NCBI GenBank assembly: GCA_965603825.1
Contig: CBFDEM010000014.1
Span: 743,157-807,156 of the forward strand
Origin: Blepharisma stoltei ATCC 30299
Lineage: Eukaryota; Protista; Ciliophora
Length of the DNA stretch: 64,000 nt
Direction: 5' to 3'
Positions 1 through 64,000 of the stretch are shown in pieces. Each line of letters opens with the position of its first letter. The stretch's first letter is position 1. The notes beneath the pieces are model-generated. The model was given only the letters and a program-made list of their open reading frames with translations, had not been told where the DNA came from and searched no databases. A program made the position numbers and the translations under genes.

Positions 1-2
1 CT

Positions 3-3000
3 GAGAGACTAATTGAAGAAATCAAAGCAAGTCTTAAAGTAGATAAAACTATTTTTATAAAAAGAGTTGATATTTATGCAAAAGATCAGAGCGTAAAACA
101 ATTATGTGAGTTTTATAAACAATCAACCGATAAAACCAATTTTTGTATAAATTATGCCAAAGATAAACTGAGAAATATGATACGATCAATTAAAAATGAA
201 ATAATTGTTGCTCTTAGTCAAAGAAATTGAGAATTGGCATTTAAAAATGCTCGTATTTTAGAATTAAAAAATGAGATAAAAATAATATTAGAAGATAGTG
301 ATTCCATTTTCAAAGAAATATTATCAAATCTTAATGAAAAAATTGATCAAAATTTAAAAACTCTTTTAAATATTGAGTATAAAGATAGTAGTACCGAGTT
401 GGTAGAATCATTTAAATTTTACAAAAATCTTATGGATTTTAATACTAATTTTAAATCAGAACCTAAAGCCAAGGAGATTTTCCCCATTAAAAATGAAATC
501 GAAAGTATTCATGCTGCAATTTTAGACTTTTATCAGGAACTCAATAAAAATTACACAGAGTTCAAACCACCAAATAGTTCCATAAAGTGTAATGAGACAT
601 TGGATAAAATTAAAGAATGGGATAACTTTTTGAAAAATTTTAAGGAGTTTTTATCACAGAATCAAATTTATACTAGTTTTGATAGCAAGATAAAAGAGCA
701 GTGACGTTATTCAAAATTTAAAAATGATTTAACTCAAACATTAGTTGAATTAAACAATTTTTTCATAAAATTTAAAGTTCATGATGAAGATATCATGCAA
801 CAAGCACTACTTGATAATTACGCAAAAAATATTCAAGAAAAATGAAATCAAATCAGAAGTTTCAGCTACTTAAAAAATCACTTAAACCTAGAGACTAATC
901 TTGAATTAATGCAATCAGAGGCAATTGGTTCGATAAGAATTGAAATAAATGAAATTGTTAGGAATGCTTTACATTTGATAGATAAGCAGGATATAAGAAT
1001 TGAAGAATTTAATCAAATTCGGAGTTACTATAATTTTTTGGGCTTTTTCGAAAAAAATTTAAAAATTTCAGATCTTGATTTGAAAGCGACACTTCAAGCA
1101 ATTAAAGGTAAAATTTATGATAAAATCAAAGAATTAAAAACCAAAGCCGTGAATGGAAAGGAGCTGGTAGAAATAATTGAACCTTTGTTAAAAATGAAAG
1201 AACTTTCAATTAATTTTCCTAATTTTAGAGAGGGACTTCATAAAATTATAGATGATTCTTTAGAAAAAATTGGAAAAAATAGCAAAGGAATGATATTAGG
1301 AATAATTGGAGAGCTAGGAAATCATTCAACCGGACTTTATATACTGAATGAGCATAAGTTTTTTGAAGGAGTTACACAAAGACTATGGCGACAAAAGACA
1401 GAAGCTTATGGAATAGGTTATACACTTGAAAAACTTAAAGGCTCACAATTAAATATAAACGAACTTCGAGAAAAGCATCAGGCATACAGTGATAAATTTA
1501 AAGAGTATAGTGCAAAGTACCAGTCGATTATTCATAAAGAAGGCATAGATAATGCCATAAGTCAGATAGTGGCTGAAATAGAAATAACCTCCAGGATTCA
1601 TGCTGTACCATCTTTGAGTATAGATATTGCCAATAGTCAAGGCGTAGATAATGCTATAAGCCAAACAGCAGCTGAAGCAGAAATACCCTCAAGGACTCAC
1701 TCAGAGAACCCTTCCGATATAGACCTTAACTCATTCAAAAATCTCATTCCAAAACTTCTAGCTTATATTTCTATTCTATGGGAACTTTGCAATATAAAAA
1801 AATACAATCAAGATGCTAATAGTGAAGAAGAAAGGGAACTCTTTGCACTGCATCCAGTACAAGTTCTGTCAATATTCCGTATGATCGGCATTGGCAATGA
1901 AGAAAATGTAGGCTTTAAAAATAATTTAGTGCAAATTCTAACAGGGGAAGGTAAATCAATTACATTGGCATTTTTAAGTTGCATGCTTGCCTTATTAGGA
2001 TTTACAGTTAATTGTGCCTGCTATAGCGAACATTTAAGTCAGAGGGATTTCGAAAATTTTGAACCTTTGTATACAGCTTTAAATGTTAGCTCATATATAA
2101 AATATGGAACATTTAACAAACTTTGCGAAGATGAAATTAATTCAAATGGAGACATTAGAGAAAGAGTCTTAGATATAATCAGCCCTAGACCTAATTGCAG
2201 CTCAAATATAACTGATAATACTATGAAAAGACCTAAAATTCTTCTTATAGACGAAGTAGATGTATTTTTCTCCAAATCTTTCTATGGCAATATTTATAGG
2301 CCTCTAGCAAAATTGAAACATCCTACTATTAAGATATTAACAGACTATATATGAAAATCTAGAGAAATGCTTAAAAATATAGATATAAGAACAGCAAATG
2401 AATATACAGATTGTTGCAGACAATTTCCTGGGTTTGAGTTTATTATTGAAGAAGCTGTAAAAGACATGAAAATTCATATACAGCAATTTGCCTCGCATGA
2501 TTATATAGTTCAACATGATAAAATTGGGTATAAAGAGCATGACGGAATTTCATTTAATAAGAATTATGGATATAATACTCTATTTGCTTATTATTTTGAG
2601 CATGAAAAAGGAAGTATAACACAAGAAAGCCTAAACGAAAATATTTTTATCGGGATTAAATGCGGCATATTTTCATTTGCCGAAGTTCCTCTCAAATTCA
2701 AATATATTATGGGAGTCACAGGGACTTTAGAGACCTTAGGGAATTATGAAAAAAATATCATAGAAAATATATATAATATTAAAATACAAACTTATATGCC
2801 ATCTGTTTTTGGAGACAATCGTAGAACTTTTGCAATAGAAAAGGATGTTCGTGTAGAAGCCAGTGAAGGTTATTATTTGGCTATAATTACTGAAATAAAT
2901 GAGAAAATAGGGCAAGCAGGCTCCAAACGTGCTGTCCTAGTGTTTTTCGAAGATGAAAAGAAACTAATGGATTTTTATAATGAATCAACTTTAAAGTACT

Positions 3001-4226
3001 CCAGCTATGACATTCAGTTGATAACAGAGAATTTGAGCTCAGAAGATAGGGGAATGATGATTAAAAAAGCAACAGTTCCAAATACTGTGACATTATTAGT
3101 AAGAGTTTTTGGCCGAGGAATTGATTTTATATGCCAAAATCAAAATATGGAGACTAATGAAGGAATTCATGTACTACAAACATTTTTCTCAGAAAATATA
3201 TCTGAAGAAATCCAAATTAAAGGAAGATCAGCAAGACAAGGCCAAAAAGGATCTTACAGCATAATTCTTTTAGACAGTGAGTTAGAAAAGTTTTCAGTTC
3301 AAAAAGAAGACATTAAAAATATGAAAGATAGAAGCTCAATTTATAATGATTTGAATAAGAAAAGAAATGAATTTAACCAAATTAAAAGTGAAAACCAATC
3401 TACCTATATAGAGGAATATGAAGTCCAGCATTATGAATCAATCAATTTTTTGGGTTTTATTAAGGATAATGATCTAGAGAATGCTAAACTTTTCTTACAA
3501 ACTTTAAATAAAGGAACTAATATAGAAAGTGGGATTTGTAAAACGATTGTTTTAATGGACGCGACTGGTTCAATGGACCTTTTACTGCAAAATGCTAAAA
3601 ATACAGTAAAAACAATGTTCCAACGGGTTTGTATTATTTTATCAGAGAATGGGATCAATCCTGAATGTTTTCAATTGCAATACTGTGCATATAGAAATTA
3701 TAGCTCCTTATTAAAAATTCTTCAAGTATCTCCATGAACTAATAAATCGGATATTCTCGAAAGTTTTTTGGAAAATGTCAAATCTGAAGGTGGTCAGGGA
3801 AATGAAGCAATAGAAGTCGGATTATGACATGTAAATAATGCCATTAAAATTGACACAATTTCTCAAGTAATTTTAATCGGCGATCGTCCTCCAAACACTG
3901 CTAAGGACATTGAAAATAAAAGAGGTAAAGATTCAAAATACTGAAATAGCACAAAATTTAAAGATGTAAGGCACTATAGAAAAGAACTATTAGAGATTAA
4001 GGAGTTTGGGGTTCCAATAAATGCTTTTTATGTTTGTAGTGATGCTCAAAAGAAATTTGAAAAAATTGCAGCAATAACAGGAGGAAAAAGTGAATTCCTG
4101 CATATTAATTCAAGTTCAGGAGCAGAGAGACTGACAGATTTAGTTTCTACTCAAATTTTGGGAAAAGTAGGTGGAGAAGATGCAGTAAATGCTTATTGGA
4201 AGAAGTTTCCTATTTCATATGCTTAA
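3..4226 (+). CDS. Large SecA-like SF2 helicase with C-terminal von Willebrand A domain (5'-partial, >1400 aa)
   Basis: One frame open from window start to TAA 4224-4226 if TGA=Trp (TGA at 228, 702, 843, 2352, 3735, 3825, 3942). SecA motifs QILTGEGKS, LLIDEVD, GVTGT, GRGIDF, QIKGRSARQGQKGS; vWA MIDAS-like VLMDATGSM, plus GGQGNEA, VILIGD, IAAITGG. Confidence 0.85.
1542..1739 (+). repeat. Intragenic tandem duplication, 99-nt/33-aa unit
   Basis: GIDNAISQIVAEIEITSRIH (1542) vs GVDNAISQTAAEAEIPSRTH (1641). Confidence 0.8.
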
Positions 4227-4676
4227 CTTTAAATAAGCTTCAATAATATCTCCTTTCTTTTTTATAACAATTTCAAAATATTTGCTAAGGATTTCTTTAA
4301 AATGATTTAGTTATATTAGCGTATCAACACATATTAAAATGGCATTGCGAGCCAGCACTTTGCTCAAATCCTTTTCAAGAAGGCTTTACAACACAGGGAA
4401 CCTTAAGAAAGAAAAAAGACATAACTTGGTTTTAGACTATAGGTGGAACAGCAATACTAAAGAGACGAGCCCAGCTCAGAATTAATAATGCCTTTCCCCA
4501 TGTAAATTGGAACTAAAATTTGAAAAGTGGAAACTAACACTCCCGAGGACCCCGAGGACACCTACTAGGTAAAACAGGTAAGCTCTAGGATAGCAGCTGT
4601 CGCTATGTTTCAGGCTAGTAATTCCGTCTTTATTATCGGCTAAAAGAATATTTTGTAAATTTTGGAAGGCGACCCA

Positions 4677-6011
4677 AGCTAATTCTCAAATGTTTATAGA
4701 AATTATTTCTTTTCCCAATTTTAAGGCTTCATCTAATTCGTTGAGAAATAGCAATTCTTTGCTTGAGTTTCCATATGGTCAGTATCTAACTATTGCTTCA
4801 ATTCATGAATTTACGAATTCATTATTAATTCTTTGATATTTTCTACAACATTTCATTAAAAATTTATGGAATAAAATGACTGTTTGGACTTTATGCAAAG
4901 GCAGCAGCACACTGTAAGCAAAAGATTTAAAGTATTCAGAATTAGAAATCTGCCTATGCATAAATTTAAGAATATCCTTAGTTCCATTTAACTCTGGATC
5001 TTCATGTATAATTCTTAACAATATATACTATACTCAATCTGCTTTAAAATGATTGTTTGGATGCTAGGCATTTTTCTATATATAAATTTAATAAATATTA
5101 AAACAATACTTCTCTCTTTTTCAATATCGCTACGCAATTTTTGCACTAAAGCTTTTATTATGTTGGTATCAATCACTACGTTAAGCAAATCCTGGCTTGT
5201 CTTATTCGTAAGCGGCGAATTGATAACCTCTGTTGCTCCTAAATTTGACTGAGCCAATGAACTATAAGTTTCTGAATTTTGCGAAACTTCGTCCAGTTTT
5301 AATACCAAAACCTCAAAAAAATCATAAAATGACTGGAAATAAGTTCATCATTCGTTATGAGTTGACATTTTGACTTTTCCATTTGCAATTTGGCTGGATG
5401 CTATGGTATATGATTTTATTGATATTGAGTCTGATAAATTGCTCACAATAATTTCTTTTATTTTATCTATATGGAACTTTATAAGAATATCCATATAGGT
5501 TTGTTCTATAATATATCTTGACAGCTTAGAAAAAGCTAGAGTGCGCTGGCTTAAATTAAAAGAGCCAGTCTCAGTTTTTAATAAATCAGGAAAAACACAA
5601 AGATTGGCACAATTGTATACGGATTGCTCGTTAAGATCAGTATCAAGTAAACAGTGTCCATCAGTAACCCTTTTAAAAATGTCTTCTTTTGAATTTGTTT
5701 TATGCTTTTGATGCTTTCTTTTATTTTTATTTTCTACAGAAATATTTGGATTTATTCTAATTCGAGTAAGCAAGAATCATTAGAGCTATTTATACTCAAT
5801 TTTGGTTGATTTAAAGAAGAATTGACTTCATTTTGATGGATTTCTGTTTTGGTACAAAGCTCACTGCTTTGCTCTAGCTCTGAACTATTTTTTGAGTACT
5901 TTTCATCTGTATCAGAACTATTTGTATGGGTGGCTTTGCTTTTATCAATGATATTTTCATTTTCCTGAATTCTAGGTTGGAAGAAGATGCGCTAATATCA
6001 ATGGTGCTCAT
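4677..6011 (-). pseudogene. Divergent PP2A B'/B56 regulatory subunit-like, frameshifted and 3'-truncated
   Basis: B56-like motifs WWTYFQSFYDFF, ERSIV..FIYRK, VLLPLHKV..FH, IVRYWPYGNSSKELLFLNELDEAL (W=TGA). Frameshifts near 5770 and 5020; homology stops at 4677. Confidence 0.7.
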
Positions 6012-6317
6012 ATTACAAATTATAAATATCTTAAACTCATCTAGATTTAAAATAATTTATATTAAATCTTATGATAACTATTAATTGGATCTTTTTCATT
6101 TAATTCAACACATATCATATAAAGCCTTATCTTAAGGCTAGTCCTCTAACCATGGCCCCCATTTTAATAAGCTAATCAAGCCAGAGCGAGAATAATTAGC
6201 CATTAAGATAAATCTGTATTTAGTCTTACATTTTTCAAAGCACAAATATAATTTTAAAAATCTTTAAGATAAATAAAAATCCTTATTGTGGAGATGGATA
6301 AAGTTCTCTATAAAGGC

Positions 6318-6590
6318 TTACGCTGGCTTCTCTTTGATTTTCTTCAAAATTTCGGTGCAAATGAACTCTGCCAGCATATCATCTGAATTAAAATCAGAAA
6401 CCCTGCTCTCACCTCTAGTAGCATTTGCAATCCTTCTAAATTTAGCTATTGCTGCTTGATTATTATAAGTCGCATGCACAGGATGCAAAATAAAATTTTC
6501 ATTAAAATATGATTTTGATAGATTTAAAGGGGAGAAGCCTTGCAAAAAGTTTGAGTAGGATTTAAAATCTTGTTTATAAGCATTAAAGAT
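6318..6590 (-). pseudogene. C-terminal vWA fragment paralogous to the 3' end of the SecA-vWA gene
   Basis: HPVHATY..AIAKFRRIANATRGES..DFNS..LAEFICTEILKKI aligns by eye with VPINAFY..AQKKFEKIAAITGGKS..HINS..LTDLVSTQILGKV of gene 1; no start codon or N-terminus. Confidence 0.55.
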
Positions 6591-8064
6591 ATGATTTATT
6601 TAGTTTTAGGGTTTATATCCCTTATTATTACTTTATTAAATTTAATATAAAATTTGGTAAAATTTATTAATTTAACCATTATGTTATTATTTTAAATTTA
6701 TTTCAATTAGAATTTATTTAAGAAGCATATTAATTATTTAGCATCTCAAAGAGGTACTATTTAATTCTTTACAATAATAAGCCTTAAATATTTTTAGAGA
6801 TATTATGGAGAAAGCTTTCGCTAATAAGGAAAGCTTGGATATTTTAATCGATGATATTTCTTCAGCCATTCTTAGCTTTCTCTCCTTTTTAACTCCAATT
6901 TAGCTGCTTTGGCAAACAGTCAATCACTGTGCCTTTAATTAGGAAAATACAATGAAATAAGCAGAATCAGTGAAAGTTTCAAATAAAATTCCTTCGCTTT
7001 GTCAAGCTCAAGTCTCCGCTATTCTTCATGCAAATAACTAGGCCAAAGGAATAGATTTTTGCTCTTTTAATTATAAGGGATCGTTTTGATGATGAGGTTT
7101 CTCCACTTTGAGGATTCTGAGCAATTGTATTAAAATGATGTAAAATAAAGTTTATTTAAAATATATTTTATTCGCTTAGAGAGAAGAGTTCTTATAAACA
7201 ATCTGGGCGGATTTATGTTCCTCAAATTTAAATAGATTTATAATATTTGTTTAAGTTCAGAAAAGTAATTTTGCTATTAATATCGTAAATGTGTATCAAT
7301 ATTATATAAAGATTTAAATTTCATTAATTAATTAAATAAACGATTTTTATATTTTCATTTTATCTAAAAATTATTTTGTTCTTTTATTGGACTTCGCTAT
7401 AAAATGATTTCTTTTCTTTTTAGGTAGCTATAATTTTATACATAATTATGTTTTAAGAAATAGTTCTTCCAGGTGTAAATTGTCATTGAGAAACTAAAAT
7501 CATTTAATTCATAATTATTCATGAAATTCAAGTAAATAAATATTAAAATCTTATAGAGATCAGCTTCTATGCTAAATCTTCATAGTATAGTGCTAATAAA
7601 AGCGTAATTTATTTATTATATATTCCCGAAAATTTTATCTATCTATAAATGATTAGTGGAATTAATTCTTTTCTTTTGTTTAAAGTCAACAAAGTTGAAT
7701 TCAAATGAAAAGCAGATCGAATGCAATTTCAGAACTCCTTTATACGTTGACGAATTCCCATAGATCGCAGCTTATCTTTCAATCTCCCCCTTTTGATTGG
7801 CTCGAATTTCAAACCCTAATCCTATTCAATTGGATGCTGATCTTTTTGATTCGCTGACGCTTAGTTATTATATTCAAATCCTCGATGGAAAAAAATATTT
7901 GGATCAGCTTTAATTGGCCTTAGCCAAAATCTCCCTTTGAAAACATGGTTGAATATCATGAGTAATAATGACGAAATTATAAGCGTAGAAATAGAAATTA
8001 TAAAAGACAGAGAATTAATAATTATCTTATGCGCTCACTCGGAGCGAATCCAATTTTAATTCTA

Positions 8065-8707
8065 AAGAATTCATAGTGAATTTGCAAATTCATGAGTTGA
8101 AGCAATAGTTAGATACTGACCATATGGAAACTCAAGCAAAGAATTGCTATTTCTCAACGAATTAGATGAAGCCTTAAAATTGGGAAAAGAAATAATTTCT
8201 ATAAACATTTGAGAATTAGCTATTAAAAAGTTATCGAGTGAAATACCAAATATTCATAAAAAGGTTTCCAGCCTTGCAATCTCCATATTAAGTAGTGATC
8301 TGTTAAGATCAATTTTCCGTAGAAACTTCCCAAATTTCCCACTTATGGTACTTAAACCTATTCGAAAAGTTGAAAATTTAAAAGGGAGTCGTATTTGAGA
8401 TATGCCAATAAGCTTTTTAAGGTGCAAAGCGTTTGAGAGCTTAGCTCAAGAATACTTAAAGGTGTATTTTAAAGATATTAAAAGTTATGCATTAGTAAGA
8501 TCATTAGCTCGAATGCATGATGTGCTGTCAAGAGAAAAACTTGAAGCAATATGAGATGTTTTACTGAATGAAGCCAAAAAAATCAACCCCAGCTTCAAAA
8601 ATCCAAAAATACCTTATCAAAGCAAGCATGTGTCTGGTTTAGCAAATATGAATGATGCTATCCTTAGCTCCGGAATCTCATTCCAGCAATATTTCTTTAT
8701 TAAATAA
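8065..8707 (+). pseudogene. C-terminal fragment of B56-like gene (inverted copy relative to 4677-4830)
   Basis: About 8090-8220 is near-identical to the reverse complement of about 4677-4810; reads WVEAIVRYWPYGNSSKELLFLNEL...QQYFFIK* with TGA=Trp; no N-terminal half. Confidence 0.7.
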
Positions 8708-9549
8708 TATAAAACATATGAAAATACATTGACAGAGTTCGATAAATATTGGTTTGTTGCTTTTATATGTTCTATACCTTATTTGTCATAAAAATTAAGC
8801 AGCAGCATTCAGAAATTTCTAAAATAGAGCCGATATGTATTATAAGCAGCCTGAATTGGAGCATCATACTTAATAATACTTTATAAAGAAGATCATTAAT
8901 AGCATATAAAAAAAAATTCATGTAAAATTAAGACTAAAAATTGCTAAAACCATAGTTAATTAGTAGCATATTTAATACAATGATATTCCAATCTTTACAA
9001 TAAAAAAGTAAACTGAGTCCAAAAAGTCAGATCATTTTTTTTCCAAACTATTATCCGAAATTCTTATAATCATTTCATGTATCTTGCTGTTTAATCGCAT
9101 TTGCATACACATTTGATCTCATGGATGACTTTTTATAAAAGCCCAACAAGTTTTTCTTTTCTTTAGAAATAAGCCTATCTCTATATCATCAATAGAGTCT
9201 TAAATTGATTTTTTACTTCGTCCAATGCTTGCAATCTTTATTTTTCCTCTTCCGAATATATGGCACAACTTTTTATTCTTCACTACTAGAATTATTGGAG
9301 TCAGATGTTGTATGAAATCATCATTGAGGCTGCTGCTAGACGATAAGCCCATTGGCTTAGAGTGAGATTCAAAGTCTGATCCTCATTCTGATGAAGAATT
9401 TCCTATTTTTATTGATTATTATTAGATACCCCTATTACAAAATAAGTGTGTCAGAAAAGAAAATTCTGAATTTAAAAGTATTAATTACTTTTTCACCTAA
9501 AACTAAAATAGTCTTTATACAATAATTTCTTTTACTTTTTCTATATAAA

Positions 9550-9860
9550 ACTTTATAAAGATATCAATAAAGGTTTGATCTATAATAATTTTGACAACTT
9601 GGAAAAAGCAAGATTGCGTTGGTTTATATTAAAAGAGTCAGTCTCAGCGTTTAAAAAACCATGAAAAATACAAAGATTGGCATAGTTGCATAGAGATTGT
9701 TCGTTAAGATCTGTATCAAGTAAGTAAAGTTCATCAGTAATCCTTTTTAAATATTTTCTTTTGAATTGCTTTATGCTTTCGATGCCTCTTTCATTTTTAT
9801 TTGCTACACAAGTATTTTGTTTATTTCTTTTAATTCGAGTAAGTATGAATCATTAGCACT
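9550..9860 (-). pseudogene. N-terminal fragment of B56-like gene
   Basis: Similar to 5480-5785 (LLDTDLNEQS..ANLC.F..ET.SFN..QR.LAFSKLS); in-frame TAG. Confidence 0.65.
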
Positions 9861-9941
9861 AATAAATTAAGAACTATCCTTGCCATACCAAAAAAAATCA
9901 TGTTTTCAAGAATAAGTAAAAAATCGCTCTATTAAGGTAAA

Positions 9942-10718
9942 ATGGGGAACAATTTTTCAAATCTCTGCAATACATGTATGAAATCTACCAAAGCACCAGA
10001 AATTGTTCTAATTGATAACCCAGAAAAAGTAAAGCAGCCCATGGAATCAGCTCCTTTAATTATTAGAGGCTTCAATACAACTGATGTTCAAAGCAAACTA
10101 GAGGATGCCAAGCAAGAATTCCTTAATCTCATAAATGAAGGAATTGAAGGCGGAGACTGCGAAATCGTTGTAGACAACCCAGACTGCAAAGTCTCTGGTA
10201 AAGAAACATCAGACGGCTACCTAGTAAAATACCAGTTTAAAATGCCCTACGAGCCTGAAGCTCTCTTATCATTTCTCCAAAAGCTCGAAAAAAGACCTGT
10301 CTGGGACAAAAACGTTTTTTCGTCTGAAAGAATCGCCCAGCTTGACCCTTCAACCTGCATAATCCGTACAATTTATAAGAAACAGTGGGCTATTTCCTCC
10401 AGGGAAAATCTCATAGCATGCAAAAAAGCCAAAATTGGGGAAGCGATCGCAGATTTTAGCACCTCAGTAGAATCTGAAGAACTCCCAGTGCAAAATGACT
10501 ATGTAAGAGTCAAGTTATTTGTGGGTGGGTACTATTATGAGCCTATAGAAAAAGATGAAAATGGGAACATCACGCTTGTGACGAGTATTTCACATCTCGA
10601 TATTGGGATGACTAACGTGATGAATAAGCTAGCAAGAAAGCTGACGTCAACTGGGGTGCCGAAATTTGTGAAAACGCTGATGGCAGAGCTGAAAAAGGAT
10701 CTAGAAGAAGCTAAATAA
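9942..10718 (+). CDS. START-domain lipid-binding protein, probably N-acylated
   Basis: RPVWDKN, WAISSRE, YVRV motifs; MGN..C..C N-terminus. Confidence 0.85.
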   Translation: MGNNFSNLCNTCMKSTKAPEIVLIDNPEKVKQPMESAPLIIRGFNTTDVQSKLEDAKQEFLNLINEGIEGGDCEIVVDNPDCKVSGKETSDGYLVKYQFKMPYEPEALLSFLQKLEKRPVWDKNVFSSERIAQLDPSTCIIRTIYKKQWAISSRENLIACKKAKIGEAIADFSTSVESEELPVQNDYVRVKLFVGGYYYEPIEKDENGNITLVTSISHLDIGMTNVMNKLARKLTSTGVPKFVKTLMAELKKDLEEAK

Positions 10719-10911
10719 TATCAATGTATTGGAAATCAATGAAACATTCATATATAAATTTTTGAGTTATAATTAAAATGCTTATCGGAAATTTTTTTCT
10801 TGTCATGATATGCTAATTTTTTGGGAAGTCTAACTTTATAACCTAATTTAAGATGATTTATTGCCAAAAATTTAGCTTAATAGTCCATCTAATTAAATAA
10901 GCGATTATTTA

Positions 10912-11973
10912 TTATAAATAGTCTTGAGACTCCGCTTTTTGCTCGAAACTTACAGCTTTAGCTGGAGTTGGGCTCGATTCAGGGGAGCTCCAGTTCCAAG
11001 TATCCTCAAAATTCTTCGCATTTTTCAAGATGCTTGATTTTTTCAAGGTGGCTTCATAAATTCTTGCAATTTTGTCCATCTCAAGTTTTTTCTGTGTGAT
11101 TATTTCATCAGTTTCTCTTAATAATTTCATATCAAGGCTGATATTTCTGTGTGGTTTAAAAGAAAACTCTTTATTATTCCCGATCTGACTTTCTATTTCT
11201 TCAACAGAAAGAAACCTTGCAGGCTTAATAGGGTTTTGGCATCTTCTGCTTTCCTTACTAGGAGTGACGGATTTTGATTTATTTACACTTTCCCTTGTCG
11301 ATATATTTCGTTGATGCTTATATGCATTTTCATTGGAAAATTCTGTGCTTGTTTTTTCTTCTGGAATTCTTATAGGCGGTAATCTATCACCTATAAACAG
11401 TTTTTGTCCTTGAGAAATTTTTGCATCAACCATAGCTTCTAAATGCCGAAGTTCTACCACGACCCTTGGTTTTATGTATTTTGACCTCTTTTCTTTTGGT
11501 TTCGGGTTTTCTATAGGACTTTTTGGGAGGTTACATTTCATTGTAGGAAGCTTTTTTTCGCTTGATTTTGTGGAGGATTTGGAGATATTTGTGTTAGTTT
11601 TATATAATTGCAGCTTTACTCTGGTTATAAAGCAGGCATTAGAATTTGTGATTGAGTCATCACATTGTGTAGAGACATTGATGTGCTCTTGGCTTGAGTC
11701 ATCTGTTGGTGGTTCAGACGAATGATTCCTTGCATTTGCATTGGAAAGCTTTTCGTTCACTTGCTTCTGTAAATTCTGTAACAGTGAATTCTGCTTACGG
11801 TCTGAGAAGTTCTGATTTGTGGGTGTGTTATTTGAAACTGTTCTGTAGTCATAGTGTGTTTGAGGGACTTTTACAGAGCAGCTTACTGAAGGGGTGTAAG
11901 AAAAATGCCTATTGTGTTTAGTAGTTATAGCCTTTTTAGGTGTAAAGCTAATAGTGGCTTCTTTTTCTTCCAT
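10912..11973 (-). CDS. Hypothetical low-complexity S/K/N-rich protein
   Basis: 353-aa ORF, ATG in AT-rich context, TAA stop. Confidence 0.7.
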   Translation of the reverse strand: MEEKEATISFTPKKAITTKHNRHFSYTPSVSCSVKVPQTHYDYRTVSNNTPTNQNFSDRKQNSLLQNLQKQVNEKLSNANARNHSSEPPTDDSSQEHINVSTQCDDSITNSNACFITRVKLQLYKTNTNISKSSTKSSEKKLPTMKCNLPKSPIENPKPKEKRSKYIKPRVVVELRHLEAMVDAKISQGQKLFIGDRLPPIRIPEEKTSTEFSNENAYKHQRNISTRESVNKSKSVTPSKESRRCQNPIKPARFLSVEEIESQIGNNKEFSFKPHRNISLDMKLLRETDEIITQKKLEMDKIARIYEATLKKSSILKNAKNFEDTWNWSSPESSPTPAKAVSFEQKAESQDYL

Positions 11974-12115
11974 ATTAAATTTTATCAGCCTTTATTAAAA
12001 TGTTTAGAAATTTGGTGAGAAAATAAGAAAATAATTTTATTAGAGATTTTTAGAGTATTTTCTCAGGCTTTACCTTATTCCTATCTTAAAATTAAATTTA
12101 TATTATTCCCAGTAA

Positions 12116-12832
12116 ATGGATGTTTTAAAATACAATCCTAGATCAAATGGATCGAATTTCCATAAAAGCAGTATAAAAAAATCCCCAGCCAGCATCAGCT
12201 TTGAACGAGTAGAAAGCCCAAAAAAGTCCCCCAACAACTCTTTTGACTCTAACATAAAAACTGTCCCATCAAACCATTATTTAGAAAGACGATTCAAAGC
12301 TTACACTCGGGCATTCCGACAGGTAAACTCTGTAGTCAAAGCTTTCAATCGAAAAGCAAGTCCTTTTTTTGACCAAGCCAAAGAAGATTTAAACTCTTTT
12401 TTACAAAAATCGCCACCGACAAGCCAATTTTCTAAATTTCCTAATGAAATTGGGAAAAGCAGTAACGAAAAAATGATAACACAAAGATCAGAAATTCAGA
12501 GGAATAAATCGCCTATTAGCCCACACATAAAAAAACTGCTATGTTCGCCGAATCTTAATAGTAATTCAACAAAATTGTATCAAGATTTCTCAGAAGACAG
12601 TAGAAGTATAGAGAGGATGTCGAGTTTAAATAGTAAATCAGCGAGTAGGCCAAAGCTAAGGACTCAGTATTCTCATAAAAGATCTGTAACCCCAGAATTT
12701 AGGCTGAATATTAGTAAGATTTCGAATAATTCTTTTGAAAAGCTGCCGTCGATACACTCATCAACTAGCAAAAGGAAGCCGAAACGGCTTCTAGTTAACC
12801 TTGGAATGAATATGCTAGAGAATCAATGCTAA
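12116..12832 (+). CDS. Hypothetical basic Ser-rich protein
   Basis: 238-aa ORF divergent from the previous gene. Confidence 0.7.
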   Translation: MDVLKYNPRSNGSNFHKSSIKKSPASISFERVESPKKSPNNSFDSNIKTVPSNHYLERRFKAYTRAFRQVNSVVKAFNRKASPFFDQAKEDLNSFLQKSPPTSQFSKFPNEIGKSSNEKMITQRSEIQRNKSPISPHIKKLLCSPNLNSNSTKLYQDFSEDSRSIERMSSLNSKSASRPKLRTQYSHKRSVTPEFRLNISKISNNSFEKLPSIHSSTSKRKPKRLLVNLGMNMLENQC

Positions 12833-12878
12833 AATTATTGAAATCGCAAGTAAATAAATTTATAATAAATAGACTAAT

Positions 12879-13610
12879 ATGGCAAAAGGCTCAAGCTCAT
12901 CAGTATTAAAAGAAAAGTCTTCAGACCTTGAGTACTCCGGCAGAACCTTTTTCCTGATAGCCAGCTTGATCATGGAGTTCTTACTAGTCTTCAACATTTT
13001 TTGGTCATGCAGAGACACTTTTGACTGCTCCACATTTTGGCCTACCCTAAGCTATCTTGCCTGCTTCCGTGGTCACGACCGTCTATTCAACTTTACTCTA
13101 ACCTATTTCACAGCCATTTTGCCTGTATTTCTCATTATCTCCTATACACATTTCTCTCACATATACGGGCGCTGTTTTAATTTTTGCTTTATAAGCCTCG
13201 GAATCCTCATTACTTTTACCTTGCCGTTTATATCTATGATAGATGAAGCTAATAGTTCCCATATAATGCCACTAGAAAAAATCCATATAGGAATTATGAC
13301 ATGGTTTATTGCTGGGGTTTTAATATGGATCTATATGTCAATGCTCTGCATGAGGAAAATAAATATCCCTGCAGATAGGATTGAATGGAAAGGCTTTTTA
13401 GAAAAATACTTGACATTTGGAATCACTATGCTTGGCTTCAATATTTATGAATATTTTTTTGCATACTCTAAAAATGCAAATTGGTGGGTCAACCAAAACG
13501 TCGAAGCTGTCTGTGAATGGACTGTGATTTCTATGGCTGTATTTTTGCCTTATGTATACAGCTTAGCATTCCCAAACCTTCGAATTTCTTTTAAAATGGC
13601 ACGAATTTAA
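12879..13610 (+). CDS. Frag1/DRAM/Sfk1 (PGAP2/CWH43-N-like) multi-pass membrane protein
   Basis: About 6 hydrophobic segments, WPTLSY, conserved His in the fourth TM and CEW near the last TM. Confidence 0.65.
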   Translation: MAKGSSSSVLKEKSSDLEYSGRTFFLIASLIMEFLLVFNIFWSCRDTFDCSTFWPTLSYLACFRGHDRLFNFTLTYFTAILPVFLIISYTHFSHIYGRCFNFCFISLGILITFTLPFISMIDEANSSHIMPLEKIHIGIMTWFIAGVLIWIYMSMLCMRKINIPADRIEWKGFLEKYLTFGITMLGFNIYEYFFAYSKNANWWVNQNVEAVCEWTVISMAVFLPYVYSLAFPNLRISFKMARI

Positions 13611-13631
13611 ATAACAAATTAAGCTTAAATA

Positions 13632-16600
13632 TTAATATCTAACGTTCTTAGGGAAATCTCTTTCAGGGGTTGCATAGGACTCGTCAAGTCCTGCCTTTTT
13701 CAGCTTGCTCATAAGCTGGGAGTTCTGCTCGAGCAGTCTTTTAATAGTGGCAGCTCTGTCAGCAAGGTCAACTGACAGTTTTTCACGTTCTTTGGTTAAG
13801 GTCTCAAAGGCGTCTGCAATTGCAATTCCGTCTAATGAAGCCTGCCTAAGCTCCATATTTTCGTCTATCAAGGACTTATTTTCGTCTTCTATGCCTCTTA
13901 AATGGGATTTTATAATAAATAATTGTTCTTCTGTAGAAGTTAGCTGGGATAATAAATCATGGACCTTACAGAGGTTCGTGTGCATTATCCATCTGATCAT
14001 ACCTCTGAACAAGGACTTGTGGGTATTCATATTGCATAGTGATAAAGCCAGGTTTTGGCCTTTTCTTACGTTATTTTGTAAGATATTCGCATAAGTTTGT
14101 AGGTAAACGACATCTTTGTGGTTGTTTTCGAGCTTGCCTTCAATGGTTTTCAAGTCACGGTCCATTTTCGCGATAAGGGAATACAGTTCTCTTCTGGTCA
14201 GTTTATTTACAGTATTTACGACTAGTGGGAAGCCTTTTTTCCAAGTCAAAAAGGCTTTCATGACTTCTCCTTTTCTCTTATAAGCCTGCATTCTAATTGC
14301 AACTCTCTTGATCTTTTTTCTTTTAATCACCCACATTTTCCATATCAGGAACATCCTGGCTGCCAGATTTCCGTCCTGTGAGGAATTTTCTTTGCCGTTT
14401 GCCATTCTCAGCCTATTAACTTTTTTCCTTTTAATGGCAGATTTGAGGTCTTCTCTTTCTAGAATGTAGTTTTCCACGTATTTTCTGTCAATTCCTTCAT
14501 CTGTTATAAGCTGGTTCAAAATATCGACGCGGTTTCGCAAGATTTCATTGTCTATAGCGACTGAGCCTTCTTTATTGGTAACTTCTACAGTGCTTTTTAT
14601 GACAAAATGTTCTTCCCATAGCTGTCAAGCCCTTCTCAGTTTTCTTCTCCAGGCTCTAATTAGTACACCTTTGAACCTATGCTGCATTTTTTCTCTATAC
14701 TTGATGCATTCAGCCCACTTTCTGAAGCCTCTGCCAAGGATGGTTTTAGTTTTGGAGAAAAGTCTTCTGGCTAAGGCGCCACTTTTTACCCTGTCGTTCC
14801 ATTCATGATGTTTGGCATGGGCAATTGCATAAGACTTTATAGCAGCCATTCCAGAAGAAATTGAGTCCCTATAATATCGCTTTCCTACTAATTTAAACAC
14901 ATCAGTCAAATATTTGCCTTCATAATGAAGCCTTTTCCAAGCTCCGAAAATCCTTGATATGATAATTTTCATATAATTCCCAGCTGCTATGTTATCTCTA
15001 TGTTTCCTACGCAGGGCTTTATCTCTATGGCCATACCATTGTCCTACAGCGAAGCCTAGTTTAATGAGTTTTGACTGGTTTTGGAATTTTATATTAGCAC
15101 GGGCTATAGCTCGAGTTTTGCAGACTACGCCAAACCAGCCGTCAAATAGATTTTTCTTGGTTCGGTTTGTAATCTGGATAAAAGTTCGGGTGCGGTTTCG
15201 GCTGCGGATGGCTTGGTGGGTAGATTTAAGGATTTGATGCTGAGAAGACTCATTTGCAAGCTCAGTTTCAAGGCGGCTTGCATTGCGCTTGTGGGCATTT
15301 CTATGCCAGTTATCAAAGGCGTTTTTCATGTATCTGACACCATATCGTTTAAAAGCGCCTAATAAAAGGTCTCTTAACGAATTAATTTTCTGATTTTCTG
15401 AGGCAGCATGCTTGATTTTCTTAAGCCCTTTCCTCATCTTCATTTTTTCAATCCTCCTGGTAAAGCTAGCCATCGTGTTCTTTATCCTCATAAATCTATC
15501 TTTCATCGCTTTAAACGCAAAAGCTGCTTTATTCTCTGAATATTCACTTTCAAACTGTTTTACACCTCTTTCCAGCAAAAACTGCACAAGCTGTTCTTTT
15601 TTGCCTAAATTGTCTTGTTGGGTCTTAATAACGTTTTCCCTTTCTTTCAGCTGTTGCTGGAATCCAGCTCTGACACCTTTGTGCTCCCTTTTCATTTGTT
15701 TTTTCTCAGCCACATGAATGGTGATTTCTTCTTCACTGTAATGGATTATTTTTCGCTTGATGTATTGCAGCCAGTTTCGCCAAGCTTGTCGGGATTTTAT
15801 TTTATTCCAAAGCCGAAGCAGCCTATCAGAATGGTGTATCTGGCTGTCTTTTAAGGCAATTTTGTCTCTCCATCTGTCGAAATAGATCCTTCTCGATCCT
15901 TGACTGCATCGGAGAAATGCCATAATAATCCTTCTCCTGCATTGCGACCTCAAATTTTTGCTGAGTTTTTCATTAGCTCTCACTTGTAGGTCATGCTCTT
16001 GGGTCTTATTTTCAAGGGCTTTTGACAAGTTGCTGATATTTTTCTTGAGGTTTTGCTGGAGGTTTATATTTTCTTGCAGTTTTTGAGCCTTTATAATATT
16101 TTTCCATTTCGAAAGCACATATTGGGTATTCAGCTGGTTAGCCCGTGACTGTGATTTTTTCAGCTGCCTGCGGAAAGCTTGCAAGATCCTTGAGTAGTCT
16201 TTCCAAGCATCAAAAGTGGTATTTAGCCAGTTTCTCCAGCGGATCATCACATAGTGAGCTAGCCTTTTTTCTCTTGCTTCTTGCTGCTTATGGGCTATAG
16301 ACTTAGCCATAATTGCATCTAGCGCTTGATAAAATATCAATTCTCGTAATTTCTTTTCAAGCCTGTGCCCAGCATTTTCTACATTTGAAATATGAAGAGC
16401 GTTTCTCGCCCAGGCTCTCAGTGCAGCTGAAATTTCTCTATTTTTAATAGTCAAAATTACATTTCTCATCCTTTTGCTTACAAGCTCATTTTTATCATTT
16501 TGGGCTGACTGCAAAGCGTATTCTAAGTTATTTATATGTTCAGCTAAAGCTGAGTTTTCTGCCATTGTGTCCTCATTTTTCCTGCACAAGGCAATTATAT

Positions 16601-18620
16601 CTTCATTTATGACTTGCCGCTTCCAAAGTCTGAAAGATTTCCCTAGCTTGCCCATATATTGGTAAACCAGCATTTTCTTCACCCTTGGGAGAGACCCATA
16701 AAAAGTGCTTGCTACTTGTTTCCATTGATAAAAATAGCTAGAAACCTGCACATTGAATCTTTTCGCTAAAACTCGTCCTACTTTGATTTGGCTATTCCTC
16801 AAGCTTTCATTGTGTGTGTAGCTTAGCTTTTGTTCTAGTTCTAATCTTTTTGGTTTTTCAACAGCGAGTTCGTCACTTGCTGCTTTTAATTTTTGTGTAA
16901 GTTTATATGACTTCCAAGCATAAAATAATTTTTGCTTCGTCGTACGCATATGTGCGTTATCTAAAACTCCAAAATACTTATAAAGCCTATCAAGTGTCTT
17001 TTTCTGTTTAATTTCTTTTTTCCAGGTATGGAACCCTTTAGCTAGATCCTTATTGGTCCATCTCCTCATCATTCTTTTCATTACATATCTCTTCGAATTG
17101 TTATTTTGTGTATATCTCTGCATCTCATGAAGAATATTTACCTGATAAAGTTTGTCTGCCTGCTGTTGCTGGTATTCTTCAAGGTTCCTTGAATACTTTT
17201 TATTAAAGACCAAGTCTTTTAGCGCCCTAAAATAAGCTCCTTTCAGCATAACAGCAGCGAAATCAGTCGACAAATCTTCTTTGGCCTGCTCAAACCTCAT
17301 TTTATCAGTAAATCTTGTCCATTTTTCAAAGGCGTGCTTTATTTTTCCTTTAAAAATCCTAAAAGCCAGGGTGTTAAAGTTTAAATTTTTGTGGTTATTG
17401 TAAGTGAATAAATATTTCCATTGGAGGAATCTAGCCCTTACAGAGTGCTCGTTGCTTTTTCCGAATGCTTTGTAAATAAGGGATAAGGCAATTCCATGCC
17501 GCTGCTTGCAGCGCTGCTGATATAAGAAATTTGTACGCCAGTCTGCGAAGAATTTGGATAAAACTCCTCGGTTGCCAAGCTTTTCGACTAGGTTTAGCCT
17601 GATGGCTTGGACGTTTGTCCAGCCTAAGCTGCCTCTCCACTTGTCAAAAAGCCGCTTTGTCATTCTTGTATTGCACTTTTCAAAATTTGCGACGATTTTT
17701 CCGACACCGTATACTTGGTTTTGGCAGAATTTTAAGGTGTCGCTCATTTCACTCAAAGCTGAGTTCAGCCTTCTTGCGACAATTCTTTCGAGCTCTTTGC
17801 AGATATTTCTGCTTGCTAATAATCTACAATGTCTTTTATGAATCCATTTCATATTTTCAGTCTCATTATTTTTTGAAATTTGGTAATTTTCCATTCTTAC
17901 AGCTTCATCATGCATCCTAATATTTAGCTCTCCTTTCTCTCCTTCCAAAATTGAAATATTTTCCCTCATCTCTGCTCTCTCACGCATCAGCTTGGTACAC
18001 TCATCCTCAACTGTCGAGATCTTCCCCTGCATAATATTGATTTTTTCTGTCAGCATCCTATTATCTGCTTCCAAAATCGCTATATGGTCAATTTTCTGCT
18101 GCAGTTTCGCCATATACTCTTGCTTTTCATAGCCAAAGGACGAGGCAGCGATTTCAAAATCTTTCAATTTTGAACGTAATTCTGCCCGCTCAATTTCAAT
18201 TGTATGGAGAAGGTGGCGGAGACGGTTGTTTTCTTCTTTTTCGAACTTCAGGTCGCTTTGCATGTTGCGGTCCACGACGCTTTTGACTTTTCCTGAGTGT
18301 TTCATCTTGCGCTGGAGCTCTTCATTGTGCAGTTTTTCACTGTGAAGTTCGTTGATAAGGTCTTGCTTGTCTTGGTTAAGCTTGTCTACTTCTATGAGAA
18401 GGGCGTTTATACGCTTCATAAGTTGGGCGCGGTCGCCTGACTGAGTCACTGTTTGGGAGTTCTCGATGTCTTGAAGCTGGGTCGCCCGCTCTCGCTGATA
18501 TAGTTCATATTCTTTTTGGTTTAGTTGTTTTCTAAGAGAAACCGTGTCTTGGGCAAGAGACTGAGGAGTCCGATCTCTTATGGGTGGGTTGGAGTGGGAA
18601 CGGTTTGAAGACTCAAACAT
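13632..18620 (-). CDS. Sfi1-repeat centrin-binding fibrous protein, 1662 aa
   Basis: Track ORFs 14625-18620 and 13632-14540 are in frame across one TGA; recurrent FxxW[KR] motifs about 33 aa apart (FDKWR, FADWR, FLQWK, FEKWT, FHTWK, FYAWK, FRLWK, FDAWK, FDRWR, FDNWH, FGAWK) with coiled-coil spacers. Confidence 0.8.
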
Positions 18621-18818
18621 TTTATATGAATTAACGGAAAATTGAAAATAAAATGAGCAATCATCTAATTCAATTGAAAAAAATCGCCAAATAAGTCAGT
18701 ATATAGCCAAGCTTTATTAGATTTTTAATAATAGGTGTAACAATGTGACAATTGCTAGAAAAGTTATGTGTAGAGAAATTAAAAAAATCATATAAAAAAT
18801 GTTTTAGAATTTTATTTA

Positions 18819-20032
18819 TTATAAACTTCTTTCATTCCTTTCCAAAAAAGCAATGTCATAAATGCAAGCGGACATTATTAACAATATCCAGATCCCAAAT
18901 GCAATTTTTTTGAGCTTATGCATTTCTAGTTTCATGCAAATAAAAAATGGGTAGCAAAGGCATAAAATCAAGTAGACGACGTCTCGTATATATTGAAGAG
19001 ATAGCTGATTAAGCATAAATAAAAAGGACATTGCATATGTGACGAAAATAAGGGTGTATGTGATAGGAACATGATTAGGGTCATCACTTATATAAGTCAC
19101 ATCATTTGCAATAAGCTGTTTTAGTGATATTCTTGCTGGAGTCAAAACTAACAGAATTGAAATACTTAGTGAAATTATTTCCCCGAAAATCCCGATAAGA
19201 ATTGGGTAATTTATTTTTCTATGAAAATTGTCGTGATCAATACTAAAATGAACTAAAGACAACCCTTTTGCATGTCCAATATGATAATTCGACCCTATTA
19301 CAGATATGGCGGAAAATAACACAAAAATAATCCCCAAGCTATATTTCATACCTATTTGTGCCTTCTTACCAATCTTTGCATCAGCGCAAATGATCGGAAT
19401 GCAATGAACCGCATTAAGTGACTCTATGGCTGTTAAAACAATATTCAGATTGTCTGCAAGTGGAGGATGAATCCTATCTGCAATTCCCATCGAAATATCA
19501 GCGATACTTACAAATAGAAAATAACCCCAGATGCAGATACTATAAATAGGAATGCCCTTCAAGTTTTCAAGCCTTCTATACACTCCAAACAAAAGCAATG
19601 GGAGTGATGTGAAAGTTAATATTAAAAACTCCAATAAATATATATGGTTATCTGAAAATCTATCTGATATAGCTCCAATTCACTCAAGAGCAAACTTTAC
19701 TAGCTGAACTATGCGGATGTGACAATTGCATATTAGCAGCATACAATGCAATAAAATTGTTGAAGCTGCACCTATTCATCCCCAATTACCATAGAATTCC
19801 TTTACAACTGCTGCGTAATTAAAAATATTATTATTCTGCTACGGATTAATATTCAGTAGATTGCTCAAAAGGTTAGGGTAATCAATAAGAATGCAAAGAT
19901 TGAAAGTAGCCAGCCTGATGTGTAGGCTGTATCTGGAAGTCCCATTAAGCCACCTCCAATGGTGAATGCTGTGAAAATAGAAATAGTTTTTGGAATATCT
20001 TGAATGTCTTGATTATCTTGGTCAATCAGCAT
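18819..20032 (-). CDS. Amino-acid transporter (AAAP/Aa_trans-like) with apparent frameshift near 19840
   Basis: N-terminal TIGGGLMGLP..AYTSGW motif, then NYAAVVKEFYG; many TM helices; several TGA=Trp. The 5' part is out of frame with ORF 18819-19634. Confidence 0.6.
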
Positions 20033-20462
20033 ATTATTTTACCAAATAATCAACAGATTAGAAAAGATGAGGACCTTATAGAGTTGCCTAGCCATTTATC
20101 TTAAAATAAAAAGAAAGCTGCTATTATAAAAATACTAGCAACTTCTCAACTTTACAAAATAATTGCACTCAAAAAATAATAAAATCCTATAAAAAATAAT
20201 AATTTTTAAATATTTCTATAGAAATTTAAAATTTGGATATTGTATAAATTAATGACAGAACTTGAGTAAACATTTAGATTTTCTAGAATTTCCAATTTAT
20301 CCTTTGATTTTAGTATCCTGGCTCAATTAATATAATAAAAACTGACAAAAGAAAAAATTCCCTTAACTATTATAAATACCAAATTCCCATCAATATACAA
20401 CTAATCCCTAATATCCCAATTTATCCTCAATTCTTATAATAAATCCAAGTTAATATTAAAAT

Positions 20463-21848
20463 TTAGCTAAGTTTAGACACTTCTTCTTGCATGTAATTCA
20501 GCAAAACTCTTGCTTCAGGTATGACTCCTCTATCAGCAGTGCAGCCGAACACAATTGTATTATTATATGAAAAACAGTTGAGAGACAGTCCGGTCTTTCC
20601 AGCGCATGGAGCTGAAAAGAACATCTCGTGGATTTTCTTTTCCATTGCGTACAGCGCCATCGTAGGTCCTGGGACATTTGAGAAATTGAAACTAGTTCGA
20701 TCCCCAAATGAATGCACAACATGACTTACAAGTGACATTGGCAGGAAAGCGCCAAAGAACCTCGCACTTAAATTATTCGCGAAAGGCTCCACTGAGTTCT
20801 TTAGCTCCCCACAGAGATTATTAACTAGCTGAAACTTATTCACTTCTGGCTTAATGTCGGTTGGGAACCGGAAAAGCAAAAGCGAAACATTGTTTTTCGC
20901 TGGCAAAATGCTTCCATCTCTGGGCAGAGGTCTCATGCTGAATGGAAGGCACGCCCTTATGGACTCTATGTGCTCCTTGCAGTCTTCAAAGTACTTTTGT
21001 ATGGCTGCGGACACAATAGTCAATATAAAGGTATTTATGGAAATTTTTTCTTTTTCGCAGAATTTCTTAATGAAAGGCAGAGGCAGAGGCTCAGTACATG
21101 CAAAAGACTTCTTGCCTGTAAGTGGCCTACCGTAGATTGGGGAGTTTGGCTCTTTTTTGGAGAACACCTTGTAGCAGATTAGGGGAGACATGATGATTGA
21201 CTTTGCGTAGAAGAAGAACTGCTTGAGGGTGTTTCCTCTTGAAAAATTGATAAATGTGTTCGTGACAGGTCTTGGGTCAGCCAAACTTAAAAGCAGTGAC
21301 ACAAGGGCAAGCCCGTCGCTGAGAGAATGGTGTGACTTGAGGATGATGGCGCTCTTGTCTTCTCTGAACTCCTGTACAAACAAAACTTGCCATGGCGACA
21401 GTTCTTTAGGGAAGTCCTTGGTCAGGTTTTCTTCGAAGATCTTATAAAGCTCGTCTTGGCTCTTGACTTGTTCGGTGTGGTACTTCAGGTGGTTGAGGAC
21501 TGAGAAGTTGGTCTCTTTTTTCCAGTAAACTTTGCCCATGATCCATACATGTCGGTATCTGAACTTTTCGACGTTCACGAAGCCACGGGTAGACATCATT
21601 TGGATAAATTCGTCTTTGTTCATTCTTTCTGTGACGAGGCAGCCTTGAATGTGAAGTTTATTTGTTGGAATGTCAGGAATCCAAATTGCATCTCCCGCAT
21701 TTGGGACAGTTAAACCAAAAAGCTGGGGTACCTTGCAGAGGAGAATGTAGGAGACAACTAGTAGAATGAGTAATTCGACCCAGCTGTAGTATATTCATGT
21801 AGCAGTGCATGCGGCTAAGAGTGCGATAGGAGTGATTAAGTCCAACAT
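20463..21848 (-). CDS. Wax ester synthase/diacylglycerol acyltransferase (WS/DGAT), 461 aa
   Basis: Catalytic HHSLSDG, PWQ, SNVPGP motifs; extended to ATG 21848 through one TGA, adding an N-terminal hydrophobic region. Confidence 0.9.
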
Positions 21849-23454
21849 GGAATTATAATAAATGTCGCCTTTGAGCTGTTGAAGAAAATGGATTTTATTA
21901 AATCTTTTAAGAAAGAAAATGAAGCGATAAAGAATGATTTGAAATTCAATTGAAGGCTAGGAGGAAGGTTAAATAGCCCAATTGGTGGGGATGATGCTGG
22001 ATAAATTGGGGAAGGTGACAGAAATGAATAGAAAGGAGCCAGATATAAATATGAAATTAATTTTGAAATTTAAAGCTAGGGGCTTCAGATACACTTCTTG
22101 TATATCTGGGATTAGGTTAATTTAGACTCATAGTTTTAATGGATAGTCCTTTTGATTCTTTGTGGAGTATTTTTTGATTTTATAATAAAGAATGAAAATT
22201 TAAATTTTTATTTTTTGGATAAAAGGATATGAAATTAGCCACAGACTTTTATCGATAATCTAGAAATAATGAAGAGTATCCAAAGCATTGTAATAAATCG
22301 GTGCTGATTTTAGTTTCTCCATAGAAAAATGGAGCTATGTCCGTTGCTTTTCTTCATTCTGGCCAGGGTTTTAAGTATGGCAGGGTTGCTTTTCATCACT
22401 CTTATCAAGAATCATCGTTTTTATTTTAAAACTAAAATAAAAATTACACTCATGCTTGCTATAGTGAAATTAAGAGATTTCAATGGTTGCATCATGGTGA
22501 ATAAATGTTTTTAATTGTAAAATCATTTATCCTATTATTTGAGATCTAGAAAAATAGCAAACTGGTCGTCTATTTATTCTCCATTAGTATTCTCACTCAT
22601 AAGCTTTAAAAAGCAAAGTTCTTGATATTTGATGCTATTATATAAGCAAAATACAGGAAAATAATTGATTTATCCTTTTTCATTCTAAATATAAATTTGA
22701 ATTTTACTATTTTTTGAGTTATATTGAAACCTATTTTATAAATTTTAGAGTTTGATATTGCTGCAAATAATTTTTGTGGATCATTTGGTTTGAATTGCGA
22801 GTGAGCTGATTAATAATATCGCCTGCACTTTCTAAAATTCAAAAATATGAAGAGGAATTTAAGAATTAAAAGCCTGAGGATTTCTTGAAATTGATTGGAA
22901 AATCTGTAAATAATTTGGGCTATGTAAGCATTTTTAATATATGGCTTTCTTCAAAAGAAGATTTTTATAAAATCCATAAAGGGCTAAAGTCATCCAAAAC
23001 CCATTTTTTTGCCTTATAGTTGGAGAAACAAACCCTATTTATTGAGTTTTTTAGGTTTCAAGATATAAAAAATTTATGGATAATCATACATAAATTAAAC
23101 CGAATAAGCTGGCTTCTTCTTATAAATGCTAATAATTCATTTTCTGAATTGCTTTTCATAATTAAAAAACAAGAACATTAAATAATTCACTATTAAAAGC
23201 AAAAAGCTACTTTTTATAATTATTTATTCAAAATCCATATAGCAAAGGTTATCAAAAAAAGCCTAGATTATATTATAAGCTCAAATACTTTAATTTTAGT
23301 TAAATTTTAAAATTAATACTTGAAAATATATAAATAGAAATATTTTCAGAATTTTCTTACAATAAAGATTAGATTTCTTATAAAATAACATAACAACTTC
23401 AAAAACTTTGTGTTTTAAAAATTTATAAATAGAGCATTATTTTTGCAAATTAAT

Positions 23455-24435
23455 ATGCTAAAACTCTTTAAGACTTATCCAAAAACAAGCATTTTTCTCA
23501 TCCTCACAGGAATTTCCACCACAGCTTTTTTGATGGCCATCTGAAAATATCGATACCACATTCGAATGCTATGAAATGCCAGAAAAGTCCTTTCAGGATC
23601 CATGAATGTCCTTGACACAAATCGAGAGTAATTTTAACTCAGAAAAGAAGTCTTCTACTCCAAACTCTCCAGAACTTTTACAACCTGAACAAAGCGAACT
23701 CTCCCAGAAATTCAACAAATCCGTTTAGAACTCAGGACAAATAAAAATCTGACATCAAGTGAAAAAAGAGAACTCTGGAGCCAATTAAATCTAAAAGGTG
23801 CTTTCTAAATAGTCATGACTCAGCTATTAACAAATATTTACTCCTCAGAAATCTACAAGCTAAGTTTCTTGATTTCTACCCACTTAATCGCAAGAAAAGA
23901 ATTTGAAAATGAACAAGTTGACGATTTAATAGAGAATTTCGAAAGAATGAATGCAGAAATCAAGCAAGCCAACCAATTGATAGCTTATATAGAAAACAAT
24001 ATACAAGAATTGCTGCTAGGGATGAAGCTGGAAGAGATATTTTGTGCCAGCGACCTGAAAGAGCTTTTTGAAAAAATCAAGCTAAAACTCCATGGAATTG
24101 TGAGGACAAAAAACCCTGTTTATGAGATTTTTGTTGCTGGGGTGGCTGATTGGGCTGTGGAGACACAAAATACACAGGAATTCTGCAAGTATTATTATTT
24201 GGAAGAAACTCAGGGAGATTTGATGAGAAGGGTAAATGAAGGGTATGAAAAGTTGTATGATACAATAAAAGAGGAGATAGGGAAAAACGGGAAAAATAAC
24301 CCTAGAAGGAAATATCCGCTGGATTGGAAAGGATTAGAGCTGGCTTTTATAATCCCAATGCTGGATCGATTAAACTCATTTACTGTTTGGGAGCCTTATG
24401 AGACTTTGGGAAGGAAAATATATTTTGATCTTTAA
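23455..24435 (+). CDS. PEX3: Peroxin-3-like protein, two 15-nt introns (23628-23642, 23798-23812)
   Basis: N-terminal basic plus TM segment; LTSSEKRELWSQL..MTQ..Y Pex3-like motif; removing both introns removes in-frame TAA; 3 TGA=Trp. Confidence 0.65.
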
Positions 24436-24609
24436 TGCAGATAATATAAATTTAACCAATTAAGTAATATTTATATAAAAATATAGTAAAATTAGGATAT
24501 TTTATACCTAAAATGAGAGTATTTAATTTTTAGACAAAAATCAATCCTTGCAACCAAATGCAAATAAAAATCAATTCTTCTTACACAAAAATAACAAAAA
24601 ATTAAAAAA

Positions 24610-24682
24610 CGCCCACTGGGGGGCTCGAACCCCCGACCACCAGCTTAAGAGGCTGGCGCTCTACCGACTGAGCTAAACGGGC
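24610..24682 (-). tRNA. tRNA-Lys(CTT)
   Basis: GCCCGTTTAGCTCAGTCGGTAGAGCGCCAGCCTCTTAAGCTGGTGGTCGGGGGTTCGAGCCCCCCAGTGGGCG; cloverleaf, followed by T6 Pol III terminator. Confidence 0.97.
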
Positions 24683-24741
24683 TGTCACTTCTCCTCTGCA
24701 TCTCAATTAATACTTCACTTCGCCTCTCTTATACAAAAATA

Positions 24742-24814
24742 CGCCCACCGGGGGGCTCGAACCCCCGACCACCAGCTTAAAAGGCTGGCGCTCTACCGAC
24801 TGAGCTAGACGGGC
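24742..24814 (-). tRNA. tRNA-Lys(TTT)
   Basis: Same body, anticodon loop CT-TTT-AA, T5 terminator downstream. Confidence 0.97.
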
Positions 24815-24867
24815 TTACAATCTCACCCTTTCTCCATCTTAAATACCCATTTTTAAAGAAATTTAAC

Positions 24868-26112
24868 TTAACTAGATGCTGGGGCGGCGAGGTCAGCGGC
24901 CAAGATTTCAGCTAATTTGTTGAAGTACTCCTCAGTGTTAAGCCAGTGTTCTCTTCTCATTTGACTGCCGTGAATGCACAAGGCAAGATCCTTGGTCATG
25001 AATCCGAGTTCAATTGTCTTAACGGTGGCTGCTTCCAAAATTTCGCAGAAACGCTTAAGCTCTTCATTTCCGTCAAGCTTGGCTCTGTACAAGAGTCCAC
25101 GAGTCCATGCAAAAATGGATGCTACTGGGTTGGTTGAGGTCTCTTCTCCTTTCTGCCACTGTCTGTAGTGTCTTGTGACAGTCCCGTGGGCTGCTTCAGC
25201 TTCAATGGCTCCTGATGGGGAAACCAAGACACTGGTCATAAGTCCTAATGAGCCATATCCTTGGGCGACGATATCACTTTGGACATCACCATCGTAGTTC
25301 TTGCAAGCCCACACGAAGCCTCCGTTGCTCTTAATAGCTTGGGCGACCATATCGTCGATAAGTCTGTGTTCATAGTAAAGGCCTTTCTCTTGGAATTTTG
25401 CCTTGTACTCACTGTCATAGATCGCTTGGAAAATATCCTTAAATCTTCCGTCATATCTCTTAAGGATGGTGTTCTTAGTGGACAAGAATAAAGGATAGCC
25501 TCTGTCTAAGGCGTATTCAAAGGAAGATCTAGCGAACTCTTCAATAGACTCATCAGTGTTGTACATGGCAAGACCGACTCCTGCACCTTTGAAGTCGAAA
25601 ACTTCGTACCTTTGGCCTTCAGATCCGTCAGTTGGGGTGAAGGTAACTTCGAATTTGCCAGGCCTGTCGACGACGAAGTCAGTGGCTCTGTATTGGTCAG
25701 CGTGGGCGTGTCTGCCGATGATGATTGGCTTGGTCCAGCCTGGGACGAGTTTTGGGACATTGTTGCAGATAATTGGCTCTCTGAAGACGGTTCCTCTGAG
25801 TTCGTTTCTGATTGTTCCATTTGGAGATTTCCACATCTTCTTGAGGCTGAACTCTTCAACTCTTGCCTCATCTGGGGTGATCGTGGCACACTTAATCCCG
25901 ACTTTGCAGTCGAGGATGGCTCTGGCTGAGTCCAAAGTGACTTGGTCATTAGTGGCGTCACGGTTTTGGATGGAAAGGTCAAAGTATTGGATTGGGATGT
26001 CGAGGTAAGGGAGGATAAGCTTTTCCTTGATAAGAGTCCAGATGATCCTAGTCATCTCGTCTCCGTCAAGCTCTGCTACTGGGTTTGCTACTCTGATCTT
26101 TTGGGTTGCCAT
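24868..26112 (-). CDS. IDH: NADP-dependent isocitrate dehydrogenase (eukaryotic IDH1/2 type)
   Basis: [57 protein letters not shown]. Confidence 0.98.
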
Positions 26113-27184
26113 GCCACGTATTTATTATAGGTAATGGTGAAGACTTTTAATGGCCAGGCAATTATTGGAGCATAATTTTTTGATATTAAAGATTGTGGAA
26201 AGCAAAGAAGGAAGCGGAGAAAGTTTGGGACTGATAGAGAATTTATTGAAATGGCGTTAATAAGAAATCTAGAAAAATGAATAAAAAATGCAGGGAAATG
26301 AAGGTTAGATTGAGAAATAGGACAAATGATTAGGTTTATGTAAAAATTGATATTTCTTGTGTTTTAAATTGAATTTAAATAAAGGTAATTAACTTTATAA
26401 TTATTTTTGGTAAATAAAATTATTGGATTATTCAAGAGAGCTATATGAATAAGGAGGTTCAACCTTTAAAGGAATGTCTATCATTTAAAGCTGGGCCGAG
26501 CAATTTTTTTAGCTTGTTTTTAAGTTCCTTGCTATAAATTTAGGAGCTTAGCATTTTTTAATGATCTATAGGAACAAATACTGAAGCAAACTGCATCGTT
26601 TATGGATTTCTGGAAGCACATGATTGAAAAAAAGTAAAATTCAGAAAACTAGACAAAAATACCAGACTTCATTAATGAATTTGCATAATAAAATGAATTA
26701 GATAATTAATTAACATGATAAAAAAGTAAAATCATTTTCAACAACAGAATTCAAATTTTATAATAAAATATGATTTATTATAATTATAAAGACTTATTAT
26801 GCTCAGCAAACCAAACGCTGGACTTTGTTTGACATCAAATTAATTTTTATTTTCATACTCTATTCAATTTTTATGCTTTAAAATCATATAATTTGATTTT
26901 TGGCATATATTATTCCAAAATTATAATGATTTACTGTGAAATCTGCTAGAAAATCCGTATAAATTAAAATTCTGATAAATTCAAATGTTCAGATTTTACC
27001 ATTAGTAGTGTTAATATATGCCTTAAAGATATAGAATTAGCATAAGAATAATTGTTTCCTCAATAAATTTCTTACGATATTTGAGCTTTATAATAAACCC
27101 TATTTTTACATAACATGCAATATTTCAATATAAACTTTATAACTTTTAACTTATACACTAATCAGCAATTCATTTCCAGCCAGC

Positions 27185-28027
27185 CTATAGCTTCTTGAAC
27201 TCTAAACTCTTAATCTGATCTTTGGTATGCTTCAAATGCTCTTGCAGAGCCATCATCTTCTCATAAAGTTCCTGAATTTTCTGCCTCTTTTCCTCTTCTG
27301 AAAGCGAATTCGCCTCTTTAGCAGCCACCATCAGCTTTTCCAATGACAACTCGCTTTCTACAGACTTGTTTTTAACTTTATCTGGCTCCGTAAGAAAGCT
27401 GTCAATAATCTGTTCTTCCTTCCAGATTTTTTCGCTCACAGACTCTATTTTATCAGGTAAATTACTCGGAGTTTTAGTACTCGAAGTCTCCTTTTTTTTT
27501 AGTATCCTTTTCTTTATTGTCCCGTAAAATCTGTTTTTTACTGCGTCTGCTGGCCTTCCTTTTAAACAAGCAGTTATCTTTTTCCAGTTTCCTCCGTAGT
27601 TTTTATATAGTTTTAATATAAGTTCGTCTTCTTCGGTAGTCCATCTTGTCTTTATTACATTGGGGTCATGCTTATTCGCCCACCTTCGTTGGACTGTCTG
27701 CGCATTTTTGTCAGGGAAGAAATTGCTGATTATATCCCACCGCTTCTTGTACTTTTTGGTCAGTTGGCTGAGAAGTTCGTCCTCTTCGGGACTCCAGACA
27801 GTTTTGCCTCTTCTGGACTGAGAGCACTGGGTGGACAGCTCGACGTCACGCACCTCATTATATATGGGTTCTGGAGACAGGGCTAAAGGGTTGAGCTGAA
27901 AATTACAGGCTATTGTTTCGTTTGGCAAGTCAATGTCTTCTATATCAGAAGGTATAGAAAAGTCGAGGCTGGGAAAGCCTGTGTCCCAGTGCTCACTTGC
28001 GCGTTCTAAGGCACTATTCCATGACAT
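27185..28027 (-). CDS. R2R3-type Myb DNA-binding protein
   Basis: WSPEEDELL..W..I..RW and WTTEEDELI..GGNW..I..GR..AVKNRF. Confidence 0.92.
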   Translation of the reverse strand: MSWNSALERASEHWDTGFPSLDFSIPSDIEDIDLPNETIACNFQLNPLALSPEPIYNEVRDVELSTQCSQSRRGKTVWSPEEDELLSQLTKKYKKRWDIISNFFPDKNAQTVQRRWANKHDPNVIKTRWTTEEDELILKLYKNYGGNWKKITACLKGRPADAVKNRFYGTIKKRILKKKETSSTKTPSNLPDKIESVSEKIWKEEQIIDSFLTEPDKVKNKSVESELSLEKLMVAAKEANSLSEEEKRQKIQELYEKMMALQEHLKHTKDQIKSLEFKKL

Positions 28028-28270
28028 TGGTGTTAATTATATAAGAGTTGGTTAATATATCACCTAAATGGAATCTTCTGTTTTTTAATATTTAAATACA
28101 AAATGAATAAAATCAAATGCTAGAATTTCAATCTCTGCTGAATTATATTTATTTAGAGAATATTGATGGTGAACTTTATAAAATGTCGAAAAATAGCATC
28201 TTTAATCTCAGAATTTCTTTTTTTTATTATTATAAATAGAGCCTATTTTCGATAAAATGATAATGCTTAA

Positions 28271-28819
28271 CTATCTCATTAATGACTTTGTTATAGCTTG
28301 TTTCGCTCCCTGAATTGCTCTTTCGAACGCTGACTCAGGTTTTTTGACCTTAAGAGGAGCTCGTTCGACTCCTTCTCGCATGATGACTCTTTCCACAATT
28401 GTAGTAGCGTCTGTGCACATGATCAGCCCATCGTCAAGAGTTTCGTCAATGGCCAACATCATCAATTCAAGCTCATCCACAATCTTGGCTCTGTCCAGCT
28501 CACTCTTATAAAGCAGTTCCAGTGCTTCTATCAGAATATCCAGCAGCCACGCGAGCATAATTGAGTTTTCTTCAATTGAAGCTACCAAGTTAATAGAAAT
28601 GTCGTTGATCAACTTAAAGACCCCAATGTATTGGTCCATCATCACCACGTCGACTTCGTTGTTCTTGGCACCAATTTTAGAAGCCTTGGCAAACAGCTGC
28701 TGCTCAAACAAGATTTGTCCTGAGTGTGTTGATAGAGGCCCAGCTACGTTGTAATATTTGCTGAAAATCTTTCTGCCTTCGTTATCAAGGATTAGGATGC
28801 CTTTAATTTCGCACAGCAT
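28271..28819 (-). CDS. COPZ1: Coatomer zeta subunit
   Basis: ILILDNEGRKIFSKYY, FEQQLFAK, ENSIML, AIDETLDDGLIM. Confidence 0.92.
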   Translation of the reverse strand: MLCEIKGILILDNEGRKIFSKYYNVAGPLSTHSGQILFEQQLFAKASKIGAKNNEVDVVMMDQYIGVFKLINDISINLVASIEENSIMLAWLLDILIEALELLYKSELDRAKIVDELELMMLAIDETLDDGLIMCTDATTIVERVIMREGVERAPLKVKKPESAFERAIQGAKQAITKSLMR

Positions 28820-28908
28820 ATTTATATAAATTTTTAGGAAAGGAAATTTAAATGAAATTTTTTTGACTGCGCTAGATGATGAGATTTTATAAAATTAAAA
28901 AACTAATA

Positions 28909-29754
28909 ATGTCATCAGAGTGTATTAGGATGCCTAAAAGGCCGTCAGAGATGCAGAACGCTTCTCCGAGCAAGCATGTCAAGGTTGGAAGTGAAAGTGA
29001 GTGTCTAGAACAAAAGTTCGCCAAGCTACAATCTCAGTACCTTAATGACGGTATTCCTCAACAAACTCAGCTCTTTTTACGTCGCATGGCAAGGGCTGCA
29101 GAAATTCCTGTAGAAATAAAACAGATGCCTCTGTTAAGAATGCTGACTGAAATATGTGTGGATTTAATGATGAATGACTTAGAACTGTCTCTTTGGTCTC
29201 TAATTCTCGAAAAAATCCAATGAATTGATACTTTGTCTTTACCTTGGGTTCTAATTTGTACCGCATTTGCAGCCAAGCAGCATTTTAACCTCGACGTTTC
29301 TATATTTGAGCACCACATCGCTACAAAGTACACGGATTTTCAACGCTGCTTTCAAAATTGGCAGAACTCGCATCAAGAAACCCGCAGCATCAATGCAAAA
29401 ACCATCAATGCCAGATATGTCTCATTATCTCTTCCAATATCCCCTAATGAAAATGGGCTTTTTGACTACAATTATTATGTTGATGACATTTTACATGTGT
29501 CGCCGCCGTCAAACCTTGTAGAAGTCCAAACTAAAATTGAGGCACCTCCATCTGACAGTGAAGAAATCAAACTGCCTGAGCTAATGACGTTGAACTCAGT
29601 ACTTGTGATTGACCAGAAGACAGATCTGAATGAGCCTAGCTATGGAAGATTTGTAGATAACCCACAACATATGGAAGAAATTGACTTTGACGATCCGTTC
29701 AAGACTGACTCGCCAACCAAGTTTTTGTTTTCAAAATACGAGAGTGATAGATAG
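28909..29754 (+). CDS. Hypothetical protein (two track ORFs joined by TGA=Trp)
   Basis: 28876-29223 and 29233-29754 in frame; start 28909 or 28876 uncertain. Confidence 0.7.
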
Positions 29755-29763
29755 TGTATATTG

Positions 29764-30774
29764 TTAAATTATTTTAGCTTTTCTTAATTGTTGCTTTTTA
29801 AGGTTAGCTACCTCTTGTTTTAGTGACAGATTTTGCTTATGAATCTGATCAAATTCATACCTTGAATATGAACTTTCGTTAGCTAAGGTGTCAATTTTTG
29901 CTTTGTACTGTTCTTCATTTCACAGCAAATCCTTCACATCTTTTTCTCGAAGCTCTAAAAGCCTTCTTGTAGAATTCAGCATCTCTTCTAAGTTGCTGAT
30001 ATCTCGCTCATAGTTTGCCTTATTTTCTTTTATTACTCGTTCTAAAGACTTGACTTGCTGACTTTGCTCTTCTATTACGCTTTCTAATTTCTGGTAGACT
30101 TCTCTGTACTCTCGTTCGGACCTATTGAAATCTTCTTGGATTTCTCCCACTTTTTTATGATGATTTCCTATTAAGTCATTTTTTTCTATTTTCAAGTCTT
30201 CTATTTCTTTTTTTAGAGCTTCTTTGTCTTCGCTTAGCTGCTCGATTTCTAGTCCAAGTGTTTTTATTCTTTCTTGCAGATTGGAATTTAAACTTAATAA
30301 GCCAAAATGCTGGACTCGGTATTCTTCGCCGATTTTTCTTTCTTTTTCAGCCAGATTTTCGACCTCGTTCAGCCTCTGCTTTAAATTTATGCATTCAAGC
30401 TCTTTTTCTCTTTGGATAAAATCAATTTGCTTTTCGTATTCTTGCTTTTGGGTTGATAAATCTTGGATATAGGCTGTGTTATTTTCATCAATTTGTCGGC
30501 GCAGATAGGAAATCTGTCTCCTTAAATCGTCTAGGTTTTTTTCATAATTGAGATCAATAGGAGTTATCCGGTCTGTGTAGGCTTGCCGTTCTGTGTATAG
30601 TTGAGATGTAGAAGTTCTATAGGGACTCATTCTTGCTGAGTATGCGGTGTTTGGCATGTAAGGAGCTTGCTCGTCAAGGTTCAAAAAGAAGCTATAGCGG
30701 CCGTGGGATGTGGAAGCCTTCGCAGATTGAGGCCTTTTTTCTGAAAAAGATTTTTGCTCAAGATTTCGGTCCAT
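29764..30774 (-). CDS. Coiled-coil protein
   Basis: Reads through TGA 29920-29922 to TAA 29764-29766. Confidence 0.75.
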
Positions 30775-31227
30775 CTTATTATAGCATAGAAAATTAAAAT
30801 TTAAAATTAAAAAGGTTTATGATGTAATATTAGTGAGAGAGGAATTAGCATATTAGGAAATTAGCTATTTAATCCTTAATTCTTAATTATAAGAAGCCCA
30901 ATGTCAGATGCAGCAGGTCTGGATTCCTTACATAACGCTCATTAGCCCGCACATGACCTTGCTCTGTGTCAATCCTTCGAAGAAGGAGCTAGAAGTCAGA
31001 AGTCTTGTGTCAACATGCTGAACTTCAAATAAGGTCGAATTTTCTGATCACTTCTTGCGATAATTTTTAATTTTGTAAAAACTTATAATCTAAAATTAAG
31101 CCCGTAATAGCTTCTTTTCTTCTTCAAAATCTATCAACAATTAAAGCTAATTACAATTGATCTCTGCCATATTGACTTTAACGAAAGTGTAACCACTTTC
31201 TTATTATCGAACATTTACGTTCAAAAT

Positions 31228-31623
31228 ATGATAATGAAAAAAATAGCTCTACTTCTACTTATATCTCTCTATATAGAGGCATACTCCATCCGGCTTCCAA
31301 GTAGACACAAAAATAAGTGCCAAACTGATTTGGACTGCCCAGTTCTTGATTGCTTGACGTATCCATGTGACACATTTGTATGTGAAAATAGGAAATGCGT
31401 CGTAAGGAGCACCAAAGAAATTTGTGTCATCGGAGGATGTTCGGGTCAACTATGCGTCAGCTATTATGAAAACGGAAGTTCTACTTGTGAGTGGAAACCA
31501 GTGTATGGGTGCTACAGTGAATATGGGAACTGCAGCTTGATTGATGGAAAATGCCAATGGGAACCCACGGAGGAGCTCAAGGCCTGCATCAATGATCGAG
31601 GACAAGCTAAATTGGAATATTAA
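31228..31623 (+). CDS. Small secreted Cys-rich protein (eight-cysteine-cluster-like), copy 1
   Basis: Signal peptide; CQTDLDC..C, CVIGGCSGQLC, STCEW..YGCY, CSLIDGKCQW..T.EL..C. Confidence 0.85.
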   Translation: MIMKKIALLLLISLYIEAYSIRLPSRHKNKCQTDLDCPVLDCLTYPCDTFVCENRKCVVRSTKEICVIGGCSGQLCVSYYENGSSTCEWKPVYGCYSEYGNCSLIDGKCQWEPTEELKACINDRGQAKLEY

Positions 31624-32129
31624 TATCTCCACCATAAATAAAGTGCTTTAAGCACTAGAAATTTTAGTATAAATTAATCGATATTTATGGCTTTAAACCC
31701 ATATTGCGTAATAGTGAAATGCGTTATAAAAATATAGGCATATTAGGCTGGATAAATAAAATGGAGAAAGATCAGCATAAAATAAAACAATAAAATCAGT
31801 CTATACATTCAAAATGACATCAATTATCATTATAAAATAGAAGCCACTAAGTTATGTGTTGCTTTCTTCAACAGCATGACTCAGTCTGAGCGTGCCTTTT
31901 TAACTCCAAATCACGAGATCACTGGTTGCGCCATTTGCATGAGCCTGCAGGCACCCTAAACAATGCGGCTCGATTGATTCTTGTTTAAGAGAAAAGGGTT
32001 AGACTTAGCTAGCCTTTATCCAGTTATATGGACAGCACCCCAGCATATAGGCTGAAATGTCTGATTCTTAAGCTTAAGGATGTGCAGGATTTTAACGCTT
32101 GGCTCTTCAAAGTAGAAAGAGTCTTAGAC

Positions 32130-32285
32130 ACGTGTACTATAATTATTATCAATTGTCAGGTTAGTTTCAGAAATATATCTGCAACCAAAACAGAATAATT
32201 CACCATTTTGAAGCTGAGCAATGGAATTAGCATGTTCAAATATTTTTGGATCTCTGATAGAAGAGTAAGATTTCTGGTATTAATT
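32130..32285 (-). pseudogene. Fragment paralogous to the Kelch-like gene
   Basis: IAQLQNGELFCFG vs IVQLPNGELFCYA; followed by a stop. Confidence 0.55.
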
Positions 32286-32309
32286 AAATATATTGCATCT
32301 AGACTGCTT

Positions 32310-33380
32310 CTATTTTAGTTTAATTAATACTTTTTTATCTAAACTAAACTTGAAGTAGTGATTTTCTCTATCTGGTCACCCCTCGAATTGAATGCATCCA
32401 ATATAGACTTGTCCTTTATTATATTTCCAATACACCCTAGAAGATAATAAATTGATTATTGAATCTCCTATTATTTTTCAAGCATATTCGTATCCCACTT
32501 CACTTTCGAATATCCGTCCATTTGGGCACTCAATCGAATATAATGTGTCTTTTGCATTTACCAAAATTTTTATTGTATGCTTTGTAAAATCGCAAGGAAT
32601 TTTTGAAAAAGAGTCAATATCAATTGAATAGAGCCAAAGATTCCTGTTATTATATCCAACAATCAAAATATTCCCCTTAAATATTACACTGTTGCCTCAA
32701 GAAATATGTTTTGACAATGGAGTTAGCTTAATTCATCGATTTTGATCTAAATCAAACCTACTAGAAGGAGAAACAGAATTATTATAATCTCATCCGCCAA
32801 GGCAATAGACTGATCTATTGAAATATATAGCTAATGGATGCTCATAAGGTGCTCCATATGGAAGCTGACGAACTATATTATTATGATCAATAATCAAAGT
32901 AGCTCCAGAAAGTGGATTAGAATGAGCATAGCAGAATAATTCACCATTTGGAAGCTGAACAATTCATGTGCTGTTGTCTATTTTTTCTGGAGTCTCTAAT
33001 TGTATTGCTTCTTCTATTTCGTTTTCAGTGTCATAGATAAACAAGTTTGTTCTTTTGTCAAGCCTAGAAGAAAGATAAAGAGATGTAGCCTTATGATAAG
33101 CTTTGACATATTCTTGGTAAGCTTCATTTAGCTCTGAGCTAGGGGTAATATTATTCTTATATAGCAAGGAAGTTCTCCTGAAATCTCTCTCTATTTCTGG
33201 ATTATTGATACTGCTCAAAAGACTTGAGGCTTTTATTTTTAAAACTTCAGGATTTAATAATTGAGTTTCAGCATTTTCATTCAATTGGGTTTTAGTGTCA
33301 TTTTTTATCTTTAGGGCTTCTTCAATAAGGTTGAATTTAGAATTAAGCAAATTAAGTGGATTTTGAGCTCTAGATTCCAT
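32310..33380 (-). CDS. Kelch-like beta-propeller protein with N-terminal helical region, 356 aa
   Basis: Continuous frame with 6 TGA=Trp to TAG 32310-32312; QLPNGELFC, SVYCLGGW, FDLDQNRWIKLTPL. Confidence 0.8.
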
Positions 33381-34028
33381 ATTATGCCCTAAGAATTTAT
33401 TTGAAATAGTTTAATTAGATTTAAGCTGGCTGCACGCAGCCTGAGTTGCCACTTTTTTATATAAGCTTTAAATATGAATGCTCACTATATGATGAATCGT
33501 TTTTACCGTTTTTTTGGACGCTCCAAGTTAAAAATAATTATTTTTAACTATGACTTTATGGCTTGGCTAGTAAATATCTAAGCTTTCCAATTTGTGAATA
33601 GTTACTGAATAGAGATTCATAATTCCTTAATTTACAGTTGAAGTAATAGATTTTCATCAAACGCAATGAGATGTGAAGCCTTTGTAGATTGCAGACATTT
33701 TTCAGGATTAACTTAAGATTTCTGCTTATTTTGCTATGAAGTGGCTATATTAGAAATTTAAACTTAAAGAATCCTATAGGTGCATTTGACTAAAATAAGA
33801 AATACCAATTTATTTAAATTTTTTAAATATAAAAAATAATCGTTCCTTTTTTCAAGATCATTCATAATTTTTCAAAGCACACAGTAATATAAATTTAAAT
33901 TCCATCAATAGTCTAATTTGCTTATACTTATCTTGTATGCAGCTGAGTGCATTTATATATAAACTTAGCCATTTTGGCTTTAAAAATGTAACCACTTTCT
34001 TATTACTGAAAGCTTAAGATTTATAATA

Positions 34029-34400
34029 ATGAAAAAAATAATTCTCCTTCTATTTATCTCTGTATACATTCAAGCATACTCAGTCCCACCTTTCAGGAGC
34101 CAATGGAATGAATGTGAATCTGATTTGGACTGTCCAGTTATTGATTGTATGACATACCCATGTGATACGTTCGTCTGTGAGGACAACAAGTGTTCAGTGA
34201 AGAGACCTAAAGAAGCTTGCGTCGTTGGAGGGTGCTCAGGCCAACTTTGCATCAGATATGGTGAATCTGGAATTTCAACATGCGAATGGAGAGAAGTGTA
34301 TGGGTGCTATAGTGAATATGGAAACTGCACCTTAATTGATGGAAAATGCCAATGGGAGCCCACTAAAGAACTTATGACCTGCATCAACGATAGAAGCTAA
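34029..34400 (+). CDS. Small secreted Cys-rich protein, copy 2
   Basis: Paralogue of 31228-31623 with the Cys pattern conserved. Confidence 0.85.
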   Translation: MKKIILLLFISVYIQAYSVPPFRSQWNECESDLDCPVIDCMTYPCDTFVCEDNKCSVKRPKEACVVGGCSGQLCIRYGESGISTCEWREVYGCYSEYGNCTLIDGKCQWEPTKELMTCINDRS

Positions 34401-34685
34401 GCTGACTACCATAATAATCTTTAAATTATCTACATAAAATATTGTTTTTAAAGTAGAAATTTTATAAAATAGTGATAATAAGGATTATTCGAGCAAAATA
34501 AAACCTATCATATGGTATCGGGAATTATTATAATAGAATCCACAGCATGCCAGATTTAAATCAATCAATAAAGAAACATTAATCATATCTCCGATTAAAT
34601 ATATGGCGCAGGTATAGTGGATATAGATAGATTAAAATATTATCAATAAAAATTAGAAAATCTTAACTATATTTATTAAGCATTA

Positions 34686-35798
34686 CTATTGTTGTAGAAA
34701 TAATGCTTTAAGCATATTTTCGATTTTTCTCGTTAGCCTGAACTTTGGTCTTGCATTCTTTATTATCGTATAACAATTATCAAGAGAGATATTGAACTGC
34801 TTCATAAGATACCCCATTATAAGCACACAAGATCGATTATTTCCGCTTTGACAGTGAATAAGAACATTTCCCAAAGGAAGATAATCATTTATAAAATGCT
34901 GTACTTGGTTAGCAAAACCCCCAAACGACTCTTCATACTCTTTTTCCAGCGCAATCGTATGGTAGCCTCCTTCAATCTGTGAATAATGGACAGGCATATT
35001 GTTTGCGCCCACCGTCAGCACTGCAAAAATTTTGTTCTCAATAAGCAGCGAGAAATCATTTGCAGCGTACTGGCATGAAATATACAAATTATGAAAATTG
35101 TTCTTTTTCCCTATAAAGCCTTTAAAAGGCACATATGATAATTTACAAGAGCACTCATCTGTATGAAATTGCTGCTCTCCTTTGTCGTCATCTCGCTTTG
35201 TGGCACGAGTAGGAGACACCCTTCTGACTCTTTCTGTTTCTTTCGAAATCTTGATTGCTAAGTCTCTGGCGATAGGAGAAATTTTCGTTTGCCTATCTCT
35301 ATATGGGCTTGTCATGAGGGTTTTAGTTTTAAAGCTCTCATTGGAAAATTTCTTGATTATTCGGTTAGAGACTGATGTGGGGATGAATTTATTGTTTTTT
35401 ATGGTCTGGTGGGAGTGGGAAGAGTTTAAACGGTCTTTGGCTTTGACACTGGATGGCTCTGGGGTGATTGAAGATTGAGTAGGAGGAGAGGGACTTCTGT
35501 TTAGATTTGACCGTAATAAAGCGATAGGAGAGTGGCTCATTTTCATTGGGGAAGGGGTTTCTGGCCTGTGCTTCAGATACGACTCAGACCCGTTTCCAGA
35601 TTTCCCTGAAATGAGGCTGTAGTTGCTTTGCTCAGAGTCAGGCAATTTTTTTCAAATGTCTGCGAGCTTATCTAGATAATATCTATTTGGACTAGAGCAT
35701 TTCCTGGAAACTGATAGGAATTCTTTGAGGAAAGGAGTGTTTTGCCCTTTGAGCCTAAAATGTTTTCCAAGAGATAAATTAATGCTTTTATGCGTCAT
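34686..35798 (-). CDS. Dual-specificity protein phosphatase with disordered N-terminus
   Basis: VLIHCQSGNNRS CX5R loop, YLMK; extends to ATG 35798 through one TGA. Confidence 0.85.
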
Positions 35799-35990
35799 TT
35801 ATCTTTATAAGCAATGAAATTAATATAATAAAATTTGATTCAATTATAATATGCATTTTCTCCAAATTTAGTTAAAATACAGCTAAAAATAGTTGCTATT
35901 AAAAGGGTAAATGTTACTTAAAATCGAATTATTAAGTATAATTGCAAAAAGCAAAACAATTCATAGAAAAATACATTAGCTTTTACTTTA

Positions 35991-37541
35991 TTATTTAAAA
36001 TTACATGTAAATAGATCCTCTTCAACTTCTTCAGGAGCTCCTAATATATTTTCTATTGCTGCAGCTTGGCACTGCATATAGCTCAGCCAATCCCTCCCTG
36101 AGTTTAATTCAGCCTTTATTTCAGCTGTTTCCAGCTTTTCCTGGAGATCTTCCACTATTTGTGTCAAATTTTTATTTTCTTCCTGCTCTCTCTCCAAATT
36201 CGCCATAAGCACCCTCATTTTCACTGAGCTCCCAAGATTTTTTCTACTAGCAGGCGAGCATAATGGGCTTGGCTCACATGAAGGAGTTGCGCAGCTCAGC
36301 GTGGTACTATAAGATCTCTCCACCAGTTCTTCAGAATTCATCAAATTTTCATTGATGGTCAGTTCAAACTGTGTGGATTCCATTCTGTCAATTACTTGTG
36401 TCTTTTTGTACCTCAGCTCATCCAATGCTATATCATAACTCCCATTTTCTAAGAGTTCCAAAATATATAAAAAATTCTCGTCTGCCGAAAGCAGCTCTTT
36501 TAAAGCGACAATACATTTGGAAAGACCAGTCTTTATCTTTTCTAAGGCGTCTTCTTTTTCAGCCTCTAGTGTTTTAAGCTTGCTCCAAAAGGCTTCTTCT
36601 AATTTATCCCCAAACGATAAATTTTTTTTACGTCCATCACTTCTTCTTGACAAAATCATAGCAGAGAGCTGGTTAATTGTGCATGAGGTCGGGTCGAATT
36701 TGGAAGTCTCATAATTTTCAATTTTGTCTTGCAGTTGTTTAATTAAAGTATTTGCATTTAACAAGTCTTGATTCAAATTAAATTTCTTTTGCTTCAAGAT
36801 CTCTATTTTAGTTTTCAGCTTCTCCGCTTCTTGGAGCTCCAGATTTGCGTTATCTAGCTGCTTTTCTAGGGAAGCAATCTCTTTTTTTTGTGTGTCGATT
36901 TGGAGTTCTTGGTTCTTTATAATTTCTGCTTTTATGCGGAATTCGATCTCAGTTACTGATCTTTCGTCCCTTAAGGGCCCATTGCTTCTATAATCTGAGG
37001 CGATCTCTTCCCATCGCTCAAGGCCATTTCTTGTCGAGGTTCTTTCCCGGTCCAGCAGTAACTGTTTGGCAACTGAAGAATTATTATAAGCAGCCATATC
37101 AGTCTTCCCGTAAACCATTTTTCGTGGAGACTCAGTGGATTTGCCTCGCTTGACTATAGGACTGTGAATTACCTGAGCTGAGCCTTCTTCTCCTACTCCG
37201 TCTATGTCAGCTTCGTCTCTAACAGATTGTCTTCTGTTTGGTTCTTGAAGTTTTGATCGCAAAATTCGGTTGACTTCTTCAAGTTCCTCGCATTTAAGTT
37301 TCAGAGCTTGAGCCTCTGTGCTTTCAACCTGAGGCTTGGTAGCTGTGGTCGAGTCCAGAGAGTTCAGAAAAATGAGAGGCGTGTGATTTTGGTTTTCAGG
37401 CTTCACAAAAATTGGGTTATTACCATTTAATGCTGCACGACTTTTCTCTAATCCTTGGAGAAAACGATTGTTAGAAGGAGATTTATTAGCGAATAGTGAA
37501 AGTGGCATCTCTGTTCTGCTTTTAGCCTGTTTTCTCTGCAT
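35991..37541 (-). CDS. Coiled-coil protein
   Basis: 516-aa ORF, heptad-rich. Confidence 0.75.
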   Translation of the reverse strand: MQRKQAKSRTEMPLSLFANKSPSNNRFLQGLEKSRAALNGNNPIFVKPENQNHTPLIFLNSLDSTTATKPQVESTEAQALKLKCEELEEVNRILRSKLQEPNRRQSVRDEADIDGVGEEGSAQVIHSPIVKRGKSTESPRKMVYGKTDMAAYNNSSVAKQLLLDRERTSTRNGLERWEEIASDYRSNGPLRDERSVTEIEFRIKAEIIKNQELQIDTQKKEIASLEKQLDNANLELQEAEKLKTKIEILKQKKFNLNQDLLNANTLIKQLQDKIENYETSKFDPTSCTINQLSAMILSRRSDGRKKNLSFGDKLEEAFWSKLKTLEAEKEDALEKIKTGLSKCIVALKELLSADENFLYILELLENGSYDIALDELRYKKTQVIDRMESTQFELTINENLMNSEELVERSYSTTLSCATPSCEPSPLCSPASRKNLGSSVKMRVLMANLEREQEENKNLTQIVEDLQEKLETAEIKAELNSGRDWLSYMQCQAAAIENILGAPEEVEEDLFTCNFK

Positions 37542-37899
37542 AATGGTGAATTTTATTTTATTTTGATACTGAGTTTCATCATATTTATGGAAGATTTGTC
37601 TGATAAATTTTAAGTAAAATTTAATTTAGTTTTATAAAGGAAAGAAATTTCCAAATTGCGTGGAAGAGGCTAGTGATAAGTATGATGATTAATAATCAGC
37701 TAGACATTACAATATGTTTCAAGGTACTAACAAGATTTTTTCATGAAGCAATAAGAAACTTCATTTTATCTTAATAACGCAATAATTTCTTACTCATTTT
37801 AAATATATTTTGAGTTCGGCTAAGATAAGCAAGCATGCTCATGTGCACAACAAAAATTATCCTTACTTTAAATATAATCCAAGTTGAATTAGTATAGCA

Positions 37900-38245
37900 A
37901 ATGAGTTATATAATCTTGCGATATATTGCAATAATAAAAGATGGAAATAAAACTTTTTTCGACAATAAAGAGAAATTTCCGGGCCTACTAAGACACCATA
38001 TGAGGGAGGAATATTTTATGTTTCAATTTTTATTCCTTCTCATATATTATTTTGAGTTTATTATCAAAATTAAGCATTAACATAAGTAAAGAAGGAAAAA
38101 TAAACCACGATAGACCTATATCAATAATGTAATACAAGGTCTAAGATGATTAATAAATCTCATGACAAAGAAAAGTCAGACCTATTATGAAGATCCAGAA
38201 GATTATGTTTGCTATTAGAGAAGCAACAATGAAATATGCGAATTA
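37900..38245 (+). pseudogene. Degenerate E2/UEV-like copy 1
   Basis: ISGPTKTPYEGGIFYVSI and ..EATMKYAN remnants with stops and frameshifts. Confidence 0.65.
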
Positions 38246-38507
38246 GTGCTAATTAGCCTATCTGATAATTTAATAAAATTAGAAAGCCCTTATTTTATAA
38301 TGTTTTTGAGACAAGTTTATCATACCACATTAGTGTCATTGTTTAATTATAACATAATTTTTCAATCCTTGAAAAAATCACTATACTTTGATTGTATTGG
38401 GATCTAATAAATCTAAATAAACCGCTATGCACGGAAAAACTAATCATATATTTTCTATTCGAGATAAGGATTTTTATAGAATTTCCCTATATTTCTATTA
38501 ATAATCT

Positions 38508-38932
38508 ATGAAACCAGTTTTAAATTGGTCGCAGTGAAATCCTAACTGAATACGCAGCCTAGATTGATTTATTATTAGAAAAAATGAAGATTCAAATGAA
38601 TTAATTGGCGCAATTCAAGGACCAACTAATACTCCATACGAAGGAGGAATTTTTTATTTTTCAATCACAATTTTTGGTAAGTACTTTCTGCCAGAATTTA
38701 ATTTCTAACCAAAATTCTCCATCCAAACATAAAGAAAACTGGTAAATTAAGAATTCCGATTAAAAATCCTACGAGAAAAGGTTTAAAAGAATTGCTAGAT
38801 TGAATAGTAAATTTATTGAAAGAACCCCAATGGAATGATTCAAAGCTACCCAGAAAATTTGAATTTTATCAAAAAGATCCAGATGCATATTATTCCTATG
38901 TAAAGCAAACTACAATAAAATATGCTAATTAA
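38508..38932 (+). pseudogene. E2/UEV-like copy 2 (type A), 1-nt deletion near 38700
   Basis: Close paralogue of 41260-41700; ccagaatttaatttcta vs ccagaatttatatttcta gives a premature TAA. Could be a consensus error. Confidence 0.7.
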
Positions 38933-38999
38933 TTTATTAACTATTTTAGGAAATTTTCTTCTAAAATCAGACCTTATAATTCTTTGTTAAAAAAATATT

Positions 39000-39350
39000 C
39001 AGATTGGTTTACTATGAGGGAAAAATGAAGATCCAAAAGAATTAATTGCCGCATTTCAAGGGCCAAGTAGTACTCAATGCGAAAGAGGAATACTTTATTT
39101 CTCAACCACACTTCTTTTTATATATTTAAAGACAGAATTTATATTTCTAACTAAAAACCTCCAATGGAAAAAGGAAGATTAAACATTTAGATTCAGTATC
39201 CTGCAAGAACAAAAGGTTTAAAAGAATCGAAGATTGAATTGTGAGTTTATTGAAAGAATCCCAAAGGAATGATTTAGGCTAGACCACACCCGCATAAGCC
39301 AGTAACATATTATTTTTATTTTAGCAAGATTCAATTAAATACGCTAATTA
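39000..39350 (+). pseudogene. E2/UEV-like copy 3 (type C), degenerate
   Basis: ELIAAFQGPSSTQCERGILYFS; HPN segment deleted; stops. Confidence 0.7.
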
Positions 39351-39891
39351 TGTTTCCTCCTCTTTGAGGTAATTAATCCTTAAAGTTCTATTCTTTTCTT
39401 CTCTCTGCTAAGTATATTTTTATTACAATGATAAAAATTTACTAAATCAGAACTAATATATATAATTAATATGATAAGCTCAATTTTTTCACATTGGGAC
39501 TAAGATCTGCACAAGAAGCCATTTACCTCATCAAATATGCGACGATAAGCAGCTTTTCCATATTAGAATAATTCTTCAAAGTTAAAAATACATTCCTTAA
39601 ATCAATAAGCAAGAAAATCTTGAACTGTTTATAAAATCTTAGATATACCAATTATCAATAATCACCAGAATCTAAACAAGTTAGGTAGCAAATAATTATG
39701 TTAAAGAGCTTGAACCATAAGCTTAATCTGCACTCATTGCAAAATTACTTAGTTTAACGCTTCGTATTAGCTCTAATATATATGATTATGTCCATTTCTT
39801 TGGAAAAAGTAAATAAGCTGAGTCATAGAAAATTTTTCATTCAGAATGAGGATTATACCAGATTCTGTCATTTTATTTTGTATTATAAAAT

Positions 39892-40326
39892 ATGGATATT
39901 CTTTATAATCTGTGCTATTATTCTGAGTGAAACCCTGAGAAATCACGAATATTTAGCTCAAATTGGTTTGTGATGACAAAAGGTTATAGTCATCGAGAAT
40001 TGGTTGGTGGAATTGAAGGGCCAAGCAATACCCCATACGAAGGAGGAATATTTTATTTCTCAATTAGACTTGGCTGGGAATACGAAACCCCAGAATTTAT
40101 GTTTCTCAGTCAAATCATTCATCCAAATATAGATATTGATGGAAAATTACTAATTAAAATCCCATATCTAAACGGGCTAAAAGGTTTGCTGGACTGAGTA
40201 GTAAATTTATTGAAAAACTCTCAATGGAAAGAGTCGGAACACCCTAGAAACCTTGAATTATATACAAAAGACCCAGAAGCATATTATGTCTATGCAAAAC
40301 AAGCAACAATGAAATACGCCAATTAA
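39892..40326 (+). CDS. Ubiquitin E2 variant (no catalytic Cys), type B, 144 aa
   Basis: Intact with TGA=Trp: MDILYNLC..IEGPSNTPYEGGIFYF..PEFMFLSQIIHPNIDIDGKLLIKI..ATMKYAN*; Leu at the catalytic Cys position. Confidence 0.85.
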
Positions 40327-40674
40327 TCCCTCAATTTTAATATTTTTTTATTATAATTTATATTTTTATCTTTCTTTTAAATAGTTTAATAATAAAATCA
40401 AACTAATCTTAAAAGCTCACATAATTATTCACAATAATCTAGCTATCAATTCTGGAAAGGTTTTTAGCCTTAATTTTACATGAATATTCCTTTTTATTTG
40501 CTATTAATGATCTTATTTATAAAGTATTATTAAGTATTATAAATATTATCGACTCTATTTTAGAAAATTCTGGATGCTGTTACTTAATTTTTATAAAAAA
40601 TAAGGTATAGAACATATAAAAGCCACAAGCCAATATATAGAACCCTATCAATGTATTTTCATATTTTTTATATT

Positions 40675-41225
40675 ATTTAATAAAGCAATATTGATGGAAT
40701 GAGATTCCCGGAGCTAAGGATAGCATCATTAATATTTGCTAAACCAGACACATGCATTGCTTTGATAAGATATTTTGGGATTTTTGAAGTTGGGGTTGAT
40801 TTTTTTGGCTTATTTAGTAAAAAATCTCATATCGTTTCATGTTTCTCTCTTGACGGAGCATCATGCATCTAAGCTAATGAGCTTAATAATGCATAACTTT
40901 TAATATCTTTTGAAAAGCTAATTCTCAAATGTTTATAGAAATTATTTCTTTTCCCAATTTTAAGGCTTCATCTAATTCGTTGAGAAATAGCACTTCTTTG
41001 CTTGAGTTTCCATATGGTCAGTATCTAACTATTGCTTGAATTCATGAATTATCAAATTCATTATGAATTCTTTAATATTTTCTACAACATTTCATTAAGA
41101 ATTTATTGAAGAAAATGACTTTTTGGACATTATGTAAGGGCAGAAGCACACTGTAAGCAAAAAGATAAAAAATATTTAGAATTAGAAATCTGTTCATATA
41201 TAAATTTATGAATATCCTAAGGATT
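40675..41225 (-). pseudogene. B56-like fragment with about 244-nt internal deletion, between the two UEV blocks
   Basis: 40915-41220 matches 4677-4980; 40675-40910 matches the reverse complement of 8465-8710. Confidence 0.75.
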
Positions 41226-41259
41226 TTTACAAAACCCTCCACATTTCTATTAATAATCT

Positions 41260-41700
41260 ATGAAACCAGTTTGACATATGTCAAGTTTCCCGGTGTGAAA
41301 TTGTAGGAGTTCGTGAGTACGCAGCTCAGATTGGTTTATTATTAGAAAAAATGAAGATCCAAATGAATTAATTGGTGCAATTCAAGGTCCAAATAATACT
41401 CCATATGAAGGAGGAATATTTTATTTTTCAATCACACTTCTTTATACGTACTGTCAGCCAGAATTTATATTTCTAACCAAAATTCTCCATCCAAACATAA
41501 AGAAAACTGGTAAATTAAGAATTCAAATTCAATATCCTGCGAGAAAAGGTTTAAAAGAATTGCTAGATTGAATAGTAAATTTATTGAAAGAACCCCAATG
41601 AAATGCTTCAAAGCTACCTAAAAAATTTGAATTGTATCAAAAAGATCCAGATGCATATTATTCCTATGTAAAGCAAACTACAATAAAATATGCTAATTAA
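41260..41700 (+). CDS. Ubiquitin E2 variant (no catalytic Cys), type A, 146 aa
   Basis: Missing from the ORF track; intact with 5 TGA=Trp: MKPVW..IQGPNNTPYEGGIFYF..TKILHPNIKKTGKLRIQI..TTIKYAN*. Confidence 0.85.
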
Positions 41701-42062
41701 TTTGTTAACTATTTTAGGAAATATCATTATAAATTCAGCTTTTATTTTTCAGATATGTTTACATCATAAGTTATAAGATCTCTAGTGCTGTTGTCTAAAT
41801 AAATAAAAAAATATATAAGCATATAATTTAAAATGAAATAATGTACCAAATTTGGAGGGAAATTATTACAAGATATCCATGAATTATTTATGTGAGCTTA
41901 GGCTTTATATCAATTAATTTTTATTCAATATAACTTCTTTATAATTTGGTTATATTTAAACTTAATAAATTTAAAGAGACCGCTATATATGGAAACTGAT
42001 GATATATTATCTTTTCAAGATAATGAATTGTCAGATTTCTCCATATTTTAATTTGATAAACC

Positions 42063-42480
42063 ATGAATCTAATCTAAAATTTGTCACATTTCCACAGTGG
42101 AATCCTAAGGTGAGTTTATGAATACGCAGCTCAGATTGATTTCCTATGAGAAAAAAATGAAGATCTAAAAGAATTAATTGCCCAATTCTACCAAGTAATA
42201 CTCCATGCGAAAGAGGAATACTTTATTTCTCAATCACACTTCTTTTTATATATCAAAAGCTAGAATTTATATTTTTAACTAAAAACCTCCAATGAAAAAC
42301 GGAAGATTAAACATTTAGATTCAATATCCTGTGAAAAGAAAAGGTTTAAAAGAATTGAAGATTGAATTGTGAATTTATTGTAATAACTCCAATGGAATGA
42401 TTTAGGCTAGAATCACACCCGCTTAAGCCAGTACATATTGTTTTTATTTTAAGCAAGATATCATTAAATACGCTAATTTT
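42063..42480 (+). pseudogene. E2/UEV-like copy 6 (type C), degenerate
   Basis: Paralogue of 39000-39350; early TAA and frameshifts. Confidence 0.7.
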
Positions 42481-43117
42481 TGTCCTTCTCTTTGAGGTAT
42501 TTAGTCCTTAAAATTCTATTCTTATCTTCATTCTACTATGAAAACTACTCACATCGGTTTGCAGCATTAAATGTTGCACTTTCAGTAATAATGAAAAAGT
42601 AAGTATAATTTTATTACAATGATAAAAACTTATAAATCAGACCTAGTATATATATAATTCATATGATCAACTCAATTTTTTCACATTGAGACTAAGATCT
42701 GCACAAGAAGCCATCTGTCTCATCAAATTATTAATATTTCATGCACTGATAAGCAACTTTTGTATATCAGAATAATTCTCCAAAGTTTATAAATATATTC
42801 CTTAAATCAATTAGTAAGAAAATTTTGTTTGATTACGGGCGAGTCTATGAACTGTTTATAAAATCTTAGATATACCAATTATCAATAATCACCAGAATCT
42901 AAACAAGTTAGGTAGCAAATAATTATGTTAAAGAACTTGAACTATAACTTAATCTGCACGCATTGCAAAATTACTTAGTTTAACGCTTCGTATTAGCTCT
43001 AATATATATGATTATGTCCATTTCTTTGGAAAAAGTAAATAAGCTGAGTCATAGAAAATTTTTCATTCAGAATGAGGATTATACCAGATTCTGTCATTTT
43101 ATTTTGTATTATAAAAT

Positions 43118-43552
43118 ATGGATATTCTTTATCATATGTGCACTTATCCTGAGTGAAACCCTGAGAAATCACGAATACTTAGCTCAAATTGGTTTGTGAT
43201 GACAAAAGGTTATAGTCATCGAGAATTGGTTGGTGGAATTGAAGGGCCAAGCAATACCCCATACGAAGGAGGAATATTTTATTTCTCAATTAGACTTGGC
43301 TGGGAATACGAAACCCCAGAATTTATGTTTCTCAGTCAAATCATTCATCCAAATATAGATATTGATGGAAAATTACTAATTAAAATTCCATATCCAAAAG
43401 GGCTAAAAGGTTTGCTGGACTGAGTAGTAAATTTATTGAAAAACCCTCAATGGAAAGAGTCGGAACACCCCAGAAACCTTGAATTATATACAAAAGACCC
43501 AGAAGCATATATTGTCTATGCAAAGCAAGCCACAATGAAATACGCCAATTAA
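43118..43552 (+). CDS. Ubiquitin E2 variant, type B', 144 aa
   Basis: Duplicate of 39892-40326 (offset 3226 nt), 9 aa differences by manual comparison. Confidence 0.85.
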
Positions 43553-43827
43553 TCCTTCAATTTTAATATTTGTTTATTATAATTTATATTTTTATCTTTC
43601 TTTTAAATATTTCAATAATAAAATCAAACTAATTTTAAAAGCTCACACAATTATTCACAATAATCTAGCTACCAATTCTGAAAAGGTTTTTGGCTCTATG
43701 CTGATCCTTCTTAATATTATTTTATGATGCTCGTCCTCTAATAAGGAAGTTTTAGAATAATTATATTTAATATTGCGAAACTCCTCAGTAATGGAAATTT
43801 TGCTACGATATTAAGTGGCAGAAAAAT

Positions 43828-44409
43828 ATGTCTCAAGAGGCTAAACTTCGCCTAGAAATGAAAAAGCTTAAAGCAGAGAATAAACAGCTGCAGCAGCTTT
43901 TAGTAAACGCAGAAAGCGAAATGACTAACATAATTAAGAAGTCTCAAGAAGAGAGCAAACAATTGCAAAGCCTTTTCGAGTCAGTGTGACCCCAAATACA
44001 GCAAAAGCTTCAGTCAAAGCATGATTCATATTTATCTGATATGTCCACTGCTTCAAATGAGAAAAAATCTGCTGCTATACAAACTGATGAAGACTCCACA
44101 TGGGATGAAAACATTATCTCTCTTGAAAACTGCCTAAACTATTTAGAGAACTCTGCGAATGACTTAGTAAACCAACAAATGATTACCCAAGCAGAGCTGG
44201 AGCACGCCCAAAAGCGAGAAAACTCGCTCAGCCAGGTTGTGAAAAGCTACCAGCAGCAGATTGAAGCCCTCGAACTCGACATTGCGCAGCTTAAAAACCA
44301 AGCTGACAAGCTGAAAGAAGAAAACACTCTAATTTCACAGCACTTAGAGTATGGAAATCTGATAGGAGAGCCTATTCCTGCAATATTCTCAATTTTTAAT
44401 CAATCATAA
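43828..44409 (+). CDS. Coiled-coil protein
   Basis: Extends ORF 44041 upstream through TGA 43987-43989; start uncertain. Confidence 0.65.
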
Positions 44410-44422
44410 TGTATATAAATGT

Positions 44423-45595
44423 TTATCTTTTCTTTGCTACGATGTCTTCGTAATTCCTGGCATTCCTTTTCAGGATGTCTTCTACAGGGCCTAGAAGTCT
44501 CTTGAAAGAGTGCCTGTCCAGCATCACGCACTTCAATCGGGAGCTCGCAATCACGTTGGCTGCTCTTGGCTCGTTCTTTATTAAGGCTAACTCGCCGAAG
44601 TAGTCACCTGCTGAATACCTTAAAACTTCTTCAGGAGCGTGGCCAGGGTGGATGGTCTTAGTAGCAATAGCAGTACCTTCTTCAATGATGTAAAATTCGT
44701 TTCCTTCTTGGCCTTCTCTGATCACATAATCTCCTTCGTTGAAAGCCACATTTATGAAGGCATCTGACAGCTGCGACCTTTCATATGGATCCATGCTTTC
44801 CAGTAGCTTAACTTTGGATAAGAATTGGTCGTACCTTTCCCTCTTGCGCACAGCTGAACCTTTTACTATGTGGTTGAAGCATTCTCTGTCAAGAGACCAT
44901 AGCACACTGTCAGTTGATGCTGTAATTGTAGCTGCTCTAGGAGCGTTATAAAGTAACGCCAGCTCCCCAAAAGCTTCTCCAGGGCCATAGTCCTTCAAAT
45001 ATTTATTCTGCCCATTAATGACTTTAAAGCATTGCAAAGTCCCTGAGTCCACAACAAATAGCTCAGCCCCATCGTCTCCTTGGCGGATTACTGTTTCACC
45101 TCTTCCTATAATTCTTTCATCCATGGCATTGATCACGATTTCTTTCTCATGTTCGTCAAGCGAACTAAACATAAAAGCTTTCGACAGTCTCTCACTTATC
45201 CTTTCCTTTTGCTCCTGGCTCTTTGGAATGACCCTAGGATGGAAATCCTCCTTTTTATTCCAGTCTCCATAAGCTTCAGCAGAAACTGCAGACCGATGAG
45301 CCTTTTTCTCTCTTTTGGCCTGGAGGTCTTCTTCGCCTAATTCTTCTTCAGATTCATCACTTTGCTCTTCTTCTGACCCTGCACTCTTGGCAGCTTTGAG
45401 CCGCGCGACTTCTTGTCTGAGAATTCTGAGTTCTTCTTTTTCTGATGGTCGATCTTGAACGTTAATGCGATGCTTCATCCAATCTACCATGAATGGAATA
45501 GGATCTTCAGGTTTCGACACCAGAAGAGCTGAGACCATTTCTTGGAGAACCGGATTGAGCACATTTTGAATATAGTCTTTGTGCGCTCCACTCAT
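44423..45595 (-). CDS. PRKAR: cAMP-dependent protein kinase regulatory subunit
   Basis: N-terminal dimerisation/docking motif (KPEDPIPFM), RSAVSAE, two cNMP domains (FGELAL..PRAA twice). Confidence 0.96.
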   Translation of the reverse strand: MSGAHKDYIQNVLNPVLQEMVSALLVSKPEDPIPFMVDWMKHRINVQDRPSEKEELRILRQEVARLKAAKSAGSEEEQSDESEEELGEEDLQAKREKKAHRSAVSAEAYGDWNKKEDFHPRVIPKSQEQKERISERLSKAFMFSSLDEHEKEIVINAMDERIIGRGETVIRQGDDGAELFVVDSGTLQCFKVINGQNKYLKDYGPGEAFGELALLYNAPRAATITASTDSVLWSLDRECFNHIVKGSAVRKRERYDQFLSKVKLLESMDPYERSQLSDAFINVAFNEGDYVIREGQEGNEFYIIEEGTAIATKTIHPGHAPEEVLRYSAGDYFGELALIKNEPRAANVIASSRLKCVMLDRHSFKRLLGPVEDILKRNARNYEDIVAKKR

Positions 45596-45739
45596 TTTTA
45601 TGGATTTACATCTGCTTGCAGTTATTACTTATAATGATTTTTACATAGGTTACAATAGACAGCTTTCTGAATTTGGTATAAAGTAAGCGCTGAAACATTA
45701 AAGCAACTGATAGGGCGTGTTTTGTATTTAAGTATATAA

Positions 45740-46213
45740 ATGGATTCACAAGCAGTCACTTGGTTTGTTTTCTGCGTGATATCTGGGTTTGCTTTTTATT
45801 TTGTAGGGAAATATGCCCAGTCAAAGAAGGCTATGCTTTTGAAGCCAGTACCTGATATTTAGCCAAGCAGTTCGCAAGAAAACGATGAAGAGGAGCCAAG
45901 TGTCAATTTAAAATCGAAGAACAGTTTGTCATACAAGAAAGAATTACTGAGGGAGAAGGAAACTAAGAGAAGAATGGTTGAAGAGTACGAGCATGAAATT
46001 GCTTACCTCAAAAGCGCTTTAAGTGAAGCAAAGAAAAATAGCTCGGAAAGAATTGTAATTTTTATTCAGAAAAGGCAAGAAGAGGACAAAGCACTGATGA
46101 AGGAAATCCACCAAGAAGTTGGGCCAATTGTGCAAGTAGTTGAAGGGACTGATTTCATTTCTGGAGAGAAACTGGATGAGGAAATAGACAAAGAACTTAA
46201 TATGGATATCTAG
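45740..46213 (+). CDS. Single-TM coiled-coil protein, 15-nt intron 45848-45862 (probable second at 46055-46069)
   Basis: Intron gtacctgatatttag contains an in-frame TAG; removing it joins the TM exon to ORF 45926. Confidence 0.7.
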
Positions 46214-46390
46214 GTGGAATAATAAATGATTTCTACTCTGATTCTTTAATCATGGTAAGTGAATGATATAGAATATATAAATCAAATGCAATAAGAAAAC
46301 ATAAATATTAAAAAAATTATAGCCATGATATGTTATATATATTTAGCACTCTATTTGCCTTAATACTGCTTCCTTATAATTTATCAACAT

Positions 46391-49028
46391 TTATCTTACA
46401 AATCTCTTATATATCCTGTATCCAGCGTGCTTTTGTTGTGACATGCTCCTTCCCTGTCTAGTCTTAGATCTAACCCTCATTATTTCTGGGTCTACAGCAG
46501 GTGTATTAAATGAGGTGATCACAAAAGAGTTGCTCGCGTTTCAATGATCCCCTTTGATTTGTACCGGAGAGCTCCTAAATCCTCCTCCTGTGTTCGTAAC
46601 TCTCACTTGAGGTACCTTTACTTTGGGCTCTTGCAAAGACTGGTCAAGGAACATTTTGGCTTTTAGCGGTGCAAACCCTTTTTTGGCATCCCTTTTTGCT
46701 ATGGACACTGAGTGCTGGAATTTGAGCATCTTGTGAACATTGTTAATTTGCTCGTTTATATCAAATCGAGCTGGGGAGTCCAGGACATTCGGATAATGCT
46801 CAACAACCCTCAGCTTGAGCTTCGCAAGAGGTGCAGCTGATGAGTTTTTCCTAGGCTGAACTGAGGCTGGCCTGATTATTGACACTCTTTCATTAGACCC
46901 TGAGCGCTTTATCGGCTTCTGCTCTCTTCTTGAAAGCCGTGGAGGCATTAAAACATCTTTAGGAGATTCTTCAGTTGGGAGTGTATATACATCTTCTCTG
47001 TCAGAGCTTGCATAATTTGATCCTCCACTACCACTGCTATCATCTTCTTCATCACTTCTATTATCAGACATAAAAGAGTAGTCTAACCCATTCAAGGCTT
47101 CATTCATATTAAAATCCTCTTCATCACTTGCATACTCTGACCCATTCGAGCTTTCACTATCTTCTTCAGCTTCTTCTTGGACTTCTTCACAAACTTGAAC
47201 CTTTGCTTTTCTTCTGCTTTTAAGAATTTTGATGACCCTTTTCGCCCTTCTTCTAAACAAAAATCCACTAATAAAAGTAGTCAAGAGCTTACAGACATCT
47301 TTTCCAATAGTAGCTAAGTGATGCTTTTCTATATGAGGGTCTTTTGAGACTTCTCCTTTATAAGGGACTCGGTTTTCTAGACATGCACTGTGGTACGGTC
47401 CAAAGAACGACGATTCTATTGTGTAGCTTGCTATTATTTTCATTTCTTTGAATGCCACAACTCTTGCAGTGCCTGCTTTACATTTCTCAATGCGAAATTT
47501 GCTGTCACTCAAGCTAAAGAGCTTATTTCGGTTAGACATCAAAACAGGCACCATCTTGGCTACAAAATTGGTCTTTTTGATGTCTAGATCTTTCCCTATT
47601 TCTCTGCAGCCATAGCTGAACACGTTTCTTTTCATCGAGTGGCCATGGAAGTCAATATACATGGACACTTCTCTATCCTCGCTCATAGACTGTATAAGTC
47701 TTTTTGTGTATCATATCGTGGGATGCATGTGCCTATTGGGATGGAGTCATCTTCTGTTCAAGTCAACTCCTAACAGTGAGCATCTATAATTCCCATAAAT
47801 GACACCGTCAGGGTTTAGCATGGGGACGATCTTAAACACAAACCTCCTTCTCAAAAACTTGGCAATCCTAGTATCTCCTAACAAAAAATCAATAGCTCCT
47901 TTAAGCATGTATGAGCCTACGCTTTCTCCTGGGTGGACTCTTGCGGTGAGTGCAACTCCTTTCTTCTTGGAGTGCTCGTTTTCTTCCTACTTACTACTTA
48001 CCACCTTTTCGTATTTCTTTTATTCTGATCAGTCTTCTCCCAGCTGCAGTTTTCGTTATCTTGGTAAGTTCTTCTTCTCATGGTGTAAAGCTTCCTACAT
48101 TATGAGTGATAGTAAGCACAGGACAAGGGTTATTTGCCAAAGTCATGCACAGTGTATCAATTCTGCATTTATCGGAATGCTTGGCTTTAATAGCCTCAAG
48201 GTCTTTATTTAGATCGGTATATGTATATGGATAAGAATGGGAAAAATAGATCAAATCATTGGCATGAGCAAAAGTGTATGTAAAAGTCAAGGTATAGTGA
48301 AATTCAGCGTTTTGTATAGGGATAGAGTTTTGGTAATAAGAAATATTAAACCCTCCCCTTTTCCAAGTGACTCCAGTTATTTCTGCGTCTTTCAAGGAGA
48401 ACACCAAAGGCTTGAGACCTTCGTTATAGAGAGACTCATACTTAAGCAAGTTGACGATATTGAACCTCACTGTGTGGTTTTCTTTGAAAGTTCTTACAGA
48501 AAAATAGTATCATTGAGTGTGTCCTTGAGTATTTACATCATACTCAAGGTATAGATTGTATTCGTTTTCGTTCATTTTTAAAGCTTTGCTTAAATTTCCA
48601 CTTTCAAAGTTCGATTCGAATTTGAGGACACTGGATGGTGCCATTAAAATGCGGTCTTCTATCTTTGGCTTTGTTTGAGAAAAATCACAAAGATTCATAA
48701 AAGTCTGCCTGTCTATGTAATGGTTACCTTTATCGTAATATTCATCGAGCTCTCTTTGAATTAATAGGGAAATATGACGAGGAGGCAGTGGGCCTGTAAT
48801 TTTCATGCTGTCGTTATGTGAAAAGCACATTTTTGCATGGGAGTCGTAGACAAGGATGCCACTATTATCCAACTGATATTGGACGATCGATTGATTTTGG
48901 CTTTCTTGAGGCTTTTTTGCACCTTTAAATCAATCTTGAGCAATGAATGAGTAGTTGCTGATTATTTCCTGAGCTGTGGTGCTAGAACTATACCTCTCGT
49001 TTTGAGAAGATGTAATTGGCTTAAGCAT
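46391..49028 (-). CDS. Cytosolic carboxypeptidase (M14 CCP/AGBL, tubulin deglutamylase type), 15-nt intron 47987-48001
   Basis: [17 protein letters not shown] (W=TGA), [26 protein letters not shown] (TGA), DFHGHS, YTIES. Confidence 0.92.
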
Positions 49029-49233
49029 ATTTAACAATAATTTATTAAAGAAATAGAATATATAATAAGCAGAAAAAGCAGGAGAAGCTGCTTTTACATT
49101 TCAGATTTTTGAGTAGTGATTAAACGTAAATGGACACTTTTTTTAATATATTAAAAAATCTAAATTGTATTCAGTGCAAGATTTATAATAAACCAATTAT
49201 ATAAATTTAATTTCATGGTTACTGCACCTAATT

Positions 49234-50844
49234 TTATGAAAAATTGTAATACTGTATGTTTCCTCCACAAGGTACTTCGATTTCCTCATAAGCATAATGA
49301 TCTTTTATTATCTCCACAGCTTTGTTGTAGATCGTCTGATTTGAGTGTCCTTGCAGCTTTTCTAAAGCGTCTAATCCTCCAAGTTCACTAAATCTTATCG
49401 CAACAGGATTTGCTTCAGATTGATCTACTGCTTCCAGCCCTGCTGTTAATATATTATCAATAGATTTCATAGCATTCATTAGAAGCTTAGTTTCCTGGGC
49501 ATCTAAAATAGCAATCAGCTTAGACAGCACACGCTCTTCTGAAAGCTTAAGCACAGTATTTGTACAATCAGATAAAGATAAATTGTACACAACCCACAAG
49601 GCCTCATTTTTGAGATTAGAATCAGTATCCGATAGGGTATTAAATACAATATTCATGCAAGGGTGGCTTATAATTTTCAGTTTATGATCCTGACTGCCAA
49701 TAGCCAAGTTGCTCAAAATCCATAAAACTTCTTTTTTGACAACCCGGCTCCTGCTTACCAATAATGGTGCGAGTTTATTTATGATATCTAAGCTCAATAA
49801 AAGAGCGCTGTGAGCTTCACTTCCTGCAGCAATATTTCCAACTGTTCTTAGTGCAGAATTTTGGATCTTTTTGTTGTGGTGGACTATCAGCTTAAAAATT
49901 GTGTGAATTGCATTTGTGGCAAGAAACAAATCAATGTGGGGTTCTTCTCTTGTTATCGATGAAATGATAAAGCAAACCTCTTCTAAGACTTCCTCTTGAG
50001 AATATGTAAGCATTCTTGGAATGATTCTCAAAATATCTTGGATTGCAGAAGTCGGTAGGCTTGATTTCTCCCCACATATGTTTCCCAGAACCCAAAGCAG
50101 TGTACACAAGTGACCTATCGCGATATTTGGATTTTCTAATAGATAATTTACAAGGGCTTTTGCCACCCCATAATTTATGAGCTCATTTTTTATTTCAGCT
50201 GAGTTCCCAGCAAGGTTTCCTAATGCCCATGCACAACTTTCAATTAGATCAGCAGAAGCACTTGTATTAAATGCTTTAGCTAGAGCTGGGACAATATTTT
50301 GGTTGATTAAAATGGTTGCGATGCTAGCTGGTCCTGAAGTGATGTTTATTAAGCACCATGCGATTTCTGCTTTTAATGCCAAATCATTTTGTGATAGAAG
50401 TTTAATTAGATTCATAGTGGCCCCTGAGCGGACGAGCAGAGAAAAAGGTGTTGAGCTGCACTCTGAGAGGATCTTTCGAAGTGTTGTAAGAGCTTCAAGC
50501 AGAATTCTTGGAGTTTCAGCTGGGTGAATGTGTGAGAGTAAAATCAAAAACCTTTCACTGATGGATAACTGAGGGGACACGAGCCTTTTGTCAAATTTTA
50601 TCAGTTCTTCACTAACTAGAGAACTCTCAAAAGAGAAGTTTTCGAGGCTATCTTCAGTTGGCTCAATTGCTGCGACTCTTGCGCCAACGAAAACTCTTCG
50701 TTTTTTGTTTATATGTTCGATTCTTTTGAGCTTTCTAAGTTCTACAACTGCATCATCTTTTTTCCTTAAGAATTCTTCTACATCTAATCCTTTTTGGTAG
50801 TTTTTGTTTCGAAATTCAAGTCTGTAGCTTGTCATTAATTCCAT
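49234..50844 (-). CDS. KPNA: Importin alpha
   Basis: IBB-like ELRKLKR..KKRR, ARM repeats (AWCLINITSG, WALGNLAG, ALRTVGNIAAG), LEKLQGHSN..IY.KA. Confidence 0.93.
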   Translation of the reverse strand: MELMTSYRLEFRNKNYQKGLDVEEFLRKKDDAVVELRKLKRIEHINKKRRVFVGARVAAIEPTEDSLENFSFESSLVSEELIKFDKRLVSPQLSISERFLILLSHIHPAETPRILLEALTTLRKILSECSSTPFSLLVRSGATMNLIKLLSQNDLALKAEIAWCLINITSGPASIATILINQNIVPALAKAFNTSASADLIESCAWALGNLAGNSAEIKNELINYGVAKALVNYLLENPNIAIGHLCTLLWVLGNICGEKSSLPTSAIQDILRIIPRMLTYSQEEVLEEVCFIISSITREEPHIDLFLATNAIHTIFKLIVHHNKKIQNSALRTVGNIAAGSEAHSALLLSLDIINKLAPLLVSRSRVVKKEVLWILSNLAIGSQDHKLKIISHPCMNIVFNTLSDTDSNLKNEALWVVYNLSLSDCTNTVLKLSEERVLSKLIAILDAQETKLLMNAMKSIDNILTAGLEAVDQSEANPVAIRFSELGGLDALEKLQGHSNQTIYNKAVEIIKDHYAYEEIEVPCGGNIQYYNFS

Positions 50845-51167
50845 CTGCCGCCAAATAATAAATAATTACGATTTCGCTCAATTTATCAATTTTATATTTT
50901 TATTGGGATAATTAATATATAGACGGTATCTAAAGTTACTTGGAGCCTTACCATTGCAGAAGCATTGAATTATTATGCTCAAAAATAAGTTTTTTAAATC
51001 TTTGATCTCTTAAGCTTTATAAGCATATATAGGTAACCTAATAGTTGCATTTATAATAATTAAGTAATCTTTATAAATTTATTTAAAAATAGTCTCAAAT
51101 AAATCAGACAGTTTCCATTCCTCCATCACTTAACATCAAATTATAAAAGCATCTTAATTTATTGTAA

Positions 51168-52349
51168 ATGGATAAAATCAGGATTCTAACGCCTCAAAAA
51201 AGCAAAGTTTATTCAGATGGAAGTCAGAGTGCATATATCAAAAGTAGTGATAAATAATTAGGATTTGAAGCCTTCACCCCAAGCCCTAAAAAGAATCAAT
51301 TGTCCCAAACTCCAGTTAAAATACACAATTTTAAAACAAACGAAAATACTTACACAAGACTTCCTGAAATGCACAATTACGAGTCAATAAAAGTGCCTTT
51401 GAAAAGCAAAGAGCCTATTGTTTTACCTAATCAAAATACTGGACTTTTAGAAGAAGAACTGCAAAGTATGTTTAAGACTGCAACAGATGAAATAGGCTAT
51501 TTTCCTGATATAAAAACTACACTTCTGCAGTTTTTAACCTTTTGCACTGCTATTTTAGGAATTTTTGTGCTCAGTTCTATCATTTGAGACATTATGAATG
51601 AGCAACGATATTGCAGTGAGATTAATGAATCAGGATGCTTACCTTGCCCTCAACATAGCATATGCTCTGGAAAAAGTATGCATTGCGAGCACTCTTTTAT
51701 CAAGATTCAAAATAAATGCATCGAAAACAGCAAAGAAGAAATCAAAATCCATTCAATTTTTGGCGAGATTGAAAGGTATGTTTCTGAGCATGCGAGATTA
51801 GAATACAGAGCTAGTAGATCTTGCTTTAAGATGACCCTCAAAGAATATTTTTACCTATTTCCTCAAGAATATTTTATTGAAGAAAAAATAAAAGAGCTTC
51901 TTGATAAAAATGAATCATCAGTCATTGAGGTTTTTAGAGAAAATAGCATTGATTTTATTAAAGCTAAAGTGCTGAAATTCAAACTTGAAGACATTATTAT
52001 CATTTTTTTGCAAGACAATAGAATATTTTTTGAAATCTTAGTCACAATAATTATATTGTCATTTACCTTCTATAAAATTCATGCAGTAAAAGAAAAGACG
52101 AGGAGAAGTGCAAAGAAAATTTACGACCTGATTTGTAGCCAGCTAAAAAAGAACTGCGACGGCACTAGCAACCATGGCATTCTTGAATCAAGATTAAAAA
52201 ATATTTTGATTGAAAGCCTAGGGTTGAAATTATTCGAAAAGATATGGATAGTTATCCAAAAAACACAAAAGACAGACTATTATCTTATTAGCAGAAAGCG
52301 GACCTCTGAAAGAGGTGAAGATTATTTATGGCAATGGAACGACAAATAA
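51168..52349 (+). CDS. MAN1/Src1-like (MSC domain) inner nuclear membrane protein, 15-nt intron 51247-51261
   Basis: Two TMs flanking a Cys-rich loop CLPCPQHSIC..C..F..C; C-terminal WQW; joined via intron and TGA 51585. Confidence 0.7.
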
Positions 52350-52438
52350 ATAAGTAAAATTTGATAATATACCTAAATTAAATATTTATCAATATTACCA
52401 AAAATACACTGATTCCATTCATATATATATCTTGATCG

Positions 52439-52642
52439 TTAAAATATTTCGCAAGAAAGGCAATCTCGCTGATGTTCTTCCTCTAGCGTATTCAACTGCT
52501 TGAAGCTCTCAACTTCATAGACATCAGTTAATGTTTTGCTTTCTTGTAAGGCTTCATCTCTAAATGAGACTTTCTTCACAAGTTTAAATCTTTCAGTTTT
52601 CGAATCTGCCTTGACCAAACCAGGTCCTTTGTTTTCTTCCAT
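52439..52642 (-). CDS. 67-aa protein with RVxF-type motif and C-terminal CaaX
   Basis: KKVSF, VYEVESFK, ends CLSCEIF*. Confidence 0.65.
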   Translation of the reverse strand: MEENKGPGLVKADSKTERFKLVKKVSFRDEALQESKTLTDVYEVESFKQLNTLEEEHQRDCLSCEIF

Positions 52643-53048
52643 TTATAGGTTCTTCTTTTCAAATTATTAAGGAATAATACGTCTAAATGTGGTTTATGCT
52701 AGATTTAGCTATTTTAATGATTTATTTTAAAATTGCATTGATATTAAGACTTAAAAATTGAGAGCTAAAGAGATGTTCCTGGACTTGATGCAAAAAATAT
52801 CATAGTTTTGTCTGATGCTATTTTGAAAATTAATCTATATTTTCAGAATAGCTTTTTATCTTAAAATTTTTTCTTAGCATGTTGGAATGAATCGGATCAT
52901 TATTCAATTATTTTGCTCAAATGCTCAATTTCAGAATTAGCTCATAATATATTATAGTATGCAAGCTATTAGTATCGATAATTTTTAAATTTGTGCATTA
53001 GTTTTACAGATAAAAGTTTAAAAATAGAGTTAATTAATCTATTAATTG

Positions 53049-53960
53049 CTATTCCTTTTTAGTTTTCAAATCCTTTAACTTAGTAGCAGAGTATAGAAGG
53101 GCCCCAGTAGCACTAAAAATAATCCCTGTTAAAAACAGGGGGGTTGGTTTTACATCAGAAAAAGCTAATAAGCCTATGAAGACTGATACAATATCTTTTA
53201 CATTGCCTGTAACTGTTGTAGCCATAGGTGAATTTTGAGTTGCGCACAAAAAGCACCCAAAGTTGTTGTTAAAAGCCATGCAACCTGCCACAACAAGGCA
53301 GATCAGAAACTCTGAAGAGTTTAGGTAAGGATTTGACTGCAATGACACGTTCTCTTTTGTGTAGTAAATAGAAATCAAAATGAACGGAATTGACAAGATT
53401 GCAGTATAATACAGCTGTGCGAAGGCTCCATTTTTGCTGTCCTCCATCTTCATCTTCTTTGCTGAGTATAGTAGTCCTGTGTTCATCACATTTGACGTAA
53501 GAACGATCAAGTAGCCAAGAAGGCTAGATGAATAATCATTTATTGCAGAAATAACGGCACCCAAAGAAATCATCAGGACCCCAACGGTGCTTCATTTTTC
53601 AATAGGCTTTTTGAATAAGTACAATTCTGAAATATAAACCATCACTGTTGACTGCTTTCTGAGCGAGACATACATTGGGAGGTTCACATAAGTCATCCCA
53701 ATCAAGCCAAATATAATGTTTCCCATGAAGGCCAAGGTCATGATTGAGGATCTCTTCATTTGAGTGATGCTCATTTTTGGAATGTCTTTATAGACTCCTT
53801 TTCTGCGAGCTCCTTCAATAAAAAGTATGGCGATAGAGCACTGAATTAGAAGCATTATGAAAGAACACTTGAAGTTAAAATTATTGATCAAATACTTGTT
53901 GGAAATGTTCGTAAGCGTCGATGAAATCCCGTAATATAAGCATATTAGTAATGGCTTCAT
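53049..53960 (-). CDS. Nucleotide-sugar transporter (SLC35D/TPT family)
   Basis: NKYLI, VNLPMYVSLRK, NSPMATTVTGNVKD; two track ORFs joined by TGA 53592. Confidence 0.9.
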
Positions 53961-54263
53961 AAGTTTTATAAAGAAGCACCATAATTAAAATAGAAACTAA
54001 ATATAGGAATGGAATTCATTATCAGAAAATATGTGGATATTTTTATTATACTAATTTCATATAATTTGAAAAGAGTGAGGTCTCTATGGTAATAATAAAT
54101 AATTATCCCTTTAAAACGATTTTGCCTTTCTGATATGAATTTATAGGTTTCTTATATATGCAAACAGGCAAATTTAAGACTTAAAAAAGAAGGACACAAA
54201 TGATTTAGCGGGAAAATAATTTGAGTATATCCTTAGGATTACTATTTAAAATTCATATCATTT

Positions 54264-54605
54264 CTAGCCAAGACTGTACTTTCGAACTAAGTAAGAACAA
54301 AAATAGTAGAAAGCAACCATCGAAAGAGAGAAAACAAGGATCGTCAAAAGGCCAACGTCTCTTGGAACTTCTGGTTCTTCTTTAACTTCCATCTCATCTT
54401 CCTTAGTGCTGCTCTCTTCAATTTCGTCAATAAAACGCTTTCGAAGACGTCTCAAAATTGAAATTTCAACAACTTGGTTTCTATTTTCTTTCAATAAAGC
54501 TTCAAAATCAGCCTTTCTTTTTGATAATTGCTCCTTTAACTCTTCAATGGTCTCTTCATCAAGATCCGCTTGAACTGCATAAGTATTACATTTCCTTGAA
54601 CTCAT
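54264..54605 (-). CDS. Small tail-anchored coiled-coil protein
   Basis: Coiled coil plus C-terminal TM. Confidence 0.65.
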   Translation of the reverse strand: MSSRKCNTYAVQADLDEETIEELKEQLSKRKADFEALLKENRNQVVEISILRRLRKRFIDEIEESSTKEDEMEVKEEPEVPRDVGLLTILVFSLSMVAFYYFCSYLVRKYSLG

Positions 54606-54687
54606 TAAATTATTTATCCATTTACATTATGTCTGAGAAATTTTCTTCTATCTTTTTTCCGCGATCTTCGTGCTAAATAAATATTAA

Positions 54688-57600
54688 ATGTTTAATACAT
54701 CAGGATATCCGTCAAGCCCTAACTCAGGCGTCCAGTCTAGCTCGCAAACTCCTAACGACTCAACTTTATATTATATGAGGGAAAACCAAAGACTTTATCA
54801 TTTGCTTTCACAGTCAGAAGGAAAGCACGAAGGCCAATTCAAACAATCCCGCCATCGGAGTAGCACCTATAGCAAGTCATCGTCTCCAGAAACCCCGCAG
54901 AAGTCAAATTTCCTAAGTTCAGCCATACCAGACGAAATGCTGGACTCTTTGATCGCTTTATCTCTGGAAAACCTCAAAAATATTCTCGGCAAATGTGGGA
55001 CCATCCCGACCAACATTGCAAAAGCACTGGAAGTGATCAACAAAGCAGAATCAGCCCAAAGAAGCCTGCCTCAGAAAATAGAATATCTCTACTCTTTAGA
55101 GAACATAAAGGACAGAGCAATAAATCTTGTTGTAGATCAACATGAAGTGCAGCATTATCTAAAAGACCTTATCTTGAACTCAGAAAGATGCGCAGTAATG
55201 CTGGAGAGGTGGTGTGGGCCAGGACTCATCACTCTGCTTAGGAAGAAAGCAGATTTACTTGAAGGTGACCTGAATAAAAGAAAGCTGCAAGACCTGTATT
55301 TCTTAGCCTCTGACTTTGAAAAGCTCAAAGAAAAATCCATTGAAAAGTTTGGGTCTTGAAACAATGAATATCCATACAAATTTATAAACGAGTCAATAGG
55401 TAAAAGTGTAGACAACCAAAAGAAAATCACTGATATTCAATGGACGATAAAGCAAAAGTGCAGCCATATGAAAAATGAGCTTGAGCTATTTAAAAAGGAT
55501 TTAAATAAATTAAAAGGAAAAGTAGGATTTGAATTTTACAGTACCTTATGTGCGTTGGAAGGGAAGAGCGAAAAGTCTCCAGGTTTGTCACAGCTGAAAG
55601 GAAAGCTGCTGAAGGTTACTGTGCCACAGCTTAAAATAATGAAAAGCGAAATAGTTGACATAAGAGAACGAGTTTCGCAGTATAAAGGGTACTTCAATAA
55701 AGAAATAAACAAATTCAGCAATGAGGTTCAAGAATTAAATAGAGTTCATTCCAATACAAAAGAACTGATAAAAATAAAAATCGGATCTGCTGATTGTTGC
55801 GTAAAGGAGCTGAAAGAGGAGCTAGCTGGCTTGAAGGAAATCTTTTTGGAGAACCAAGAATCGTTTTTAGAGGGCATGGAATACGAAATTGAGAATGGAG
55901 CAAGCAGACTGAGATTGAAAGCAAGGCCAGCGAAGGTCAAAACAAAGGTCAGGTCAAAGAGGACACAGCCACTGAGAGTGGAAGTCAAAAATCAATTTGC
56001 TTTGATAAAGGAAGCACTAAACGACACTAAGTGCTGGGCTACTGATGAAATTCAAAAGTCCTTTGATATCACAGCTAAAAGGATCGCAAAGCTATCATTT
56101 CTCGAGAGTTTACTGCCAAAGCTGTTTAACAGCTATAGAATTTTAAAAAAAGAATTCATGCAAATGAATGAAGCCTTAGCCAGCGATTTTTGTTTTATAG
56201 AGAGCAAGGCAAAGCAATTAGTGACTGAGAGTTCAAATAAATCAGCAGAAATTGAATCACTAATAAAAGCTCAAAAAGAACTTTCAGCAAAGTTTAACAG
56301 CTTAGAAAGCGAGTTGAGTCTTTCTAAAGAAGATAATAGATTTCTAGAATCCAAAATTAAAATGCTAGAAGAAAAAGCCAAGCATTTAGGAAATGAAAAT
56401 GAAGAGAAAAAGTTTTTAGAAGGCTTAACTAAACAGCTAGAAAACAAGATAAGGGATCTCGAACAAAATCTGGCTGCGGCAAATAATGAAAGGAAGATTG
56501 CTGAAAATAACCAAAGGCAAGACCAAGTAAAAATAGCGGAATTAGGAAGCCATTTGTCTTCTGAAAAGAATGAAACAGCAAGGTTGCAAGAAAAAGCAAG
56601 AGCCCTTGAATCAAAGAATAAACAGCTGGAGAATGACTTAGGACATAATAATAAAGAAAAGCAGAGCTTAGAGTCACAGAATAAATCACTTAACCAGAGG
56701 TTAAAAGATATTGAAGAAGAGGATGGCATAATCAAAGAGCAGCTTATTTCTGCACAAAGCAAATTGCATGAGTCCCAAGAAAAAGGGAAGAGTTTGGAAA
56801 AACAATTAGCGGCCGCTAAGGAGCAACTGATTTCTGCGAATAAAAACATCCACGAATTAGAAGGAAAAATAAAGGATTTAGAACAAAAGCTAGCAGAGGC
56901 TAAAATGGAGAACTTGCAGCTAAGCGCAAGGATAGCTCAAATAGATGAAGATGCTAAAACTTTGAAGGGTGAGTTATCCAGTACTCAAAAAGCCAAAGAT
57001 AGCTTGGAGCTTCAAATAAAGCAATTAATAGAAAAAAATGAAAAGACTGAAAATGAAGCAAATGAAAGCTATCAATATTATGAACTGAAAATTGAGCAAC
57101 TCAATAGTAATACTGAAGCCTTAGAAAAAAAGCTTGAAAATTCGGATGAATCAATACAAAAGCTACAGATAAGTAATAATGAGCTTGATATTAAAATTAA
57201 AAATTTGACCAGTGAGCTTCTTGAAAAAAATCATGCTAATGATGCTCTAAAAGCTCTGCTTGAAGCAAAAATATCTGAATTGAAAAATACTCTAGCTTTA
57301 GCCCAAGAAAAATCACAGTTAGTTGAAGCCAAAAATATTCAGTTGCAGGAATTATTAAAGAATGAAGCATCAAAATCTCAACAACTTGAAGAGGATATTA
57401 AAGGAATGACGCAAGGCTTAGAGGCAGCAAATGAAAAGAATGAAGAATTAGCTTCTTTAACTGATAAACTTAGTGCTCAAATTAGCGAACATGAAAAAAG
57501 CCTCAGCATAGCTAATGAAAATAATTCAGTCTGCAATACAGTTATTCAAGGCTTAAAAAACAAAATTAAAGAACTAGAAGGCAAACTGATTTTGGAAAAT

Positions 57601-60132
57601 AATAAGAATGCAAATTCTGAATCTGAGCTCCAGAAAATTATAATCGAAGCTGATAGTTTGAAGAAAAAATTAGGTGCTGCCACTAATGAAAATGGAGAAT
57701 TAAAATCAGAAACCCAAAGGTTGGCTCTAAAAAGTAGCGATTTTGAGAAAAGGCTCTTAAATGAAGCTAGCAGAAGCTCAGGTTTGGAATTGGATATTGA
57801 AGAGCTCAAGAAACAAATAAATGGCTTAGAAAGTAAAGGGAAAAATTTAAGTGATGAAAATAATTATTTGAAAATTAGCGTGCAGTCACTTGAAGAACAA
57901 AAAAGTGTTTTTAGCGAGAAAAATTCAAAACTTCAATCAGAAATTTCAATGCTGCTTTTAGAACAGAAGAACTTAGAGGAAAAATTGTTAGATTCATCAA
58001 AAGAAAATGAATATTATGCGGCACAAATAGCACAGCTTGATAAGAAAATAACAGAATTGCAAGACAGTTTGGCATTATCGCAAGAGGATAATCAATTTTT
58101 TGATGGACGAGTAAAGAAATTAAAAGAAGAGATAAAGGGAAAGGACTCTCAGATTGATCAACTAAGTAATGGAAATAAAATACTTGAACAAAAAATTTCT
58201 GCTTCATCAAAAGAAAATGAATATTATGCAGCACAAATAGAGCAACTTGATAAGAAAATAAAAGAATTGCAAGACAGTTTGGTATTATCACAAGAGGAAA
58301 ATCAATTTTTTGAAGGACAAATAAAGAAATTAAAAGAAGAGATAAAGGGAAAGGACTCTCAGATCGATCAACTAAGTAATCGAAATAAAATGCTAGAGCA
58401 AGAAATTTCTGCTATTAAAAATCTACTTGAAAACGAAATTCAATCGCACAAAGCCTTAACCGAAGCAAATGAAATTAAGCTCCAAGAAGAGATTGACAAA
58501 GCTGAAAAGTACTTCGAGAAAGTCAAGGAGAGTGAGGTGCAGAGCTGCAAGGAAACATTTGAAAAAGAAAAGACCTCAATCATTGGGAAATTCGGCATTG
58601 TTATTGCTGCAATCAAAAACGTGAATGGAACTAAAAATTCAGTTTTTGGTCAGCTGAAAACAAATATGAATGCCATTAGAGACAACTTGCTGCTAGTCCA
58701 AGAGTTTGCCAATGATTTTCTCTCAAAAGAAATGAAAAGCCTAACTGACCAAATAGAATACATGAACTCAAAAAATAAAATGGACACTGACTGGTATGCA
58801 AATCAAAGCAAAATAAAGTTTGAATCCGCAGCCGAAGAAATCAGGGAAAATTTATTGAGGTTTAAAGAACAATGTGCTGAAGGTCTTAAAGAGTATCGCA
58901 ATATGGGGAAATATGAGCTTGAATCATTCGAAAAAAGGAAGAATGCTTTAGCTACACATGCAGAGTCACTTGATAGAATTAGTTTTGCTTTTAATGTGTT
59001 TGAGAATGAGCTGGATACTTCTCTGCACCAGTACGACGACAAACACTCAGAATCTTTTGACAAGGAATCTGAACAAATTCTTCATGGAAGATCTAAGCTG
59101 TTGATTCATAGAGACTTGAACGTTACTGCAGACTCCTCCACTTTCACCCCAAAGAAAAGAAAAATTTCAACGCTGAAAATAATCCAGTCACACACATTAA
59201 ATAAACTTTTAGAAGAGTTGATGGACAATCGGTACGAGCTGGATATGAGATACTTGAAAGCTGGCAAAAAATTAATGCCAATGAATAAATTTTTCGACGA
59301 TTTTTTGGAAAGAAAATATGGGATTCAAACACTGCAAGATAAAAATAAGCAGAAAATCACAGATTCCTTAATAAAGTACAAAGATGATGATGAATATTAT
59401 GCCTTCTATTTCAATTTATTAGTCGAGAGTCCTAGCGCTTTTAGTCATGAATTAGCTCTATTTTTAGTCAAAATGAGGCACTCTTACAACCAGCTTAAAA
59501 ACTGCCAGGTTCAGGATAAAAACCTTACTCCAAAAAGCACTCCAAAAACCACCCCAAAAGCAACTCCAAGGCAAACTCCAAGGGCCACTCCTACCTCTAC
59601 CCCAAAGGATACACCAAATTCTACTCCAAAAGCAACTCCAAGAGGTACTCCTCATGGCTCTCCAAAGCCGTCAGGCATTAGGGATGAAATTTTCATATGC
59701 ATGAATCATGTCTTGACTTGGATTAGCAACTATTTCGCAAGCGAGCAGAAGTTTGGAGAATCCCTCATTAAATTCTTGAGACCAGAAGAGATTGAACAAA
59801 TTGACTGGAACATTTTCAATATCCAGCACACCATATGGAGAAAAGGCCTCGAACCTATAAAAGCCTACGAAATGATTTCGAACGAAGAAAGCAAGAAATT
59901 AACCCAAGAAGAGTTTGTGGTAGGGATGAAAGAAAAAATCAACTGCTTTATTTCTGAAGAAGATTTAGCAAGTATTTACCTTAGATTCGCGAACCCAGAA
60001 ATAGATGCTGAAAATTTCACGAGCTTTTTGAATATGAAAAGCTACTTTACAAATCCAAAACTGTATTGCTCTCAGATTCAATTCTTGAATGCACTTGTAA
60101 ACGCTTACAATACAACTCACATCACTGAGTAA
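54688..60132 (+). CDS. 1814-aa coiled-coil protein with TP-rich tract and C-terminal EF-hand-like region
   Basis: 54688-55359 and 55468-60132 in frame across a single TGA with no other stop. Confidence 0.85.
57994..58413 (+). repeat. Intragenic tandem duplication, 210-nt/70-aa unit
   Basis: SSKENEYYAAQI..EEIKGKDSQIDQLSN at 57994 and 58204. Confidence 0.9.
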
Positions 60133-60218
60133 GGAGATTATTATAGAGGTCAGAAGAATACTAAATAGCTCAATTTTTAAGTTTTAAGTAAGATCATATA
60201 TGAAGGAAACTGTTTAGC

Positions 60219-60740
60219 TTAGTTTCTGTTAAAAGCAATTGTTCCTTCACCCCATTCTGATTGTTCTCGAGTCCACTCATGCCATTCTTCCATATACTCA
60301 TCGTGATATTTTTCCCATAAGCCACTGGTAGGGTACAAACTGAGTTCGCCCCAATTCACAGAAGCCCTGAACTTAAGGACTCGTCCAATTTGCTTCTTAA
60401 GCTCTTCAACGTCGCTTCCAATTACCCTTTGAAGCTCCATTCCATCAGACAAGAAGAGGAAAGTTGGCTCGTGACGTACACAGTAATATTTTTTGGTTCT
60501 TTCCCCAACTCCTGTTGATGTATCGCAAATATAGGTTGAAAATGGTGGAATTTCAGTGAGATTAAGGAATTGGGATTGCAAATCTTTTGAGCACTCTGGA
60601 TTCCAGTTGTTTTTAAAGTAGAACAGTGCTAAAGAAGGCTGCTCTTTGTTGATGGTGTCATAGTGCTCATAGAAATTGTCAATTATTCGAACTTTGGAGC
60701 CAGGAATTGAAGTATAAGCTCTGAATAATCTTTGAAGCAT
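60219..60740 (-). CDS. Mitochondrial thioredoxin-fold protein lacking CxxC
   Basis: MLQRLFRAY presequence; FYF..WNPEC, V..EPTFLF..G.EL.RVIG. Confidence 0.7.
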   Translation of the reverse strand: MLQRLFRAYTSIPGSKVRIIDNFYEHYDTINKEQPSLALFYFKNNWNPECSKDLQSQFLNLTEIPPFSTYICDTSTGVGERTKKYYCVRHEPTFLFLSDGMELQRVIGSDVEELKKQIGRVLKFRASVNWGELSLYPTSGLWEKYHDEYMEEWHEWTREQSEWGEGTIAFNRN

Positions 60741-61039
60741 TTATATTTATTATAAGACAAATATTAATTCATCTTAAAAATAGCAACTCTAATCAAATAT
60801 GAGAATTATAATGTATATAAAGTCTGAATTTCAATAAATGCTCAGAGTCTTTTAATTTTTTGGCTTTTTGAGTCATTTTTATTGATTTACTCCGCTTATG
60901 GTTCGATCTTAGCCATACTCATTATTCAGGCAAATATCTTAACCTTGATTTTATATCAACTCATGTAATTCAGTGGGCATATAGCATTATGTCTTTTGAG
61001 ATTGCAGGATATAAATTTTAATTAAGGCTATTTTTAAAA

Positions 61040-61411
61040 ATGGGATCATTTTTCTCAAAACTCTGGCAGCTTCTGTTTAGTGATGAAGAGAGACGAATTC
61101 TAATGCTTGGACTCGATGCATCTGGAAAAACAACCATTCTTTACAAACTTAAGCTTGATGAAGTAGTATCCACAATTCCAACAATTGGCTTTAATGTTGA
61201 AGAAGTCAAATATCGAAGTATTCATTTTCAAATCTGAGATATTGGTGGCCAATTGAAACTAAGAGATTTATGGCATTACTACTATAAAGATACAGAGGCT
61301 ATTATTTTCGTCATTGATTCAATTGATCGAGAAAGAATTGAAGAAGCTAATGAAGCGCTTCATAAAATGCTTGCTAATGAGTTGATTATTCCCCCCTCCG
61401 TTAACAACTAA
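61040..61411 (+). CDS. ARF: ADP-ribosylation factor family GTPase, interrupted after about codon 116
   Basis: MG N-terminus, [26 protein letters not shown] (W=TGA), LWHYYY, IFVIDS.DRERI; homology stops at ANELI, before NKQD. Confidence 0.85.
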
Positions 61412-62944
61412 ATTTTTCTCTGTTATGATTTTTTTTTTTTATATCTCGATTTGGGAATGTTTGAAATAAAACTGCAATTTAATTTTAAAAAATTTTGCTT
61501 TGGAGTGAAAATCATCTAAAACTATTAGAGCTGTAGTTACTTTTGGATGGGTGGGCTCTCCCCTGCTACGCCTTTATCACTATATGAGGAGAAAGCCTTT
61601 ATGAAATAAATTTAGCTTTATCTTGATAATTATTGTCGGCAATAATTACTACCACATGACATTCAGATCTGTTTCTTTGCTCTCACAATTCACCGACGCT
61701 TACATATGTTAGATCTGTCAAGAGAGAGGATATTTAGATACGAGAGTTTTTGCTATCCTACTTTTTTTCATCAACACTTCGTGACGACCTCTTGACTCTA
61801 CCAAAATGTCGACATCACAATGATATAATTCGACTGGGATTCAATTATAACAATTAGTATATAGCTCGAGCACTCTTTAGCTATATATGAAATATTTTAG
61901 ACAAATAATTTCATATTAAATTTTTTTATTGCTTAGATTAATTTTACTAGAAAAACAATAAAATTAGTATTTATTGAGTGCTTTATAATTAAACTTTTCC
62001 TATTTATTAACAAAAATAATGCAAATCATTAGGGTGTTAATTAATCTAATCTACTGTAAATGTTTATTTAATAAGTCTATTTTCATAAAAGAATGATGCG
62101 ATATATATGCTGAGAGCAATTCGTCATTTAATAATTGAGTCATGCATGTATTATTATTTACTGGTTCTATAGTAATTGAGCCTTAATTCTCCCTTCAAGA
62201 TTTCTGTGCTAGAAAAAAGTAATCAGCCTGGTTGTTATTTTTAATGTCAATGAGATAAAGGGCTGTATTATATGCTCAGCATTCTTTATTCTTGATAGGC
62301 TTGCTTAAGTTTGAGTTCTAAGTTGAGCCTGAATTTTTATATAACAAGCATATTCTCTTGGATTCACAACATCATTTTTCAGGTTATTGAATATACTTAA
62401 GATCTCTATTGTTTGGCATTCAGACCTTAATAATTTAATATTAAATAGAAGGCTTTCCCGTTTTATACACTTCGCAAGTCCCAGCTATTTATTAAATACA
62501 AACTCACTAGGTGGAAAGCTTTGAGTCTTTATTATTTTAAATTTACAAAATAGATTAAATAGCGTGAAGAAAATACTTTATTCTATGCCATCATTCAATG
62601 ATATAAGTAAAAGAAAAATGCATGTGACTTAAGTTATGATTTAAATTTCATTCAATTATCAGTCTTTAGCTATTTTAGTAGAATAATTTATAATTTTCGA
62701 GCTATATGATAAGAAATGCAATTATAAACTTCTTAAAAACCTAAGGTAATTTCATTATCTAAAAATTTATGAAGTAAAATTCAAGATTACATAAAGGGTC
62801 TTATTTAATTAATAATCACTCAAAATTTATATTCCATGAAATAAATAACATATTTTTAGAATATATAACTAATAATATTTTTAAATTACTCTAAATTTTG
62901 AAACTTGCTTCAAAGTATTTACTTTTATAAATTAAAAGAATCAA
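61386..62944. mobile_element. Putative left end of an IES/MITE-like element (TTA + TTCCCCCCTCCGTTAACAACTAAA), truncated by the telomere
   Basis: Begins where Arf homology ends; TA-containing boundary; poly-C TIR-like end; non-coding AT-rich body; no partner inverted repeat found. Confidence 0.45.
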
Positions 62945-64000
62945 AGGGTGTTAGGGTGTTAGGGTGTTAGGGTGTTAGGGTGTTAGGGTGTTAGGGTGTT
63001 AGGGTGTTAGGGTGTTAGGGTGTTAGGGTGTTAGGGTGTTAGGGTGTTAGGGTGTTAGGGTGTTAGGGTGTTAGGGTGTTAGGGTGTTAGGGTGTTAGGG
63101 TGTTAGGGTGTTAGGGTGTTAGGGTGTTAGGGTGTTAGGGTGTTAGGGTGTTAGGGTGTTAGGGTGTTAGGGTGTTAGGGTGTTAGGGTGTTAGGGTGTT
63201 AGGGTGTTAGGGTGTTAGGGTGTTAGGGTGTTAGGGGTGTTAGGGTGTTAGGGGTTAGGGTGTTAGGGTGTTAGGGTGTTAGGGTTGTTAGGGTGTTAGG
63301 GTGTTAGGGTGTTAGGGTGTTAGGGTGTTAGGGTGTTAGGGGTGTTAGGGTGTTAGGGTGTTAGGGTGTTAGGGTGTTAGGGTGTTAGGGTGTTAGGGTG
63401 TTAGGGTGTTAGGGTGTTAGGGTGTTAGGGTGTTAGGTGTTAGGGTGTTAGGGTGTTAGGGTGTTAGGGTGTTAGGGTGTTAGGGTGTTAGGGTGTTAGG
63501 GTGTTAGGGTGTTAGGGTGTTAGGGTGTTAGGGTGTTAGGGTGTTAGGGTGTTAGGGTGTTAGGGTGTTAGGGTGTTAGGGTGTTAGGGTGTTAGGGTGT
63601 TAGGGTGTTAGGGTGTTAGGGTGTTAGGGTGTTAGGGTGTTAGGGTGTTAGGGTGTTAGGGTGTTAGGGTGTTAGGGTGTTAGGGTGTTAGGGTGTTAGG
63701 GTGTTAGGGTGTTAGGGTGTTAGGGTGTTAGGGTGTTAGGGTGTTAGGGTGTTAGGGTGTTAGGGTGTTAGGGTGGTGTTAGGGTGTTAGGGTGTTAGGG
63801 TGTTAGGGTGTTAGGGTGTTAGGGTGTTAGGGTGTTAGGGTGTTAGGGTGTTAGGGTGTTAGGGTGTTAGGGTGTTAGGGTGTTAGGGTGTTAGGGTGTT
63901 AGGGTGTTAGGTGTTAGGGTGGGTGTTAGGGTGTTAGGGTGTTAGGGTGTTAGGGTGTTAGGGTGTTAGGGGTGTTAGGGTGTTAGGGTGTTAGGGTGTT
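62945..64000 (+). repeat. Telomere (TTAGGGTG)n = (CCCTAACA)n
   Basis: More than 1 kb of near-perfect 8-nt repeat to the window end, G-rich strand 3'; occasional variant units. Confidence 0.99.

Follow-up and report, generated by a model that had tools for sequence, protein, structure and literature searches.

Structure of the locus

The window analysed here, a stretch of 64,000 nucleotides from Blepharisma stoltei ATCC 30299, corresponds to positions 743157-807156 of contig 14 and reaches the end of that contig, in a somatic assembly of 41.46 Mb and 64 contigs. The macronuclear (MAC) genome of this strain has been described as 41 Mb in 64 telomere-to-telomere contigs and virtually homozygous; the telomere repeat of Blepharisma is CCCTAACA, and UGA is read as tryptophan (PMC9942806). 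The features at the right end of the window are collected in Table 1.

Table 1. Features at the right end of the window (positions are those of the window)
Feature	Position	Strand	Description
Arf gene, 5' part	61040..61388	+	Codons 1-116 and first base of codon 117; matches to Pfam PF00025
TTA target site	61386..61388	+	Left copy of the presumed target-site duplication
Bogo-like terminal repeat	61389..61414	+	TT, six C, TCCGT, then TAACAACTAAA
Insert	61389..61930	+	542 bp in place of about 166 bp of Arf coding sequence; absent from the relative
Surviving Arf tail	61931..61961	+	Third base of Trp172, nine codons (LRLILLEKQ) and TAA stop; 31 nt
Ancestral non-coding subtelomeric spacer	61962..62945	.	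Outside the insert; X8 records 27-30; no long ORF
Telomere	62946..64000	+	About 130 GGGTGTTA units and a few variants, to the contig end

The Arf gene starts with the ATG at 61040, and the TGA at 61235, which frame reading places inside the switch II motif WDIGGQ, encodes tryptophan. With the Arf/Arl small GTPases (PF00025) the gene shares Gly2 at the N-terminus, the P-loop GLDASGKT and the switch II WDIGGQ, both intact, and the profile positions 3-111. Two stop-free pieces matched PF00025 with E values of 8e-21 and 2e-17, covering positions 3-62 and 64-111 of the 174 in the profile. It differs from the family in lacking G4 (NKxD), G5 and the C-terminal third. G1-G3 are kept, G4 and G5 are missing in all frames, and a search for NKxD 3' of the break, also in all frames, gave none. 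The frame reads ..ANEL-I up to 61387 and then IPPSVNN-stop, and the present coding capacity of the locus is 116 Arf residues plus IPPSVNN. Since G4, G5 and the C-terminal third are absent, the product is predicted to be unable to work as a GTPase. An earlier note on this DNA, made from the sequence alone, had reported an Arf ORF halting in the middle of the G domain without NKQD, and both the coordinates and the sequence were as described there. An exact look-up of the 65-aa N-terminal piece for an intact orthologue returned no record. A sub-threshold snoRNA match lies over the Arf start in an Rfam scan of 60700-63000, and a tRNA scan of the same interval gave none.

A full-length Arf paralogue is present on contig 30 (117599-118120, minus strand), with 87% identity across 61029-61388. 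The similarity stops exactly at 61388, just past ..GAGTTGATTA, and beyond the equivalent point the paralogue runs on with KGIPLLVFANKQD; its G4 motif is FANKQD, and that of the allele of the relative described below is FANK... Because the similarity ends exactly there, position 61388 is a sharp point of rearrangement rather than the product of gradual decay.

The 3' end of the gene lies on the far side of the insert. There, 34 nt align colinearly with the C-terminus of the contig-30 paralogue, a match that by itself was marginal (27 of 500 shuffles) and was accepted after record 27 of run X8 was found to join ..EGLDW to 61931. Between the two parts, about 166 bp of coding sequence (2+162+2 nt) have been lost, which gives an original protein of 181 aa, like the paralogue. 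The lost segment comprises the G4 motif NKxD, G5 and the greater part of the C-terminal half. Alignments of the insert at the DNA and protein levels, with the paralogue as query and shuffled sequences as control, showed nothing of it above chance. The interval 61759-61930 was considered separately as a decayed Arf remnant, and this candidate was dropped after the six-frame reading and the alignments with shuffles stayed at chance level.

The contig ends in tandem 8-mers of the CCCTAACA type, as expected for a Blepharisma macronuclear telomere; the unit GGGTGTTA is a permutation of CCCTAACA, and 127 exact units were counted in the window, one at 17369 and the others in 62946-64000. The distal spacer is single-copy in the somatic genome. 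The region from the break to the telomere, described in the earlier note as about 1.55 kb of non-coding DNA, is not uniform, since it includes the last 31 nt of Arf.

The Bogo-like end and the insert

The TTA and the poly-C end that follows it are present exactly as the earlier note had placed them, with its 24-mer occupying 61389-61412, directly 3' of the TTA. In the intact gene of the relative, the same site reads ..GATTA and continues with GTGGAATTCC... Bogo elements of the B. stoltei germline carry a terminal repeat of about 30 bp, CT-polyC (variable run)-TCCGTGAGCGAACAAAA, and duplicate TAA/TTA at the target (PMC9942856), which agrees with the background given in that note. On the 3' side of the poly-C, 13 of the 16 positions aligned between the element end and the Bogo consensus are equal, and the alignment has one gap; this is in keeping with the proposal of a Bogo-related element end, with the qualification that the inner repeat departs from Bogo at 3 positions and a gap. 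Of the target-site duplication, the left junction and the intact allele both show the TTA; the right side is deleted and offers no copy to compare.

The 11-mer CCCCCCTCCGT occurs at four sites in the 41.5 Mb somatic genome on both strands (reversed control, 0), that is, about once per 10 Mb, and the copy in the window lies 2 nt from the exact break, right after TTA. That a poly-C-TCCGT string would stand beside TTA at the break by chance (order of 1e-7) is very unlikely. The other sites were discarded as element ends and attributed to chance: the one on contig 45 lies inside an open frame (..PPDPPPSV..), and those on contigs 4 and 55 are coding-looking by eye.

The comparison with the known transposons of this germline was made with the features described by Seah et al. 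2023 (PMC9942856), whose supplement carries no BogoMITE consensus sequence. With Bogo (pogo/Tigger) and BogoMITE, the window insert has in common the TTA insertion, a short lead-in, the poly-C, TCCGT and an A-rich ..AAC.AAA; furthermore, many of the eliminated BogoMITE sequences lie within coding sequence, as this insert does (PMC9942856). The differences are a poly-C run of 6 instead of about 11, an inner repeat of TAAC-AACTAAA instead of GAGCGAACAAAA, and a length of 542 bp with one end only and no transposase domain, whereas a complete BogoMITE has about 388 bp (PMC9942856). In addition, intact Bogo copies have all been reported from eliminated sequences (PMC9942856), whereas this insert is somatic and at full depth. 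The Tc1-family element BstTc1 of the same germline shares a terminal repeat with poly-C, then TCG and T-rich sequence; however, its duplication is TATA and its lead-in GTA (PMC9942856), and the TTA and TCCGT of the window fit Bogo better. The element end can fairly be considered Bogo-related, with another inner repeat, and not Bogo itself.

The rest of the insert offered little that could be recognized. A second terminal repeat, looked for in 61423-62945 with the window's own end and the Bogo consensus as queries, was not found above shuffled controls. None of eight stop-free pieces of the insert matched Pfam or showed a trace of a transposase, and an Rfam scan over the insert gave no match above threshold. 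No other copies in the somatic genome were found for the 24-mer, for a 1557-bp query, for the 542 bp or for the distal 470 bp. A single-copy 24-mer is one of the outcomes that the earlier note had named as refuting its own inference; the result refers to somatic DNA, the search being blind to germline-limited copies. Matches to DDE_1 in the somatic genome fall on contigs 36, 57 and 6 only, and no interior similarity was found between the insert and other Bogo-like relics of that genome. As regards membership of Bogo or BogoMITE, there is no second inverted repeat, the length is 542 bp, and there is no HTH_Tnp_Tc5 plus DDE_1 transposase. As regards an IES, which would be absent from somatic DNA and removed between short direct repeats, the insert is present in somatic DNA and its right junction reads ..TTTATT/GCTTAG.. 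(the slash marks the joint), without TA or TTA at the joint; in the data seen it does not qualify as an eliminated sequence. From its sequence, the insert would be a one-ended Bogo-related fragment rather than a member of Bogo or BogoMITE. The stretch that ties it to Bogo is about 24-26 nt long, and the remainder could be filler DNA; an origin of the whole 542 bp from the element is what we would suppose.

Other libraries and the relative

The read evidence consisted of assembled contigs (runs X5, X7, X8 and X11), and the statements below cover the records and loose ends listed for them. In the same strain, the junction is spanned with 0 differences by X5 record 11 (60214-61950) and X7 record 20 (60909-61881), so that the junction is not the chimera whose possibility the earlier note had raised. 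The contig depth of the insert equals that of the flanks in both runs, including either side of 61388, and no joined (excised) form was reported at the locus in their contigs; in the X5 and X7 data seen, the insert is thus not subject to current excision or to variable retention. A comparison of depth on either side of 61388 had been suggested as a check in the earlier note. The X5 and X7 contigs do not extend over 62284-62960, a gap that carries no meaning. These two runs probably contain some germline DNA, since they hold at least one junction that is missing from the somatic assembly (at 62008). Another loose end in X5, at 61938, was rejected as a germline junction because it came from a spurious 22-nt similarity to contig 2:3807.

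Run X8 bears the same species label, diverges by about 2-8% from the window, and its DNA is mostly somatic. Its record 25 covers 60859-61388, that is, the unique upstream spacer and the 5' half of Arf, and then continues for 175 bases beginning with ..GGAATTCCTTTACTAGTATTTGCAAACA, which encodes IPLLVFANK. The X8 depth over 61472-61819 is 0. On the other side, record 27 joins AAGGATTAGATTG (..EGLDW), identical to the sequence of the paralogue just ahead of the C-terminal WLR, directly to 61931, and covers 61931-62106; records 28-30 span 62119-62921. Between records 27-30 and window positions 61931-62921 the identity is about 92-95%. On these contigs, the relative carries an intact Arf gene followed directly by the DNA that corresponds to 61931-62921 of the window.

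In run X11, which was guessed to be RNA, the neighbouring gene is represented by two haplotypes (records 2 and 3). A mating time course between ATCC 30299 and HT-IV has been published (PMC9942806), and the two haplotypes fit what would be expected from it. X11 record 5 (534 nt) matches 61046-61388 with 5 differences (98.5%) and then goes on for 191 bases from GTGGAATTCC.., a continuation that is the intact 3' half of Arf. Of the differences between the 5' half and this expressed orthologue, three are listed, namely two synonymous ones and an Ile/Leu exchange. An intact Arf allele would accordingly be expressed, given that X11 is taken to be RNA. No contig of the window-type Arf was seen in X11, a single mixed-strain run, though both haplotypes of the neighbouring gene are there. 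The species label and the study in common, together with variants common to X11, lead us to infer that X8 probably represents strain HT-IV. The flank joined to an Arf 3' half, which had been proposed as a search, exists in contigs of X8 and X11, but no such joined form was found in X5 or X7.

Interpretation and rival explanations

The earlier note had interpreted everything from 61389 to the telomere (1.55 kb) as one unexcised germline-limited element, in which the telomere had been added de novo and whose excision would restore Arf. The Bogo-like end at TTA, the non-coding, AT-rich DNA that extends as far as the telomere, and the frequency of alternative telomere addition in the ATCC 30299 MAC genome (PMC9942806) would all agree with this. 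However, the Arf tail and stop at 61931-61961 lie within the supposed element, and the relative, which lacks the insert, carries 61931-62921 directly 3' of an intact Arf. The unique upstream spacer in the X8 contigs, and the 13 nt of Arf that lead in, make it hard to attribute them to some other locus. For this reason, the distal 1 kb or so is ancestral subtelomeric DNA, with the telomere outside the element. Furthermore, because the coding sequence is short of about 166 bp, of which there is no trace in the insert or elsewhere at the locus, a precise excision would not restore the full Arf; and the joined form was not seen. We regard this interpretation as contradicted by the contigs and very improbable. 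Even less credible is an assembly artefact in which an Arf fragment was chimerically joined to an unrelated telomeric read. The position at a contig end and the long telomere tract (about 1 kb) could raise such a suspicion, but contigs of two other runs bridge both 61388 and 61930 with zero differences, which refutes it, and the relative shows synteny over the distal part.

Two further explanations accept the structure of the locus and differ in how it arose. A somatic mis-excision supposes that the germline Arf still holds a complete Bogo-related element and that the cut at MAC formation missed the two TTAs and fell at the wrong pair of boundaries, one inside the element and the other 166 bp into Arf, after which clonal growth of the somatic nucleus would have propagated the error. 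The final structure would be identical, the strain has been cultured vegetatively for more than 50 years (PMC9942806), and low-frequency erroneous excision of somatic sequence is known for Blepharisma (PMC9942856). On the other hand, none of the loose ends listed in X5 or X7 falls at 61930/61931, even though these runs probably include some germline DNA, and neither TA nor TTA stands at the right joint, in contrast to the published excision sites (PMC9942856). We consider mis-excision unlikely, although it is the strongest of the rivals. The other explanation dispenses with the transposon: a deletion in Arf would have been repaired with 542 bp of captured filler, and the poly-C-TCCGT beside TTA would be a coincidence. 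It is in line with a terminal-repeat look at one end only, with an interior unlike the other Bogo-like relics of the somatic genome, and with an inner repeat that differs from Bogo at three positions and a gap. Against it stands the position of the 11-mer, found about once per 10 Mb and yet located 2 nt from the break after TTA, which makes coincidence a rather improbable account.

The reading that we favour, and hold to be reasonably probable, is that a one-ended, non-excisable Bogo-related fragment became fixed in ATCC 30299-like DNA and killed a dispensable Arf paralogue. The ancestral locus, at the right end of contig 14, would have consisted of a complete and expressed Arf-family gene of 181 codons, a spacer of about 1 kb and the telomere. 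In the ATCC 30299 lineage, a Bogo-related cut-and-paste element would have inserted at the TTA in codons 116-117, and its right part would then have been lost together with the next 166 bp or so of Arf, whether all at once in an aberrant insertion event or through a deletion that came afterwards. Because one boundary is proposed to be gone, the 542-bp remnant would escape removal during development of the somatic genome and would be kept in the MAC at full copy number, with the Arf gene dead. According to this reading the insertion would have preceded the deletion, and the structure of the germline (MIC) would be equal to the somatic one. In the relative, a complete element may still lie at this TTA and normally be excised precisely; since the DNA of the relative is mostly somatic and may hide an excised element, the insertion is not datable as strain-specific in the germline. 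The 5' half of the gene has barely diverged from the expressed orthologue, which accounts for the lack of decay remarked on in the earlier note: either the loss is recent or the strains differ little. The locus would then be a transposon-associated Arf pseudogene beside an ordinary chromosome end, strain-specific as judged on somatic data.

Relation to known systems and significance

Cut-and-paste elements can produce, by one-ended or aberrant transposition, an insertion with an adjacent deletion. The locus has in common with such products one intact end at the target and the loss of the other end together with flanking host DNA; one-ended transposition is here only a candidate mechanism, and two separate events would give an equal result. 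In boundary mutants of Paramecium, an eliminated sequence turns somatic after the loss of a boundary and inactivates its host gene. What is shared with them is a germline-type insert left in the soma and the inactivation of the gene; the difference is that this locus has lost its right boundary entirely along with 166 bp of the host gene, and that the former excision is putative.

Blepharisma is the published example of the tolerance of MITE-type transposons by precise excision from the somatic genome. Otherwise, the locus is a common case of a paralogue disrupted by a transposon, in a family with more than 30 Arf-like members, and it brings nothing new on telomere formation. It is possible, and we propose it tentatively, that an element which had lost one boundary escaped somatic editing, was fixed in the MAC and killed its host gene, whereas the sister strain keeps the gene; that, taken with the solo Bogo-like ends near the ends of contigs 30 and 5, it may be a sign that relics of this kind gather in subtelomeric zones; and that the fragment would stand for a family related to Bogo but distinct in the inner part of its terminal repeat. 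The locus would represent the cost of a failed excision, with a one-ended fragment in the soma and a gene lost. Since the sister strain has an intact, expressed allele against the dead gene of ATCC 30299, the pair offers a simple natural test of whether excision needs both boundaries, and the locus could help to tell how recent the movement of Bogo-type elements is.

Genes flanking and related to the interrupted Arf copy

In X11, a sequencing run which is presumably RNA, the 173-codon gene next to the interrupted Arf copy was the internal control for how alleles are represented; both of its haplotypes were present there, and its depth was by far the highest. Further inward, a contig carrying subtelomeric sequence of contig 2 aligned in part to window 59795-59951. 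This stretch lies at the 3' end of a 1554-codon coiled-coil gene, which suggests that contig 2 has a short paralogous segment close to its left end, near 3.8-4.1 kb.

Regarding the Arf start, the run of a diverged relative with an intact Arf (X8) presented 24 additional bases immediately 5' of the start codon (window 61024), and therefore the promoter or leader also differs between strains. The Arf start is also overlapped by a sub-threshold Rfam match to the C/D snoRNA Z161/Z228 (window 61024-61108; 28 bits where the gathering cut-off is 45; E 0.015), which was judged to be due to chance.

The Arf paralogue on contig 30 reads GRT in the P-loop, where GKT is expected, and WDIDGQ in switch II. 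Its likeness to the window copy covers the coding region and about 11 nt upstream, and no further, with a dS of 0.18 and a dN/dS of 0.79. This gene may be in decay, or may be a non-GTPase copy.

Coordinates of Arf-related and neighbouring genes and of near matches to the Bogo inner repeat
Feature	Location	Strand	Remarks
173-codon gene next to Arf	window 60219-60740	minus	
Full-length Arf paralogue	contig 30:117599-118120	minus	open 181-codon frame
Near match	contig 30:632813		reads TAA-TCTCACCC-TCCGTGAGCGAGTAAAA; telomere 1.57 kb further on
Near match	contig 5:890112		telomere 2.7 kb further on
Near match	contig 18:379596		
Near matches	contig 35:414125 and 415823		
Near match	contig 60:174992		

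Sites within the subtelomeric spacer

Contigs of X5 (DNA, matching the window) and X11 enter window 62008-62256 at the TA of 62008-62009. The sequence leading into this TA, ..GCTAATGGTTGAGGAG, is not present in the MAC (somatic) assembly, and X5 depth over the segment is about one third of that of its flanks. A germline-limited sequence, or else a repeat, may have its right junction here. A short distance away, at 62029-62039, lies an internal 11-mer (TTAGGGTGTTA) equivalent to 1.4 telomere units, 0.9 kb inward of the chromosome end; the X8 relative has 1-nt deletions within it, at 62031 and 62039. The 11-mer may have arisen by chance or may be what is left of an earlier site of telomere addition.

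Bogo-like sites elsewhere in the MAC genome

The search of the MAC genome for the published inner repeat of the Bogo transposon, allowing up to 3 mismatches, gave 12 near matches vs 5 in the control. The contig-30 and contig-5 sites are each solo and each face the telomere, as does the Bogo-like end in the window, with ordinary genes (TPR, kinase) lying in between. Bogo relics may thus accumulate in subtelomeric DNA.
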